From positions 2,144,001-2,208,000 of the forward strand of contig CP147779.1 in the NCBI GenBank assembly GCA_037308085.1: DNA of 64,000 nt. The letters are read 5' to 3'. The DNA comes from Promethearchaeati archaeon SRVP18_Atabeyarchaeia-1 (GTDB taxonomy: Archaea; Asgardarchaeota; Atabeyarchaeia; Atabeyarchaeales; Atabeyarchaeaceae). The translations under genes and the position numbers were made by a program. The notes under the pieces were generated by a model. That model worked only from the letters and a program-made list of their open reading frames with translations, was not told the origin of the DNA and did no database searches. Shown here piece by piece: positions 1 to 64,000 of the stretch. Within the stretch, counting starts at the first letter, position 1. Each line of letters starts with the position of its first letter.

Positions 1-1773
1 ATTGTTCGTCATTTCTTCGACGAGCCCTGGTGGGATATGGAACGGTTTATTGCCACTCCAGTCCCATCCAATGAACAACTCCGCGTTCTTGCTCTCGCCA
101 TCGATATACAGGCAGGCCGCTCGCAGTTCCTGGCTGTGGATCCCTCCGCTGGTTCTGTCCTTTAGCCATGAAGGAACATTAAGGGCCCTAACATTAAGGG
201 CGCTTAGAGTCCCCGCGGATCTCGTTTTCTTCTTGCTCTCGCGACTGTCGCTGCCAGTCTTTCCAATGTCATTGAACACTTGCAAACGATGAGTGTGCCC
301 GAAGACTAACGTTAGATTGTCAAGTGGACGCCACTTGTCGTGGCCGCTATGATTATTGGTTTTGCCGTCTGTGACGTTACTATCATACCACTGATCTATG
401 CCTCGAAGCACACTCGACTTAGGATCACTTATGCTGGCGTATCTTGTGCTGAAAGCGCGCCAAATGTTGATACCAGAATAGTAGAGTATGAATGGGAGCC
501 CTAGGATCAACCAGACTACTGCAAGTGCATCGACCATCAAAATAGCTAGTATATCGTGGAGAAGTGGGATCGCGAGAAATCCGTTCACAAGAAGAATACG
601 AAAACCAAGAAAATAGGCCGCCAAGGAAGTAAGGACTGCAGCTGAAATTGATGCCAGAAGGGACAAGGGCAAGAATATGCTATAGAGTCCGGGCTTTGTC
701 TCCCTAAGCAAGCAGAGAACGACAAGAACCACAACAATATTGGTGAGAGCGTCAGACACTACCGGGGGACCGAGTTGGCCAAGCAGGCCGAGATTCGCCC
801 CAACTTGCAGCACGATGGCGGATATGAGTAATACGATCAGAATCCAAAAGGTGGCTATTATTTCTCTCTTAGAGCCATTGAATGAGACTGCTAGGAAAAG
901 TGTAATTAGCCCTCCCAAGAAGATGCCGTCAGGCCCCGGAAGTCGTGTGAGAATGATCAGGAAGGATAGCGCCATAAAGATGTATCCATAGTCACCGAAT
1001 GCAAGTGCCCCCGACCTAAGGGTGCTGAAGTTATTCCAAGGTACTATGCGCGTTGTGAAACCCTTGCTGAATTGCTGGCCGTGGAGGAACAGGTAGTTTC
1101 GTTTGCCTTTCTTCACATGAGGAACCTGGTTCTCGTCTTCTTCCTGTCTAGGTTCCTCCTCTTTGCCTTTCCGAGCTGGTTTTGAGGCTTTGTCTCCATC
1201 AACTTGAGGCTGGTTGTTTTCAAGTGGGTAATGGTCTTCATAGACTGTGATCGGTTCCCTGCCAGATGGGTAAATCTGAGTGCGCGCACGCTCGAAGCCA
1301 TGGCTTGTTTCCTCGTGCGACGTTGCTTTCTCCGTATCTCTCCCTTTTTTAGTATCTTTCTTCTTCTGTTTCTCCGTATCCTTCTCGGTGAAAAGTCGAT
1401 GTGCTTCGTAGTCGTGGTTCCCCAAAACATAGATCTTCTCGCAATCAAGTTTCTCGAGCGCACTAAAGAGCGGTCTACTGGAAAACTCGACTTTGGCTTC
1501 TGTGCTGTCCCATAAGTCAACGATATCGCCCAGCAGAATGAGCATGCTGGGGGGCTCCAGCTTCTTGCTAGCATCGCCTCCCTCGTCATAAAGCTCTAAC
1601 TCGTTCTCAACTTTCTTGTTCTTGAGATCGACAAGCCAGTTGATGAACCCCACCAATGCTGCTGGATCACAGGTTTCGGCTTCTGCCAGCTTACCCGGAT
1701 CTGGCACCAGCCCAAGATGCGTATCTGCTATGACGATGCAGCTACCCTGATCCTTCTCTCTTCTCCCGTCCAC
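1..1773 (-). CDS. Calcineurin-like metallophosphoesterase with an inserted multi-pass membrane segment (3' end runs off the window)
   Basis: Manual translation from GTG at 1773 (AGGAG upstream) is open to the window edge. Motifs ADTHLG, GDIVDLW, GNHD, FLHG and GHTH are present, with about 6 hydrophobic helices between motifs IV and V. Missing from the ORF track because there is no stop in the window. Confidence 0.85.
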   Translation of the reverse strand, partial: MDGRREKDQGSCIVIADTHLGLVPDPGKLAEAETCDPAALVGFINWLVDLKNKKVENELELYDEGGDASKKLEPPSMLILLGDIVDLWDSTEAKVEFSSRPLFSALEKLDCEKIYVLGNHDYEAHRLFTEKDTEKQKKKDTKKGRDTEKATSHEETSHGFERARTQIYPSGREPITVYEDHYPLENNQPQVDGDKASKPARKGKEEEPRQEEDENQVPHVKKGKRNYLFLHGQQFSKGFTTRIVPWNNFSTLRSGALAFGDYGYIFMALSFLIILTRLPGPDGIFLGGLITLFLAVSFNGSKREIIATFWILIVLLISAIVLQVGANLGLLGQLGPPVVSDALTNIVVVLVVLCLLRETKPGLYSIFLPLSLLASISAAVLTSLAAYFLGFRILLVNGFLAIPLLHDILAILMVDALAVVWLILGLPFILYYSGINIWRAFSTRYASISDPKSSVLRGIDQWYDSNVTDGKTNNHSGHDKWRPLDNLTLVFGHTHRLQVFNDIGKTGSDSRESKKKTRSAGTLSALNVRALNVPSWLKDRTSGGIHSQELRAACLYIDGESKNAELFIGWDWSGNKPFHIPPGLVEEMTNN

Positions 1774-2217
1774 TCCAAACCGCTCCTTTCATCCAAGCCG
1801 CACATCTGGGGATAATGGTTGTGGGAACGCTTACTACTATCATCGTTACAAGTAGCAGTAGTATTGGCACTATTTGTGCTGTCGTGTTTTGCCTCTTATT
1901 GATTCATTCCTGGAGATAGTATGAGTTTATGACCTATTCCTTCCTATTCCGCCTTATTCCTCTAAGGAACGCGCGCACTTACTCGGCGCGTCTGAACATC
2001 GCATGGTGCCAAGTTACTCTTATAGTCTTCCATCGTGCGCTATGGGAGCCGTTGTCGTGAGCCATGTCATTAGCTGGAGTGCGTCTCCGCCTGCTTTCCT
2101 TCTCCCCTTCAAGAGGAGGCACCGAGAACACGGTTCATGACATAGTTAAGTACGTCAAGAGTAGATGCGACAGTTTGGAACCTAAACACCTAGTAGCTCG
2201 CAAATGCGATTATGGAT

Positions 2218-2366
2218 ATATCCGAGATCAAGTCTCTAGCCAGGGCGGTAGTCGGGGAGCTGAAGCACCAAAGGCTTCTTGGCAGTCAACAAAAAATCAA
2301 TGAGAAAAGTTAATTCGATGCGCGGAAACGTCAACAGCAAAAAAAAGCCAACCACCCCTCTTTTTT
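2218..2366. repeat. Dispersed ~150-bp repeat, copy A (most degenerate)
   Basis: ATATCCGAG...GAAGCA...AAGGCTT...AAGTTAATT...CGCGGAAACGTCAACAGCAAAAA aligns with the copies at 4754 and 8743. Confidence 0.7.
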
Positions 2367-2663
2367 GAGAAAGGTGCGACACTTGAGTCGTTTCAAACAA
2401 AGCATTCTCAGGTGGACAGAAAGGCAAAAGAAGGCGTTAAATGGGAGATAGGGAAGAATCGCCATAGACTACTCAGAACCATGAGTTCACCAACCTCACA
2501 CGCAATTGAGGGCGTCCCTTCCATCTCCAAAGACCTCATCATGTCTCTTGCATCTCTGAAACATAAGGCTTACACATGGTGTAACCGGTCCCATATTGCG
2601 TGATATGCGCGATTGCCTTCCATTACCAGGTTACAAAGGGAAATGTGACTCGCTCTTCTAGCT

Positions 2664-3254
2664 TCACTTTTCCTTTTCCCTGTCGTGTGCTCCATAGTAG
2701 ATATCCTTGTAGAACCCTGCTTCAGCTGCGTCAAGAATCGGCTTGAGAGATCGGTACTTGGCGTGCGTGTAAAGTGAGATCGACTCAGGGATGAGCGTCA
2801 ACGGAAGGGCGTAGACGAATAGAGTATACACGAGGAACGCTGCTCTGTTCGGTAAGATTTGGGCGATCGATGGTTCGAATTGATATGTAAAGAGAGAACT
2901 GAGGATCGCGTAGATCGTTATAGCTGCAAAGATCAACATGTTATGCAACCTGCTCATCTGCCTAAGCCCCACCTCCTCCTCTGGAAGCACCTTGAGAAAG
3001 CCTTCACTCTCCGCTTTCCTAATTACTAGGTCAACGTCCGCTGTGGAGAACAGAATTAGAGCGACCCCATCAATCATGAGCATCAACGAGGAAAGGATCA
3101 CCAGTAGGTGACTAGACAACAACTCAGGGAATGCAGCGAAGAAGATGATTATCAGCGAAGGCCCGGCGACTAGATACGCTAGGCCCGCGGCAACCATGAG
3201 TCGATGCCTATATTTGATGGGTCTGACCCTGCTCAAAGCCAGCACCTTCAACAA
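2664..3254 (-). CDS. Four-TM membrane protein (candidate immunity protein)
   Basis: 196-aa ORF with 4 hydrophobic segments, starting 26 bp after the stop of the upstream secreted gene. Confidence 0.65.
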   Translation of the reverse strand: MLKVLALSRVRPIKYRHRLMVAAGLAYLVAGPSLIIIFFAAFPELLSSHLLVILSSLMLMIDGVALILFSTADVDLVIRKAESEGFLKVLPEEEVGLRQMSRLHNMLIFAAITIYAILSSLFTYQFEPSIAQILPNRAAFLVYTLFVYALPLTLIPESISLYTHAKYRSLKPILDAAEAGFYKDIYYGAHDREKEK

Positions 3255-3280
3255 AAAAGGGGGAGAGTTCCTGAGGAATG

Positions 3281-4338
3281 CTAGATCGTCGGGCTATCAT
3301 CAACGTCGTTCCAATCTACATAGAGATTGTGTACGATCAACACGATGTTCAAGACGAGCCAAGGAATGTAGACTGGCGCACCCACAGAGAATTCTACTGC
3401 AAGTTCACAGACTATTGCGATGGCAGTTAAGGGATCAAGAAGAGTAGTTATCACATCATAGCAGAGATTCATGAGCCACTGGAAGATCCCGATTAGGAAG
3501 CCGCCCACATCTCCTTGAGTCAATAGATAGAGCCAACAGAGGATCCCGCTAGGGACGCTCATTAAGAATGCTCCCTCTATAACTTGTTCTGTGCTAGTAT
3601 AGAGCGGCCTGTTAAGCGCGGGCATTATGCTGAAGACGACGAAGAACACTACCGCTGCAATGAAGAAAAAGAACTCTAAAGTGCCAAGATGTGCGATGAC
3701 ATACGTTATACTGCTACCGCCACTGCCACCGCCACCACCGATGTCGCCGCCGTCACTAATCCTTAGGGTTGTGATTTTCTCTTTTCCACTGATTATGCCT
3801 CGGGCTTGTTGCATGAACTCTTGGATGACCGCCTCGCTGCCTGTCAGCGCGTATGAGACTACTAGGGCGCCGAGTTTTGCATCATCCCGTTGAATGTCAC
3901 TGGAACTTGGGCTTTAGGCGCGTAGTTGAGTATTTCTGCAGAGTAGCATGCTAGGATGATGTCTTTCGACGGAGCAACCTCGACCTTAGCAGCAAGGGCT
4001 TGCCATGTCTCCATTCCTTGCTGAGTCTGCACGCCTTCCTGCGAGCCGTGGCCGACCCAGACTACCCCGCCATATGCTCTGCCTATGATAAAGAGGTATG
4101 CCAGCGAATTGTAGTCTACAACCACTGAATTTGGATTGTTTTCTTTCACAGTATCCACGGATATGTTGACGCCAGGACTGTTGTCCATCTTGACTACTAC
4201 CGGCACCAATACTGGAGAACTCAGTCCGCCCTGCACTGTACCTAGGAACACTAGTACGCCGATGATCGCCACTGACGCAAGAAGAATCTTTCTACTTCTA
4301 TAATCCAATTGTTTCCCTCTCTCCTCCAACTTTTTCAC
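3281..4338 (-). pseudogene. Frameshifted secreted protein: signal peptide, caspase/CHAT-like HG...AC domain, Gly-rich linker, hydrophobic C-terminus
   Basis: ORFs 3862-4338 and 3281-3814 join through a frameshift near 3885 (FNGM / DAKLGALVVSYALTGSEAVIQEFMQQ). Motifs WVGHGS and ILACYSA; linker GGDIGGGGGSGGSS. Confidence 0.6.
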
Positions 4339-4753
4339 TGATGTGTAGACTTGTCGGATCTCTCATATTTAAGCTTCTCCACCTTGAGCTGAATTCGGGC
4401 AAGAAGACACCGGCGCCAACTGAGCCAATATACGCGTCAAGTCGGAAGCCTAGGTTGCCCGGGCCCCAAGCTAAGAGGAGTCCATCACTGCTTGACCGTT
4501 ACCTTGCAGCTTCGTTCTCGCCTTGGACATTCGTGACATTCTTTGACCCGCTCCCTGTCATTAGTGTGCTGAATAGTTCAATGGGGACATTGGCGAACTC
4601 GGGGTTTGCGTTCCTATTGTCGTGGATAATAACCAAGATAAAAAGGGCACTTGTGGGCGGCATGAGTGTGGCCAGTTGAGTACGCGCATAGCAGGGGCCA
4701 CAGCCTAGACCCCAAGGACCTTAAAGTTATTCATGGCATGAATAACTTCGGGG

Positions 4754-4900
4754 ATATCCGACCTGATCAGGGCCCTGGCTCAAACGGCCCTGGAGGAGTT
4801 GAAGCGTGAAGGGCTTTTTACTGTTGACAAAAGGCGAAGGTAGAAGTTAATTTGGCGCGCGGAAATGTCAACAGTAAAAAACCCAGTTTCTTCTTTTTAT
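4754..4900. repeat. Dispersed ~150-bp repeat, copy B, with a 19-bp inverted repeat
   Basis: GGGCTTTTTACTGTTGACA (4811-4829) and TGTCAACAGTAAAAAACCC (4866-4884) are 18/19 complementary, with a 36-bp spacer. Confidence 0.8.
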
Positions 4901-4973
4901 TCGGTTCTACTAGCACCCGCTAGGTGTACTGTGGGGCTTTGGTTGTTCACGTTTCTGTGGGCCTAATGGTCGT

Positions 4974-5918
4974 CTATTCGCGGATTCTTCTTTTGATCTC
5001 TTCGAGGCTGAGAGAGTTCTTCACCGTCTCAAGCAGGTTCGCCCTCCCCATTCCCGCCCTCGCCTTCTCCCCGAGCACGGTTCTCGCCAGCTTGAGGAGC
5101 TTCTCGTCGCTGAGCCTGCCCAGGATCTCCTCCTTCCTGTGCCGCCTGACCCTGCTCCTGCTCCTCGACGCGTATATCAGCACCGCCGCCAAGCCCAGGA
5201 TCGGCGGGAACACGACGTACCAGTACTGGGAAAGCAGGGCAAGCACCGGAGATGATGAGATGTGGGCCTCAACAAGAGACATGACGACTGACTCCACTTG
5301 TCCGTTGGCTTCCCTCGAGTACTCGAGTCTGGTCGCAACGCCAGTGCCTGCGTCAATCAATATCCTCGTAAATTCATAGTAGTAGTACTCGAACAAGCCG
5401 TCGCCCTCCACGGTCCAGTGGAGGAAGTTCTCGTGGACCAAGATGATCTGGTTGCCTGAGACAATGGCTTGCAGCTTCGGGAAGCAATCCTCCAGAGCCT
5501 TCCAAAGCCTTCCTGGACCTACAGGATAGAAGAAGGGACCCGGAGCGACCGTGGGAAAAACGTCCGTCAGCCTGAAGATGATCTGAAAGTCAATGCTCGG
5601 CAAGAATGGCGAGTCGTTGGCATACATTAGATAGAACGGCACTTCGTATCCGAGGATCTCGTTGCCCGCCTTGTCGATTAGCCTGATCACTAACTCGTGG
5701 TCTAGATAGACAGTTATTCTATCTCCCTGCCGAAAGTTTAGCCCCCACGTTGTGTTCTGCTGGTCGACGTTGTATACGACCCAGTCACCCGCGCTGACTC
5801 CGAGGTTGTAGGTCGGAGACGCTAGGGCGGAGGCGGTGGACACAGTAGCCGCTAGGCACCCGCAGCCGATTCCCAGCAATAGCAGAGCAACAACCAGATT
5901 CCTCTTTACTGACACCAT
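4974..5918 (-). CDS. Secreted, C-terminally membrane-anchored protein with a short basic cytoplasmic tail
   Basis: N-terminal signal peptide; mature domain starts GVSAGDWVVY; TM helix near the C-terminus; basic helical tail. Confidence 0.7.
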   Translation of the reverse strand: MVSVKRNLVVALLLLGIGCGCLAATVSTASALASPTYNLGVSAGDWVVYNVDQQNTTWGLNFRQGDRITVYLDHELVIRLIDKAGNEILGYEVPFYLMYANDSPFLPSIDFQIIFRLTDVFPTVAPGPFFYPVGPGRLWKALEDCFPKLQAIVSGNQIILVHENFLHWTVEGDGLFEYYYYEFTRILIDAGTGVATRLEYSREANGQVESVVMSLVEAHISSSPVLALLSQYWYVVFPPILGLAAVLIYASRSRSRVRRHRKEEILGRLSDEKLLKLARTVLGEKARAGMGRANLLETVKNSLSLEEIKRRIRE

Positions 5919-6218
5919 GTTTCTCGCACCTTCCTGACATCATGATAACCAGAAACGAGAACGACCTGTGATTTAACGATTTCTTGTGGCGGAGAGCCCC
6001 CCGCATCCGATTGAGTTTACCCCGGATCGTGGAACTCAGTAACCCTTTTAGGTCGCCCTTCTCGGATCGGTAACTGTCTGAAGTAGCAGCCATCCGAAGA
6101 TCCGAGTGCACAGAGAACTCGGCGGACAGTCCAATACTCTGCTTCAAGCATGAGGGGGGACTGGTACATGTTGCTGCACGCAGCCGATCTTGTCTATACT
6201 TAACTATCTCCATAGAGG

Positions 6219-8024
6219 CTATAACGTGGTGTACTTGTCAATCTCATAACCCGAAGAGGGATATCTCTGCGGATTGTCACCGCTTTTATCGTTCAACTTT
6301 GCATTCTCGAAGGCGTACCATAATGTGATGGTTCCCGGCGCTTTCCCGTATAGAGTGTTCGCAAAGTAGTACAGGAACGCGTCGTACTTGAAGTCGGGAC
6401 CAAGCCTCCAAGATTGGTTGGCTGGTCCGCAAGCCGTGTATATTACTCTCTTGCTGTTGCTGATCCAGTCTATGAATCCCCCGCTGAAGCACTGCCCCAT
6501 GACGATCAGCTCCAGGCTGTACGACGTGATCTTGCCGAGGTAGTTCGACCCGTTGAAATCCTGGTCGCTGATATCCGCGCCCCATGCACAGTAGTAGGAG
6601 TGGGGATCACTACGGTCGCCATGCCCTGCCGCGAAGACGTAGATGAAGGTCTCGCTGTCAGATGCGCCTGCTATGCTGGTAAAAACTGTCGACAGGTTGG
6701 CCGGGGTCGCGCTGTAGTCTATCACATTCGAATGGCTGACGATGCGACCATACTCCCCTTCCGCGAGGTTGCTGGGGCTCGGCTGGTTGCCATCCGCATA
6801 CAAGACGTAGATCTGCGAATCCGTGTAGCCGTAGTTGACCTTCAGCGTGTCGTACATAAACATGATGTCGTTGTAATAGCAGGCGTAGTTATTTACCCTG
6901 TCCCCGCCTGAGGCGGCGAGGACGGCGAAGGCCTTAAGCGTGTAAGTCACCTGGAGGTACGGGTGCAACGTCGCATTAGAGCCGGTCGCCTCCTTGCTGT
7001 AGAAGATCTTGCGGATGTTGCTGGGGGCCGTCGGCACGCCGCTCGTCTCGTACTCGTCCTTGAAGCACTCGCTAAAGACCCTCTTCTGGTTGCTGAGGAA
7101 CCCCTGCCTGGCGTCCGCCTTGACGCTCCAGGAGAACCAGCCAGCACCGGTCGAAACCCAAGTCACAGCCGTAGCAGATGCGGCAAAACCCGGTCCTGAA
7201 TTCCACGTTATGTCCTCCTCAGTCCAGCTGTTGTCGGCGGCGTAGTGGGCGCCGATGTACCTCCACTGGCTTGAAGACAAGTATAGGTATAGGTAGATCT
7301 TCGCTGAGGATATTGATGCGCCGGCGGGCAGGCTTACAAGGGAGAACTTGACGTAGAACCGCCACCTGTAGATGGTGCCATTCTCCTCCTTGTAGAGCAT
7401 CATCCGGATGGTTTCCGACGAGCCGAAGTTAGCATTTTTGTCTTCTTCCGTCACGCCAGCGTCATCCAAGTCATCCTTGGTTGTGACCGTAGGGTCTATG
7501 CGTACGCTTCTTGATCTGTTCAGCGTGAAGTTTCCGAAGGTGAGCGTTAAGGCCTTGCATACTGGATCCAGTGCCGCCCTTGCCACAGCCAGCCCCGCGT
7601 CTTCCCAATCCACCTTCATAGCCAAGCTGTCCGAACAGCTTGCGGTACACCCCTCGAGCGTTGTCTCTTCGCCGAGGCGGTAGAAACTGATCGAGGTCAC
7701 GGCTGCTTTGTCCGCTGATGATTGTAGAAGCCTCTCGGCGCTGGACCCGTTGGACGGCATCTGCATTAGTGCGCCGGCATAGCTATAGTAGTCTCCGCTG
7801 ATGCTGGAGATCCTCCAGGTGAGCTGAGCATCCTCCGCAGTCTCGCCGCCCAACCACTCCACCAGGAATCCGACTTTGAGCGGCGATCCGGGGAGGAAGC
7901 TATAAGTGACGCTGACCTTCATTTCGGGGGCGTCTGAGGGTTCGAAGACTTGCGTTACAAAGGCGCCTGTGGAGTTCTCCTCCAAAAGGGGGCGGGCACC
8001 TCCAAGATGTGGACATGAGGGCAT
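6219..8024 (-). CDS. DNRLRE (CBM96-like) domain plus C13/legumain-like (clan CD) cysteine peptidase; 5' part probably disrupted
   Basis: DNRLRE-type motifs DAGVTE..NANFG, YVKFSL..LPAGASISSAKIYLY, WTEEDITWN, FYSKE..PYLQVTY; peptidase motifs FAAGHG and MGQCFSGGF. Confidence 0.75.
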   Translation of the reverse strand: MPSCPHLGGARPLLEENSTGAFVTQVFEPSDAPEMKVSVTYSFLPGSPLKVGFLVEWLGGETAEDAQLTWRISSISGDYYSYAGALMQMPSNGSSAERLLQSSADKAAVTSISFYRLGEETTLEGCTASCSDSLAMKVDWEDAGLAVARAALDPVCKALTLTFGNFTLNRSRSVRIDPTVTTKDDLDDAGVTEEDKNANFGSSETIRMMLYKEENGTIYRWRFYVKFSLVSLPAGASISSAKIYLYLYLSSSQWRYIGAHYAADNSWTEEDITWNSGPGFAASATAVTWVSTGAGWFSWSVKADARQGFLSNQKRVFSECFKDEYETSGVPTAPSNIRKIFYSKEATGSNATLHPYLQVTYTLKAFAVLAASGGDRVNNYACYYNDIMFMYDTLKVNYGYTDSQIYVLYADGNQPSPSNLAEGEYGRIVSHSNVIDYSATPANLSTVFTSIAGASDSETFIYVFAAGHGDRSDPHSYYCAWGADISDQDFNGSNYLGKITSYSLELIVMGQCFSGGFIDWISNSKRVIYTACGPANQSWRLGPDFKYDAFLYYFANTLYGKAPGTITLWYAFENAKLNDKSGDNPQRYPSSGYEIDKYTTL

Positions 8025-8460
8025 CCCTACTTCAGCTCTTCCGACTTGCAGCGCAAAATCTTGTGAGTAGAAGGTTGCGCCGTAGTCGTCTATGCATGCC
8101 CAAACCCTTGATGTCGCCGCGAAGCAGCCACTGCTGTTACGCGTGAAGAGCCAGTCACACCATGAGCTGTTCCATGTGCTGAAGACGTAGCGCCCAGCCG
8201 GTTATATGTTCCTCAAGCGGGTTCCATTGCCGTAGCTCCATTCTTCCCAGTCACTGCTGCGAGCGTACCCGACGCAGCCGGATGAATGCTGGCTCACGCG
8301 GCCAGTATTTGAATCAGTGTTTGGTGGTGTGCCGCGTTGGCCGAATCCTGCCCCCGTAAGAGCTGGTTGAAGAGCCGATGGTGCCACGAAGATGAAGATG
8401 ACTGCTAGGCAGACGGCATCGACCCATGTGATGTGATCTTCTCTCTTTCGCGCCCGAGCG
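8025..8460 (-). pseudogene. Disrupted N-terminal part (signal peptide region) of the DNRLRE/C13 gene
   Basis: Signal-like DAVCLAVIFIFVAPSAL, in-frame TAA at 8202-8204, then a frameshift near 8155 into the 6219-8024 frame. 5' boundary approximate. Confidence 0.5.
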
Positions 8461-8742
8461 CGTGCAAGCTTAGTCCTTGGCGTCAAGCCAAGTGTTGCCC
8501 TCCTTCGTTCCTCCTCCTGTAAGCTGCACTGGTTCAGGGCTATCAAGAAGGTTGTACTTAAGGCTCTCGACAAATGGTTCAGCAGGAAGGCACGGCAAAC
8601 ACTCGACCATAAGTGAAACTGAATGCGTAAAGACACCGCTATCCCAAAAGCAGGGAACATCAAAACGCGCAAAGCAGAGGGTACAGCTTAGATCCCAAAT
8701 ACCTGACGCCCTCTGTGCCGAATGCTACAGAGAGAATAGGGA

Positions 8743-8890
8743 ATATCCGAGCTGATCAAGACCCTAGCTCAAACAATCCTGGAAGAGTCGAAGCATGAAA
8801 GGCTTTTTACTGTTCACAAAAAGCGCAACTAAATGCTTTTTTGGTACGCTAAAATGTCAACAGCAAAAGAAACCACCCACCATCTTTTTT
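8743..8890. repeat. Dispersed ~150-bp repeat, copy C
   Basis: ATATCCGAGCTGATCAAGACCCTAGCTCAAAC...GGCTTTTTACTGTTCACA (ends 8818), 36-bp spacer, TGTCAACAGCAAAA (8855-8868). Confidence 0.8.
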
Positions 8891-9110
8891 CTGGTGGAAG
8901 TACGTTTAGCGCGCGCGACACAAAAATGATTACCTAAAAACCTCCCTCTTTTTATTTGGCGTACTAGAAACCGCGCGCTAAAGACCAAACCCGTTTCACT
9001 GCTTCCGGGAAAAAGGAAGTGTATTAGAAAAAAACGAGCCGCATCATTTGCGCGCGCGCTGACATATTAATTAGGCGAAATAGCAAGGTGTTATTTGAGG
9101 TAAATGTGAA

Positions 9111-9314
9111 ATGCCAATAGTTCAAGTCTCTGTTTGGGAGGGCATCAGCCCTGAGAACAAGAAGAAAACAGTCGAAGGGATAACTAAAGTTTTTGAAGAT
9201 TTAGGAGTTCCCAAGGAAGCAGTCGAGATCGTCATTTATGAAGCGCCAAAGAGCAATTGGGCAACGGGTGGACAATTGCATTCAGAAAGACACGCGCACA
9301 CGCGCTCGCTATAA
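9111..9314 (+). CDS. 4-oxalocrotonate tautomerase family protein
   Basis: N-terminal catalytic Pro (MPIVQV), 67 aa, C-terminal NWATGG. Confidence 0.92.
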   Translation: MPIVQVSVWEGISPENKKKTVEGITKVFEDLGVPKEAVEIVIYEAPKSNWATGGQLHSERHAHTRSL

Positions 9315-9520
9315 GCAGCGCCACTCCCCCAGCCATAAAACCAGTGTTAGAACCACATACATACTCATATCCACAGACCAACCACATGTCCCAAAGCCCC
9401 CAGTTTCTCTTTTTTGTCTGTTTTTTCTAAGAATCTGGAACATATTCACACAAAGGCTTTTTTTGGTTGACCCGCAAAGTAGCAGTATGTCTTCTACTGC
9501 TTTCACCGGAGCGAACTAAA

Positions 9521-10249
9521 GTGATAGACCAGTCCTATAGGCAAATACTGGAGAAGGACACTCAGGACTACAAGAGCTGCCCACTCAAGTGGGATTGCGA
9601 AAACTGCGACAAGTCACTATGCCTACGGATCGTGGCACTCGCTGATTTCCCAACAAAGCATGGCCACTTTAACATAATCGGGTTCCTCAATAATAAGGAT
9701 AAGAAGGACCACCTCATGGTGGTCAAAGGAAACGTTGCCCATGAAGAGGATGTCCTTACTCGACTGCACTCTTCATGCGTGACGGGCGACGCGCTCGGCT
9801 CTCTCAGGTGTGACTGTGGTCCCCAGCTTGCCAAGTCCTTAGACAAGATGGAGAGAGAAGGCCGCGGCATCCTGCTGTACATGCAGCAAGAGGGGAGGGG
9901 AATAGGGCTAACCAACAAGATCGTAACGTATATGTTGCAGGATCTCGGCGCTGACACGTATGAAGCAAATGTAGATCTAGGATTCAAACCGGATGAGAGA
10001 GACTACGAGTTGGCTGCAGCTATGCTGCGGAGCTTGGACGTGAAAAGCATTAGGCTGCTCACCAACAACCCCGAGAAGATCGTAGAGCTTCGGCGCTATG
10101 GAATAAAGATCAGTGAAAGGATCCCTCTCCAGATCCGCCCCAACAAGTACAATCGATCATACTTAGAGACGAAGAAGGCCCGTTTCGGTCACCTTCTTTC
10201 CCTCGAGTCTGCTTCCAGGCAATCAAAGCGCCCCACCAAGCATTCATAG
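9521..10249 (+). CDS. ribA: GTP cyclohydrolase II
   Basis: RLHSSCVTGDALGSLRCDCGPQL, QEGRGIGLTNK, LLTNNPEK, YLETKK..FGH. Start placed at GTG 9521; the ORF track extends to 9467. Confidence 0.95.
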   Translation: MIDQSYRQILEKDTQDYKSCPLKWDCENCDKSLCLRIVALADFPTKHGHFNIIGFLNNKDKKDHLMVVKGNVAHEEDVLTRLHSSCVTGDALGSLRCDCGPQLAKSLDKMEREGRGILLYMQQEGRGIGLTNKIVTYMLQDLGADTYEANVDLGFKPDERDYELAAAMLRSLDVKSIRLLTNNPEKIVELRRYGIKISERIPLQIRPNKYNRSYLETKKARFGHLLSLESASRQSKRPTKHS

Positions 10250-10390
10250 CAATCCTCATCTTCTTTAGGGATCGAGTGCGCCACCCATAGCCCCCTTTCC
10301 TAGAGTTCTTCTTTTGGAAGTCCGATACCTGACGCTGAGGCATCCAACCCGGTCTGACGGAACCAGCGGGTTGGGAAAAGGCAAAGCCGA

Positions 10391-10984
10391 TCACACGTAG
10401 TCTTCAACATTCAGGTATTGACTGCACAGCGGGCAAGCCTTCTTTTTTCTGAGCCACGCGACGAGATGGCCTCTGTGCGCCAGCCTCCCGCAGTGTAGGC
10501 ACCAAGCTACGTCATCCTTCTGGTTGAGCTCAAGGTTGCAGACAATACATTTTTCTTCCTGTGGCACGGTGGGAACCACGCGTTTCGACGTCCTTGACTT
10601 GGTCATGCCTCTCGCCTTATTCATGGTAGAGGCTTCTGCCTGTTGCCTGAGGGCTGCGCCGCACCTGGGGCAAAAATCTGGGTTGGCAATACTAATGCCA
10701 GTTTGGCAGATGGCACAGCGTGCAACTGGCGAGTAATACTGCGGGTGCTCACGCCTCCATCTCTCCTCTGCATCAGCTTCCGCAAGAGCGACTTCCCCAA
10801 GTTCTGTGGTGGACGGTGGTGATACGTCTACGTGTCCGACGACATGGAGGTACCCTCTGTAGAAGGTGTTACCTTCCTTGATCTCCTTTTGACGGACGAT
10901 GGCTCCACATTTAGAGCAGGTCTTCGATTTTCCGAGGGGCGGAGCTCCCCACATCCACGCCCCGCACCTTGGACACCTAGGCAT
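10391..10984 (-). CDS. Zinc-ribbon plus variant RING finger protein (soluble)
   Basis: Two CxxC...CxxC ribbons; C-terminal CIVC-x12-CLHC-x4-H-x2-H-x3-W-x6-CPLC. Confidence 0.8.
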   Translation of the reverse strand: MPRCPRCGAWMWGAPPLGKSKTCSKCGAIVRQKEIKEGNTFYRGYLHVVGHVDVSPPSTTELGEVALAEADAEERWRREHPQYYSPVARCAICQTGISIANPDFCPRCGAALRQQAEASTMNKARGMTKSRTSKRVVPTVPQEEKCIVCNLELNQKDDVAWCLHCGRLAHRGHLVAWLRKKKACPLCSQYLNVEDYV

Positions 10985-11190
10985 TCGCTTCCACCCTTGC
11001 CTGTTTATTACTTGCCCACCACAATGGAATCCTCATCTATTCTATTGAGGCTTCGATCCTTTATCACTGTTGCCAAAAACCAGCCTGCAAAAGCTGAATT
11101 TGGACGTAGATACCGTGGCTACAAAACACAAAGGAGGATGAAAGTCGGGGAGGCGCTCATACGATCAAGGCAAGGCGTATTCCCACTCGC

Positions 11191-12123
11191 TCACGAGCCA
11201 ATCTCCTTCGGTTTAAGGTGCTGACCACATATGGGACATGTTCCTTTTACGTGAAGCCATTCAAGCATGTGCGTTTTGTGAGCGGGGTTGCCACAGAGCG
11301 GGCAGTAAACAATTTGGTCTGAAGGTTGCAGACCTATCTTGCAGACCATACATATCCCAGTGTCCTCCTTGGATGACCTAGTGTTTTCTTCGGTGATGCT
11401 GCTGGCCGCGGCAGGCTGTCTTGATAGGCTCGCTCCGCACGTTGAGCAGAACTTCCAGTCCGGCATGGTGATGGCGGCGCCACAGCTACTGCAGTACCTG
11501 AGAACGTTCTCGCTCTCAAGAGGCCTGCTTTGAATAGGCGACGAGACTCTTTCGTTGCCTGGCACGGGAGGAGCAGGCTGAACAGTTTCAGGACCTTGAT
11601 TAGTACCCTGTGTGGATGGCGCGCTTTGGCGAGGTCGACGCCTCGGGCGTGCGTCATAGATTTTGGAGAATATGGAAACCGAGGCTACAGATACTATGAA
11701 AATGATGAGTAGACTCACGGCGACATTCGGGGTCGTGACGATCTTGACCAACGCAGTCAGCGGGTTGGAACCCTGGTTCTGGATGACAAAGTGGTAGTTG
11801 GAATCTAATGGAATATTAACGCTGGTGCTGCCTGGCTGTGAATTTAGAAAGACGTAGCCAGAGTACGAAGACCCAAGCGTAAAGAGTTGATAGTTCACCT
11901 CATCGACCACGATAATAGTAACAAGGTAAGGCAACGTTGACCCGCTCACGCTGATAGTGACGGTGGCACCCCCTTCCAGGAACCGAGAGTACTCGCATTG
12001 CCCATGACCGTTGATTAGCACGGTCTCATCGGCAATGGTTGAGGGGGCCGCATAAAGTACCGTAGTTGATGCTATAGATATAGTCAAAACTAGCAGCAGT
12101 AGCGAGATCTTGCGACGCTGCAT
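11191..12123 (-). CDS. Receptor-like RING protein: signal peptide, beta-sandwich (GOLD-like) ectodomain, TM, zinc ribbon, RING
   Basis: Hydrophobic N-terminus; beta-rich domain ending YHFVIQN; TM VAVSLLIIFIVSVASVSIF; CSSCG..CSTCG; CMVC..CPLC..HKTH..W..CPIC. Confidence 0.8.
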   Translation of the reverse strand: MQRRKISLLLLVLTISIASTTVLYAAPSTIADETVLINGHGQCEYSRFLEGGATVTISVSGSTLPYLVTIIVVDEVNYQLFTLGSSYSGYVFLNSQPGSTSVNIPLDSNYHFVIQNQGSNPLTALVKIVTTPNVAVSLLIIFIVSVASVSIFSKIYDARPRRRPRQSAPSTQGTNQGPETVQPAPPVPGNERVSSPIQSRPLESENVLRYCSSCGAAITMPDWKFCSTCGASLSRQPAAASSITEENTRSSKEDTGICMVCKIGLQPSDQIVYCPLCGNPAHKTHMLEWLHVKGTCPICGQHLKPKEIGS

Positions 12124-12452
12124 TTGCCCTCTCCCTCCACAACTTCAAGTCTAGAGTATCCTCATGATCCTCATAAATAGCTTACTTCATCAGTCGGGGC
12201 GCAGAGAAAACGGATTTGCCCGCGCCTAATCTCGACCTGCATACTTCTAGCCAATACTCTGTATGGCTTCTTGGAACCCCTTTCATTGCTAGACCCATCT
12301 AGCAGATAAGCTAATATTTAAGGTAATCGCTTCAATGCGATGCAACTCTTCCAAAATGGGGCTGCGTGCCCGTGGATAGTTGTACGGGCAAAGGGAAGTC
12401 TCCCATTGTTCAGTGTGATGCGAAGAAGGCATCCTCGGATTCCTTACACCGT

Positions 12453-13607
12453 TTACCGTGATCTTTCTTCTCCCATCAACGCGTGCACCTTTGGCATCCA
12501 TTCACTTACCAGTATTTTCTGTGGGCACTTCTCTTCGCATTTCCTGCATTGAAGGCATGCGCCCGCGCGTTCTTTCTCAGCCATAAACCTCGCGTACCTC
12601 ATGCGAGCCGTGTTGGGGTTATCATATATTATCGCGTCATTATACAACTCAAAGTTGACTAGTATGTTCACTCCATTCTCGCACGGCATGCAGTAACCGC
12701 ATCTCGTGCAGGGGATCGCTGTTCTCTCTCTGTATTTATCCTTGACGCGCTCAATCAACTGTAGCTCCTTGGACGCGAATGAATTTACGCTTGACGTGTT
12801 TGCCGATCGAATGTTCTCATAAACCTGTTTCATTGTACTCATACCACTCAACGCAACAGATACCTCTGGTTGGTTCCAGACCCACCGTAACCCCCAGTCA
12901 GCTGAGGATCGCCTCTTTTCGAAGCTGTCGAACACTTCTTGAATTGGTTTTGGCGGATTCGTCAGCCGTCCGCCTCTAAGTGGTTCCATCACGACAACGG
13001 CCAATCCCTTCGACGCGGCATACTTCAGTCCCTTTGTTCCTGCTTGGTTCTCAGTATCCATATAGTTGTACTGTATCTGGCACAAGGTCCAACCGCTGTA
13101 TGCATCAATGATCTCCCTGAAAACTTCATATTTGTCATGGAACGAGAATCCTAGGTTTCTGATTCTGCCGTCCCTGATGGCAGCTTCCGCCTTCTGCAAT
13201 AGATTTAGACCGAGAACGGTCTTCCATCTTTGTTCTTCCAGACCGTGGAAGAGGTAGATATCAACGTGATCCGTCTGCAGTTTCTTGAGCTGTTCATTCA
13301 GGTAGGTATCGAAGTCCTCAGGTCTGCGTAACGCCCACACTGGACACTTTGTGGCGAGCTTGACCTTGTCCCTGTATCCGTCACTCAATGCCTTTCCTAC
13401 GATGACTTCACCGTTCCCTCCGTGATAGGGATATGCCGTATCGATGTAGTTCACCCCTTGGTCAATGGCATAGCGGATCATCGGTATTGCTTCTTGCTCG
13501 TTTACATTTCCACTGGCGCCAACTCCATCGGTTGTGGGTAGACGCATGCAACCGAAACCAAGTGCCGAAACTCTCCAATCGAGCCGACCAAACTTCCTGT
13601 ACTGCAT
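12453..13607 (-). CDS. Aldo/keto reductase with C-terminal 4Fe-4S dicluster domain
   Basis: LGFGCMRLP, DTAYPYH, GFSFHD, QIQYNY, MEPLRGG, CTRCGYCMPC, CLQCRKCEEKCPQ. Start set at MQYRK. Confidence 0.93.
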   Translation of the reverse strand: MQYRKFGRLDWRVSALGFGCMRLPTTDGVGASGNVNEQEAIPMIRYAIDQGVNYIDTAYPYHGGNGEVIVGKALSDGYRDKVKLATKCPVWALRRPEDFDTYLNEQLKKLQTDHVDIYLFHGLEEQRWKTVLGLNLLQKAEAAIRDGRIRNLGFSFHDKYEVFREIIDAYSGWTLCQIQYNYMDTENQAGTKGLKYAASKGLAVVVMEPLRGGRLTNPPKPIQEVFDSFEKRRSSADWGLRWVWNQPEVSVALSGMSTMKQVYENIRSANTSSVNSFASKELQLIERVKDKYRERTAIPCTRCGYCMPCENGVNILVNFELYNDAIIYDNPNTARMRYARFMAEKERAGACLQCRKCEEKCPQKILVSEWMPKVHALMGEERSR

Positions 13608-13899
13608 CCTCTTCTCTCCTCGTGTCCTTGCGTATAATGTGGGATTCAATAGATCTTTTCAAGTGTTGAAGCCGCGAAGCCACGTTTCATGGTCTTCACA
13701 AGACTCTGGTTGTGATAAGTGTTGTCCTCCTCGCTTTTGAAACTACCATTGCCTCAGCAGTTGCGTGCAACTTGGGTTACTTGATTTGCATGGCACGCGA
13801 GGTTTCCCTCTACTACCCGGATCCAGGATGAGGGCCTTGTCTCAAGTCCCGTGAAAACTATATATTTACCGGCTTGGTATGTTGTTTGTGGTGAATTCT

Positions 13900-14484
13900 A
13901 TGCCAAGGACTCAGGTTAAGATGATTATGGAAATAGGAGGAAATGTTGAGCAATTTGCTGGCGAAGCTGTTAAGAAAAAAGTTATGGAGGGAAGCGAGAA
14001 GATAACTGGCAGCACGAGTGGGACCGAAGTCGCCCACTGGGTCAAGGGTGCAATGGATAGGCTGAACTCCCTCACCGATGAGGAGACGAGGACAAAGATC
14101 ATGGAGAATTGTGGCTTCAACTGCGCACTACATAACAAGGCGCCCCTTGAGAAGGCGAGAATAAGACGGAAGAAGTTCAAGACCCTAGACGACTTTCTTG
14201 ACGCTGAGCAGAAGAAGCCGATGCCAGGAACTAGATTTTCACGCGATGGTGACAGACTCCTCTGGTATTTTACGCCGCAATCGTTCAGGACGCCGATGAG
14301 ATGTTTCTGCGGGCTACTAAGAGCGCTGCCCCAAGATGAGACTGTATCTCGCACATACTGCAATTGCTCAAGGGGTTTTGTGAAGAAGTACTGGGAAGGT
14401 GTCCTAGGCAAGCCAGTTGACGTCGATGTTCTCCAGACAGCCGTGTCTGGCGCAAGGGAATGCAAGTTTGCGATTCACATATAG
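13900..14484 (+). CDS. DUF6144-like protein (V4R-related, Cys-containing)
   Basis: MENCGFNC, RCFC, YCNCSRGFVKKYWEGVLG, GARECKFAI. Confidence 0.7.
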   Translation: MPRTQVKMIMEIGGNVEQFAGEAVKKKVMEGSEKITGSTSGTEVAHWVKGAMDRLNSLTDEETRTKIMENCGFNCALHNKAPLEKARIRRKKFKTLDDFLDAEQKKPMPGTRFSRDGDRLLWYFTPQSFRTPMRCFCGLLRALPQDETVSRTYCNCSRGFVKKYWEGVLGKPVDVDVLQTAVSGARECKFAIHI

Positions 14485-14512
14485 GGCAGCCGCCACTGGA
14501 CTGAAAAAGTCT

Positions 14513-14878
14513 ATGGTGAGTAATATACTGAGATCAACCGAGAAGGCAAGCGTCGATGACGGGATAATAGATAAGGAAATCGAACTGGCTAAGATACATG
14601 TTTTCTCATAGCGAGCCCATACAAGATACACAACAATCGTTACAACCAGCTACGCCATCTTCGTGGGGTTTGCTGTCGTCTTCTATACGCTGTACTTTGA
14701 GAACGTGCTTACTCTTGACAAATTCCTCTTCAGCTTTGCAGTACTTACTGGTGGAACGGCCTACGAGTTATGTCGTGTACGTCGAGGATATCTAAGGGCT
14801 CTCAAGAAGCTTTCTGAAATGATAGAAGCAGTCAAGGAAGGCAAAGAGTTGCCAAAGCTAGAAGAAATGATAAAGTAA
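14513..14878 (+). pseudogene. Small two-TM protein interrupted by an in-frame TAG
   Basis: ATG at 14513; the frame continues past TAG 14609-14611 into ORF 14663-14878. Confidence 0.6.
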
Positions 14879-14947
14879 TGAGGTTCAAGCTCCAACCACT
14901 GGCACGACGCATAGGAGCTGAAGACTCTCCTGCTACTTGATCGGCGG

Positions 14948-15628
14948 TCATCCTATTTCCTGTTCATTTAGGTGTCGGGAGCACACAGGGCATTTTCCCC
15001 GAACATGAATCCACTCAAGCAAGTGCACTCTGTGAGCTGCGCTACCGCAGTGCGGACAATGGGCAATTTGGTCAGTGTCGAGTAGGCTGAATCCACAGAC
15101 CATGCATTGACCTGGATGGACTTCCCGAGCTGAAATACTGCTTCTCCCAGTTGGACTACCTGAATCCAGTTCAATTAGGCTCGCCCCGCAGTTTCTGCAG
15201 AATCTCCAATCTGACTTGCCAACGGTCGCGCCGCAGTACTTGCAGTACCCTAAGGCGCCGCGTTCCTGTGGCATGCTGGTCAGCGCGTCTACCCTGCTCT
15301 GCCGCTGGTCAGCGCGAGTGGGCCTTGCCTGCAATCCCCTGCGAGCGGTTTCCTCAGGCGAGGTCGGCGTGGGTCGCCTGACTATCTCCAACTTCCTTGA
15401 AGATCCTAGAATTGCGAAGAAGGATGGGAAGAGAAGCCAGAGGAACAACAATGATGCGTTTATGGCGATGAACACGAAGAGCCCGCAGAATAGGATGGCA
15501 AGGGCAAACGGTGCTGCGCCCCCAGATGCTGAGCATCGGAGTGTGGCGTGACACCTTGAGCAGGAGAAGTCTTCGTAGCGTCTCGCCCTCACAGCTATCC
15601 AGTTGCCGCAGTTTGGGCATCTTGGCAT
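14948..15628 (-). CDS. Zinc ribbon, two TM, zinc ribbon, variant RING protein
   Basis: CPNC..CSRC; hydrophobic hairpin; CKYC..CRNC; CMVC..CPHC..HRVH..W..CPVC. Confidence 0.8.
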   Translation of the reverse strand: MPRCPNCGNWIAVRARRYEDFSCSRCHATLRCSASGGAAPFALAILFCGLFVFIAINASLLFLWLLFPSFFAILGSSRKLEIVRRPTPTSPEETARRGLQARPTRADQRQSRVDALTSMPQERGALGYCKYCGATVGKSDWRFCRNCGASLIELDSGSPTGRSSISAREVHPGQCMVCGFSLLDTDQIAHCPHCGSAAHRVHLLEWIHVRGKCPVCSRHLNEQEIG

Positions 15629-16020
15629 GTTTCTTTCTCACCACCAAAAGACTCCTAGGTGTTCTCGTCTATTTAAGGAAATCGCTTTCATGTTATGGAA
15701 TACACGGTGCCTTGCTCGCTCAGCCAGTTCAGCAGGTACGTTCCTCAGGAGAGTCTATCGTCGTCTTTTCTATGGTGCATTTTGCTTACAATGCCTCCAG
15801 CTCTGTGTGTTCCGTGATACCGCCTTGGCGCTGACGGGCCTTCCGGTTGGAGAAGCGATCACTCCTGCTCTCGATTCACGTTGAGAGTACTTCCTTTCGG
15901 TGAATGCCGATTACTTGCATCTAACTCTCCATATGTCGAAACAGGATGCTTCACGTTGTTGTAAAGTATTTTAGGTCGGAGCGAATGAGCAGACAGCAAC
16001 AAGCTGTTCTGGTGAGGGAA

Positions 16021-18741
16021 ATGCCAAGTAGGGGACTTCTTACTATTAACCTGGGAGAGATCGCGAAGAATGACCTGAAGGACGTCGGCGGAAAAGCGGC
16101 AAATCTTGCCGAACTCGTCAACCGATTCTCAGTGCCCAAAGGATACGTCCTCACGACAAGCGCATACAACCAGTTTCTAGAATACAACAAGCTTCAGAGT
16201 TTTATTGATGAATCTTTGAGCAAAGTTGATTATTCTGACTACTCATCGGTTGAGAGTCGCGCAAGGGTCATTCAAGAGCGTATCCTGAAATCCCAGCTTC
16301 CGCCGAGATTAGCGGATGAGATCAAGAGTAAGTACTTAAGCTTGGGTTTCCGCAGTGTTGCCGTTCGGTCATCTGCGACAGCGGAGGATCTGCCGACTGC
16401 GTCTTTTGCTGGCCAGTACGATTCGTTCCTGAATGTTAAGAGTTCAGAGCAGCTTCTTCAATCTGTAAGGCAGTGTTACGCATCTCTTTGGTCGAGTAGG
16501 GCGATCTCTTACCGGCATAGGGTTGGGATCCCGCACGATAAGGTTCAGCTCGGCGTAATCGTACAGGAGATGGTGCCTGCACGGAGCGCCGGTGTACTCT
16601 TCACGCAGAATCCCGTCTCCTCGGAGCCAGACCAGCTGCTAATCGAATCAAATTTCGGTCTCGGAGAGTCCATCATGTCTGGGCGGAGCAGCCCCGATCA
16701 ATTCATAGTCCGCAGGGAGGGCAAGCCTGGTCGCGAGAAGTTCAGCATCGTTGATAAACGGATAGCCAGGAAGGGTGTGGCCGTCGAAGAGAAGAAACTG
16801 AAAAGCGAAAGCGGCACTGAATACGTTCAACTCTCGGATGACGAGAACGAGGCATCTTCTCTTTCGAATCAACAGATCCTGGATTTGTCACGATTCGGCT
16901 CTCAGATTGAGAGCCATTTCGGAAGCCCACAGGACATAGAATGGGCGTTCGATCAGAAAGACAAGCTCCATATTCTCCAATCTCGCCCAATAACCTCGCG
17001 CAGGAAGCCCGCCCCAGAGGATGATGTGCTTTGGAGCAGGGGATATGCAGACGACTACTGGAACGATCCAGTAACGCCCCTATACTTTGAGCTTCTCGGC
17101 GATCCTCTCACCAAGGTCGTCAACATGGAGCTCAATAGCATCATGGGTTACAAGCGCATGGACGACCAACTACTGAAGCTTTATCATGCCCACGCATATT
17201 TCAACTTGAAGGTTCTGAGGCGCAAAGTTGAGAACGAGATACCGGGCTTCGTCAGAAATGAAGATGTGTTGAACTACTTCCCAGAGGGTTATGGGTTATA
17301 CGGTAAACGAACCGTCAGGAAATTGCCTTTCCATATATTCACCTATCTGATTGCGAATCTGCGAATCATGTTTAATGATCCTAATGGGTCTATGGGGAAA
17401 ACGGCGAAAGCCTACGAGAAGTGGACTAGGGACGTATTCTCCCCCTACTGTGAGAAATTCGACGCAGAGTTGGCTGAACTTACCGGGACTAGCAACTTGA
17501 AGGCGCTGCAGAAGCTGGCTGACGACATAGACAGTAAGATGGTTGCACACTACAGGCTTGTAAGGTATGGGATACCTGTCCACAATATCGGTATGAATCT
17601 GATAGCTCAATACATACTGAAGAGATTCCTTGGAGTAAAGGATCAACAGAGGTACTATCCCATCCTGATTTCTGGACTGGAGCACAAGTTGACTGAGACA
17701 AATGACAGGATCTATTATCTTGTTTCGACTATACAGGAATCTCCTGAGTTGAAGAGAGCAGTCCTAGAGGAGAAATCGGAAGACCTCTACAAATACCTCT
17801 CGAAGAGTGACAGCCCACCCTTGAAGAGCTTCTTCGTTGAATTCAAGAACTTCCTCGATGAATACGGCGACCGCGGTTTCACAAGAGAGGCTTACTATCC
17901 AAGGTGGCGAGAGGCACCCCAATACGTGTTCGATGTGCTGAAATCCTTGGCAAAGGATAGCAACATCGATCCGAAGAGAAGCAAAGAACTGAGTTCCCAG
18001 ACAAGGGAGAGAATTGAGAAGATAGTGGAGAGCAAGCTTAGGCGGCAGCACCTCGGATTCGTCAAGTGGTTCATATTCACCAAGATTCTTGGTGCCGCCC
18101 GCACATACATCATCTTCCGCGAGAACCAGCGGTTCAACCTAGATCGATGGATAACGAGAATCAGGAGCGCCTACTTGGAGATCGGAAGAGAGCTTGCTAA
18201 GAAGGGAATACTGGGAAGCAAGGAGGACATCTTCTTCCTGCGGAAGAAGGAAATCAAGAACCTGATCTACGGTAAGAATGGCGCCGACGATGTCAGGAAG
18301 CTCACTTTCCTGGTGAAGGAGCGTCGTGAGGATTTCCTGAAGTATGAGAACACGATTCCCCCGAAGTTCCTTCACGGCGGTAGCGAATTCAACGACACAC
18401 TGCGATTCACTAGGGATAGTGCGGAGTTTCAAGGGATTCCGGCAAGCCAAGGGGTTATCACAGCTTCCGTCAGAGTGATAGATAGGATCGACTTCATGTC
18501 AACCGTGAAGAAAGGAGAGATCCTCGTAGTTCCAAGAACTGACCCGGGTTGGAGCCCCGTCTTCTCCAAGATAGGTGGCTTGATCACCGAGACCGGCGGC
18601 ATACTTTCCCACGGAGCTGTCATTTCCCGTGAGTATGGTATTCCCGCAGTCACGAATGTGCCTAATGCTTGTAAGGTGTTTAGAACTGGCCAAGTCATCA
18701 CGATCAACGGGTCGAATGGAGTTATTACGCTCTCAGGCTGA
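16021..18741 (+). CDS. PEP-utilising enzyme (PEP synthase / rifampin phosphotransferase-like: ATP-grasp, central domain, His swivel)
   Basis: VGGKAANL, VAVRSSATAEDLPTASFAGQYDS, PQDIEWA, LQSRPIT, GGILSHGAVISREYGIPAV. Start placed at ATG 16021 after GGTGAGG. Confidence 0.9.
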   Translation: MPSRGLLTINLGEIAKNDLKDVGGKAANLAELVNRFSVPKGYVLTTSAYNQFLEYNKLQSFIDESLSKVDYSDYSSVESRARVIQERILKSQLPPRLADEIKSKYLSLGFRSVAVRSSATAEDLPTASFAGQYDSFLNVKSSEQLLQSVRQCYASLWSSRAISYRHRVGIPHDKVQLGVIVQEMVPARSAGVLFTQNPVSSEPDQLLIESNFGLGESIMSGRSSPDQFIVRREGKPGREKFSIVDKRIARKGVAVEEKKLKSESGTEYVQLSDDENEASSLSNQQILDLSRFGSQIESHFGSPQDIEWAFDQKDKLHILQSRPITSRRKPAPEDDVLWSRGYADDYWNDPVTPLYFELLGDPLTKVVNMELNSIMGYKRMDDQLLKLYHAHAYFNLKVLRRKVENEIPGFVRNEDVLNYFPEGYGLYGKRTVRKLPFHIFTYLIANLRIMFNDPNGSMGKTAKAYEKWTRDVFSPYCEKFDAELAELTGTSNLKALQKLADDIDSKMVAHYRLVRYGIPVHNIGMNLIAQYILKRFLGVKDQQRYYPILISGLEHKLTETNDRIYYLVSTIQESPELKRAVLEEKSEDLYKYLSKSDSPPLKSFFVEFKNFLDEYGDRGFTREAYYPRWREAPQYVFDVLKSLAKDSNIDPKRSKELSSQTRERIEKIVESKLRRQHLGFVKWFIFTKILGAARTYIIFRENQRFNLDRWITRIRSAYLEIGRELAKKGILGSKEDIFFLRKKEIKNLIYGKNGADDVRKLTFLVKERREDFLKYENTIPPKFLHGGSEFNDTLRFTRDSAEFQGIPASQGVITASVRVIDRIDFMSTVKKGEILVVPRTDPGWSPVFSKIGGLITETGGILSHGAVISREYGIPAVTNVPNACKVFRTGQVITINGSNGVITLSG

Positions 18742-18765
18742 GAGCGACAGTCGAGAGATGCAGCC

Positions 18766-19755
18766 ATGGAGCCTATAATCAACAAGACAACTTCAAAGCA
18801 TCCTGAGTGGAATGAGTCATACTACTTCGCCTTCTACTCCAAAGAGCACAAACTCGGAGGGGTCTCTCGAATAGGCTTCAAGCCAAACAAGCCTGAGAGT
18901 ATGACATTCTTCTTTCTCTTTCTCCCTGACGGATCGGCTGCCGGATATCATCTCACAAACAAGGCAAAGGAATACTCCAGGATCCTGCAGGTTGGCGGCA
19001 TGGCTCACCTTCCCCAGGGCAATGAGGTGTGGAAGTATGAGTTCAAGGGAAACATGATCCTTGTTAAGAACCCTGAAAATCTTCCAAAAGCGCGCGAGCA
19101 GCCAGAAATAATCTCAGGCACACCAAAGGTTGAGATGGAGTTTACCTTCAACCCAATCAACGAGCCGTATGAATACGCCAAGCACATGACGCCTGAATCT
19201 CTGGAGCTCGGAAGGAAGGCTGGAGACAGACACTGGGAGCAGATCGCGAGGGTTAATGGAAAACTCATCGTCGACGAGAAGACCTATGAAGTCAAAGACA
19301 TGATAGGTCAGAGGGACCACACGTACGGGATCCGCGATTGGACAGGGGTTGGCGACTGGCTCTACTATGTGGTCTGGTTCAATGAAGGACTAGCGATTAA
19401 TCCCGCAGCGATCGTGGCGGACGATGGGCGAATGAGCACCGGTGGATTCCTCTTCAAGGACGGAAAGAACATTCCACTTAAGACAATAAAGATCCGCGAT
19501 CAGCGCTTCCGAGAAGATGGGGTGTTTCCTGTCAGCTCCGAGCTGGAAATTGTTGATGAGTCGGGTAAGAAGCATGTTCTGAAGGCTCGCGTCGGACCAA
19601 TCGTCCCAGTTCCTTTCCAAGACAAAGATGGGAAGCAATCCATTCTGATTCAGTCCTTTGGAAACTTTGAGCTAGATGGAATTAAAGGAGGCTATGGGAC
19701 TTTCGAGACGCTGCGAAAGGCCAAAAGAATCTGGGGCGGTAAGGAGGAGGGATAG
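18766..19755 (+). CDS. Uncharacterised beta-barrel protein (DUF7064/AttH/tocopherol-cyclase-like)
   Basis: WNESYYF, HWEQ..V.G, GQRDHTYGIRDW motifs; 24 bp downstream of the PEP-utilising gene. Confidence 0.65.
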   Translation: MEPIINKTTSKHPEWNESYYFAFYSKEHKLGGVSRIGFKPNKPESMTFFFLFLPDGSAAGYHLTNKAKEYSRILQVGGMAHLPQGNEVWKYEFKGNMILVKNPENLPKAREQPEIISGTPKVEMEFTFNPINEPYEYAKHMTPESLELGRKAGDRHWEQIARVNGKLIVDEKTYEVKDMIGQRDHTYGIRDWTGVGDWLYYVVWFNEGLAINPAAIVADDGRMSTGGFLFKDGKNIPLKTIKIRDQRFREDGVFPVSSELEIVDESGKKHVLKARVGPIVPVPFQDKDGKQSILIQSFGNFELDGIKGGYGTFETLRKAKRIWGGKEEG

Positions 19756-20108
19756 TGACTAGCCGATATGACTGGCTAAAGGAGAACTGCCACTCCTGTG
19801 GAGCTAAGGTGGGAGACCTACACACGTTCGGATGTAGAATGGAGACCTGCCCAACCTGCGGCAGGCAACTGATAACCTGCGGCCACTACGGTGATGTGAA
19901 GAAAGGCAATATGCCCCGAATACCATTCATACCGCGGATTCTTGTATGTGCAGTGTGCGGTCGCCCGTTTCCTCGATTCTTCAAAGTCGAGGAGGATGAC
20001 TGGGTGAAATTCGTCATCCCGCCTCTGCATCACAGGGTTCTATGCCGCAGGTGCTACGACGAGATGAGAGAGCTGTTCCCGGAAGGTTGGAATAAGTCTG
20101 TAGTGTAA
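19755..20108 (+). CDS. Small Cys-rich zinc-binding protein
   Basis: CHSCG...H..GC..E.CPTCG.QLITC, CAVC, CRRC; start overlaps the upstream stop. Confidence 0.7.
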   Translation: MTSRYDWLKENCHSCGAKVGDLHTFGCRMETCPTCGRQLITCGHYGDVKKGNMPRIPFIPRILVCAVCGRPFPRFFKVEEDDWVKFVIPPLHHRVLCRRCYDEMRELFPEGWNKSVV

Positions 20109-20111
20109 GCT

Positions 20112-21431
20112 CTAGGAGTCGCGGTAGTGTTCCCATTCCCAGTCTGTTACAGCCTCGCTGATGTAATTGCTCCACTCCCTGCGTTGGACATCAACGTACG
20201 TGTCAACCAGTTCCCTCCCCAGAGCCTTCATAAGACATTCGTCATTAGCAAGGTTATCGAGCGCTTCAACAAGTGATATTGGAAGCGGCCTAATTCCCAG
20301 TTGTTCTCTCTGCTCAGCTGTCAGGCGGAAGACATCCTCACTTGTTGGGTCGGGTGGCGCCAATTTTCTGTTTATGCCGTCCATCCCAGCTGCGACTAGG
20401 GCCGAGAATAGTAAGTATGGGTTTGTTGTTGGGTCGGGAGACCTGATCTCTATGGCCGCCTTTTGGCTGGAAGTGAATAGAGGAACTCTCACCAAGACTG
20501 TTCGGTTCACTGGACCCCATGATACGTAGACTGGCGCCTCATGGTTTGGAACTAGCCTTTTATAGGAATTGATGGTTGGATTCGCTACAGCTGTAATGGC
20601 TGGTGCATGCTCCAATAGGCCTGCGGCAAACATCTTCGCAGTGTTAGAGAGCCCGTTTGTGCTCTGGTCACCGAAGAGGTTTTTTCCACCCTCCCAAAGT
20701 TGAAGGTGGCAGTGGAGCCCACTCCCTGCGCCACCCTGAAATGGCTTGGGCATGAAAGTAACACCAAAGCCAGCCTTCCTTGTTATCGCATGGGCGACGC
20801 TCTTGAATAGAACTACATTGTCAGCCATTTTCATGGCATCATCATATTCGATCTCTATCTCATGTTGTGCTGCCCCCGCCTCATGGTGAGCCACGTGTGG
20901 CCTCATCCCCACTTTCTGGATCCCGCTCGCGATTCCCAGTAAGACATCCGCTGCCGGATCTGCTGGGTAGGTTTCAGCGTATCCGCCTTGGTCGAAGGGC
21001 ACGCCATCTTCCGTGATGAAGTAGAATTCAGGCTCGACCTTCGTTCTTAGTGTCGCACCATCGGAAAGATATTCCTTGCATACGCGGTGCAGCACACCCC
21101 GAGTATCTCTTGGATGGTATGTCTGACCTCTGGCCTTTCCCCCCTTCTCGTGGACAAAACACATTGTGGCTGCTCGTCTCTGCGGTGTGTACGGGAGTTC
21201 TACCAGTGAGCTGGGATCGGGGTCAAGCCTAAGGTCGGAATGTTCTACACTCGCAAACCCCAGAACTGAACTGCCGTCGATGCTGGTCCCTTCAGTCATC
21301 GCAGGGTCTAATTGCAGTTCATCAATCGTATCTGCAGGCTTGCAGGGAACGATCATTGCTCTAAGTCGCCCCAAGATGTCGACAGTCCGCATCTCGATAT
21401 ATTCGATCTTTTCGGACATTATGCCGGGCAC
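20112..21431 (-). CDS. glnA: Glutamine synthetase family protein (type I)
   Basis: DGSSV, EPEFY, HHEAGAAQHEI, TFMPKPF..GSGLHCH, PTINSYKRLVP..EAP, NRTVLVRVP, IEIRSPD..NPYL. Confidence 0.88.
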   Translation of the reverse strand: MPGIMSEKIEYIEMRTVDILGRLRAMIVPCKPADTIDELQLDPAMTEGTSIDGSSVLGFASVEHSDLRLDPDPSSLVELPYTPQRRAATMCFVHEKGGKARGQTYHPRDTRGVLHRVCKEYLSDGATLRTKVEPEFYFITEDGVPFDQGGYAETYPADPAADVLLGIASGIQKVGMRPHVAHHEAGAAQHEIEIEYDDAMKMADNVVLFKSVAHAITRKAGFGVTFMPKPFQGGAGSGLHCHLQLWEGGKNLFGDQSTNGLSNTAKMFAAGLLEHAPAITAVANPTINSYKRLVPNHEAPVYVSWGPVNRTVLVRVPLFTSSQKAAIEIRSPDPTTNPYLLFSALVAAGMDGINRKLAPPDPTSEDVFRLTAEQREQLGIRPLPISLVEALDNLANDECLMKALGRELVDTYVDVQRREWSNYISEAVTDWEWEHYRDS

Positions 21432-21679
21432 CAGCCTGGAATTCTAGTTTTCATGGTCACTGATTTCTACAAGATCCTGAGTTTCTCTCTGTGCACAGTT
21501 TGTGGGGTAGAAAACTAATCGCATCATTCCCTTAACTCTTTCGATTGAGAAAAGATAGCTGACCAGAGACGAACATGGATCTATCAGTTCCAACGGATCG
21601 TAGATGCTGGCTTCCTTCTCTCGGTCAGGTTTGTGTGCAATTCTCCGCGGATTGGTGTGCTCCAAGCGGGCCTATTCGC

Positions 21680-22189
21680 CTAACTGATTTGCTTCAACTT
21701 CAGCTCTGTGACTGCCGCCTTTACTGCCTGCTGGATCTTCGCTGCTTCTTCTGGGCTAGCGTAGTTCTGCCGGGGGTAGAAGAATCCTCTGAGTCCATCG
21801 CCAGATCTGCGTGGGACTATGTGCACATGGAGATGAGCTACGCTTTGGCTTATCTTGTTGTTTATGCCTAGGAATGAACCGTCCGCATGCAGACCCTTCT
21901 CAACGGCGATGGCCAGCAGCTTAACGTTTATGAAGAAGGGTCCGACGAGGTCCAGCGGGAGTTCTGAGATGGTCACATAATGCTCGTTGGGCACAAGGAG
22001 GCAGTGACCTGGGAAAAGTGGTCTCTTGTCCAGGAACGCCGTAGAGATTTCATCCTGAAACACGATTAGGCTGTCCGTTTTCTCCTTGGCTATCTGGCAG
22101 AATACGCATTGCTGTCCTAGTTTTCCTCGTCGCGGGTTCTCCTCGACAAGTGAGGTCTGCTTTATTGTCCTCTTTTCAGTCATATCCAT
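21680..22189 (-). CDS. HIT family nucleotide hydrolase
   Basis: CVFCQI, PGHCLLVP, HLHVHIVPR. Start uncertain (22189 or 22183). Confidence 0.92.
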   Translation of the reverse strand: MDMTEKRTIKQTSLVEENPRRGKLGQQCVFCQIAKEKTDSLIVFQDEISTAFLDKRPLFPGHCLLVPNEHYVTISELPLDLVGPFFINVKLLAIAVEKGLHADGSFLGINNKISQSVAHLHVHIVPRRSGDGLRGFFYPRQNYASPEEAAKIQQAVKAAVTELKLKQIS

Positions 22190-22293
22190 CCCCGCCTGAA
22201 CGCTGAAACGCGAATCCTGACACAACCCATCGAATCTTCGTCTGGAGCTTGTAGCAGAAAGCTCCCAAGCTTGATCTCTCGCGGAGATTAACG

Positions 22294-23208
22294 TCACTTC
22301 TTGTATTTGATGAAGGTTCCGTTCTCGTACTCTTCGAATGCTATTCTGAGTTCTTCCTGCGTATTCATGACGATGGGGCCATACCAGGCAACCGGCTCAA
22401 GGATGGGTTTTCCCGATACCAAGAGAAACCTCGCCTTGTCACTCATCGTACTGATCTCGAGCTGAACGCCATCGTCGAAGATGATCAAGTTTTCCGGTGC
22501 GATCATGGCTTTGCGCTCCAAGTCGAAGTAGTTGGCACCTTCCACTTCGAAAGTGTACGGATCCCTCCTGTCATCGAAGTACCCCTTTCCTTCAATCACG
22601 TAGGCGAAAACTGTGTGACCGCGCTTGACATCAAGCTTGAGATCTGATTTGGCAGGAACTGTGACATCCAGGTACCTGGGCTCGGTCACAATATCCTGAA
22701 CCGGTCCCTTTGCTCCATTCACTTCGCCGCAGATGATCTTAGCCTTGGAGCCCCCCTTAAGAGTCACTTCCGGTATCTGGTTGGCTTTGACTTCTCGGTA
22801 GCGAGGGTCCATCATCTTGTGTGAGGCTGGGAGATTTGCCCAGAGCTGGAAGCCCCACATCAGTCCATCCTTCTGTCCCTTGGGCATTTCCTGGTGGATG
22901 ATCCCGCTTCCCGCAGTCATCCATTGTACATCCCCTGAACCGATAACACCCTTGTTGCTCATGCTGTCGCCGTGCTCGACTCGTCCGTGCAGAACGTAAG
23001 TGACCGTCTCGATACCTCGGTGTGGGTGCCAAGGAAATCCGCTCAGATAGTCCCTAGGATTGCTGGAGTGGAAGTCATCAAGCAACAAGAAAGGATCGAG
23101 TTGGGGAACGTGGTAGGATCCGAAGGCCCGCTTCAGGTTTACGCCCGCCCCCTCAATTGTGGGCTTGCTTCGCATTACTCTCTTGATTCTTCTCGTGCCG
23201 CTCATCAT
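22294..23208 (-). CDS. Pirin family protein
   Basis: DPFLLLD, GFPWHPHRGIETVT, WMTAGSGIIHQE, QLWANLP, GPIVMNT. Confidence 0.95.
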   Translation of the reverse strand: MMSGTRRIKRVMRSKPTIEGAGVNLKRAFGSYHVPQLDPFLLLDDFHSSNPRDYLSGFPWHPHRGIETVTYVLHGRVEHGDSMSNKGVIGSGDVQWMTAGSGIIHQEMPKGQKDGLMWGFQLWANLPASHKMMDPRYREVKANQIPEVTLKGGSKAKIICGEVNGAKGPVQDIVTEPRYLDVTVPAKSDLKLDVKRGHTVFAYVIEGKGYFDDRRDPYTFEVEGANYFDLERKAMIAPENLIIFDDGVQLEISTMSDKARFLLVSGKPILEPVAWYGPIVMNTQEELRIAFEEYENGTFIKYKK

Positions 23209-23416
23209 GAGCCCCCGCTTGGTGGGAGCTCGGATTCTCGTATAAGAATTCCGCTGCCTCATTCAGCATAAGTGTGGTTCACGAGTTTGACTGCCTCTGC
23301 GACAACCGCAACCGCGCCCCATGATTTTTATCTCAGGAGTCCAAAATACATAGAGACGCTCATAGCTGACCGCAGTATCGAGACTGCGGCTTAAGGTCTG
23401 CAGGGTTGCGCTGGAA

Positions 23417-24991
23417 ATGGGGTATTCTGAAATGAGGGAGAAAGTGCTACTTCTAGGTGCGTCTGGCTCTATGGGCTTTGCTGCATTCAAAGAGCTCTGG
23501 AACCGCAGGAACGGAAATGGCGAACGCAAATACGACATCGTCCTTCTGCTGCGTCCCTCCTCGAAAAATAAGGAGCTATTGAGACCATATGAGAAATCCA
23601 GCGGGATCAGACCAATACATGGCGCTGGCATCACGGAGGACGACAAGAAGTCGTTCAGGATTGTATGGGGAGACGCCACGATTTACAGTGACATGCTGGA
23701 AGCTGTGAGAGGGGTTGACTGGATACTCTGTCCAATGGCATTTATCGCGCCAGAGGCGGATCACAAGCCAGACATGGCCAAGGCTGTCAACACCACGGCC
23801 ATCGAATACGTCATCAAGGCAATCTACGAAGTCGGCGGACAGACCCACATCAAGTTCATCTACACTGGATCAGTTGCTGAAACCGGTGACCGGCTCCAGG
23901 CCATTCACCTGGCCAGAGTAGGGGACCCACTCAAACCCTCCGCCTTCGATTTCTATGCGACCACAAAGATAGCTGGAGAACGAGCAGTCATCGAATCAGG
24001 GCTGAAATACTGGGTCTCCCTGCGACAAACCTACATTGCTCTCCCTGACGCGATGTCGCTAATGGATCCCATCATGTTTCACCAGCCCATTGATACTCAT
24101 ATCGAGCTCAACACTAATCATGATGCAGGTCGCGGCCTAGTGAATTGCTTGGATGTGCCAGAAGACTCGGATTTCTGGCGACGAGTGTACAACATGAGTG
24201 GAGGACCTTCTTGCCGCGTTATCTTCCTCGACTACCTTGACACAATGATGAGACTACTGGGAATGGGAGACTACCGCAAGATAATGGATCGTAGGTGGTT
24301 CGCCCTGCGTAACTTCCATTGCCAGTACTTCGAGGACTCCTATATATTGAACAACTACATCCACAACTGGGGAGAAACGCTTGTCGATCACTATCGCCAG
24401 GTGAAAAAGAATGCGCCTCGACGCGTAAAGCTAGCTTCAAAGCTGAGCAAGATACCAGGGCTTCGCCGGATCATACGGCGCACTGCCTACAAGATGATGA
24501 GAAGAATGGTCTCGGGAAAAGACGGAACGCTCTATTGGTTTGAACAGCACAACGACAAGCGGATTGCGGCATTCTACGGGTCATATGCCACCTACGAAGC
24601 CATCCCAGACTGGGACTTGGGCATGCCTGAGAACGGGACCCAGCCGGTCAGACTTGACCACGGGTACGACGAATCAAAGGAGAAGCTGGATGTCGAAGAT
24701 CTTCAAGGCGTCGCAGAATTTAGGGGAGGTAAGCTCCTCGCCAATAGATGGAACGGAGACTTATACGAGAAGCTACGCTGGAAATGTGCTTTGGGCCACG
24801 AGTTTGATGCAAGCCCGTATCTGGTCCTGAAAACCGGGCACTGGTGCCCGATCCCACCGTGTACTCCGCCACCCTGGAACTACGATGAAATCGCGAAGGT
24901 CAATCCATTCTTCGCGCAGGTCTGGTACAAGAATCATAGCAAGAATGAACACAACTACTTCGACGAGAATTGCTATCGGGACATCCTGTAG
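23417..24991 (+). CDS. NAD-dependent epimerase/dehydratase (extended SDR) with C-terminal zinc-finger-like domain
   Basis: GASGSMG, YATTK (YxxxK), C-terminal WKCALGHEF...WCP. Confidence 0.85.
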   Translation: MGYSEMREKVLLLGASGSMGFAAFKELWNRRNGNGERKYDIVLLLRPSSKNKELLRPYEKSSGIRPIHGAGITEDDKKSFRIVWGDATIYSDMLEAVRGVDWILCPMAFIAPEADHKPDMAKAVNTTAIEYVIKAIYEVGGQTHIKFIYTGSVAETGDRLQAIHLARVGDPLKPSAFDFYATTKIAGERAVIESGLKYWVSLRQTYIALPDAMSLMDPIMFHQPIDTHIELNTNHDAGRGLVNCLDVPEDSDFWRRVYNMSGGPSCRVIFLDYLDTMMRLLGMGDYRKIMDRRWFALRNFHCQYFEDSYILNNYIHNWGETLVDHYRQVKKNAPRRVKLASKLSKIPGLRRIIRRTAYKMMRRMVSGKDGTLYWFEQHNDKRIAAFYGSYATYEAIPDWDLGMPENGTQPVRLDHGYDESKEKLDVEDLQGVAEFRGGKLLANRWNGDLYEKLRWKCALGHEFDASPYLVLKTGHWCPIPPCTPPPWNYDEIAKVNPFFAQVWYKNHSKNEHNYFDENCYRDIL

Positions 24992-25134
24992 CCCAATCGA
25001 CTTGAGCAGGTTTCATCTTCCACCGAGGTCCAGCTCTTGGGCGATGCGGCCAGCAAACATCCGCCAACTATATAACCCAATAGCCAACAAACAGAACAAC
25101 AGCAATCGATTCTGAAGAGCAAAGGTGAATCATA

Positions 25135-25467
25135 ATGTCAGAGACAGCGAAGAATGGTGATACAGTCCGAGTCCACTATGTTGGTAAGTTCCCTGGCGGG
25201 AAAGTATTCGACACGTCCATGGAGAAGGAAGCAGTCCGCGCAAGCATACTGCAGAAGGGGCGCGACTACAAGCCACTTACTGTCACGCTAGGTGCAGGTC
25301 AGGTCATAAAGGGGTTCAACGATGCGATTATCGGCATGAAGAAGGGTGAAGAGAAGACGGTGACGTTACCACCTGAGCTGGCCTATGGCAAAACTGGCAA
25401 GCATCCCATGGCCGGCAAGACGCTTCAATTTCGGATTATCTTGGTTGACTTTGCTGGCAAGGCATAG
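25135..25467 (+). CDS. FKBP-type peptidyl-prolyl isomerase (short form)
   Basis: [39 protein letters not shown]. Confidence 0.93.
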
Positions 25468-25534
25468 GCTTGCGCCCAAGGGATGAATCATATTTTAGTA
25501 GAATACACTCAAAAAGAGCCAAGCATAGATCAGG

Positions 25535-26284
25535 TTACGTGTAATACTCCTCGCTGAGTCCTTCTCCGCAGGCTGGGCAACTCTTCCTTTCACGGATCCA
25601 TCCAATAAGATCGGCTCTATGTGCTAGCCTGCCGCAGTGCGGGCACCAAACTACATCATCTCTCTGTTTAAGCTCCAGGCCACACACCATGCATTTCTCC
25701 GTCTCCTGCGTCTGCGCCACGAGTGTTTGCCTTGATTTCCCCTTTTCTTCCATTTGCTGTGGTTCAGCTCGGCCAGCTCCGGCCTGCAGTTTTGACCCGC
25801 AGTGGTAGCAGAACTTCGCGCCTGCTGGGGCTACCGTAGCATGACAGTGTGGGCAGGCTGCTTGTTCGAAGCCATTTCTCACGGAGATCTTTGAAGGCCC
25901 CCTCTGAGTTTAGGTTGGTCCCTCTTGATCCGCTTCTTGTCTCGCAGTTTCCTCAAGGCGATCCGCGTAGAGAGGTCGGTACGAGTCATCCTTTGGCTCC
26001 TCCTCATCCTCGTCCTCATTATCCTCGGTCTCGGGTAGAGTTGCTTCACCCAGCTCTCGGCTCGGTGTCTGCGGCACGATCTCATCGGACCTGTAGGAAG
26101 GATCTCTTACGTAAGTGCTGTGTCGCGACGCGCGCGGGCAGTCAACAACTTCCACCGAATTAAGGAAGAATCCACCCAGGCTCGCCTTCCTCTCCAGTAT
26201 TGCTCCGCAGCCAGGACAAACCACCTCCTGAGAATAACGCGTGGGATGCCAGAGCCAGATCCCACAGTTCGGACACCTAGCCAT
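25535..26284 (-). pseudogene. Zinc ribbon, acidic linker, zinc ribbon, variant RING gene split by one in-frame TAA
   Basis: ORFs 25910-26284 and 25535-25882 share a frame (EGPT*TQRGPSKISVRNG). Same layout as 32431-33108. Confidence 0.75.
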
Positions 26285-26342
26285 ATGTACCTCTCACCGC
26301 CTCACTTCTGCCAGGATTAGTCAGCAAACCCGGTTCTACGAA

Positions 26343-27143
26343 TTATATTCCTTCAACGTAATGCTCATCAAGATGCTTCTCGCAGACCGGGCAGTAGTCA
26401 TGAGTGTGCAACCATTCCAGCATGTGTTCCCTGTGTGCTGGACTTCCGCAGTGGGGGCAAAACACCACCTCATCCGCCTTGGAGATAGCAAGATTGCATA
26501 CGATGCACTTCCCAGCAGAACCGGAGGCTGCAGATATACTTGTCAGCGATCCCACTTCCACATATTGCTCCAAGTCTCCAACTGAAGTTCCTCGGCCACG
26601 AGCGAATATCGCCACGAAAACAATCATAATGAATATCATAAAAAAGCCAGGAACAATCAGGAGCGGTGCCAGAAACGAAGAGCCCCCCATAAATGACATC
26701 GGGCCGACGAATAAGAATATGACGATGAACCCGAAGAAGATGCAAAAGAATACTGGTATGAGGAGAGCTGCGCCCGAGGCTCCCCTTCCCGAGGGATGTA
26801 TTTCGCCAGTCTCATCGCAAGCTAGCCTCTTAACGTCAACTGATTCAGGTAGATTGCTGCCTGCTTTCCACACTCTCGCTCTGCCCCAGATGGTGACATT
26901 GTTACCGGGCATGATTCCAATGTTTCGGGTCTGCATATCTATAAGGCAGGTTACGGGTTTCCCTCCGATTCTCACAGTTATGGCCCCGACCTGCGATATC
27001 CAGCTAGATACCGATCCCGCGGTGGAGCCGCCTGCATAGCCCCTTACGTGTGTTTCAGGGTTCAGGCGAACTTCAGTTACCTCACCGCTAAACTTCACTA
27101 GCTCAGGCCGAGTAGCAGTATTGCTTCTTGAAGCTGGCGGCAT
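26343..27143 (-). CDS. OB-fold-like domain, two TM, variant RING protein
   Basis: Beta-rich N-terminus (FSGEVTEV..GNNVTIWG); two TM helices; CIVC..CPHC..HREH..W..CPVC. Confidence 0.78.
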   Translation of the reverse strand: MPPASRSNTATRPELVKFSGEVTEVRLNPETHVRGYAGGSTAGSVSSWISQVGAITVRIGGKPVTCLIDMQTRNIGIMPGNNVTIWGRARVWKAGSNLPESVDVKRLACDETGEIHPSGRGASGAALLIPVFFCIFFGFIVIFLFVGPMSFMGGSSFLAPLLIVPGFFMIFIMIVFVAIFARGRGTSVGDLEQYVEVGSLTSISAASGSAGKCIVCNLAISKADEVVFCPHCGSPAHREHMLEWLHTHDYCPVCEKHLDEHYVEGI

Positions 27144-27441
27144 TACCGATCTCCTCCATCTTCCTTCTTTTTACCCTTGCGATAGTCTCTCTTGATTTGC
27201 CCAACCATAATATATTTTTCGCTCCAAAAGAACCCCGCGTGATGACAGCCCAGGCGGGCGCTCTACTACGCTCCGACCCAACACTCGGTTGAAGCGACCA
27301 CGCGCACGGGAATAACAATACGGCACCAGAAGACCTTTAGGCAGGAATCCCCCAAAATGGGGAAGTGTATGGCAAAGATTTGGCAGAAGTTTTGACCGCA
27401 ATTCGCCTATAACAAAGGGTGAACCCCCTCGAGGTGATAAC

Positions 27442-27981
27442 TTGACAGCCAGAAGCGCTCTAGAGGGATTATTCCTAAGAAAAGGATTCAACGACTTTAA
27501 GTGGATCGACCCGGCGAAGATCATTGTATCCCAATGGGTCAGGATGAAATGCACCTTCGGATGCCCGGAATATGGCAGGAATGCTTCGTGCCCTCCGAAT
27601 ACGCCGTCAGTCCCGGAGTGCGAGAAGTTCTTCAAGGAATACAAGGAGTCAGTGGTCTTCCACTTCCCGAAGAAAGTCGACAAGCCTGAAGACCGCCACG
27701 CATGGACCAAGAAGGTAAGCCTCAGCCTCCTGGAACTCGAGAGAGAGGTTTTCCTCTCGGGCTACCGAAAAGCGTTCCTCCTCGTCATGGATAGCTGTGG
27801 GCTCTGCGAGGAATGTACTGGGAATAGACAGACATGCAAGCAACCGAGGCTCTCGCGCCCTACTCCTGAAGCGCTGGCCGTCGATGTCTTCGCAACAGTC
27901 AGGCAGATAGGGTACCCTATCGAGGTTCTCAGGGACTACTCCGAGACAATGAATCGCTACGCTATCATGCTGATTGAGTAG
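27442..27981 (+). CDS. DUF2284 family metal-binding protein
   Basis: WVRMKCTFGCPEYG..SCPP, CGLCEEC, RPTPEALAVDVF. Confidence 0.85.
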   Translation: MTARSALEGLFLRKGFNDFKWIDPAKIIVSQWVRMKCTFGCPEYGRNASCPPNTPSVPECEKFFKEYKESVVFHFPKKVDKPEDRHAWTKKVSLSLLELEREVFLSGYRKAFLLVMDSCGLCEECTGNRQTCKQPRLSRPTPEALAVDVFATVRQIGYPIEVLRDYSETMNRYAIMLIE

Positions 27982-28056
27982 GAGCAGTCACTCAGATACT
28001 GCCAGCGATCTGAAAATGCAGTGGAAAACTAGTAGTTCGCCGCACGCGATTGGGTT

Positions 28057-29163
28057 CTACCCCATGGTCATCTCTTCTACTTGAATGCCTCTCCTCTGGA
28101 GTTCTCGGAGGACCAGTTTGGAAACCTTGTCGTCCATGCCAAGAACCTCAAGTGGTAGGACACCCCTCCGTTGTATCTGCTTCCGGGCTACAAGTAGCGA
28201 CATGATGGCTATTGGATAACCCGTCGTGCGAGACATGGAGGATATCTTGTTCCTATCGTCGTACCTGTCGAGCATGCGATACCTTACAGACTCTGCTTCT
28301 CCTTTTACTTCTACTTCTAGTATTGTGATGTCTCTTTCTCCCTTTTCCAGTGCCAGCGTCGAGGAGATGAAGGCCTCCATGAAGTCTCTTGGTCTTATTC
28401 CAAGGATCTTTGGCTCCTTCGCGAAGAGACCCATGTGAACCATAGTCTTGATTTTCTCCACATGCCCGGGGTACCTGATCGTCTTCTCGTCCATTTCCTT
28501 GAGCTTCAGGGTATCCACCAGAGTTCTGAGGCCATCCGTGTAGAAGCACTCGAGTTTTCCGATGCCCGGGAAGTCGAAGGTTTCAAGACCCGTTAGGGCA
28601 TCGACCTCGACCGTCACTCCGTTCTTCACTATCCGCGCCTTGCGGGTGTACTCATCAACCAGCGCTTCCGCTGAGAAGACAAGTCTGTAGTTCAGAGGGG
28701 GTGTAGGTTTCTCTGGCAGGCCGCCAACCTTTATGTGGGCTTCAGTTGGATTCTTCACCTTGGTCATTCCCAGTCCAACCAGGAAGTTGCTGAATCCAGG
28801 GGCGACCCCACAATCTGGCACGATGATAACCCCTGCGCCTTTTGCCTTCTCGTCGAGAGTCAGGGGATTCTCTTCTCCGAAGGAGACATCAACAAGATCC
28901 ACTCCCGCCCTGATCGCCGTCTCCATCACCCCGAACCCCAAGTTACCCGGAACTGCTGACGCCACAACGTTGTACCCACTCTCCATGACCTTCAACAGCG
29001 TCTTTTGGTCCTTGAAGTCCATCTTCACCACTCGGCAACCTGGGATAGTCTTCGCTTCTCGGTCTCCAACTATCACCTCTGCGCCGCTCCTCGCCAACTC
29101 TCGTGCCAAGACGCCACCTATCATTCCCGCACCAAGCACCAGTATCTTCGGATGTTGGCTCAT
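28057..29163 (-). CDS. Saccharopine dehydrogenase / lysine 6-dehydrogenase family oxidoreductase
   Basis: GAGMIG, DCGVAPG, VGGLP, FYTDGLRTL, KTIRYPGH, MSRTTG. Confidence 0.9.
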   Translation of the reverse strand: MSQHPKILVLGAGMIGGVLARELARSGAEVIVGDREAKTIPGCRVVKMDFKDQKTLLKVMESGYNVVASAVPGNLGFGVMETAIRAGVDLVDVSFGEENPLTLDEKAKGAGVIIVPDCGVAPGFSNFLVGLGMTKVKNPTEAHIKVGGLPEKPTPPLNYRLVFSAEALVDEYTRKARIVKNGVTVEVDALTGLETFDFPGIGKLECFYTDGLRTLVDTLKLKEMDEKTIRYPGHVEKIKTMVHMGLFAKEPKILGIRPRDFMEAFISSTLALEKGERDITILEVEVKGEAESVRYRMLDRYDDRNKISSMSRTTGYPIAIMSLLVARKQIQRRGVLPLEVLGMDDKVSKLVLRELQRRGIQVEEMTMG

Positions 29164-29231
29164 GAGAAACCACCGTGATACCCTCTTGAATGAATAGCGA
29201 CTTACCCCGAGGGTAATATATTACTTCCTCT

Positions 29232-29360
29232 GGTTCTGTTATCTCTGCGGTTGATAACCGTTTGGGTTAACTTCTCCGCTCTGGCTCACCGCCTTATTTA
29301 GGGGTCGGATCACGGCTACATGTGCGGGGCGATCCAGCCTGAACCGCAGGCTTTCATCTT
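29232..29360 (-). ncRNA. Putative reRNA/omegaRNA scaffold overlapping the tnpB 3' end
   Basis: Hairpin AGCCTG-CGGTT-CAGGCT (29352-29336), whose GGTTC is complementary to the terminal GAACC; homologous to the MITE interior. 5' boundary approximate. Confidence 0.6.
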
Positions 29361-30465
29361 GGGTTTTGAGCAGGTTTAAGCAGGCGTTTACATGTCGATC
29401 TGTTCCGCACCATCCTAGGGTTTTCGCTTTCGGGTCTTGCATGATGCACCCACACACCGCGCAAATCCTAGAAGTGTTCCACGGACTGACTTTGACGGTT
29501 TGGACTCCCGCCCAGAGAGCCTTGTACTCGATGAAGCCCTGCAGCTTGCGGAAGCTCCACGAGTTCAACCTCCGCTTCAGTTTCCTGGAGTGTTTGCTTA
29601 TCTTCTGAATCCTCCCGTTGAAGCTGTTGACGCCCAAGACCTTCCTGTTAATCGCCCTGCGGATATGTCTAAGATCCTCGAGGATAATGCCTTGCTCCCT
29701 GGCTTTTGCTTGTCTAACTATCGCTGAACTCACCTGGTGCAGGACTGTGTTGACCTTGTTGTTCTGGTTGGTGAACCATCTTCTCTGAATCTTCTTGGCT
29801 ACCCGCTTGTCCTTAGCGTACTTGGCTTGAACCTTTCGTACACGCTCGAAGTATCCGTGCCTCGCCTCTGAAACCCTCTACAGATCGTGGCTTTCAATAG
29901 TTAGCTGTCCATCTTCTTTTGCGCTTGCTCCGTCCAACGAGCGTTCATTCGTGTCGTACGCGATGTAACCCTTTGGTTCGGCGACCTCAGCGGTCTTCGA
30001 GAAAACCAGCGAAACCGTGCAGGCAGCCAAGGACACTGAACCCAACTTGAGCGCGGCATCCGATAGGAACTGCGCAGCCCTCTTATGCAGGGGAACGTAG
30101 AAGTACTCTCTGGGCTTGATCGGTATTCTCAGTTTGCCGTCAACGAATCTGTAGGCCTGGTTTCCCAGTTTGGCCGTGAGTTTCTTGGCCCTCGGCGCTC
30201 TAACAATCCGGCGCCTTCTTTTCGCTTTCCGGTAGTTCTTCAGGATGGCGGTGGCAGCCTCGATGGCTGAGAGGCTTTACCAGGTGTGGAGACCGAAGCC
30301 GCTTAGCTGGTCGTACGTCTCGCTCTGCAGGCTGAGCCTGGAAGTTGCATTCCTCTCCAGGCCGACGCGGATGCAGTGGTTAACCATGGTTCTGAAGGTT
30401 TCAAGGAGGCTGAGAACACCACTTGTAGGCTCGTATGGTACCTGCACCGCTTTAACTGCCTGCAT
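29239..30465 (-). pseudogene. tnpB: TnpB/Cas12f-like RNA-guided nuclease (408 codons, two in-frame stops)
   Basis: Single frame from ATG 30465, with stops TAA 30277-30279 and TAG 29878-29880. RuvC-I YIAYDTNERS, RuvC-II IILEDL, WSFRKLQGFIEYKA, NTSRICAVCG, DRHVNACLNL. Confidence 0.92.
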
Positions 30466-30717
30466 AAAACTAAATAAGCCAAAAATCCCATTTAAACTCA
30501 CCAACCGCAGAGGTAACAGATCCCTTGCTCTGAAAAGAACGCTTTCTGAGACAGAGAAAGCTGGACATTCCGCACATATAGGCACGGACGCAATACGGAC
30601 TGCGATAGCGAAGGAAGAGTTGACGGATCCTTCTTGTTCACCTCGTTTCCTAGCCCCGCATTTGGATTGATTAATACGCACCTGAGGCGAGCCTCAAGCC
30701 AAGTTGGACCCCAGTAC

Positions 30718-31248
30718 TCATTTCGATCGCAGGGTGTGTCTATATGCCTTCCAAGTCCCTCTCGAAGGTACAGAATCATACCACATATTCCAATAGTCGT
30801 CTAGGTAGGGTCGCACCGCCCCGTAGAGCATATCTGTGCCAATCTTGATGCGCTTTTCGCTCCTCCACCACTTGATGCCAAGCTTGTCGAGGACTGAGTG
30901 AAGCGTCTCGTGCAACTCTATCTCAAGTAGCCGGCGGATGAAGTTGCTCTTCGGCGAGTTCTTCGTGTATATGCTTTCAATGTAGATTGTGACCTTCTCA
31001 TAGCTAGCCACCCCGAGTGTCCTCTTGCAGTTCCGCAGGGAGAAGTCGTACTTCGTCTCGGCGTCCACTTTCTCCGGTCTATTGCGCCACATCATCTCCT
31101 GTTTACGGTAACACTGGTCGGAGCGAATGTATCCTCTGCGCATTGCCTCTTGTCTTCTCGGGCAGGAGCGAGCGGAGCCATACTGGCAACCAATGCAGAC
31201 ACTTGGATCCTCAGGTTCGATGAGTACCATGTCTGTCGCGACCAACAA
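30718..31248 (-). CDS. Hypothetical protein with HExxH zincin-like motif and N-terminal Cys cluster
   Basis: IELHETLHSVL; CIGC..C..C at the N-terminus. Confidence 0.55.
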   Translation of the reverse strand: MLVATDMVLIEPEDPSVCIGCQYGSARSCPRRQEAMRRGYIRSDQCYRKQEMMWRNRPEKVDAETKYDFSLRNCKRTLGVASYEKVTIYIESIYTKNSPKSNFIRRLLEIELHETLHSVLDKLGIKWWRSEKRIKIGTDMLYGAVRPYLDDYWNMWYDSVPSRGTWKAYRHTLRSK

Positions 31249-31387
31249 TCGGATAGGTACAATGATGATTCGATGAGAAATTTCTGTGCCGCACTTCCCC
31301 TCTGTATTTCATCTTATGTAATAAAACTCTTGTGGCTCCGCGCCGCCGTCGAGCATCCTAATGCGGGACTCCAAGATTCAGGTGCTG

Positions 31388-32368
31388 CTAAGTATTCTTT
31401 TTCGATGCAGTTCGGGTATTGGCTGAGTGCATCTCGCTCAGTTCAAAGATCATGTCGGCGTATTCCTGAATGAGCCGGCTTCTGTAGATTCTCTGTAACC
31501 ATTTCCTGGGTATATCTTCCAAGCCGTAGAATGCACCCGCTAGTTGCCCGTATACGGCGCCAGTCGTGTCCGCGTCGTCACCGAGGTTCACAGCAAGTAG
31601 GCAACCCTCTTGGAAGGAACTGCTCTTGTGGAAAGCCCAGAGTGCCGCCTCAAGAGACTCGACTACGTACCCACTGCCCTTGATCTCTGGTGGCTCCTTT
31701 CGCTTGAAGCTTCCTCTGGCAACAGCGCTTATCCTTGGACAGAGCTCGTTCCTCTCCCAGTAGCGGGGCGATGGGGAGTAGCATGCTGAAAGTAGTGCCT
31801 CCTTCTGGACGCCACTCGCTGCGCCACAGATGAGTCCTCCGAAATACCTGCAGGCATCGATAGCTTCCCTCACCTGGTGGGTCGTTCGTGAGCTTTCGCC
31901 AGACTTCTCGATTGCTTCAACGGGGTCTTGCGCGTAAAAGAGGGGGACGGGTGCGAGTCGCATGAGGGAGCCATTGCCCGCGCTTTGCTCATCGTCTGGT
32001 CCACAATACGCCCGAGGATTCCTCTCGAAGCTTTGTAGCGCTGCTCGAACGACGTTGCCCACATCAAAGGATTTTCCAGTGCTGCTGAGATGCCCTTCCC
32101 TGTACCAGCTGATGTATCTTCTCAGTTGATCCATGAGGTCAAAGCCTCTGCAGTTGATCAGGCTTTCTGCTAGGCAAAGGGCCATTGATGTATCATCGGT
32201 CCACTGTCCAGGTCGTAGGTGAAAAAATCCTCCTCCGACAATGTCCCTGACCGGAGGGAATGTTCCGGGGGACTTGAACTCTACTGTGGCGCCAAGGGCA
32301 TCACCCACTGCCAATCCCAGGAGGCTCCCCCTGTAGCGCTGAACCCTCTTCATCGTATCTAGCTCCAC
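31388..32368 (-). CDS. ADP-ribosylglycohydrolase (DraG/ARH family)
   Basis: [47 protein letters not shown]. Confidence 0.95.
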
Positions 32369-32430
32369 CCGTCATGGCCAATCCCCGATGCGCCATCCAG
32401 TTCTCGCTTTTCTTGGGTGGGTGTCAATTT

Positions 32431-33108
32431 CTACTGCTGCAGCTCTTGTTGGGTTGTTTTCTGTTTGCATGCTGGGCAGTATCCCTTGTCGCGTACCCAT
32501 TGCAGGAAATGCGTTCTATGTGCGAGGCGCCCGCAGTGAGGGCAGCGTATCGCTACGTCACCGTCCCTGAAGTTCGCGTCGCAGACCATGCAATGCTCCG
32601 CCTGCTCATCCAAGTCCAAGAGGCTCTCACCCTTTGACCCACGTCTTAGGTTCGCGCCGCAGGCTGTGCAGAAGTTGGCGTTCGGATGCATGTTTATTGC
32701 TCCACAGGCGTTGCACATTTTCCAGCTCACCTTGAGAGGCTTCGAGTAGGGCACCTCTGTCGTGGATTCAGCATTCTCTGCTGGACTCACGCTCTGTGAG
32801 GCTTCTTCTTGCGGAGTCTCAGCCTGGTCTTGGCGGTCGCGCATCCACCTGCTCCTTGCTTCATCCTCGCTCAAGTCGACTTCTCCAGGTTCGATTTGGG
32901 GTTCATTCCACTCTTCTTGATCAATTGTTGTGGTTTCTCCAAGGACTTTTCCCCTTATGCCATGCTTCAGCTTCACGCCAGCCCCACAGTGAGGGCAGTA
33001 GATCACTTCTTCGGGGGTTGGCAGTACTATTTTCCCCCCACACTTCGGGCAATGCTGGTAGAACTCCTCGGTAGATGGCGGTACATGTCCGTGACCTAGG
33101 TACGGCAT
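32431..33108 (-). CDS. Zinc ribbon, acidic linker, zinc ribbon, variant RING protein
   Basis: CPKC..CPHC, CNAC..CTAC, CMVC..CPHC..HRTH..W..CPAC. Confidence 0.8.
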   Translation of the reverse strand: MPYLGHGHVPPSTEEFYQHCPKCGGKIVLPTPEEVIYCPHCGAGVKLKHGIRGKVLGETTTIDQEEWNEPQIEPGEVDLSEDEARSRWMRDRQDQAETPQEEASQSVSPAENAESTTEVPYSKPLKVSWKMCNACGAINMHPNANFCTACGANLRRGSKGESLLDLDEQAEHCMVCDANFRDGDVAIRCPHCGRLAHRTHFLQWVRDKGYCPACKQKTTQQELQQ

Positions 33109-33189
33109 GCTCTCAACCTCCTTTATGTGGCTTGATTCTCATTCCATCTAGGAGTGACGTTATGTTGTCGGTTCATTGCCTCTGTTGCC

Positions 33190-34005
33190 CTATCCCTCGT
33201 TCAGGATGTCCAGTTCGCCTAGGCGCCTTCTACATGCCGGGCAGTATCCCCTGGCGCGCACCCAGTCGAGAAGATGATCCCTGTGGTAAGCTATTCCGCA
33301 ACGCGGGCACCGTGAGAAGGGCTCACCCTCCTCGAGTCGCAAGTTGCACACGGCGCACCTTTTCTCACTGGGGTCGGTAATTACTATGTAGTGCAAACTG
33401 TGCGGTGCGGTTGCGATAACGTCTGGCAAGATGTCAAGGTCCCCGCGTAGTTCTACGATTTCTGGCTGGATTGGCATAGGGTGTTGACCATACCAAACGG
33501 CGCCAAGCGCGATCAACAGGGAAGATAGCGTGATAACGACACCCTCCAACGGTACCCAATCGACCGCCCAAGCGGCCCTAATTCCGAGGGTCGTGTTCAC
33601 GTGGTTTGGATTCTCAGCGATAAAGAAGTACGTGCGGTTGGCTAGGATATGGTAATTGATGTTGAGGTCTGACACTACACTGAGGGACAGCAGATAGGAG
33701 TACCCCGGATCACCATTCACCATGAGATGGTAGTTGAGGGGATCCATGACGCGGAAGAAGATCTGCTCACCCGAACTTGAATTTAGCCCTCCGAGCACCC
33801 TCAAATCAATATTCAAGGTCCCCCCGGTTGGCAATGTCTGATTTTGAACGTACAGTCCATGGGGGGCTATGGTTACCGTGGCATCAATCGGTGTCTCCGG
33901 CGTAGCGACGTAGGCTACAAATCCCATGGAAGCGAGCAACAGGGGTATCAGCACGACTAACGCTACCTGGCTCCACTCGCCAAAATAAGCTGCCTCTCTC
34001 TGCAA
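33190..34005 (-). CDS. Receptor-like RING protein: TM/signal, GOLD-like ectodomain, TM, RING
   Basis: N-terminal hydrophobic helix; beta domain ending YFFIAEN; TM; CAVC..CPRC..HRDH..W..CPAC. Confidence 0.78.
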   Translation of the reverse strand: MQREAAYFGEWSQVALVVLIPLLLASMGFVAYVATPETPIDATVTIAPHGLYVQNQTLPTGGTLNIDLRVLGGLNSSSGEQIFFRVMDPLNYHLMVNGDPGYSYLLSLSVVSDLNINYHILANRTYFFIAENPNHVNTTLGIRAAWAVDWVPLEGVVITLSSLLIALGAVWYGQHPMPIQPEIVELRGDLDILPDVIATAPHSLHYIVITDPSEKRCAVCNLRLEEGEPFSRCPRCGIAYHRDHLLDWVRARGYCPACRRRLGELDILNEG

Positions 34006-34180
34006 GTTCTAGACCCTCCTAACTGCTGTCATACGAAGCTATCGTCGAAACTTCCATTAATAGGTTACGCTTACAGCACGCGAAGAAAGGCACTCAATGA
34101 ACTGGAATCCCCTAGACTCGCCCTATCTCCGATTGAGTATCACTGGGAGTCCGTGGCCAAGAAGCCTGCCACGCGGCATG

Positions 34181-36343
34181 CTAGTCCAGCTTCTTCTTGC
34201 CTGTTGGTTCTGGTTGGGGCTCGGTCTGCTTCTTGACCTCCGCTTCGTCCAGATGCCTACCACACGTTGGGCAGTAATCCTTCACGTGTAACCACTCCAG
34301 GAAGTCGTCCCTGTGAGCCAGACCACCGCAATAGGGACAGAAGAGGATCTCATCGCTATTCTCCAATCCTCTCTTGCAGACCATGCAAACCCCTGATCTA
34401 GGGCGCATCCCCGTCTTCCGACCTGCAACAGAGGACACCGCCAAGCTGCCTTTCACAGGCGCGCCGCAGTTCCAGCAGGTTTCGTCAGTTGATTTCAAAG
34501 AAGCGCCACAGCTCCGGCACCGCACGGAACGAATAGGGGCGATGCGTTCCCGTCTCTCTCCCAGCATTCCCGGTTGGCTTGAGGGAACTTCCGGCGGGCG
34601 GTAATTCGATCCACCCGTAGGTCTCCCGGTCCCGCCTCTGCTTGAAACTGCTAGCACGACGGCGAAAAAGAGAACAACGAACAGAATCACCACAGCGTAG
34701 AACTCCATAGGGGGATTGGGTTGATTCCCACCGCCAAAGTCCACCGTCACAGTAAGGAGGTAAGCTCCACTGCCATGGGATGAGTAGACCATAATGTACC
34801 AATCGCCGTAGTAGGGATTGGGATAGTTGACGTCTTCGTCGCCGCTTGCAGTTCCGCTCCAGTAGTAGGATAACGTTGTTGGGTATGATCCGCACGCCCC
34901 GTAGAGATCAAAGTCAGCGCCTGACGGGCAAGTAAGAACAGCGTGCATGTTCACAGCGCTATTGTAGAGATACATGTACCAGAGATCGTACTCGCCAGTT
35001 CCGCTCAGGTTGCCACTGACAGTGTAGCCATTATAGAGGGACTGCGGGGTGAGAGGGGCTCTCACTGTCACAGTCAGCCGATATGTCCCATTGCCATGGA
35101 GCGACTCGACCATGATGTACCAGGTGCCAGAGGAAGGATTGTTATATGTGGTGTTTTCGTCGCCGCTTGCAGTTCCGCTCCAGGCGTAGAATGTCGTTGT
35201 TGGGTAAGATCCATAGGCTCCATAGAGATTGAAATCCGCGTTTGCCGGGCAAGTTAGGACCGAGTGCATGCTCGTGGCTCCGTAGGCAACGTATATGTAC
35301 CACAAGGCATAGTCTCCATTTCCATTCAGGGTGCCCGTTGCAGTCATGCCGTTCGATAGGTACTGGAGGACGGGGGCGTATGCTACGTAGACGGTTAGTT
35401 GATAGGTGCCGTTTCCGCTGTACGAGAAGGGCATTATGTACCACGCGCCGGCACCAGGATAACTGTATATGACGTCCTCGTTACCAGCCTGGTTTCCACG
35501 CCAGTAGTAGCCCGTCAACGTTGGATATCCCCCGTTCATCCCGTAGAGATCGAAGTCGGCGCCAGAAGAACAAGTGAGAACAGCCCGCATACTCGTTGCC
35601 CCACCCAAGATATATATGTACCAGAGGTCAGAGTCGGCGGTGGCATTGAGGCTACTGGTTGCAGGAGTCCCACTCGTAAGTGGGAGTTGAGCGCTCGTGT
35701 ACAGTACGGTGACAGTCAGAAGATAGTTCCCTTTGGAGAGGTCGGAATAAGCCATGATGTACCATGTGCCAGCCGAAGGATTGTAGTAGCTCATATCCTC
35801 AGTGCTTCCATAATATGTGGCGCTCCAGCTGTATGATGTGGTGGTTGGATAGACCCCGACTTGACCGTACAGATAAACGTAATTGCCGGGGTTGCCTGTG
35901 ACGACGGCGCGCATGAACCTTGCTCCACCGGTGACGTTGATGTACCACATCTCCGAGTCTCCGGTGCCATTCAGAAACCCGATGCTTGATACTCCATTAG
36001 TAAGAGGCCGTACTGCATCGCTGCTTCTGTACTCCGAGGGACTCCTACTGGACGCGTACTTGCCCACGCGGTAGTCAGTTCCCAGTCTATTAGAATCGGT
36101 CCCTTTCCCTCCCGGCGTGGGCGTCGCAGTTCGAAGATGTGTGAGCGTCGGCAAAGAAACGTTTGGTGAGTGCGCCTGCGCCGGAGCTACGTCGCCAGCT
36201 CCGGTCAATGGGCTCTGGGTGCCACGGCTTGCCGACATCAACCCAGCAGACGGAGACAAAACGGTTAAGAACAGCAGTAGAGCGAGGAGTCCTTCCGCGA
36301 ATCTTAGCTCAAGTTTGCTCCTTGTATTCGCCCTACCGTTCAT
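34181..36343 (-). CDS. Receptor-like RING protein: signal peptide, four PPC domains, TM, zinc ribbon, RING
   Basis: Four ~105-aa repeats with ADFDLY..G.YPT and G.WYIMV (pre-peptidase C-terminal domain); TM FYAVVILFVVLFFAVVLAV; CRSC..CWNC; CMVC..CPYC..HRDD..W..CPTC. Confidence 0.85.
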   Translation of the reverse strand: MNGRANTRSKLELRFAEGLLALLLFLTVLSPSAGLMSASRGTQSPLTGAGDVAPAQAHSPNVSLPTLTHLRTATPTPGGKGTDSNRLGTDYRVGKYASSRSPSEYRSSDAVRPLTNGVSSIGFLNGTGDSEMWYINVTGGARFMRAVVTGNPGNYVYLYGQVGVYPTTTSYSWSATYYGSTEDMSYYNPSAGTWYIMAYSDLSKGNYLLTVTVLYTSAQLPLTSGTPATSSLNATADSDLWYIYILGGATSMRAVLTCSSGADFDLYGMNGGYPTLTGYYWRGNQAGNEDVIYSYPGAGAWYIMPFSYSGNGTYQLTVYVAYAPVLQYLSNGMTATGTLNGNGDYALWYIYVAYGATSMHSVLTCPANADFNLYGAYGSYPTTTFYAWSGTASGDENTTYNNPSSGTWYIMVESLHGNGTYRLTVTVRAPLTPQSLYNGYTVSGNLSGTGEYDLWYMYLYNSAVNMHAVLTCPSGADFDLYGACGSYPTTLSYYWSGTASGDEDVNYPNPYYGDWYIMVYSSHGSGAYLLTVTVDFGGGNQPNPPMEFYAVVILFVVLFFAVVLAVSSRGGTGRPTGGSNYRPPEVPSSQPGMLGERRERIAPIRSVRCRSCGASLKSTDETCWNCGAPVKGSLAVSSVAGRKTGMRPRSGVCMVCKRGLENSDEILFCPYCGGLAHRDDFLEWLHVKDYCPTCGRHLDEAEVKKQTEPQPEPTGKKKLD
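34740..36003 (-). repeat. Four tandem intragenic PPC-domain repeats
   Basis: Visible at protein and DNA level, e.g. TCGTCGCCGCTTGCAGTTCCGCTCCAG near 34836 and 35157. Confidence 0.85.
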
Positions 36344-36710
36344 TTCCCCCGCCTCACGTAGCTAAGCAGCCGAGCGAAATCGTTTTCATCCCGTGCCGAG
36401 TATATTTATCGGGTTAATTTGCCTTATAAGCTTGACGTAAGTCACGACTATTGCAGCGTGCGCCTCGCCCGATAAAAAGTTCCTAGGATCATAGGATTCG
36501 GAAACGAGCTTCCGCTCTCGCTTGTAGGCTAGCTCCTAAAGCTTCCCCTAAGGCAAGAGTAAATGCAGGCTCAGGAGATGTCTTGGCTTGACCTCTCGTT
36601 TGTTGATGAGGGTCCTAGCAAGCGCTCCAGTTTCACATTTCCTTGTGATCCAGGCAAATAGTATATACTGAGCTTACTCCATCCAATGATTAGGACCCCC
36701 TTGAGGGAAG

Positions 36711-37547
36711 GTGATGGAACTGGCAGGGGACGAGCTGGGGGAACTACCAGGAACAGGAAGAATGCCAGTCTTGTTCGTTGGCCATGGTTCCCCTATCAAC
36801 CTCGTCTTGATGAATGACTTCACCCGCCACCTGTTAAAGCTGGGAAAAGAGATCCCGAAACCGAAGGCAATAATGGTTGTCTCAGCGCACTGGTTAACAG
36901 ACGGTTCCTACGTCACATGCATGAAGAAGCCCAGGACTATCTATGATTTCTACGGCTTCCCTGACCAATTGTATGGGATCAGCTATCCGAGTCCTGGCGC
37001 ACCACGCTATGCCAGACTTGCCGCAAACTCGGTTAAGGCTGCGAAGGGCAGCTGTGACACCGGATGGGGTCTTGACCACGCCTCCTGGTCCATTCTGCAC
37101 CACATGTATCCGAAGGCAGATATCCCGGTATTCGAAATGAGCCTCGATTACTCATTCAACGATTGGCATCCGAAGCCGATGCAATACCACCATGACCTGG
37201 CGAAAGAACTTGTCGCGCTTAGAGAGAAGGGCGTCCTGATTATTGGAAGCGGGAACATCGTGCATAACCTGCAGTTGGTAGACTTCCAGAAGATTGATGC
37301 GACCCCCTATGACTGGGCGACTGAGTTCGACGAGGAAGTGAGATCAGCACTTCTAAGCGGGAGCATCAGAGAGCTAATCAATTACCAGAACCTTTCGCGG
37401 AAAGCGTATTTGGCGGTTCCAACTCTCGACCACTACCTCCCAATGATATACGCAGTAGCTCTGCAACAACAGGGCGAGACGCTCAGATTCACCTATGAAG
37501 GTTTCCAGAACGGCTCCATTTCCATGCGTTGTTTTCGGATAGGATGA
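36711..37547 (+). CDS. ygiD: 4,5-DOPA extradiol dioxygenase (LigB/YgiD family)
   Basis: FVGHGSP, VSAHW, IYDFYGFP, GLDHASW, GSGNIVHNL, PTLDHYLP. Confidence 0.92.
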   Translation: MMELAGDELGELPGTGRMPVLFVGHGSPINLVLMNDFTRHLLKLGKEIPKPKAIMVVSAHWLTDGSYVTCMKKPRTIYDFYGFPDQLYGISYPSPGAPRYARLAANSVKAAKGSCDTGWGLDHASWSILHHMYPKADIPVFEMSLDYSFNDWHPKPMQYHHDLAKELVALREKGVLIIGSGNIVHNLQLVDFQKIDATPYDWATEFDEEVRSALLSGSIRELINYQNLSRKAYLAVPTLDHYLPMIYAVALQQQGETLRFTYEGFQNGSISMRCFRIG

Positions 37548-37741
37548 TGGCGCAAGGATCTGGACCTGCCAACGGAATCCAGAAGGATAGCCAGGCTCTG
37601 TGGCTGTGAGGCGCATGTGGGCAAGCTTTTTATGCCCTTGCCATTCTTACCTCTGCTGGAGGAGCTGCTGGGCGAATTGCCGTGTGTTCACGCTGAGGCG
37701 CCCGAAAAAGCAGGTACGCCCAGGCAACTGGGACGTGAGGT

Positions 37742-38182
37742 GTGCAGAGCTTGAACAGACCGATAAAGAAAAGGCAGTCAGAGGAACCAGCTGACGAGGC
37801 ACGTAACGTTCTCCCGAAGGCGGCTCAGGAAGCCCTGAAGAGGCTTGATGCAGAGGTGGAGGAGGCTCTGGAGAAACTCAAGGCACTGAGACCTGTCGAC
37901 CCGAAAGTGACGAAGTCCGCTAATGAGGTGACGAAGGATTTCGAAAAGAATGTGGAGCGGGTTCGATCCGAGTTGGACAAATGCTTGGAAAACCAACAGG
38001 TCTGTTCGGAACTGGAGCCCGACTTGAAGAGACTGAAGGACCAACTCCAAGACCTTGTCGCCAAGCTCAAGGACTCCATACAGAGGGGAGTGCCCGCGGT
38101 TTACGGAAGCGTGATCAAGGCGCTAATTGATGCGTTCAGGGCAATGCTGAAGCGGCTGCGCGACATGCTCAATCGCAAATAA
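37742..38182 (+). CDS. Coiled-coil hypothetical protein
   Basis: Amphipathic helical 146-aa ORF, 41 bp upstream of the next gene. Confidence 0.6.
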   Translation: MQSLNRPIKKRQSEEPADEARNVLPKAAQEALKRLDAEVEEALEKLKALRPVDPKVTKSANEVTKDFEKNVERVRSELDKCLENQQVCSELEPDLKRLKDQLQDLVAKLKDSIQRGVPAVYGSVIKALIDAFRAMLKRLRDMLNRK

Positions 38183-38223
38183 GCCATCAACAGATACAGG
38201 ATGCACCGAGGGCGTGAACGCAA

Positions 38224-38895
38224 GTGGAAGACAATACGATCAAGTATAAGGTCATGCCCACGCTTGTCTGGCTGATACTCCTAATGTTCGCCGGGGCAAA
38301 GCTTGTTTCTTTGGCTATCGAAGGCGCGTTCGGATTCCACCTAGCTCAGCTCACAATATCCTTCTTCATGGATCCGATCAGTCTGATTGTGGTCATAGTG
38401 TTGTACTTCGTGTTCTTCTTGCTTGCTTATCTCACTGTGAGCAGGACGGCGCTCAGCATTGTATTCGCGAGCCTCTTCGCCATCGTGTGTGGTGCGGGCC
38501 TCTTTAGCACGACTTTCTATATCGCGGATATTGTGGGCGCAGATATAGTACCTGAGGCACTGCTTCTGACAACCGGTGTCTTCGTCATCGCCATGCTGTG
38601 GGAGTGGATAACAAAGAAGGATCTCGTTAGCTGGGGCTTCTGGCTCTTCTTGTTCTTGTTGGCAGCGATCGTTCTCACTATTGCCGAGGTTTTCATACCT
38701 TTGACCATCTTCAGAGTGGCTGTTGACTTGGGTGTAGTTCTTCTCTTCGCCATCATAGTTGCTTATGACACATATTGGGCGAGGCAACATGCTCCAGATG
38801 ATAGGTGGATGATGGCAGCTCTGAAATTCTTCATAGATTTCATAAACATATTGATTAGGATAATCCTTCTGCTAATAGAAACCAGGAGGAGATAG
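38224..38895 (+). CDS. Bax inhibitor-1 / YccA family membrane protein
   Basis: About 7 TM; ALLLTTGVF, KKDL..WG, IVAYDT, AALKFFIDFINILIRII. Confidence 0.82.
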   Translation: MEDNTIKYKVMPTLVWLILLMFAGAKLVSLAIEGAFGFHLAQLTISFFMDPISLIVVIVLYFVFFLLAYLTVSRTALSIVFASLFAIVCGAGLFSTTFYIADIVGADIVPEALLLTTGVFVIAMLWEWITKKDLVSWGFWLFLFLLAAIVLTIAEVFIPLTIFRVAVDLGVVLLFAIIVAYDTYWARQHAPDDRWMMAALKFFIDFINILIRIILLLIETRRR

Positions 38896-39016
38896 CCAAG
38901 ATCTCCCTCACTGGACCTAACCTTTTTCTAGCAAGTGGCTCTCGGCACTATTGATGGAAATATCGTTACAGTTGTCGGATCAGAGGATCAACTCAATACG
39001 TCGAGGTGAACCCGCT

Positions 39017-39634
39017 TTGGATTTATACGAAGCTGTAGGGAGGAGAAGAAGCGTAAGGGAATTTGAGTCTTCACTGGTAGAAGAAGAGAAGCTCAGAAGA
39101 GTCCTTGAGGCTGGCCTGAGAGCGCCCTCTCACAATCACCTGAGGGAATGGGAATTCATTCTAGTTAGGGATCCTGCTCAAAGGAGGAGAGTCGTGGAGA
39201 TTGGCGCCAGGGCAAGGAACATGACGAACCAAAAGGAGCTGGAAGAAGCAACTACTGGCATGAAGGACGAACTACAGCAAGAGATGTACCTGAAAGCACT
39301 ATCAGTCCAGAAGAGAATGCTAGTCAGCGCGCCCGAGCTCCTAGTGGTCTGCTTCAAGATGAGAAAGCCCTTGGAAGAGTGCACCACGCTGTACGACCTG
39401 AACTGCTTTGCCTCCATCTGGACTTGCATCGAGAATATTCTGCTAGCAATGGCTTCAGAAGGGCTCTACGGGGTGACCTATGTCCCAAATGGGACTTCCT
39501 CGCTGAGGGACATATTGGGTGTGCCAGAAGACTACGAGATAGCAGCGCTCATCCCCATAGGATATCCAAGGGAATGTCTCATAAAGCAAAAAGAAATATC
39601 ACTGAGAGATAAACTGCACACAGATGAATGGTAG
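39017..39634 (+). CDS. Nitroreductase family protein
   Basis: RRRSVREF, APSHNHLREWEF, IENILLAMASEGL, LIPIGYP. TTG start after GAGGTGA. Confidence 0.92.
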   Translation: MDLYEAVGRRRSVREFESSLVEEEKLRRVLEAGLRAPSHNHLREWEFILVRDPAQRRRVVEIGARARNMTNQKELEEATTGMKDELQQEMYLKALSVQKRMLVSAPELLVVCFKMRKPLEECTTLYDLNCFASIWTCIENILLAMASEGLYGVTYVPNGTSSLRDILGVPEDYEIAALIPIGYPRECLIKQKEISLRDKLHTDEW

Positions 39635-40530
39635 AGAAAGTGGGACGATTGAACATTCAGGAAATAGGAAGACGAGGGGTCCTCTTTACGTTCGAGAAAC
39701 CCTTCAAAACAAACGTATTCATCATCACAGGTAATAACCACGTTTTCCTCCTGGACACATTCTTGGGAAACGAACCAATGATGGAGATAAAACGGTACCT
39801 AGAGGAGAAAGGGCTCCACTCACGACCAGTGGTCGTTTTCAATTCTCACGCGGACTATGACCACTACTGGGGAAATGGCAGTTTCGGGACTTCCATCATC
39901 ATCGGCCATGAGCTATGCCTAAAAAGGATAGAAAAGGAAAGCTCGGAAGCACTGAGCAGCTTCGAGGGCGAAAAACAAGGCGATGTGGAGATAGTCCCTC
40001 CAAACCTCGTTTTCAGTGAGAGGATCGTCTTCGTGGATGAAGGCGTGGAGTTCTACTATACGCCTGGACACACGACCGACTCAGCTTCATGCTTCGATCA
40101 TGTTGACAGAACACTCTTCGTTGGGGACAATATTGAGTCACCTATTCCCTACCTCAACGAACTGGATTTTCGAACATACAAATCCACACTACAGGAGTAC
40201 CTAATCCGGGAAGCAAAAACTGTGCTATGCGGTCACAGTGGCGCTATGAATGACGCCAATTTGATCAAGGACTGCCTCGACTATGTGAACAGATTTGAGT
40301 GGCAGCGAGTTGAAACGGACAAGCTCGATAGAAAAGGCAAGATCACTCACTTCATGAACATCTCGAATATCGCCGACAAGCTCAAGGATCGGCGACTGCT
40401 AAAGGAAGCGCTAAGCTACTACAAACAGGGACGGGCTCTACTCGATCAAATGCCGGACGATGTGCAGGGGAAAGAGCAGCAGAAGAAGAGAATCGACGAG
40501 ATCATAACTCTCCTGTCAAGTCAGCAATAG
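39628..40530 (+). CDS. Metallo-beta-lactamase-fold hydrolase
   Basis: NSHADYDHYWGN, TPGHT, FVGD, CGH. Confidence 0.9.
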   Translation: MVEKVGRLNIQEIGRRGVLFTFEKPFKTNVFIITGNNHVFLLDTFLGNEPMMEIKRYLEEKGLHSRPVVVFNSHADYDHYWGNGSFGTSIIIGHELCLKRIEKESSEALSSFEGEKQGDVEIVPPNLVFSERIVFVDEGVEFYYTPGHTTDSASCFDHVDRTLFVGDNIESPIPYLNELDFRTYKSTLQEYLIREAKTVLCGHSGAMNDANLIKDCLDYVNRFEWQRVETDKLDRKGKITHFMNISNIADKLKDRRLLKEALSYYKQGRALLDQMPDDVQGKEQQKKRIDEIITLLSSQQ

Positions 40531-40543
40531 GAGGGAAGAAGTC

Positions 40544-41683
40544 ATGGTGACCTTCGTCGAGAAAGAGTTCAAGTCTGTCCTAAATGTGAAGAAGTTCATA
40601 GACAGCTGGTTCTGGGTCAAGTATGGCATAAACCCCTACAATGGATGCCAGTTTGGCTGCATCTACTGTGACTCGCGCAGCGCAAAGTACCACTTGCCGA
40701 CTGACTTCGAGAGCACCATACTTGTCAAAAAGAACGTTGGTGCAATGCTCGACAGAAGAATAGCCAACGCACGAACCTTGCTGCCTGACGTTACTGGAAC
40801 AGGGGGGACAACTGATCCCTACCAACCTGCAGAGAAGAAATACGAGAACACAAGGCAGTGCCTGCAAGTTCTCGCGAAACACCGTTATCCCGTTCTCATC
40901 GGTACAAAATCCAACCTCGTCCTCCGAGACCTTGAACTGCTCGAAGCGATCGGCATGAACAACTGGTGCACCGTCGGCATAACGATCACAACCACTGATC
41001 CTGAGAAGGCGAAGTTTCTTGAGCGGTCTGCTCCCTCACCTGAGGAAAGACTTGACACAATAAGATCGATAAAAGAGCAGACGGAGCATGTGCAGGCAGG
41101 AGTTTGGCTCATCCCCGTAGTGCCGTTCATCACTGACTCAGACAATGACCTTGAGGATGTAGTTAGAGCATCCAAGGAAGCGGGTGCCGACTTTGTCCTC
41201 TTCGGAGGCGGCATGACTATGAGGGATATGCAGGCAAATTGGTTCCTGAAGCATCTCCAGGAGAAGCACCAAGCGCTGCTCAAGAATTATGAGGAACTGT
41301 ACCAGTTCAAGTACGACCCAAATATATACGGCGGACAGTACGAGCCATCCAGAAAATACTCAACGGCAATAACCAAGAAGTTCTTCGCCTTAGCTGAGAA
41401 GTACGGGATATCCACCAGAATGAGAAGATACATACCACAGGATTTCAGAAGAGACAACTACATAATCGCTGAGAAACTTCTTAACGAGTCTTACCATTCT
41501 CAAGCGATTGGAAAAGCCTGGAGCGGCAAGTTCTGGGCCGGCCAGAACATACAGAATCTCAAGGAACCTATCAGCAACATTGCAGAGAGAGGCGAGTTGC
41601 AGAAGATCAGAAGCGTCAACGGGCTAGTGGAATCACTTGTCAAAGAGTACTTCAAGCCAGCCCAGGGACGTGGGCTTTCCTGA
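40544..41683 (+). CDS. Radical SAM protein (SplB-like / Rv2578c family)
   Basis: NPYNGCQFGCIYCD, TDPYQPAE, TKS.LVLRD, PVVPFITD. Confidence 0.9.
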   Translation: MVTFVEKEFKSVLNVKKFIDSWFWVKYGINPYNGCQFGCIYCDSRSAKYHLPTDFESTILVKKNVGAMLDRRIANARTLLPDVTGTGGTTDPYQPAEKKYENTRQCLQVLAKHRYPVLIGTKSNLVLRDLELLEAIGMNNWCTVGITITTTDPEKAKFLERSAPSPEERLDTIRSIKEQTEHVQAGVWLIPVVPFITDSDNDLEDVVRASKEAGADFVLFGGGMTMRDMQANWFLKHLQEKHQALLKNYEELYQFKYDPNIYGGQYEPSRKYSTAITKKFFALAEKYGISTRMRRYIPQDFRRDNYIIAEKLLNESYHSQAIGKAWSGKFWAGQNIQNLKEPISNIAERGELQKIRSVNGLVESLVKEYFKPAQGRGLS

Positions 41684-41835
41684 CTGCATTTGCGATTTTA
41701 GTGAGCAGACCAGCTGAGGATTCTGCAACATGGACGCAAATGTGTGGAATTCGGTTTCCACCTTAACATTCTACTATTTCCACCTTACTATTAGTATTGT
41801 AACAACATGAAATTAGGATAGGAGAAAGAAGGAAC

Positions 41836-43515
41836 TTGTATAACAAAAGGAACAAGCTGATCACCTTTGCACTTCTAAGCGTAGTGTTGATCGGAGTTAC
41901 ATTTGTGTCAGCTTCGCCGGCTGCAGCAGTGAACACGCAGGGAGCACCAGGCGTCGAAGGCAACTTCAAGGGACAGCTTCCCAACGGCGTCTGGTATAAC
42001 GTGGAGAACGTAACTTCCAACTTCCCACTTCAAAACGCCACTGGGACTGACGTACAGTACCATCTCTTCTCGTTCGGTAATCAATTGTACGCGATCAAGG
42101 AGAACAACAACTGGGGACTAAACATCACCGTTAAATTCTGGTTCTACAGAGTGACCTTGGTATCAAATCCAGATGGATCCGCAAGGCCATCAGGTGACGA
42201 AGTTAGAGTCACTACCACCGCAATACTAGTTAACGGATCCTATTCAGCGAGTCACCAGAGAACATTCGAGTGGTACAACGTTACAACTACTGGCCTTACC
42301 GCTGCACCCACCTTCACTAGACTCGACAACAGCAGCATGAGGAACCTGAAAACTGCCGCCTCCATCTTGTGGCTGGCAGCAGTACTTACGGGTAACCTGG
42401 TTGCTTTCGTGTACCTTAGTTGGGGGCTCGGCTTGATGTCTAACGACACGAGTCCCGTCGTCCAAAGCGTGCCCTTTGCATACTTCAACTATGCGATCGC
42501 CGAAGACTTCTTCCCGTACTTTACGAGTACCATGAGCGGCACCGCCGAATTCGACATGATGAAGATCAGGCACGACCTACTAGGCTTAGTTGTGTACAAC
42601 GACACTAACGGCGACCACGTGATGGGTCTCAAATATAATCAATTACATGACGCCAATACTGGAACAAGCTATCCTGGAATTCCTCTCACCGAGGCGACAT
42701 ATGTTTTCGGAGCAGCCTCTGTACATCGTGTTGGAACTGATTGGGGAGCCATACCCACCTACAACGCAACCTCTGGTTCCATCGACTGGAGCTTTTCGCT
42801 CTTTGGTGTAAAGGGAACCCTGATCCCTGTTGCAGCGATCATGCCGTCTGTTGGCACATCAATTGACCAAGTCAAGTTCGCATTCCACTTCATCCGACCT
42901 GGTAATGGCGATGAGGCGGGGGTCAAGGTCGATGAGCACATCGGCACCTTCGCGGGTATTGCATACAATAATTCTTTCAGCAAGCTTTCGCTCGCAATAG
43001 TCTATTTCTCATACGTTGAGAATCTCCAACACGGCCGCTACAAACTTGACATGACGACTGATAGCGGCGCATCCCTAGACTCAGAGAGCAACGCGACAGC
43101 TCCACAGCCCACGCTGAAGTTCCGTGGAGGCAGCTTTGACTCAGGCTACATCAAGATCGGAGGAGACACTTATTACTGGGGTAGATATGGTCTTTCAGAC
43201 AACGCGGCGTACTCGAACGTTGTGCCATGGTTCTTCTTCGGTGAACACTTTGCACTTGCCGGCAATTACTCTGTAACCGGAATAGCGTTCAACAAGTACG
43301 TGTTCTTCTATGAGGCATGTTTCCCCGAGTGGGCGGGCTACAGCATAACGCACGACCCGTACTTCGCAGTGTTTCCAGCCTCGGCTCCTGGTGAAGGAAT
43401 ACCGACAATGTTGCTCATCGTCGCTGGTGCGGGGATAGGAATTCTCGCAGCTGCAGTCGTGGTGATTTCTAGGCGTAGAAGGGTGACTGAAACTGGTGTG
43501 ATCAAGACTCCTTGA
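41836..43515 (+). CDS. Secreted, C-terminally anchored cell-surface glycoprotein
   Basis: Signal peptide, many N-x-S/T sites, ITHDP before the C-terminal TM, RRRR stop-transfer. Confidence 0.75.
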   Translation: MYNKRNKLITFALLSVVLIGVTFVSASPAAAVNTQGAPGVEGNFKGQLPNGVWYNVENVTSNFPLQNATGTDVQYHLFSFGNQLYAIKENNNWGLNITVKFWFYRVTLVSNPDGSARPSGDEVRVTTTAILVNGSYSASHQRTFEWYNVTTTGLTAAPTFTRLDNSSMRNLKTAASILWLAAVLTGNLVAFVYLSWGLGLMSNDTSPVVQSVPFAYFNYAIAEDFFPYFTSTMSGTAEFDMMKIRHDLLGLVVYNDTNGDHVMGLKYNQLHDANTGTSYPGIPLTEATYVFGAASVHRVGTDWGAIPTYNATSGSIDWSFSLFGVKGTLIPVAAIMPSVGTSIDQVKFAFHFIRPGNGDEAGVKVDEHIGTFAGIAYNNSFSKLSLAIVYFSYVENLQHGRYKLDMTTDSGASLDSESNATAPQPTLKFRGGSFDSGYIKIGGDTYYWGRYGLSDNAAYSNVVPWFFFGEHFALAGNYSVTGIAFNKYVFFYEACFPEWAGYSITHDPYFAVFPASAPGEGIPTMLLIVAGAGIGILAAAVVVISRRRRVTETGVIKTP

Positions 43516-43552
43516 AGACAGCTAGACGTTAGGAATGCTGAGTACTGCACTC

Positions 43553-43577
43553 TTCCCTTCCTTTTTTTCTTTTTTTC
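43553..43577 (+). terminator. Archaeal T-rich terminator
   Basis: Pyrimidine/oligo-T tract CCTTTTTTTCTTTTTT about 45 bp after the stop at 43515. Confidence 0.55.
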
Positions 43578-43778
43578 GACATCGCTTGATGAAGGCAAGT
43601 CGAGACTTACCCCGCGGGTCTTGCTAAGAAACCTGAGTCAGCGCGCAGGGTAGATTTATCTTCACTGGTCTTGCGCACAATTGATCTGATTCCGCGATTT
43701 GATCTGAAGTACGCTGCGTTTCTCGAAAAAAAAAGAATGGAATGGTAAGGGTCCGCCGAGGGTATGAGCCCGTGTCCC

Positions 43779-44792
43779 TTATTCTTTGGGTCTGAATGGT
43801 GACGACCATGTTAGCAAGTTGAACAGTATGTACCACACGATGGTGTAGATCACCATTGATATTACTGCTATCCCGCCAATCCCGCCAAGCCCGCCTACTA
43901 TTACTACGGGTAGGAGCAGAACACTTGCGAAGTCTTCGAAGAGCGTGAAAAGTATATCGCGGTTATAGTTGTAATCGCGGGTTTCGATTTGTAGTACTGC
44001 GAAGACTACGGTCATGACGAGGAGTATAAGTGCTGAGACTCCTTCTGGGGTGGCCTGTATGTTGACGAATCCTGTGAGGAACAGTGGAACGAAGACTCCG
44101 ATCTTCACGCCATAGCCGAAGAGCCTAGCTCTGAAGCTGCACTTGAATTTCCCTTTCTCCACTTTGACTTTTAGCGCCCTAAGCAGGTTTGGTTCTTTCT
44201 CGATTGTGATGTCCTTGAGGTAGATCTCCCATCCTACTTGGAATATCAACGTGAACACGATGTAGGTAATTGAAGGCAAGAATAGCGATAGCGATGAAGC
44301 GGGAGTTGCGTAGAGGAAGAAGCTAGCAGAGCAAAGCGAGCTGTAAGCCAAGGTGAATGGTATGAAGGCCAGAACCGTGCTTTTGTTCATTCCGTCGCTG
44401 TAGGCGTGCCCAGCCACTATGAATAGAATCATGAAGCTCAAAGAAACAACCTGCTGCCCTGGAGAAGTGAGAACTAGGAGCAGTCCAGCGAAAGCAGCGA
44501 ATATCAGTAGCCAGTTGACATACTTGTGTGCTTCATCTATCTGAATAGCACCTGAAACCAAGGGATCGTGTTTCCTGTGTGGATTCTCCTTGTCGAAGCC
44601 GCGCGTTGTGTCCATCACCGTGTTGTGACCGAATGTTACCCAGTGGACCAAGGTTGCCCAGAGAACAAGCCAGACGTTGTACCATGAGAGGAATGACCCT
44701 CCGCCTATCAAGAAGAACACTTCAACAAGTATTACAGTCATTGGCGATTTGTTTACCCGGAAAAGTCTAAGCCAATCTAGAAACTTAGCCAT
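43779..44792 (-). CDS. UbiA-superfamily prenyltransferase
   Basis: Multi-TM; N..MD...FD..NPHRK..PLVSGAI; second motif KD. Confidence 0.7.
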   Translation of the reverse strand: MAKFLDWLRLFRVNKSPMTVILVEVFFLIGGGSFLSWYNVWLVLWATLVHWVTFGHNTVMDTTRGFDKENPHRKHDPLVSGAIQIDEAHKYVNWLLIFAAFAGLLLVLTSPGQQVVSLSFMILFIVAGHAYSDGMNKSTVLAFIPFTLAYSSLCSASFFLYATPASSLSLFLPSITYIVFTLIFQVGWEIYLKDITIEKEPNLLRALKVKVEKGKFKCSFRARLFGYGVKIGVFVPLFLTGFVNIQATPEGVSALILLVMTVVFAVLQIETRDYNYNRDILFTLFEDFASVLLLPVVIVGGLGGIGGIAVISMVIYTIVWYILFNLLTWSSPFRPKE

Positions 44793-44967
44793 AGCTATCT
44801 GTCGCCTCTGAATTGAGACGTATTATCTTATCCCTAATAAACCAACTCGCCTAATAAACCTTCATTTCCCCGATACCGCCTATTTTACGGTTGTGCGGTT
44901 CTGACGCGGGTCTCTACTAAGCAAAGTCTTTATGTTGACGGAAGCCGCGTTATTGCGGGTGATTAAC

Positions 44968-45564
44968 TTGTTTGATGACGACTGGTGGGAACGATGGTTC
45001 AGGAAGGGTATGCCTCCATTCTTCAAGGGATGGGACACGGACGAGATGGATGAGGCTTTCGAGGAAATGGATAAGATGTTCGAGGACATAATGAGAAAAG
45101 CCCCGAAGGATCTCATACGTGAGCGCAGGCTGCCTGACGGGACAATGAGGCAAGAGTGGGGTCCCTTCGTCTATGGGTACAGTATAACGATAGGCCCGGA
45201 CGGGAAGCCTGAGATAAGAGAATTCGGCAACATGAAACCCGAGCTCAGCCCCAAGCCGGGCAGGCCGCGCCTCGATGTAAAGAAGGCTAGAGAACCTCTT
45301 GTGGACGTCACGATGACTGATGGTGAAGTCAAAGTAATCGCTGAGCTTCCTGGGGTGGAGAAAGATGACATCAAGCTCGCAGCAACTGAGGATGAGCTGA
45401 CAATCTTGGTTGACAATCCAATACGAAAGTACCAGAAGGCAATCGATCTGCCAACGGAGGTCAATCCCAAGCAACTTAAGTGGACCTACAAGAACGGTAT
45501 TCTGGAGGTCACTCTGCCAAAAAAGGGTGGAGAGGTGCCATCGGGTAAACCCAGACTAGTTTGA
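44968..45564 (+). CDS. hsp20: Archaeal small heat-shock protein Hsp20
   Basis: GPFVYGYSITIGPDGKPEIREFGN, EPLVDV, AELPGVEKDDI, YKNGILEV. TTG start after GGGTGA. Confidence 0.95.
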   Translation: MFDDDWWERWFRKGMPPFFKGWDTDEMDEAFEEMDKMFEDIMRKAPKDLIRERRLPDGTMRQEWGPFVYGYSITIGPDGKPEIREFGNMKPELSPKPGRPRLDVKKAREPLVDVTMTDGEVKVIAELPGVEKDDIKLAATEDELTILVDNPIRKYQKAIDLPTEVNPKQLKWTYKNGILEVTLPKKGGEVPSGKPRLV

Positions 45565-45601
45565 GCTCTGCTTTCCATTGTTGAACTTGGAGGGTCGCTT
45601 G

Positions 45602-47314
45602 TCACTTGAGCATCTTCAGGAACTCTTCGACCTTTCTTGTGTTAACTATGTTCTCTGCTGTCGCCCATCCCCTGCGGGCTTGGGCTACTCCGAGTTCCAG
45701 ATAGTGGAGGTGCAGGGTGCTGTGGGCGTCTGAGCTTATGCCAAGCTTTGCTTTGCTCTGCACTGCTTTCTTTATGTATTCGTCCTTAAGATCCAATCTG
45801 TCCGGATAGGAATCTATATCTAGTACGGTTCCCGTATCCTTTGCCTTGCTGATTACCTGTTCTACATCAAGCTGAACCGCTTCCCTTTTCTGGATCTGCC
45901 TTTCGGTTGGATGGCAGAGGATGTCCAGGTTTGGGTTCTCCAGCGCCTTGAGGATCCTCTCAGTCATCTCATCTTTCGGTAGGTTTAGGTTGGAGTGGAC
46001 TGCTCCGCCGACTACGTCGAGATTCTTCAGGGCGTCGTCGGATATGTCCAGGCTGCCGTTCTTCTGTATGTTCAGCTCAACGCCTTTGAGGATCCTTATT
46101 CCTGATAGTTCTTTGTTCGTCTCTTCTATCTCCTGGGCTTGCTTGAGTAGCATCTTCTCATCGAGTCCGCCGGTCATCGCGAGACCCTTTGAGTGGTCTG
46201 ATATCACGATGTAGCTCAAACCCATCTTCTTCGCTTCAAGAGCCATTTCCTTTATCGAGTTTGCACCGTCCGTCCATTTGGTGTGGGCCTGCGTGTCTCC
46301 GTGCAGGTCCTTGTACTCGACAAGTTTAGGCAAGCTGTGTTTTACCGCAGCTTCAATTTCACCAGTATTCTCCCTGAGTTCGGGTGGCATCCAGTCTAGA
46401 CCCAGCTTTTCGTAGACCTCCTCCTCGGTTCTACCCGCAACCTGCAAGTTTTCTTTGAAGAGACCGTACTCGCTGAGCTTCAGCCCCTTCTCCTGCGCGA
46501 TTCTCCTCAGAGCGACGTTGTGGTCTTTTCCGCCAGTGAAGTATTGAAGGGCAGCGCCGAAACTCTCGTCTTGCAGGACTCTAATATCCGCGTCCAATCC
46601 GTTCTTCAGCTTCACAGTGGACTTCGTCGTTCCTTTACTTATTACGTCGACAACATCAGGCATCGACACGAAGAAGTCCATGACCTTCGCGGCGTCCTTG
46701 GATATGACGAGGAAGTCAGCATCACCTATGGTTTCTTTCCATCTTCTCACTGAGCCGCTTGCAACAACCCTGCTTACCCCGGGCACAGATCTCAGCCGGC
46801 CCTCTATTTCACGTATTTGTGGCAGGATGAAGCCGAGAATGAACCTGCCTTTTCCCTTCTTCGCGAATTCGATTCCCTTTAGTATGTTCTGTTCAGTTTT
46901 CTCCTTGAAGCCCGGAAGCTTCGATATTCTGTGCTCCTGTGCCACCTTCTCGAGGTCGTCCATGTTCTTGACGCCGAGCTGCTCGTAGAGCTCCTTGATG
47001 GTTTTGGGACCCATGCCCTCGATCTTAGACAAGCTTTCCAGGTCGACTGGAACCTTCTTCTTCAACGTGTCGTAATACTCGAGCTTTCCGCTTTTCAGGA
47101 GCTCCTCGATCTTCTCGGCTATGCTCTTCCCGACGCCCGGGATGCCCATAAGGGCTTTGAGTCCGCCCTTCCCGTAGATGTCCTCGGCCTCCTCCTCCAA
47201 AGCCTCTATAGATCTCGCAGCCTTCTCGTAGGCGCGTGGCTTGAACTGAACGTTATCCATCTCTAGGAGCATGGCGATCTCATTCAGGATTCTGACGATT
47301 TCATAGTTCCTCAT
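45602..47314 (-). CDS. polX: DNA polymerase X / PHP 3'-5' exonuclease
   Basis: FKPRAY, IPGVGKSIA, GSVRRWKETIGDADFL, YFTG.KDHN; PHP motifs HTKWTDG, SDHS, CHP, SSDAH. Start at MRNYEI overlaps the upstream stop. Confidence 0.95.
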   Translation of the reverse strand: MRNYEIVRILNEIAMLLEMDNVQFKPRAYEKAARSIEALEEEAEDIYGKGGLKALMGIPGVGKSIAEKIEELLKSGKLEYYDTLKKKVPVDLESLSKIEGMGPKTIKELYEQLGVKNMDDLEKVAQEHRISKLPGFKEKTEQNILKGIEFAKKGKGRFILGFILPQIREIEGRLRSVPGVSRVVASGSVRRWKETIGDADFLVISKDAAKVMDFFVSMPDVVDVISKGTTKSTVKLKNGLDADIRVLQDESFGAALQYFTGGKDHNVALRRIAQEKGLKLSEYGLFKENLQVAGRTEEEVYEKLGLDWMPPELRENTGEIEAAVKHSLPKLVEYKDLHGDTQAHTKWTDGANSIKEMALEAKKMGLSYIVISDHSKGLAMTGGLDEKMLLKQAQEIEETNKELSGIRILKGVELNIQKNGSLDISDDALKNLDVVGGAVHSNLNLPKDEMTERILKALENPNLDILCHPTERQIQKREAVQLDVEQVISKAKDTGTVLDIDSYPDRLDLKDEYIKKAVQSKAKLGISSDAHSTLHLHYLELGVAQARRGWATAENIVNTRKVEEFLKMLK

Positions 47315-48084
47315 GTCTCTGTCTCCTTCTTCTGCTCTGGGCCTATTCTTCTCTGCACTTTCCTCCATGTCTCTGTGACGAGGAAACTCTCTTCCATGTT
47401 TTCGATCATTCGAGTGAATCGACTCATTGGCACCGAGAATGTCAAGATATTTCTTGGAACGTAGGGGCGGGCTGAGGGATCGAACATTCCGATGACGCCC
47501 CGTGGGCGGCTCGAGTTCCTCTCCGAATAGGGGTATAGCACAATCGTTGAGCATCCTGATCCGTGCGGGGCGAAGACCGAGTTTGGCTCTGCCTCATCGT
47601 AGCTTGCGAGAGTGCAGAGGCCGGACAGAACATCCGGCTCCGTATAGAAGATGACCACTTCCGGCTCGTCTACCTCCTCAAGCATGTCCCACCTCTTGAA
47701 TATGATGAACTTTGCTGGAGCCTTGAAGTCGGGCACGTACTTCATCGATTCCTTGACAACTTCAGGGGACTTCTTGTAGCGCTCACCCTGCAGCTTGCTT
47801 GGTATGCCACATGATAGGAAGTAGTCGAAGTCCGGCATTAGCTTATCCGAGAAGCCTAGGTACTTCCTTCCGCCGAAACACCGAATTGACTCGGCGTCAA
47901 AGCAGAGAGACGTGCCTTTTCTTACGCTGGACAGTGCCCACAATACACATCTTGGCACCGAATCGGGTTCGACAGGTGCGACGCGCCCTTCTTCGTCAGT
48001 GTAGTAGAATATGATGGGAAGCTCGGAGTTGTTGAAATACTTCTTCCAGAGCTCAATGAATCTCAACTTCATCTTAATGTCCAT
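47311..48084 (-). CDS. DUF169 family protein
   Basis: CFGGRKYLG, FLSCGIP..GERYKKSPE, GSGCSTIV.YP, GMFDPSARP. Confidence 0.85.
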   Translation of the reverse strand: MDIKMKLRFIELWKKYFNNSELPIIFYYTDEEGRVAPVEPDSVPRCVLWALSSVRKGTSLCFDAESIRCFGGRKYLGFSDKLMPDFDYFLSCGIPSKLQGERYKKSPEVVKESMKYVPDFKAPAKFIIFKRWDMLEEVDEPEVVIFYTEPDVLSGLCTLASYDEAEPNSVFAPHGSGCSTIVLYPYSERNSSRPRGVIGMFDPSARPYVPRNILTFSVPMSRFTRMIENMEESFLVTETWRKVQRRIGPEQKKETET

Positions 48085-48159
48085 AGAAAATCCTCCAGTC
48101 CCTGTTCCCTTCCGACAAATGCATACTGCACATTTCAGGTAATTAAGTTTGACACGTTC

Positions 48160-48939
48160 CTACCGCCGGCGGTCGGCGTCCAGGCGAGATGCCCTCACCA
48201 GTTCGATTGCCTCCTCTTCCGGCACATCATACCATTCCTCATATGCGTCCGCGACTGCAAAAGAGTATCCACTCCTCACATTCAGGCAGAGCAGTTCGTC
48301 GACGCTTGGTGAGACCAGGTTGATCGCCTTCAATGATCCAGTAGGGGCAGCCACTACTATTCTGCCTGGCCTTCTCTTCTTTATGGATTCAGCTGATGCC
48401 AGCATTGTATACCCGGAGGCTATTCCGTCGTCGACCAGAATAACCGTCCTGCCTTGAACGTCCTGCAACAGCCCATCTTTCCCCTCGGTGAGGAACTTCC
48501 TCGCCCTCTCATCAAGCCCCTCCTTCGATTTCCTAATGCTCTGATCGATCTGGGTTTTGGACAAGCCTAGAGTCCTCACCAGGGAGTCGTTGAGGAAGAT
48601 CGAGCCATCGAAAGTCACCGAGCCAAAACCGGCTTCAGGCTCCCACGGAATAGGTATCTTTCTAACCAAGATGACATCTAAAGGAACCTGCATTTTCCCT
48701 GCAATCACGTAGCCTACTGGAACTCCACCTGAAGGGATCGCGACGACCATTGCTGATTGATCAAGCCACGCGTTTCTGCGAAGTCTTTCGGCTAGTAGCT
48801 CACCAGCATGAGTCCGGCTCTTGAATACCCCAGCCCTGTCTCTCAGTGAGGGATCATCTTCAACATTCGGAGGAAACAAATGAACATCATCACGGCAACA
48901 TGGGAGGATGACTCCTATTACGTTATGCCCACAAAACAA
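48160..48939 (-). CDS. Phosphoribosyltransferase family protein
   Basis: F.SR.HAG..LA, AIPSGGVPV, VRKIP.P..PEAGFG, VILVDDGIASG. Start uncertain. Confidence 0.9.
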   Translation of the reverse strand: MFCGHNVIGVILPCCRDDVHLFPPNVEDDPSLRDRAGVFKSRTHAGELLAERLRRNAWLDQSAMVVAIPSGGVPVGYVIAGKMQVPLDVILVRKIPIPWEPEAGFGSVTFDGSIFLNDSLVRTLGLSKTQIDQSIRKSKEGLDERARKFLTEGKDGLLQDVQGRTVILVDDGIASGYTMLASAESIKKRRPGRIVVAAPTGSLKAINLVSPSVDELLCLNVRSGYSFAVADAYEEWYDVPEEEAIELVRASRLDADRRR

Positions 48940-49012
48940 TATACGTAAATAAAAAGAAGGGAAGGATGCATCACCATCACGGGATCGGCGTCTGCTTTTC
49001 GCCTAATAGGGC

Positions 49013-49645
49013 TTACTTAGACTTCTTCTTACTTACACGAAATGCCTTCAACATGTTTATGACCAGCAGCCCAGCGTAGCCTAGGGCAGTAAACACCGTG
49101 AACCATTCAGTTATCGAGATAGTACCGACTATGACGTATGCGAGATTAATGATGGCAACAATGAAACCATAGATGGCAATAAGTCTGATGAATTTCGGAT
49201 GGGTTAACAGCGAGACGTTCGCGAAGATCAATACCAAGAGATTCAGCAAAAAGAAGACATACGACCAGAGGTGGTGAGCGCCAACCGGGAGCGAATTCTC
49301 ATAAAAGACCCCGATCATGATCAGAGAGAAAGCCGACATCATGCCGACTACCTGGGTGATGACTATGAGAATCTTCCTCCACGTCTCCTTAGTGTACCAC
49401 TTGTACAAGCCGATGTAGAACGGGAACAGCATTAGTCCTGTCAGGATGCAAGCTAGGTTGTAGAAGGTGGCGCCGTTTGGGTTGAACAGTGCGCCAGTGT
49501 TTCCAAAATCACTTAAGTAGGGCCAGGGATTCCAAGGTCCAACATACATTACAGCTGATATGAGTGTGAAGATGCAGTAGAACAATATGACGAAGATGCC
49601 CGAAATGCTGGTCAGTGGCCACTTCAATCTATCAAGAAAACTCAT
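49013..49645 (-). CDS. DUF998-like membrane protein (paralog 1)
   Basis: YLSDFGN, FYN..CILTG, LIMIGVF.E, H; multi-TM. Confidence 0.75.
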   Translation of the reverse strand: MSFLDRLKWPLTSISGIFVILFYCIFTLISAVMYVGPWNPWPYLSDFGNTGALFNPNGATFYNLACILTGLMLFPFYIGLYKWYTKETWRKILIVITQVVGMMSAFSLIMIGVFYENSLPVGAHHLWSYVFFLLNLLVLIFANVSLLTHPKFIRLIAIYGFIVAIINLAYVIVGTISITEWFTVFTALGYAGLLVINMLKAFRVSKKKSK

Positions 49646-49761
49646 TTGTTGCTCCTCCTGCGTTCTCTCCAAAATCGATTATGTTTGTTAGGGCTACTCA
49701 TATGATGCTCCTAATATAGTATTTCAAAGAAGGGGAGGAGTATGCGGCGGGAGAGCAGGTC

Positions 49762-50382
49762 TCAGGGAGTTTTTTTCGCTGCGCCGAAGACTTTCAGCAT
49801 GTTGATGACGAGGAGTCCAGCGAAGCTTAGGGCGGTGAATACCGTAAACCACTCGGTGAGCGGCCCATCGATTGTAAGATCGAAGACTAGGCTCAGCAAA
49901 GTCACTGCGTAGCCGTAGAGGGCGATCGGCTTCATGAACTTCGGATGTGTCAACAGCGAAGTGCTTGCCAATATCATTACGAAGAAGTTCACTGTGAAGA
50001 ATGCAGCCGATGAGATACCGTGCATCCTGCCAGCATCCTCCGAGTAGATACCGATCATGATTAGAGCACACGCTGAGATGAATCCGAGCACTTGTGTTAT
50101 TTGGATTAGAACAAATCTCCATTTTTCCTCATACGTATACCACTTGCTGAGGCCAAAGTAGAACAAGAATAGCGCGATGCCTGTGAGTATGCACCCTGCG
50201 TTGTAGAAGAAAGCGCCCACGGGGCTAATACCCCAGTTTCCAAAGTCGCTCAGGTAGCGAGTTGCCGGGCTAACCGCTCCAGGGTATAAGAGGATCGATG
50301 TGAGAGTAAAGACACAGTAGAATACGATGACAAGGAGCCCTCCTAGGCACCCAATTGGCCATCTTAGTGGGTTGCGTTCCAT
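49762..50382 (-). CDS. DUF998-like membrane protein (paralog 2, tandem duplicate)
   Basis: Shares YLSDFGN, CILTG, SLLTHPKF and TEWFTVFTAL with 49013-49645. Confidence 0.75.
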   Translation of the reverse strand: MERNPLRWPIGCLGGLLVIVFYCVFTLTSILLYPGAVSPATRYLSDFGNWGISPVGAFFYNAGCILTGIALFLFYFGLSKWYTYEEKWRFVLIQITQVLGFISACALIMIGIYSEDAGRMHGISSAAFFTVNFFVMILASTSLLTHPKFMKPIALYGYAVTLLSLVFDLTIDGPLTEWFTVFTALSFAGLLVINMLKVFGAAKKTP

Positions 50383-50483
50383 TACTCAGTCCTCCTCTAC
50401 TTCTCTTATGTTGCTAAGTGGCATTTTGTATTCTTGATCCCTATATACTATTTCCCATGCGGCAGACTCCCGCTTGACGCAAA

Positions 50484-51089
50484 TCAAATGCTCTTGCCGG
50501 GTTCACTTCTGCGCTCCTTTTCTCCCTTACGTTCTTCTGTGAAGGATGTGACCGTTGATTTGCGCGACTCTGCCTCTCTTAACACATCATCTTTGATCTT
50601 GATGCGGCGCGCCAGCTTGGTGAGTCTCCTGGCCAGATTGTGCTTTCGAGTCCTACCCTCAGGTCTACGTGACCTCGATAGCAGAAGGCAGAGCGAGAGC
50701 AATTCCAATTCCTCCCTCAGTTCGCTGGCGAGCAAAGCTTTTTCGAATCCACAAGTTTGAACTGAGAACTCCCCCAAGTTGCTTTGGATCGAAGAGAGAA
50801 TGTCGACCTCAGGATGCTTCTGCTTTGCAAAGGTTATCCGCTTTGAGAAGCTCTCGGTTTCCTGGATTATGACCTGCAAATCCTTCATCGCACATTCGCC
50901 CGCCTCGCGTAGGTGCAGCAAACCAGCTACGAGAACTATGTCTCGAAAAAGTCTAGAGAAGTTGGTGGAGTCGATGCGGTCAAGTAGATCAACCCATGGC
51001 TCTTCTCTTTCAATTTCTCCAGAGAAGTCTTCATCTTTCCTCTCGGACAAAGAATCAAGAACCACCCAGAACGCGGTAGTGCCGTACAC
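50484..51089 (-). CDS. Hypothetical helical protein
   Basis: 201-aa ORF in a co-directional gene run; no family recognised. Confidence 0.5.
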   Translation of the reverse strand: MYGTTAFWVVLDSLSERKDEDFSGEIEREEPWVDLLDRIDSTNFSRLFRDIVLVAGLLHLREAGECAMKDLQVIIQETESFSKRITFAKQKHPEVDILSSIQSNLGEFSVQTCGFEKALLASELREELELLSLCLLLSRSRRPEGRTRKHNLARRLTKLARRIKIKDDVLREAESRKSTVTSFTEERKGEKERRSEPGKSI

Positions 51090-51153
51090 TTAAATGGAAC
51101 TGATAGAAAAGGATTTGGACAAAATCGCGAAACGGTGGGTCTCCTTACTCGGG

Positions 51154-52800
51154 TCATGCTGACTTCTTGGATCCCAGCGAATTCTTTCGCCGCTCCCGGA
51201 TCGTTCCGAGCGCCGATATCGGCAACCCTGCGGCTAGAAACGCCACGAAACCATAAACCGCCACTACCGCACCTGCCGGTACTGGTTCCAGTCTAGGTCC
51301 TGGCCCAGGAATCGTTAAGTTGATCCAGCTTATTAGCAGAGTCTTTGTTCCGTTGCACTCTATCCCAGTGGCTATTAGGATATTGGAAACGTTGTCATAG
51401 GTCCATGAAGATAGACCGAGGACTGTTAAGGGTGAACCCTTGGTTGCGCAGTAGACGTTAAGCGTGCTACTTGTACCGTTGGAGGCGCTCATGGTTACCG
51501 TGATATTATCGTCGGTGAGAATAGGGGGCTTCGTCATATTCGCATTCTGCACCTTGACATAGACCCCGTTTTGGAAGTCCCAGTATTTCATAGGACTGTA
51601 AAGCCAAAAGCTGTCAAATGTGCTTCCCGTGGGGTTCTTGGCCTCCAGGTGCAATGAGCCATTCCTGTAAACGGTTGCCAGGACAAAGTGATACTGGGCG
51701 CTCCCCGTAACGAAATATGATTGCGGATTATCGTAGGCGACTAGGGGTGCGCCCCACCCTCCTGCCGTCACGTACACCGTTCCTAGCCGGTTGGACCATA
51801 CGGGGACACCATTGTTCATGGGCTCGCTGCGGGCATAATTGTGAGTGTGGCCTTGCACGACAAGATCAACATGGTACTTGTCAAAAAGTGGAACCCAGAA
51901 GGCCTGTATGTCAGGTGCCCCTCCGTGCGCCAGGCTAGATTGGTAGACATTGCGATGGAGCATTACAATCTTCCACACATAGGATGGAGTAGAGTTCAGG
52001 ACATTCTCCAGCCATGTTACTTCGTCTCCCGAGACTTGTGATGGGAAGGCCTCATCGTTGAGTACTATGATCCGCAGAGTTGGACCCCAATCGTAGTAGT
52101 ACCATTGCTCATTGCCAGGCAGAGCAAACTGCCCATAATAGTTGGTCGCGTTATTTTCGTGGTTGCCCAGACTTGGGATAATGGGGATTGTGAGACCGTT
52201 GTCGCCTATCCAGTTGTCATTAAGATCTTGGAACCATGGATCCCAGTAAGCCTGATTCCCCCCATCATCTACCATGTCGCCCACGTGCATTACAAAAGAG
52301 GGATTGAAGTGTCTCATCGCTTGGGAAACTTGAGTGCGGGCTGCCACATTTGTTCGAGAGTCTCCGCCGAATACGAAAGTGAAGTCGGTGGCGGCAGCAG
52401 GAGCTGTTCTGAATGAGCGCTCGCCGCTGTAGTTACCTATCCCGCCGCAGACGAAGTAGTACGTGGTGTCTGGGGTCAGGCTGGTGAGTTCGACATCATG
52501 AATGTAGCCCGTGGCACCAGGATAGGTGTGACTGGAGCCTGAAGCCGTCAAGCCGTACTCTGAGGGGTTTCCGCCACGAGGCACCGTGTCATATAGAACC
52601 ATATCTCCAGATGAAGAGTAGGCCGTCTGCCAAGTCACAGTTATGGCAGAAGCGGGGCTGTGTTGGTAGGTTAAGTGTAGGTGTTGAGGATCGTCAGTAC
52701 CAGGACTGGCTCTTGCCATCTGAGCCTGGAAAGACATTACAGTGAAGAGAGCTGCAATTAGGACTATGCAAAGGGCAGATGCCCGAGCACCTCGCTTCAA
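51154..52800 (-). CDS. Purple acid phosphatase family metallophosphoesterase, secreted and membrane-anchored
   Basis: Signal peptide; PAP N-domain (HDVELTSLTPDTTYYF); GDSR, GDMVD, GNHE, GHTHNY; C-terminal TM. Confidence 0.9.
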   Translation of the reverse strand: MKRGARASALCIVLIAALFTVMSFQAQMARASPGTDDPQHLHLTYQHSPASAITVTWQTAYSSSGDMVLYDTVPRGGNPSEYGLTASGSSHTYPGATGYIHDVELTSLTPDTTYYFVCGGIGNYSGERSFRTAPAAATDFTFVFGGDSRTNVAARTQVSQAMRHFNPSFVMHVGDMVDDGGNQAYWDPWFQDLNDNWIGDNGLTIPIIPSLGNHENNATNYYGQFALPGNEQWYYYDWGPTLRIIVLNDEAFPSQVSGDEVTWLENVLNSTPSYVWKIVMLHRNVYQSSLAHGGAPDIQAFWVPLFDKYHVDLVVQGHTHNYARSEPMNNGVPVWSNRLGTVYVTAGGWGAPLVAYDNPQSYFVTGSAQYHFVLATVYRNGSLHLEAKNPTGSTFDSFWLYSPMKYWDFQNGVYVKVQNANMTKPPILTDDNITVTMSASNGTSSTLNVYCATKGSPLTVLGLSSWTYDNVSNILIATGIECNGTKTLLISWINLTIPGPGPRLEPVPAGAVVAVYGFVAFLAAGLPISALGTIRERRKNSLGSKKSA

Positions 52801-52979
52801 CTACCTCAAGCCTCACGTCATAGTATTCCTCTGGAAATAATAAATGTCTTCCTAGAAAGAAAGGAGCTATGAATAACAATCCCACGCCTGCCCAATTGTG
52901 GCTCTTGTGGATCCTGCAGTCGAGATCGCATGGCGACGCCAGAAGACAAAAAAAAGGAAAATTGAGAGTAGCTTATTCT

Positions 52980-54680
52980 TCACGGTTTGCCCGTCTTCTT
53001 CTTCTCTTCTTCTCTGAGAGGTCGCTTCAAGACTTTTCCAACTAGCGTCGTAGGTAGCTCTTTTCTGAATTCTATTTCCTTTGGGATCTTGTATGGGGCC
53101 ATTGACTTCTTAGCGAAATCAATGATGCTCTTCTTAGTTTCATCGTTTTCTGGAACGCCGGGTTTCAAGATTACGAACGCCTTCACAATTTCACTGCTGG
53201 GGTTCTTGGGGTCAGGTATTCCGACTGCTGCAGCCATAGCTACCTGGGGGTGTTCGAACAGCTTGTCATCAACTTCCCGAGGATAAACCTTGAAGCCACT
53301 AACGTCGATCATGTCCTTCTTTCTGTCAACAATGGTGAAGTACCCTTCTTCGTCCATCTTGGCTATGTCTCCTGTGAGCACCCATGGACCAGTCTCACCG
53401 ACGAGTTTGCTCTTCAGTTGGCTCTTTGTTTCCTCGGGCTTGTTCCAGTAGCCCTTCATGACTTGCGGGCCTCTGATGGCAAGTTCTCCTGGTTCGCCAA
53501 CGGGCATTAGCTTTGTTCCTGTCTCTATGTCAACTATTCTGCAATCAGTGTTTGGTATCGGCAGCCCGATTGAGCCTATTTTCCTGGTTTCCTTGTCTGG
53601 GTTTATGTGGGTTACTGGGCAGCACTCTGTCAGGCCGTACCCTTCAAGAATGGAGCCTCCGGTTACGTTTTCAAACTGCTTAATGACTTCTGGAGGCATT
53701 GGAGCTGCGCCAGAGTTGCACATTCTGATCGATTTGAGGTCTTCGTAGTACTTCTCTACACCCTTTGTCTGAAGCAGACGCATGTAGAGTGTTGGAACAC
53801 CTGGGAAGAAACTTGGCTTAGTGCTTTTGATCAATGAGAGTAGTGAGGCAAAGTCTCTTGCGTCAGGATTAAGAGCCATACAGTAGGCCATGCTGACGGA
53901 GGAGTTCATGCAGCAACTCATCCCGTAAATGTGGAATAGCGGTAAGTTGACCATGCATGTTTCTTTTCCTTCCTTTAGATCCCAAATGAACCAGTTTATT
54001 TGCTGCGTGGCATTCGCTACGAGGTTGTAGTGTGTGAGCATGGCGCCCTTCGGCACTCCTGTTGTTCCGCCTGTGTATTGCAGTGCCGCGATGTCTTCCT
54101 TCGGGTTGATCTTCACTCTGGGAGGATTCGGTTGATGGTCTGCTATTAGGTTTACCATCTGGTGAGCTCCTTCTTTTTCCTGAGCTCTCCGCGGTTTCCC
54201 GGGCAGGTAATCGACGAGTGATGCCACTATGACGTGTTTTAGTTGCGTTTCGTTCTTCACGCTGTTGACTATCTGGAGGGGTTGCCCGTCCATCGTGACA
54301 ATTGCGCTTGCCTGCGCGTCGTTCAGCTGGAACTTGACCTCAGGCGCAGTCAGCAAAGCGCTTATACAGGTCACCGCCGCGCCTGCTTTCATGGCTCCGT
54401 AGTACGCAATTATGAATTGGGGGAAGTTCGGTAAGTGTATCGCAACTACATCGCCCTTCTTGATACCCAAGTCTGCGAGAGCTGCCGCAAATCTGTCAAC
54501 GTGATCCTTGAGCTCTCTGTAGGATATCTTGCGCCCCATGAAATAGATCGCATTACTCTCAGGAAACTTCGCCGCCGTCCGGTCAAGCATCTCAGGGAGT
54601 GATATCTCTGGTATGTTCAGTTTCTCGGCTACTCCCTCATGGTAGTGTTTCAACCATGGTTTATCTGCATATGTCACCAA
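52980..54680 (-). CDS. fadD: Long-chain fatty acid--CoA ligase (paralog 1)
   Basis: QYTGGTTGVPKG, EGYGLTE, TGDIA, DRKKDMI, PTTLVGKVLK. Confidence 0.93.
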   Translation of the reverse strand: MVTYADKPWLKHYHEGVAEKLNIPEISLPEMLDRTAAKFPESNAIYFMGRKISYRELKDHVDRFAAALADLGIKKGDVVAIHLPNFPQFIIAYYGAMKAGAAVTCISALLTAPEVKFQLNDAQASAIVTMDGQPLQIVNSVKNETQLKHVIVASLVDYLPGKPRRAQEKEGAHQMVNLIADHQPNPPRVKINPKEDIAALQYTGGTTGVPKGAMLTHYNLVANATQQINWFIWDLKEGKETCMVNLPLFHIYGMSCCMNSSVSMAYCMALNPDARDFASLLSLIKSTKPSFFPGVPTLYMRLLQTKGVEKYYEDLKSIRMCNSGAAPMPPEVIKQFENVTGGSILEGYGLTECCPVTHINPDKETRKIGSIGLPIPNTDCRIVDIETGTKLMPVGEPGELAIRGPQVMKGYWNKPEETKSQLKSKLVGETGPWVLTGDIAKMDEEGYFTIVDRKKDMIDVSGFKVYPREVDDKLFEHPQVAMAAAVGIPDPKNPSSEIVKAFVILKPGVPENDETKKSIIDFAKKSMAPYKIPKEIEFRKELPTTLVGKVLKRPLREEEKKKTGKP

Positions 54681-54748
54681 TTCCTATTCCCTCTTTCCCT
54701 CGGTCTAGGACTGTATTCTATTCGACTACCTTATTGATCTCGTATATG

Positions 54749-55010
54749 GGTTCTGTCAAGTCTTCGGTAGGTGACTCGACTGGCTCGCATCGACTTTCAG
54801 GATTGCCTTTCCTTCTGTTCCGGGGGTTCCTGTACCATCGCCTCACCTGCGAGCCCCTTCAGGCCGAACCACAGCCCTGCGTCTGCTTCTACACGGGTTC
54901 TCCTTTCCCCTCCGCCTTCGGCTATAAAGCCACATACCGCGGAGCGGGGAGACTCTTAGGCTCACTATTCCGTTCCCAATATATAAATCAACCACAGACT
55001 TTACAGAGCC
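54749..55010 (-). mobile_element. MITE, 262 bp, carrying a TATA box and omegaRNA-like structure (copy 1, no TSD)
   Basis: Ends GGTTCTGTCAAGTCTTCGGT and ACCACAGACTTTACAGAGCC are 16/20 inverted; ~93% identical to 61592-61851 in opposite orientation. Confidence 0.88.
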
Positions 55011-55120
55011 GCCTATCCTAGGCTTTAAGAAGAGGGAATAGGTCGCCTGTCTCAGAGAGACGATCACCCAACGACATCAGGCTGGCTCAAAAGAAAAAGG
55101 TGGTATGGTTAGCACGCCAC

Positions 55121-56821
55121 TCATGGCTCTCCTGCTTTCTGCTTCTCTTCTTCCCTAATGTGTCTCTTCAGGACTTTGCCGACCAGGGTTGTTGGTAATT
55201 CTTTTCTGAATTCGATTTCCCTAGGAACCTTATACGGCGCGAGTTTTGTCTTGGCGAATTCGATGATGCTTCTTTTTGTTTCATCGTCCTCAGCAATGCC
55301 TGGCTTTACCACCACGAAGGCTTTGACCCGTTCGCTTCCTGGCGTCTTTGGATCTGGGACTCCGATTGCCGCTGCCATGGCAACAGATGGGTGTTCGAAG
55401 AGCACATCATCAACCTCACGTGGGTAGACTTTGAAGCCACTAACGTCGATCATGTCCTTCTTTCTGTCGACTATGTAGAAGAATCCGTCTTGGTCCATCT
55501 TCGCGATATCGCCAGTAAGCAGCCAGGGACCTAGATCGCCCGCAATCTCTTTTCTCAGCTGGTTCCTTGTCTCCTCAGGTTTATTCCAGTATCCCTTCAT
55601 TACCTGCGGGCCCTTGATCGCTAGCTCACCTGCTTCGCCGACTGGCATGAGTTTCGTTCCGGTTTCAATATCCACAATCCTGCAATCAGTGTCAGCTATC
55701 GGTGGTCCAATTGAGCCAATCTTTCTTCCCTCTTTTGAGGGGCTGATGTGCGTGGCGGGGCAAGTCTCAGTTAGTCCGTAGGCTTCGAGGACAGTTCCTC
55801 CTGTTGTTTGCTCGAATTGCTTCATGACCTCAGGCGGCATAGGCGCTGCACCAGACAAGCAGATCTTGATAGACTTCAAGTCATCGTAGTACTTCTCCAC
55901 ACCTTTGACCTGAAGCAGTCGCATGTATACTGTGGGAACCCCTGGGAAGAAACTGGGCTTCGTGCTTCTTATTATGGAGAGTAGCGAAGGGAGGTCCCTT
56001 GGATCTGGGTTGAGTGCCATGCACCAACCGAAGGCGACTGGAGCATTCATGCAGGCTGTCATAGCATATATGTGGAACAATGGTAAATTGACTACGCCCG
56101 TCTCTTTTCCGAATTCGTAGAACCAGCTGATCCATGAAATTGCCTGTGTTGCATTAGCAACGAGGTTACGGTGTGTGAGCATAGCGCCTTTTGGTATTCC
56201 TGTTGTTCCGCCTGTGTACTGTAGCACTGCGACTTCTTCTTTTGGATCGATCTTGAACTTCGGTGGATTTGGTTGATGGTCTGTTATGAGATTTAGAAAC
56301 TGCTTTGTTCCTTCTTTCTCTGCTGGTCTCCTAGGTTTTCCAGGGAGGTAGTCCATCAAGGCTGTGACAATGACATGTTGTAGTTTGGTTTCGCTTCTGA
56401 TGCTGTTGACTACTTGGAGTGGTGCACCATCCATTGTGACTATGGCTTTCGCCCCAGAGTCGTTCAACTGAAACTTGACCTCTGGTGGGGTGAGGAGCGC
56501 GCTTACGCAAGTCACCCTTGCGCCCGCCTTCAAGGCAGCGTAGTATGCTATGATGAACTGAGGCAGGTTTGGCAAGTGTATTGCGACCACGTCGCCTCTC
56601 TTGATGCCCAACTCTACTAGAGCGGTTGCCAATCGATCTACGTTGTCCTTCAATTCCCTGTAGGGGATCTTTCTTCCCATGAACCAGATCGCATTGTTAT
56701 CTGGAATCTTGGCCGCAGTTCGATCCAACATCTCTGGAATAGAAATCTCAGGAATATCCACATGCGTAGGCACTCCCTCGTGATAGTGCTTCAACCATGG
56801 TTTGTCTGCATATGTCACCAA
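55121..56821 (-). CDS. fadD: Long-chain fatty acid--CoA ligase (paralog 2, tandem duplicate)
   Basis: Same length (566 aa) and motifs as 52980-54680. Confidence 0.93.
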   Translation of the reverse strand: MVTYADKPWLKHYHEGVPTHVDIPEISIPEMLDRTAAKIPDNNAIWFMGRKIPYRELKDNVDRLATALVELGIKRGDVVAIHLPNLPQFIIAYYAALKAGARVTCVSALLTPPEVKFQLNDSGAKAIVTMDGAPLQVVNSIRSETKLQHVIVTALMDYLPGKPRRPAEKEGTKQFLNLITDHQPNPPKFKIDPKEEVAVLQYTGGTTGIPKGAMLTHRNLVANATQAISWISWFYEFGKETGVVNLPLFHIYAMTACMNAPVAFGWCMALNPDPRDLPSLLSIIRSTKPSFFPGVPTVYMRLLQVKGVEKYYDDLKSIKICLSGAAPMPPEVMKQFEQTTGGTVLEAYGLTETCPATHISPSKEGRKIGSIGPPIADTDCRIVDIETGTKLMPVGEAGELAIKGPQVMKGYWNKPEETRNQLRKEIAGDLGPWLLTGDIAKMDQDGFFYIVDRKKDMIDVSGFKVYPREVDDVLFEHPSVAMAAAIGVPDPKTPGSERVKAFVVVKPGIAEDDETKRSIIEFAKTKLAPYKVPREIEFRKELPTTLVGKVLKRHIREEEKQKAGEP

Positions 56822-57077
56822 TTCTGTCGTACCTCCTTTCCTCCGTTTAGTCTCGAATCTGGATTCTAGCTATCTCCTAAGGATCTCGTCTAGTGGTTAT
56901 TTGTCTTTTCGATGCGAGCACGGTTCTCGGAATTTCTTGGTCTCAATAGCAGCGTGAACAGGGTTTGAGCTATCTCAATCTTGGAGATTTCTTTCAAACA
57001 GTGGCATTGGGCTCGGAACAAGGCGCGGCGGACGTTAGCAATTGATCTTAAATAGACCATCGACTAACTAAGTGCTC

Positions 57078-58811
57078 ATGATTCTCCTTAATCCAAAGAA
57101 CCATAGTCGCGAGTACCCTGATGAAAGATCCAGGGGAATTATGCTGAAGACGATTGAATTCTTCGAAAGTAGAGGCAAGACTAGGCTAAAAGAAATGGAT
57201 CATAATAGGGTCTGGTATTCCGATTTTCTCGATTTTGTCAAGAAAGAGGGGATTTTCTCCACGCTTCTGACTCCGTCTGAGTATGCTGAGGTAGGCGATG
57301 GTGATACTCGCTGGGACACGTGGAGAAATTGCGAGTTTAATGAGATACTCGCCTTCTATGGCTTGTGCTACTGGTACACATGGCAGGTCTCTATTCTCGG
57401 CCTCGGTCCGATCTGGATGAGCAAGAATGAGGTAGCCAAGAAGAAAGCCGCGAAACTCCTAAGAGATGGGGCAGTATTCGCTTTCGGCCTCTCCGAGAGG
57501 GAGCATGGCGCAGACATATATTCCACTGAAATGAAGCTCGTACCCCAAGCGGATGGCAGCTATAGGGCCAACGGGGAGAAGTATTACATAGGCAACGCAA
57601 ATGCTGCTCCAATGGTCTCCACTTTCGGAAGAATAACTGATGCTAAGGGAGAAATATCTGGGGTTAAGGACAAGAGCGACTATGTCTTCTTCGTCGCGAA
57701 CTACGGTAACAGGAGCTACGACCTAGTGAAAAACGTCGTAAGTAGCCAGAACTATGTGGGTCAGTATGCGCTCCACGACTATGCAATATCGGCTTCCGAT
57801 ATCCTCTCAAAGGGGGCAGCTGCATGGGATACTGCTCTCAACACGGTCAATATTGGCAAGTTCAACCTTGGATGGGCTTCGGTCGGTATCTGCACCCACG
57901 CTTTCTATGAAGCCCTTAACCATGCTTCAAAACGCAGGCTCTACAACACTTATGTGACCGATTTTCCGCACGTAAGGCAATTCTTCGTTGATGCTTACTG
58001 CCGCCTTGTGGCGATGAAGCTCTTTTCATTGAGAGCCGCGGATTACATGCGCTCCGCTTCGCCAAGTGATAGACGGTACCTCCTCTATAACCCGATTGTG
58101 AAGATGAAGGTAACCACTCAAGGCGAAGAGGTAATAAACCTCCTCTGGGATATCATCGCCGCGAAGGGCTTCGAAGGGGACACTTATTTCGAGATGGCAG
58201 CAAGAGACATTAGGGCACTGCCGAAACTTGAAGGAACAGTCCACGTCAACATGGCGCTCGTCATCAAGTTCATACCGAAGTTCTTCTTCGGTCATGGCGA
58301 ATTCCCTGAGCTGCTGAAGAGAAACGACGCGGCAAACGATGACTTCCTCTTTGCCCAGGGACCAGCGAAGGGTCTGGGTGACATACAGTTCCACGACTAC
58401 AACCTCGCCTACAGAAGCGTTGACCTCCCCAATGTCAATCTGTTCAGGGAACAGATAGAGCTCTTCAAGGAATTCGGTCTCAAGGCACCTCCTTCCCAAA
58501 AACAGTCAACAGATATCGACTTTCTTCTAACAATTGGCGAGCTATTCACCCTAGTAGCTTATGGCCAACTCATCATTGAAAACTCAAAGATCTACAATAT
58601 TGAGGACGATCTTCTCGATCAGATTTTCGACTTCATGGTTCGAGACTTCTCGAAGTTTGCACTCCAGCTTTATTCGAAGCCAAGTAGCTCAAAAACGCAG
58701 ATGGAGTACGCAATGAAGATGATCAAGAGACCTATTGCCGATGAAGCCCGCTTCAGAAGGGTTCTCGACAGGATCTATGAACTAAAAGGCGTCTACGAAA
58801 TGAATCCTTGA
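57078..58811 (+). CDS. Acyl-CoA dehydrogenase family protein
   Basis: AFGLSEREHGAD, ANGEKYYIGN, TVNIGKFNLG, KLEGT. Confidence 0.9.
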   Translation: MILLNPKNHSREYPDERSRGIMLKTIEFFESRGKTRLKEMDHNRVWYSDFLDFVKKEGIFSTLLTPSEYAEVGDGDTRWDTWRNCEFNEILAFYGLCYWYTWQVSILGLGPIWMSKNEVAKKKAAKLLRDGAVFAFGLSEREHGADIYSTEMKLVPQADGSYRANGEKYYIGNANAAPMVSTFGRITDAKGEISGVKDKSDYVFFVANYGNRSYDLVKNVVSSQNYVGQYALHDYAISASDILSKGAAAWDTALNTVNIGKFNLGWASVGICTHAFYEALNHASKRRLYNTYVTDFPHVRQFFVDAYCRLVAMKLFSLRAADYMRSASPSDRRYLLYNPIVKMKVTTQGEEVINLLWDIIAAKGFEGDTYFEMAARDIRALPKLEGTVHVNMALVIKFIPKFFFGHGEFPELLKRNDAANDDFLFAQGPAKGLGDIQFHDYNLAYRSVDLPNVNLFREQIELFKEFGLKAPPSQKQSTDIDFLLTIGELFTLVAYGQLIIENSKIYNIEDDLLDQIFDFMVRDFSKFALQLYSKPSSSKTQMEYAMKMIKRPIADEARFRRVLDRIYELKGVYEMNP

Positions 58812-58872
58812 TCTAGGCTTTGATGGTATCCCTTGTGCGAGGCTATTAGACAAGAGAGTTAGGTAGCCAGTT

Positions 58873-59808
58873 ATGATTGAACCAAGATCAGCGAAGCCAG
58901 ACTATGGAAATTGGGTTTCCAAGAGACTAATCTACGTACCGGGCGCTGCGGGTGTTTTCCTACTCTGCCTATCATTTGCCTTTCTCATACTCACAGTCGG
59001 AACGACCGCCGCGCTCCCTTTCGATCTGTCTTTCATATTCCTAACCTTGATGGTCGGTTCGGTAGGGGTTATTCTTGTTGGCTGGGCTTTCATCTTCCCT
59101 GTATCGATAATTGGCGCAGTTGGTATTCCATTTCTTGTTTCGTCTTTTCTGCTTCCTCCACTGGCATTCGGCGCAACCTTGTTAGTCTCGATGTCCTTCT
59201 ACTTTGCATACGCTCGTCACAAGTTCTCGCCCCGAGGCGGAAAGATACAAACCAAGATCCAAGAACTGGTTCTCCGGAGCCTGGATTGGGATGGAAAGGG
59301 GGAGGCGCTGGACATAGGATGCGGAAATGCACCCCTTACCATAAGGATGGCGAAGAAGTTCTCGGATGCTCGCATTACTGGAACGGATTATTGGGGTGGA
59401 GCCTGGGAGTACTCAAAAGCTGTCTGTGAAAGAAATGCAGAAATTGAAGGCGTAGCCAGCCAAGTGAAGTTCCAGAAAGCTAGCGCCTCCCACTTGCCCT
59501 TTAAGGATGGATTCTTCGACGCGGCAATCAGCAATCTCGTGTTCCACGAGGTTAAGGACACCAAAGACAAGCGGGACGTCATTAGAGAAGCTCTGAGAGT
59601 CGTTAAGAAAGGCGGCAAGTTTGCATTTCAAGACCTGTTCCTCATGAAAAGAGTCTATGGCGAACTCGACGATCTACTTAGGGCAGTTAGAAGTTGGGGG
59701 ATCCAGAAAGTCGAGTTTCTGGACACAAGCCATTCTGACTTCATTCCAAGAGCGCTCAAGCCTCAATTCATGGTTGGCGCAATCGGAATTCTCCACGGAA
59801 AGAAATGA
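58873..59808 (+). CDS. Class I SAM-dependent methyltransferase with N-terminal TM segments
   Basis: LDIGCGNA, LPFKDGFFD...SNLVFHEV, RVVKKGG. Confidence 0.88.
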   Translation: MIEPRSAKPDYGNWVSKRLIYVPGAAGVFLLCLSFAFLILTVGTTAALPFDLSFIFLTLMVGSVGVILVGWAFIFPVSIIGAVGIPFLVSSFLLPPLAFGATLLVSMSFYFAYARHKFSPRGGKIQTKIQELVLRSLDWDGKGEALDIGCGNAPLTIRMAKKFSDARITGTDYWGGAWEYSKAVCERNAEIEGVASQVKFQKASASHLPFKDGFFDAAISNLVFHEVKDTKDKRDVIREALRVVKKGGKFAFQDLFLMKRVYGELDDLLRAVRSWGIQKVEFLDTSHSDFIPRALKPQFMVGAIGILHGKK

Positions 59809-59966
59809 CAAAACTGAAGAGGAACCCATCTGCAAAAAGGGAGAGTCTCATGAAAACAGAAGTGGGCATAGGGATTTCGACAATATATTAGTTCTGGAAG
59901 TCTGCTGACTTCTTCTGTTCTCTACTGACTTTCCCTATCCCAAGTGAATCGAATACTTAATGGCTC

Positions 59967-61502
59967 TCAGAATATGTCCTCTGACCTAAACCACGACGGG
60001 TACCATCGATAATGGTCGAGCGGGTAGGCCTTCTTGAGTCCGGCGTAGGTGGCTTTCCCGAGTTCCACCGTCCCCTTCTTGTCCCTGAACAAAGCTACTA
60101 GGTTCTTTTCTTCTAGCTTAAGCAGCGCATTGCTTAGTGTTGCAGTATCCCTCGACCCGAATTCCTCCTTCATGTCGTCAATGGTCATGTACGCGCCTGG
60201 GATGCTTCGATAGTTCTCGGCCAACACCTTCAAGACGTTATCCTCAGTCACCGGCTTTCCGCTGAACTCTGATGGCTTCGTTGACAATACGGGAACCTTC
60301 AGCTCTGGGTGGAACCTCAGCTTTGCCTTGGGTTTCAGGTCCATCTTCATGGACATCAGGTACATTCTATAGATGACGTACTTCTGTATCTCTGTGGTTC
60401 CAGCGATTATCTCGCCGATCTTCGAGTCTCGGAGCAACCGCTCAACCTGGAAGAACTTTGTGCATCCATCGCCGCCCATGATCTGTATGGCGTCAAGCCC
60501 GACATCGCGTGCATACTCGGAGTTTATGAGTTTGGCTATTGATGACTCAATAACGGGCTCCCTCCCCAAGTCAAGCATGTAGGCAGTGTAGAATGATACG
60601 AGTCTAGCTATTTTCAGCCTTGTAATTATGTCAGCGATCTTGAACTGGTTGTTGACAAGCCTATTCGTCCGCTCACCGAACTGAATTCTCCTCTCTGAAT
60701 AGAAGGTGACTATTCTCAGCACGTCCATGATCGGGCCAGTCACAACAGCTGAACCGATAAGCCGCTCATAGTTCAAGCCGCCGGTCATGATCTCCCAGCC
60801 TTGACCTTCCTTGCCTATTCTGTTTGATTCAGGCAGTCTGACTTCATCGAAGTCTAGGACGCCGTTAGGAACATTGTCGAAACCTATCAGCGTATTGATC
60901 TTCTCCAACGAAAAGCCAAGCGTGCCCCTCTCAAGCACAAAGGCGGTCAGGTGGCGGTACGCCTTGACATCCTCGGCTTTGTCGCTTGTCCTGGCGTATA
61001 CGAAGTACCTTCCTGCCACCCCCGCGCCAGTTATGAATCGCTTCTTGCCGTTCAGAACATAGTCGTTTCCTTCCTTGCGGGCTCTGAGCATGACGCTTGC
61101 GGCGTCCGATCCCGCGAAGGGTTCCGTTATGCACAGGGCGCCGAGCACTTCCCCTTTCGCGGTCTGTGTCAACCACTTCTGCCTCTGCTCCTCAGTCCCA
61201 TGTGAAAGAAGCTGGTGTAATCCCGCAAGCATGCTGACGACAAAGACATGCCCGACAGCGTACAGCCGACCCAGCTGCTCAGCGGCTACGCACGCGCCGG
61301 TTGCCCCCAGCTCTAAGCCACCGTATTTCTTTGGAACCCCAACCCCGAAGATGCCTTTCGCTGCAACCTTCCCCATCAGCTCCTTCGGAAACTCCATTTT
61401 CCACCATGATTCCTCAGCTTCCGGGATATGCTCATCAACAAACTTCTCAATATCCGCAGCGAACCTCTTCTGAGCATCTGTCCACCATGGAAAAGTCTCC
61501 AT
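59967..61502 (-). CDS. Acyl-CoA dehydrogenase with C-terminal extension
   Basis: CITEPFAGSD, LNGKKRFIT, R.QFG, AIQIMGGDG, RDSKIGEIIAGTTEIQK, plus about 115 extra C-terminal residues. Confidence 0.92.
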   Translation of the reverse strand: METFPWWTDAQKRFAADIEKFVDEHIPEAEESWWKMEFPKELMGKVAAKGIFGVGVPKKYGGLELGATGACVAAEQLGRLYAVGHVFVVSMLAGLHQLLSHGTEEQRQKWLTQTAKGEVLGALCITEPFAGSDAASVMLRARKEGNDYVLNGKKRFITGAGVAGRYFVYARTSDKAEDVKAYRHLTAFVLERGTLGFSLEKINTLIGFDNVPNGVLDFDEVRLPESNRIGKEGQGWEIMTGGLNYERLIGSAVVTGPIMDVLRIVTFYSERRIQFGERTNRLVNNQFKIADIITRLKIARLVSFYTAYMLDLGREPVIESSIAKLINSEYARDVGLDAIQIMGGDGCTKFFQVERLLRDSKIGEIIAGTTEIQKYVIYRMYLMSMKMDLKPKAKLRFHPELKVPVLSTKPSEFSGKPVTEDNVLKVLAENYRSIPGAYMTIDDMKEEFGSRDTATLSNALLKLEEKNLVALFRDKKGTVELGKATYAGLKKAYPLDHYRWYPSWFRSEDIF

Positions 61503-61591
61503 CTCAGTACCACCACTATGCAATAACCAAGTATGACATTGTTCCTGCGTGAGGTTTAATGCCCACTTATCAGATATACTTTACTTAACTC

Positions 61592-61851
61592 GGCTCTGTG
61601 AAGCCAGTGGTTGATTTATATTGGGAACGGAATATTGATTCCAAGAATCTCCCCGCTCCGCGGTATGTGGCTTTATAGCCGAAGGCGGAGGGGAAAGGAG
61701 AACACGTGTAGAAGCAGGCGCAGGGCTGTGGTTCGGCCTGAAGGGACTCGCAGGTGAGGCGATGGTACAGGAACCCCCGGAACAGAAGGAAAGGCAATCC
61801 TGAAAGTCGATGCGAGCCAGCCAAGCCATCAACCGAAGACTTGGCAGAACC
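61592..61851 (+). mobile_element. MITE, 260 bp, carrying a TATA box and omegaRNA-like structure (copy 2, perfect 8-bp TSD)
   Basis: Ends GGCTCTGTGAAG... and ...CTTGGCAGAACC; CTTAACTC duplicated at 61584-61591 and 61852-61859. Confidence 0.92.
61648..61851 (+). ncRNA. Putative stand-alone TnpB-type guide RNA scaffold
   Basis: TTTATA box at 61615-61620. Stems CTCCGC/GCGGAG, GGCT/AGCC, GGGCTG/CGGCCT, CTCGCA/TGCGAG and CAGGA/TCCTG. GGTTC (61730-61734) is complementary to the terminal GAACC (61847-61851). Confidence 0.6.
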
Positions 61852-62168
61852 CTTAACTCCGCGTGGGCACAGAAAGCGCCGGCGCCCCTTTTCCCTAGGA
61901 ACTATTTGAATTCGCGGTCGTTCCGTTGCTCTCCTCTCCTCCAACACCTGCTGGGTAGTCTTGCCCGAGATCAGACCCACGCCTCGGCTCTCCAATTCCG
62001 CCTTTTTCTCTACTGATGAAACTTGCACTTCACTTTAGGTGATCATGCCCGCCGGTTTCTTGTGAAACTCACAAAAAATTGTTGCGAATATCGTGAGACC
62101 ACCATCAACCTTATAAGAGGAGATCTTGAGATGAACGATTAGGAATATAATAGGAGAGAAAATGGGGA

Positions 62169-62477
62169 ATGTCGACCTCGATTGAAGACGAAGCTTGCCT
62201 AACCGAGGTAATGGGGAAAGAATACGCACTGAACATCCCGTGCGTCCTGTTGTACTCAGATGGAGAAGAAGTAAGGCTCTGGACAGGATCCTTCATACAA
62301 AGCAAGACCTTCGAAGCCGTAACCTTACGAGGTAAGGCTCTGCTCATCAAGTTCGCCGTCGGGGACTCTGAGGTCGAGTACTGGGTAAGGAAGTACCCAG
62401 CTATCAAGACGCAGTGGCAACGCGATGGCAAATGGCGAGAATGGGTGCACAGAAAGCTCTCCAGTCTGAGAGAATAG
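62169..62477 (+). CDS. Hypothetical protein
   Basis: 102-aa ORF with a purine-rich upstream region and a TATA-like AATATATAA. Confidence 0.55.
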   Translation: MSTSIEDEACLTEVMGKEYALNIPCVLLYSDGEEVRLWTGSFIQSKTFEAVTLRGKALLIKFAVGDSEVEYWVRKYPAIKTQWQRDGKWREWVHRKLSSLRE

Positions 62478-62597
62478 TGGTCGACCTACGAACAAAAAAG
62501 GCGAAGCGGAAACAAAGGGAGAGACCAACCACTACCTCTATTCCACGCTACTCCGCGGGTAGAGATTGCTGGATGTAGCGATTCCTGCGGATTCCAC

Positions 62598-64000
62598 TTA
62601 CCTGCTTTTCATTTTTTGCCTAAGTTTCTCTGCCGCCTTGTCTATTTCAGTGAGCATCTTCTCGTCGACATTTTCGAGGGATTTCTCTCTCTTCAATCTC
62701 TTGGCAACCGCGTCTTCGTCTAGCATCGCCTTGAGGCTCTCGACTTCCTGCTGAAGCTCCTTCTCAGCAATCGCCGTTGCTTTCTCAGGTCGCTCTGCTT
62801 GTCTCGCTGCTTCCGGCGCTTTCTCCGTGATCTTCTCTCTCGCAACTTGGGGTTGCGGAGGCACTGTGATCTCCTGTGGCTTAAATCTGGTGATTGTTTC
62901 AGGCTCTGCCGGTCTCGTTTCTACAACTTTCGGCTCTTCGACCTTCATTACGCCCGGCTTAATAGTGAATCCTCCCTCAGTGGGTGTCAGAGCCTGTGTG
63001 GGCAATGTGGTGGTCTTGGCTTTGGCAGACTTCCAGGATGTCAGCTCAAGGAAGTACCTCAGCCTATCCGTATGCAAAGCTTCGTCTGAGCTTATCTTCA
63101 GCTCGGCCGCTACGACCTCAGAGACTCTGTCGATGACGTCTGGTGTCAGCCTATCTGAGGTTATGACTGGATCCTGCGGGCTCCTCCCTGTGAGGTTGTA
63201 GATCAGAGCTATGAGCGCCGCTCTGTTGTCCATCATCTGCACTGCCTGAAGATCGCTCTCTGCCAGCACCCTGGCCTTCAGTTCAACGACATGTCTGTCG
63301 CGGTCAACCGCAAACTCTGAGGCGACAGCCACGATTCTACCGTTCTCGTCATAGACCTTTATTGGACCAGAGGACATCAGCATGACTGATAGCTCCTCAA
63401 TCAGCTTCTTGTCTTTATCCTGGATTTCTCCAATGAGCTTGTTTGATTCGACCTTCAGCCTCTCACTTTCCTTTCTGCCAATGTCGCCAAGGGTTGCCTT
63501 CGTGTCCAAAATGGATAAGTCATCCTTGATCTTGGCCCTTGTCCGCGAAAGATCTTCAAGTTGTCTGGAGTTCTCAAGAAACTGCGTAAGAAGTCTCCTA
63601 GTTGCCTCGGCAAGCAAGCCGTCGTACTCCTTCTTGAGTGTTTCGAAGGCCTGCTGCGTGATCCTCTTTTGGGCGAAGAACTCTCTCAGCCTGTCGTTCT
63701 TTTCGTTCACCGCGTCATACTCATTCACTATCTGATCTACGAGTGTTGCTGACTTGACCCTATCAGCAAGAGCTACCTTGAGCCTGTCGAGGTTCCTAGA
63801 CTCGAGTCCGTCAGTCCATTTCAGGAATGCGCTTATTTTATAGTGTCTTTCGCCAGACCAGTGCAGGACAATACTAAGAAGCTTATCATAATCCCTTCTG
63901 GCAACCTCTGCGATTGCCTTTGATGCTGTTTCTCTAACACCTTCATCAGCACTACCGAGCGACGAAACTAGGTCGAAGGCTGCAATCTCATCCCGAAGGG
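62598..64000 (-). CDS. HEAT-repeat plus CdvA-like coiled-coil protein (5' end beyond the window)
   Basis: The frame of ORF 62598-63728 stays open to the window edge. LVSSLGSADEGVRETASKAIAEV is HEAT-like; RITQQAFETLKKEY...LGDIGRKESERLK resembles a CdvA-type coiled coil. Confidence 0.65.
   Translation of the reverse strand, partial: LRDEIAAFDLVSSLGSADEGVRETASKAIAEVARRDYDKLLSIVLHWSGERHYKISAFLKWTDGLESRNLDRLKVALADRVKSATLVDQIVNEYDAVNEKNDRLREFFAQKRITQQAFETLKKEYDGLLAEATRRLLTQFLENSRQLEDLSRTRAKIKDDLSILDTKATLGDIGRKESERLKVESNKLIGEIQDKDKKLIEELSVMLMSSGPIKVYDENGRIVAVASEFAVDRDRHVVELKARVLAESDLQAVQMMDNRAALIALIYNLTGRSPQDPVITSDRLTPDVIDRVSEVVAAELKISSDEALHTDRLRYFLELTSWKSAKAKTTTLPTQALTPTEGGFTIKPGVMKVEEPKVVETRPAEPETITRFKPQEITVPPQPQVAREKITEKAPEAARQAERPEKATAIAEKELQQEVESLKAMLDEDAVAKRLKREKSLENVDEKMLTEIDKAAEKLRQKMKSR

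Follow-up and report, generated by a model that had tools for sequence, protein, structure and literature searches.

The closest described counterparts of the element reported here are the PATEs, a concept that goes back to Dyall-Smith et al. (2011; PMC3119063). PATEs "often encode omegaRNAs" that would depend on a TnpB acting in trans (Meers et al. 2023, doi 10.1101/2023.03.14.532601); non-autonomous elements that carry only an omegaRNA and are served by TnpB in trans are, for the PATEs of IS605, already published. IS200/IS605 elements possess neither inverted repeats nor duplications (PMC3119063), and the accessible portion of a further account gives both as absent from IS200/IS605 and IS607 (PMC6188088). 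A different group of TnpBs is associated with DDE transposases: the accessible text of Altae-Tran et al. (2023; PMC10691335) describes six such branches with inverted terminal repeats and, among these, names only IS630. Among DDE-type insertion sequences, the IS6 family is characterized by ends that start with GG and by an 8-bp target duplication; archaeal members are distant and may fall outside the family altogether, and IS6 elements of the IS26 type form cointegrates by a copy-in route (PMC6807381). The accessible text of the Atabeyarchaeia genome paper (Valentin-Alvarado et al. 2024, PMC11529989) reports five IS-like transposons and 18 integrated elements of 1.3 to 40 kb, and neither this text nor that of the preprint mentions TnpB, MITEs, or inverted repeats. 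Our literature search found no paper that ties TnpB to IS6-like ends and none on an omegaRNA-only MITE of a DDE-type carrier.

The window analyzed here is a stretch of 64,000 nucleotides (bases 2144001 to 2208000) of the single 2.81-Mb contig of an Atabeyarchaeia genome. It holds two copies of a MITE (Table 1), where an earlier note on this DNA had placed them, and the two are alignable end to end in a pairwise alignment. That note's count of two is right for the window but not for the genome, which has seven copies of 257 to 269 bp, each with inverted repeats of about 23 bp. Four of the copies are 87 to 100% alike and three are 73 to 76% alike; 8-bp duplications flank five of the seven, in three cases with no more than one mismatch and in the other two displaced by 1 nt. 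The order of parts is common to all seven, namely left repeat, TATA-like box, spacer, hairpin, variable linker, and a 3′ stretch of about 135 nt, and a single origin is the simplest reading of the family. The element has the properties of a MITE: it is short, non-coding, multi-copy, and bounded by terminal inverted repeats, and it has the same 8-bp duplication and end motif as putative autonomous IS6-like transposons. No reading frame is open in all seven copies on either strand, so the ORFs of 147 aa and 140 aa that overlap the two window copies are considered spurious; neither has a Pfam match, and, on both grounds, a protein product of the MITE was rejected. The MITEs are probably internal-deletion, non-autonomous miniatures of a family of tnpB-only transposons and would supply guide RNAs to a TnpB made elsewhere, an explanation that we hold, as a whole, to be the likely one.

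Table 1. Coordinates of the MITE copies, their parts, and related elements (window positions, except where marked as genome positions)
Feature	Coordinates	Strand	Remarks
MITE copy 2, whole element	61592..61851	+	260 bp; one of seven genome copies
TAM-like motif, TTTA	61580..61583	+	directly 5′ of left duplication
Left 8-bp target-site duplication of copy 2, CTTAACTC	61584..61591	+	8/8 match to right copy
Left terminal inverted repeat of copy 2	61592..61614	+	23 bp, GGCTCTG...GGTTGA
TATA-like box 1, TTTATATT	61615..61622	+	immediately inside left repeat; in 7/7 copies
5′ hairpin	61649..61693	+	inner loop holds TATA-like box 2
TATA-like box 2, TTTATA	61673-61678	+	inside hairpin loop
omegaRNA-like scaffold	61700..61851	+	covariance model R1 match, 161 bits
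Right inverted repeat of copy 2	61829-61851	+	inside scaffold
Right 8-bp target-site duplication of copy 2, CTTAACTC	61852-61859	+	
Predicted guide of copy 2 (right duplication + right flank)	61852..61875	+	placed from the position of the TAM-like motif
MITE copy 1	54749..55010	-	262 bp
Scaffold of copy 1	54749-54900	-	
Right repeat of copy 1	54749-54771	-	
Left repeat of copy 1	54988-55010	-	
A-type tnpB-only element	29232..30523	-	23-bp inverted repeats, 7/8 target duplication
IS6-like transposon	614149-618567 (genome)		4.4 kb; 64-bp ends, 2-3 tandem end motifs; duplication 7/8
IS6-like transposon	549276-555829 (genome)		6.55 kb; repeated end motifs; duplication 8/8

The two window copies bear out several further observations of the earlier note. 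The duplication reported for copy 2 is exact on both sides of the element, and the proposed resemblance of its right end to that of the tnpB element in the window amounts to about 18 of 23 positions; within copy 2 itself, the left and right terminal inverted repeats are identical at 16 of 23 positions. Copy 1 has no recognizable target duplication at its flanks. Positions 1 to 56 differ between the copies by 8 substitutions and a 2-nt indel, positions 57 to 229 by 3 substitutions, and positions 230 to 260 by 6, such that a recount reproduces exactly the 3/173 core versus 14/87 terminal differences given before (p = 2.7e-5, Fisher's exact test). The TnpB-tail-like reading GLWFGLKGLAGEAMVQEP is also real and corresponds to the C-terminal tail of the B-type TnpB (...GLRFSLKGVAGEAVKGNPE...). 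Both copies lie just upstream of gene starts; the distance is 90 nt to the ATG of an acyl-CoA dehydrogenase for copy 2 and about 70 nt to the beginning of an AMP-binding enzyme gene for copy 1.

The relationship to tnpB is apparent from the MITE interior: at four tnpB loci, the sequence that immediately follows the zinc-ribbon codons is 71 to 77% identical to MITE positions 126 to 260. A repeat-motif scan of the genome recovered at least 13 tnpB-bearing elements with the same kind of 23-bp inverted repeats, whose subtypes we name A, B, and C; about a dozen are 1.23 to 1.30 kb long and one is a 966-bp deletion derivative, and most are flanked by 8-bp duplications that match at 8/8 or 7/8 positions. 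The tnpB frame fills almost the whole of such an element, its stop lying 7 bp from the right end. The element present in the window has a degraded tnpB, with an open frame of 212 aa, and a 3′ scaffold at 29232-29375. Besides the 966-bp form, the genome contains internal-deletion derivatives of 733 bp (with ends present but no recognizable duplication) and about 365 bp (degenerate and B-type), and a Nitrosotenuis MAG contains one of 586 bp. The same inverted-repeat architecture was seen, in a simple scan, at 15 of 50 related tnpB loci, and most of the 15 also have a matching 8-bp duplication; these loci belong to Nitrososphaerota, Bathyarchaeia, Thermoproteota, and two other Atabeyarchaeia genomes. 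Because IS200/IS605 and IS607 elements are described as having no inverted repeats or duplications, the tnpB elements found here represent a different carrier type.

Searches for the MITE itself in relatives were negative. No copies were found in a genome of the same genus or in one of a sister genus, where the matches to our covariance model are all linked to tnpB, bar one solo scaffold remnant; this remnant sits at a contig end beside a hicA-like ORF. In metagenomes, a degenerate 21-nt pattern of the left end plus the TATA-like box returned six matches, all attributable to chance.

The 3′ part of the MITE is a conserved structured RNA that occurs at the 3′ end of this TnpB clade in several archaeal lineages. 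In copy 2, this scaffold includes the remnant TnpB C-terminal codons along with the right inverted repeat. A first alignment of the seven MITEs with eight tnpB 3′ ends has 27 to 30 consensus pairs, at which 97.1% of cells pair (versus 23 to 43% when the partners are slid by 1 to 3 columns); nine pairs show compensatory, two-sided changes, and the observed score is reached by none of 500 shuffles. In the seven MITEs alone, 96% of cells pair and eight pairs are changed on both sides, which answers affirmatively the question of covariation among copies raised by the earlier note. Numerous G-U pairs are possible on the tnpB sense strand only, and their frequency indicates that the RNA is read in the tnpB sense. 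The structure extends to the very end of the element, where eight bases inside the right repeat pair with eight just upstream to form a terminal hairpin that co-varies with the repeat subtype. The "terminal" differences between the window copies are due in part to this covariation; in one instance, copy 1 has U-A where copy 2 has C-G.

A covariance model (R1) built from the first alignment finds, in the genome, the 11 training sites, the 3′ ends of A- and C-type tnpB, and the ~365-bp derivative, which was new. Among related archaeal tnpB loci it gives 56 matches, from Nitrososphaerota, Bathyarchaeia, Thermoplasmata, and other archaeal MAGs, nearly all situated at the 3′ end of the tnpB match. 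In these matches the share of paired cells is 90.9%, and two-sided changes affect 26 of 30 pairs, counts that are inflated by the fitting of the alignment to the model. The scaffold belongs to no curated RNA family, since the window as a whole matches nothing in Rfam when gathering thresholds are applied, nor does the MITE at E values up to 10. In location and structure it corresponds to a TnpB omegaRNA: it lies at the 3′ end of tnpB, overlaps the end of the ORF, reaches the right end of the element, and has a conserved secondary structure with covariation. The R1 matches cover the last ~150 nt of the parent elements, and the MITE keeps exactly that stretch. Among the four close MITEs, divergence is about 5% in the scaffold and 5′ hairpin versus 16 to 27% in the spacer, linker, and left repeat, and the right repeat, which is the RNA 3′ end, is the best-kept end.

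The MITE has two promoter-like sequences. TTTATAT(A) directly follows the left repeat (box 1), and A-type elements have a TTTAAATA box at the same place, about 26 nt before the tnpB ATG. Box 2 lies in the 5′ hairpin, a MITE-specific segment without counterpart in the covariance-model core that is homologous to the region between left end and ATG of B-type elements, including their TATA-like box. In two of the seven MITEs, box 2 is destroyed while the surrounding stem is kept by compensatory and G-U changes; for this reason, we favor box 1 as the candidate promoter and regard the hairpin as a probable part of the RNA. The predicted RNA would measure about 205 nt plus guide if started from box 1 and about 150 nt plus guide if started from box 2. 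That two TATA-like boxes compete as promoter, one of them lost in two of seven copies, counts against the explanation that we prefer. The earlier description of an element consisting only of a promoter and a structured RNA is upheld in that this gene-less miniature keeps a promoter-like sequence together with the structured tnpB 3′ RNA.

As to mobility, inverted repeats and 8-bp duplications are foreign to IS200/IS605 chemistry and thus point to an IS6-like DDE enzyme as the mobilizing agent. Only two IS240-type (IS6-like) DDE transposases are encoded in the genome, each within a transposon that has the same end motif as the MITEs and tnpB elements, in ends made of two or three tandem copies, together with 8-bp duplications (Table 1). 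Both proteins match Pfam PF13610 (63.7 and 65.4 bits, cut-off 27), and their best NCBIfam match is IS6 (NF033587), at full coverage with 116 bits, below the cut-off of 125; one of the two, of 383 aa, has an N-terminal SWIM zinc finger, and the other is 251 aa long. The ends start with GG and, with the 8-bp duplication, show the traits of the IS6 family. The cargo of the 6.55-kb transposon comprises a SWIM-finger DDE transposase and a type IIG restriction-modification fusion; the other ORFs of the 4.4-kb transposon are mostly without clear Pfam matches. Neither transposon contains a PF07282 match, and no element here carries tnpB and a DDE gene together, there being only solo TnpBs with matching ends. 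An IS6-like DDE transposase likely moves the MITEs in trans, with the choice between the two genes being a matter of conjecture. Against this stand the lack of an element with both tnpB and a DDE gene, the NCBIfam IS6 score below cut-off, and the copy-in cointegrate route of IS26-type elements, from which neither in-trans mobilization of MITEs nor empty donor sites would obviously follow.

A one-sided sequence motif bears on how the guide might be specified. When 35 elements are each oriented by tnpB or by scaffold, most have YTTR directly 5′ of the left duplication: T is found at -11 in 28 elements and at -10 in 29, and a purine at -9 in 27. TTR occupies -11 to -9 in 20 of the 35 and occurs in at most four at any other offset (p~2e-22, binomial, versus genome background), and the mirror motif on the right side is absent. 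For the MITEs, TTR is at the exact offset in four of seven and, with a 1-nt shift allowed, in six of seven. YTTR at one duplication length from the left end recurs in tnpB elements and MITEs across several archaeal lineages. From a transposase with a symmetric target preference one would expect a palindrome, and the one-sidedness must therefore be accounted for in some other way; a guide composed of the right duplication copy plus flank would predict just this arrangement, because the TnpB recognition motif must then lie 5′ of the left duplication. In a genome search, the 24-nt flanks of the seven MITEs match their own sites only; guides directed against other loci were rejected, other matches being at chance level (14 to 18 nt). 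The dispersed guide repertoire proposed in the earlier note is thus retained in one respect, in that the rule of YTTR followed by the duplication fits a guide made from each new flank, but not in the other, in that each guide matches only its own insertion site. Because of this restriction to own sites, such a "repertoire" agrees with homing and retention as conceived by Meers et al. (2023).

The TnpB required by the MITE could come from elements elsewhere in the genome, as the earlier note had supposed: three B-type TnpBs of 400 to 410 aa are intact, with a conserved zinc ribbon and conserved RuvC D, E, and D residues, and score above the NCBIfam cut-off for guided_TnpB. One B-type TnpB, of 400 aa, is encoded at genome positions 1697622-1698824. 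It counts against the preferred explanation that the MITE combines ends of the "GTCAAGTC" subtype with a B-type scaffold, so that its cognate TnpB is assigned only from the nucleotide similarity of 71 to 77%. From these components, we infer the following course of transcription, TnpB loading, and cleavage. The MITE would be moved by an IS6-like DDE transposase whose gene lies at another place in the genome, and the 8-bp duplication would arise in this step; the internal promoter would then produce a transcript running through the scaffold into the right flank, with the duplication and flanking DNA as its guide, and TnpB from the intact B-type elements would load this RNA. An unoccupied allele, which would consist of YTTR, the duplication sequence, and the right flank, would present a TAM and a full guide match, and would be cut and repaired from the occupied copy, resulting in homing or retention as for IS605 TnpB. 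The occupied allele should escape cutting because only 8 nt after the TAM match the guide. In its outline, the reading advanced in the earlier note persists as the best explanation, amended in three points: the transposase is probably of the DDE type, the guides match their own sites, and the concept was already known for PATEs.

The insertion sites document occupied and empty states to different degrees. In the sister genus, a 190-nt spacer between AMP-binding paralogues aligns on both sides of copy 1 and is without the element. For copy 2, no empty site was recognized in the genome of the same genus, where gene order is conserved and the intergenic DNA is not alignable. A Logan contig (run SRR28200043), the only other contig found to encode the neighboring acyl-CoA dehydrogenase, has the occupied copy 2 allele and breaks off inside the MITE; when JGI metagenome contigs were scanned for exact matches to the empty copy 2 site, as reconstructed, none was found. 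With no empty copy 2 allele found, no natural guide target is documented, and this counts against the preferred explanation.

The reading of the MITE as a guide-RNA source has to be weighed against three others. The MITE might be an inert deletion derivative that hitch-hikes on the transposase, its structure inherited from the tnpB parent and no RNA being made or used. Deletion derivatives of the several sizes listed above do exist, and, with four of the seven copies being 87 to 93% alike, part of the conservation reflects recency; we nonetheless consider this unlikely, because copies about 25% apart still pair at 96% of cells, with the eight two-sided pairs given above, and because divergence has accumulated in the spacer, linker, and left repeat and has spared the scaffold, which transposition does not need. 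The MITEs also keep the one-sided YTTR rule, and the 966-bp form, in which most of the scaffold is lost, is single-copy, as opposed to the seven copies of the form with promoter and scaffold (albeit in a small sample). At the other extreme, an IS200/IS605-type PATE, moved by a Y1 TnpA through single-strand "peel and paste," would have a published precedent in the omegaRNA-bearing PATEs, and the genome has three Y1 TnpA genes; these are a misfit with the MITE ends, which are inverted repeats of about 23 bp rather than subterminal palindromes. This identity is contradicted by those repeats together with the 8-bp duplications at five of seven MITEs and at most parents, features that IS200/IS605 elements do not have (PMC3119063 and the accessible portion of PMC6188088), and we assign it hardly any probability.

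Finally, an RNA could be made but serve another role, either as a decoy that titrates TnpB and damps cutting by full-length elements or as a cis-acting small RNA on neighboring genes. The position of both window copies just upstream of the starts of fatty-acid-metabolism genes, and the MITE-specific 5′ hairpin, speak for such a role. However, the downstream gene is co-oriented with copy 1 and opposite to copy 2, and TnpB should not bind the neighboring DNA, since the guide match of the occupied allele is preceded by a repeat end and not by YTTR. The scaffold, moreover, has retained all helices of the clade's 3′ RNA, as far as the base that adjoins the flank, as a functional guide RNA would require, and an alternative role of this kind therefore strikes us as distinctly improbable. 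Within the guide-RNA reading that we prefer, the placement of YTTR invites a further, speculative and rather doubtful step: target choice by the DDE transposase might be coupled to TAM recognition by TnpB, or TAM-adjacent, rightly oriented insertions might be the only ones to survive, driven by TnpB homing; in either case, the MITEs would be guide-only parasites of both machines and small gene drives in polyploid Asgard cells.

The MITE would constitute a minimal natural cassette of putative promoter and scaffold for this archaeal TnpB clade, and, because removal of tnpB ends the coding constraint on the scaffold, its copies amount to a natural test of selection on the RNA itself. The analysis also predicts a TAM (YTTR) and a guide start (the duplication) for an uncharacterized clade from Asgard archaea, Nitrososphaerota, and Bathyarchaeia. 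If confirmed, the retention and homing logic of TnpB would apply not only to IS605 elements, which move by peel and paste, but also to transposons that have inverted repeats and duplicate their targets, which is the same situation as that of the eukaryotic Fanzor carriers.

Among known systems, the MITE is comparable to four, each of which it matches in part. Like the omegaRNA-bearing PATEs, it is a gene-less miniature of a tnpB element that has kept the ends and the guide-RNA scaffold, and it would likewise need TnpB in trans and take its guide from DNA beyond its right end. PATEs, however, have subterminal palindromes, no inverted repeats or duplication, and a Y1 TnpA, whereas the MITE has 23-bp inverted repeats and 8-bp duplications that imply a DDE transposase; its TAM-like motif lies 8 bp (one duplication) from the left end, whereas that of PATEs abuts it.

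With the DDE-associated TnpBs, as presented in the accessible text of PMC10691335, the system shares a TnpB within symmetric inverted ends, and with the solo TnpBs of that text it shares ends common to transposase-bearing elements and a tnpB 3′ end near the transposon end. Those TnpBs are encoded with the DDE gene in one element, whereas here the two never occur within one pair of ends, and that portion of the paper describes no protein-less omegaRNA miniature of a DDE-type carrier of the kind found here. The GG ends and 8-bp duplication are those of archaeal IS6/IS26 elements (Harmer and Hall 2019, PMC6807381), whose end consensus, at about 18 bp or more, is long, as are the ends here; a resemblance also exists in the probable IS240-type DDE domain. 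IS6/IS26 elements are single-gene insertion sequences of about 0.8 kb, unlike the 4.4-kb and 6.55-kb cargo transposons with their two or three tandem end motifs, one SWIM zinc finger transposase, and NCBIfam IS6 score below cut-off. The Sulfolobus SM/SMN1 MITEs (PMC3718332), in turn, are similarly short, non-coding, and multi-copy, with inverted repeats and duplications, and are mobilized in trans by a related autonomous element, as would be the case here; what distinguishes the present element from such classical archaeal MITEs is its interior, a structured RNA that it has in common with a nuclease gene family and that has been maintained by compensatory changes.

The two ends of the tnpB elements of this family are conserved to unequal degrees, as seen when all oriented elements are compared (for example, window 29232-30523 and locus L013:272-1532). 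The right end, which lies 3′ of tnpB and adjoins the guide, reads ...CAGAACC in almost all of them, whereas the left end is more degenerate, often with CG, AG, or GGA at its start. That the right end is better kept than the left fits two roles for it, one as a site for the transposase and the other as the 3′ terminus of the RNA.

Besides the gene-less MITE, there are several deletion derivatives of tnpB elements, one of them in another genome. The degenerate derivative of ~365 bp retains a left-end remnant, ~100 nt of tnpB 5′ coding sequence, and the 3′ omegaRNA-like scaffold, and is a second miniature, independent of the MITE and without amplification. In the Nitrosotenuis derivative, the scaffold and the N-terminal codons remain, the inverted repeats agree at 15/24 positions and the two copies of the target duplication at 7/8, and the motif position (the four bases directly 5′ of the left duplication) holds CTTT. 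Neither a left end nor tnpB is visible at the solo scaffold of the same-genus genome, which lies at a contig end and has a small hicA-like ORF directly upstream.

Features related to the family and its surroundings (genome, whole contig CP147779.1; L, numbered loci)
Feature	Position	Remarks
B-type derivative, ~365 bp, degenerate	genome 2751691-2752055	scaffold covariance-model match, 51 bits
B-type internal-deletion derivative, 966 bp	genome 1254037-1255002	single copy; most of scaffold gone
A-type internal-deletion derivative, 733 bp	genome 2135115-2135847	
Deletion derivative of related tnpB element, 586 bp	L092:1895-2480	Ca. Nitrosotenuis MAG
Solo scaffold plus right-end remnant	L112:669-790	same-genus genome (G001), contig C248, contig end
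Two tandem AMP-binding paralogues (acyl-CoA synthetase-like)	window 52980-56821	MITE copy 1 in intervening spacer
4.4-kb transposon	genome 614149-618567 = L012:250-4668	64-bp inverted ends
6.55-kb transposon	genome 549276-555829 (outside window) = L104:277-6830	end motif shared with MITE/tnpB family

This tandem AMP-binding pair also occurs in the sister genus, where the spacer is 190 nt long. Each of the two window MITEs is 70-90 nt upstream from where a fatty-acid-metabolism gene starts.

Two larger transposons encode transposases of their own. Within each inverted end of the 4.4-kb transposon, the end motif occurs in 2-3 tandem copies, and the target duplication matches at 7/8 positions; its genes include a 251-aa IS6-like transposase and an HxlR-type winged-helix gene, and several further ORFs are without clear Pfam matches. 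The 6.55-kb transposon is flanked by a perfect 8-bp duplication, TGGAGAAC, and encodes a 383-aa transposase that combines a SWIM zinc finger and an IS240 DDE domain; its cargo is a 995-aa type IIG restriction-modification fusion resembling Eco57I/MmeI.
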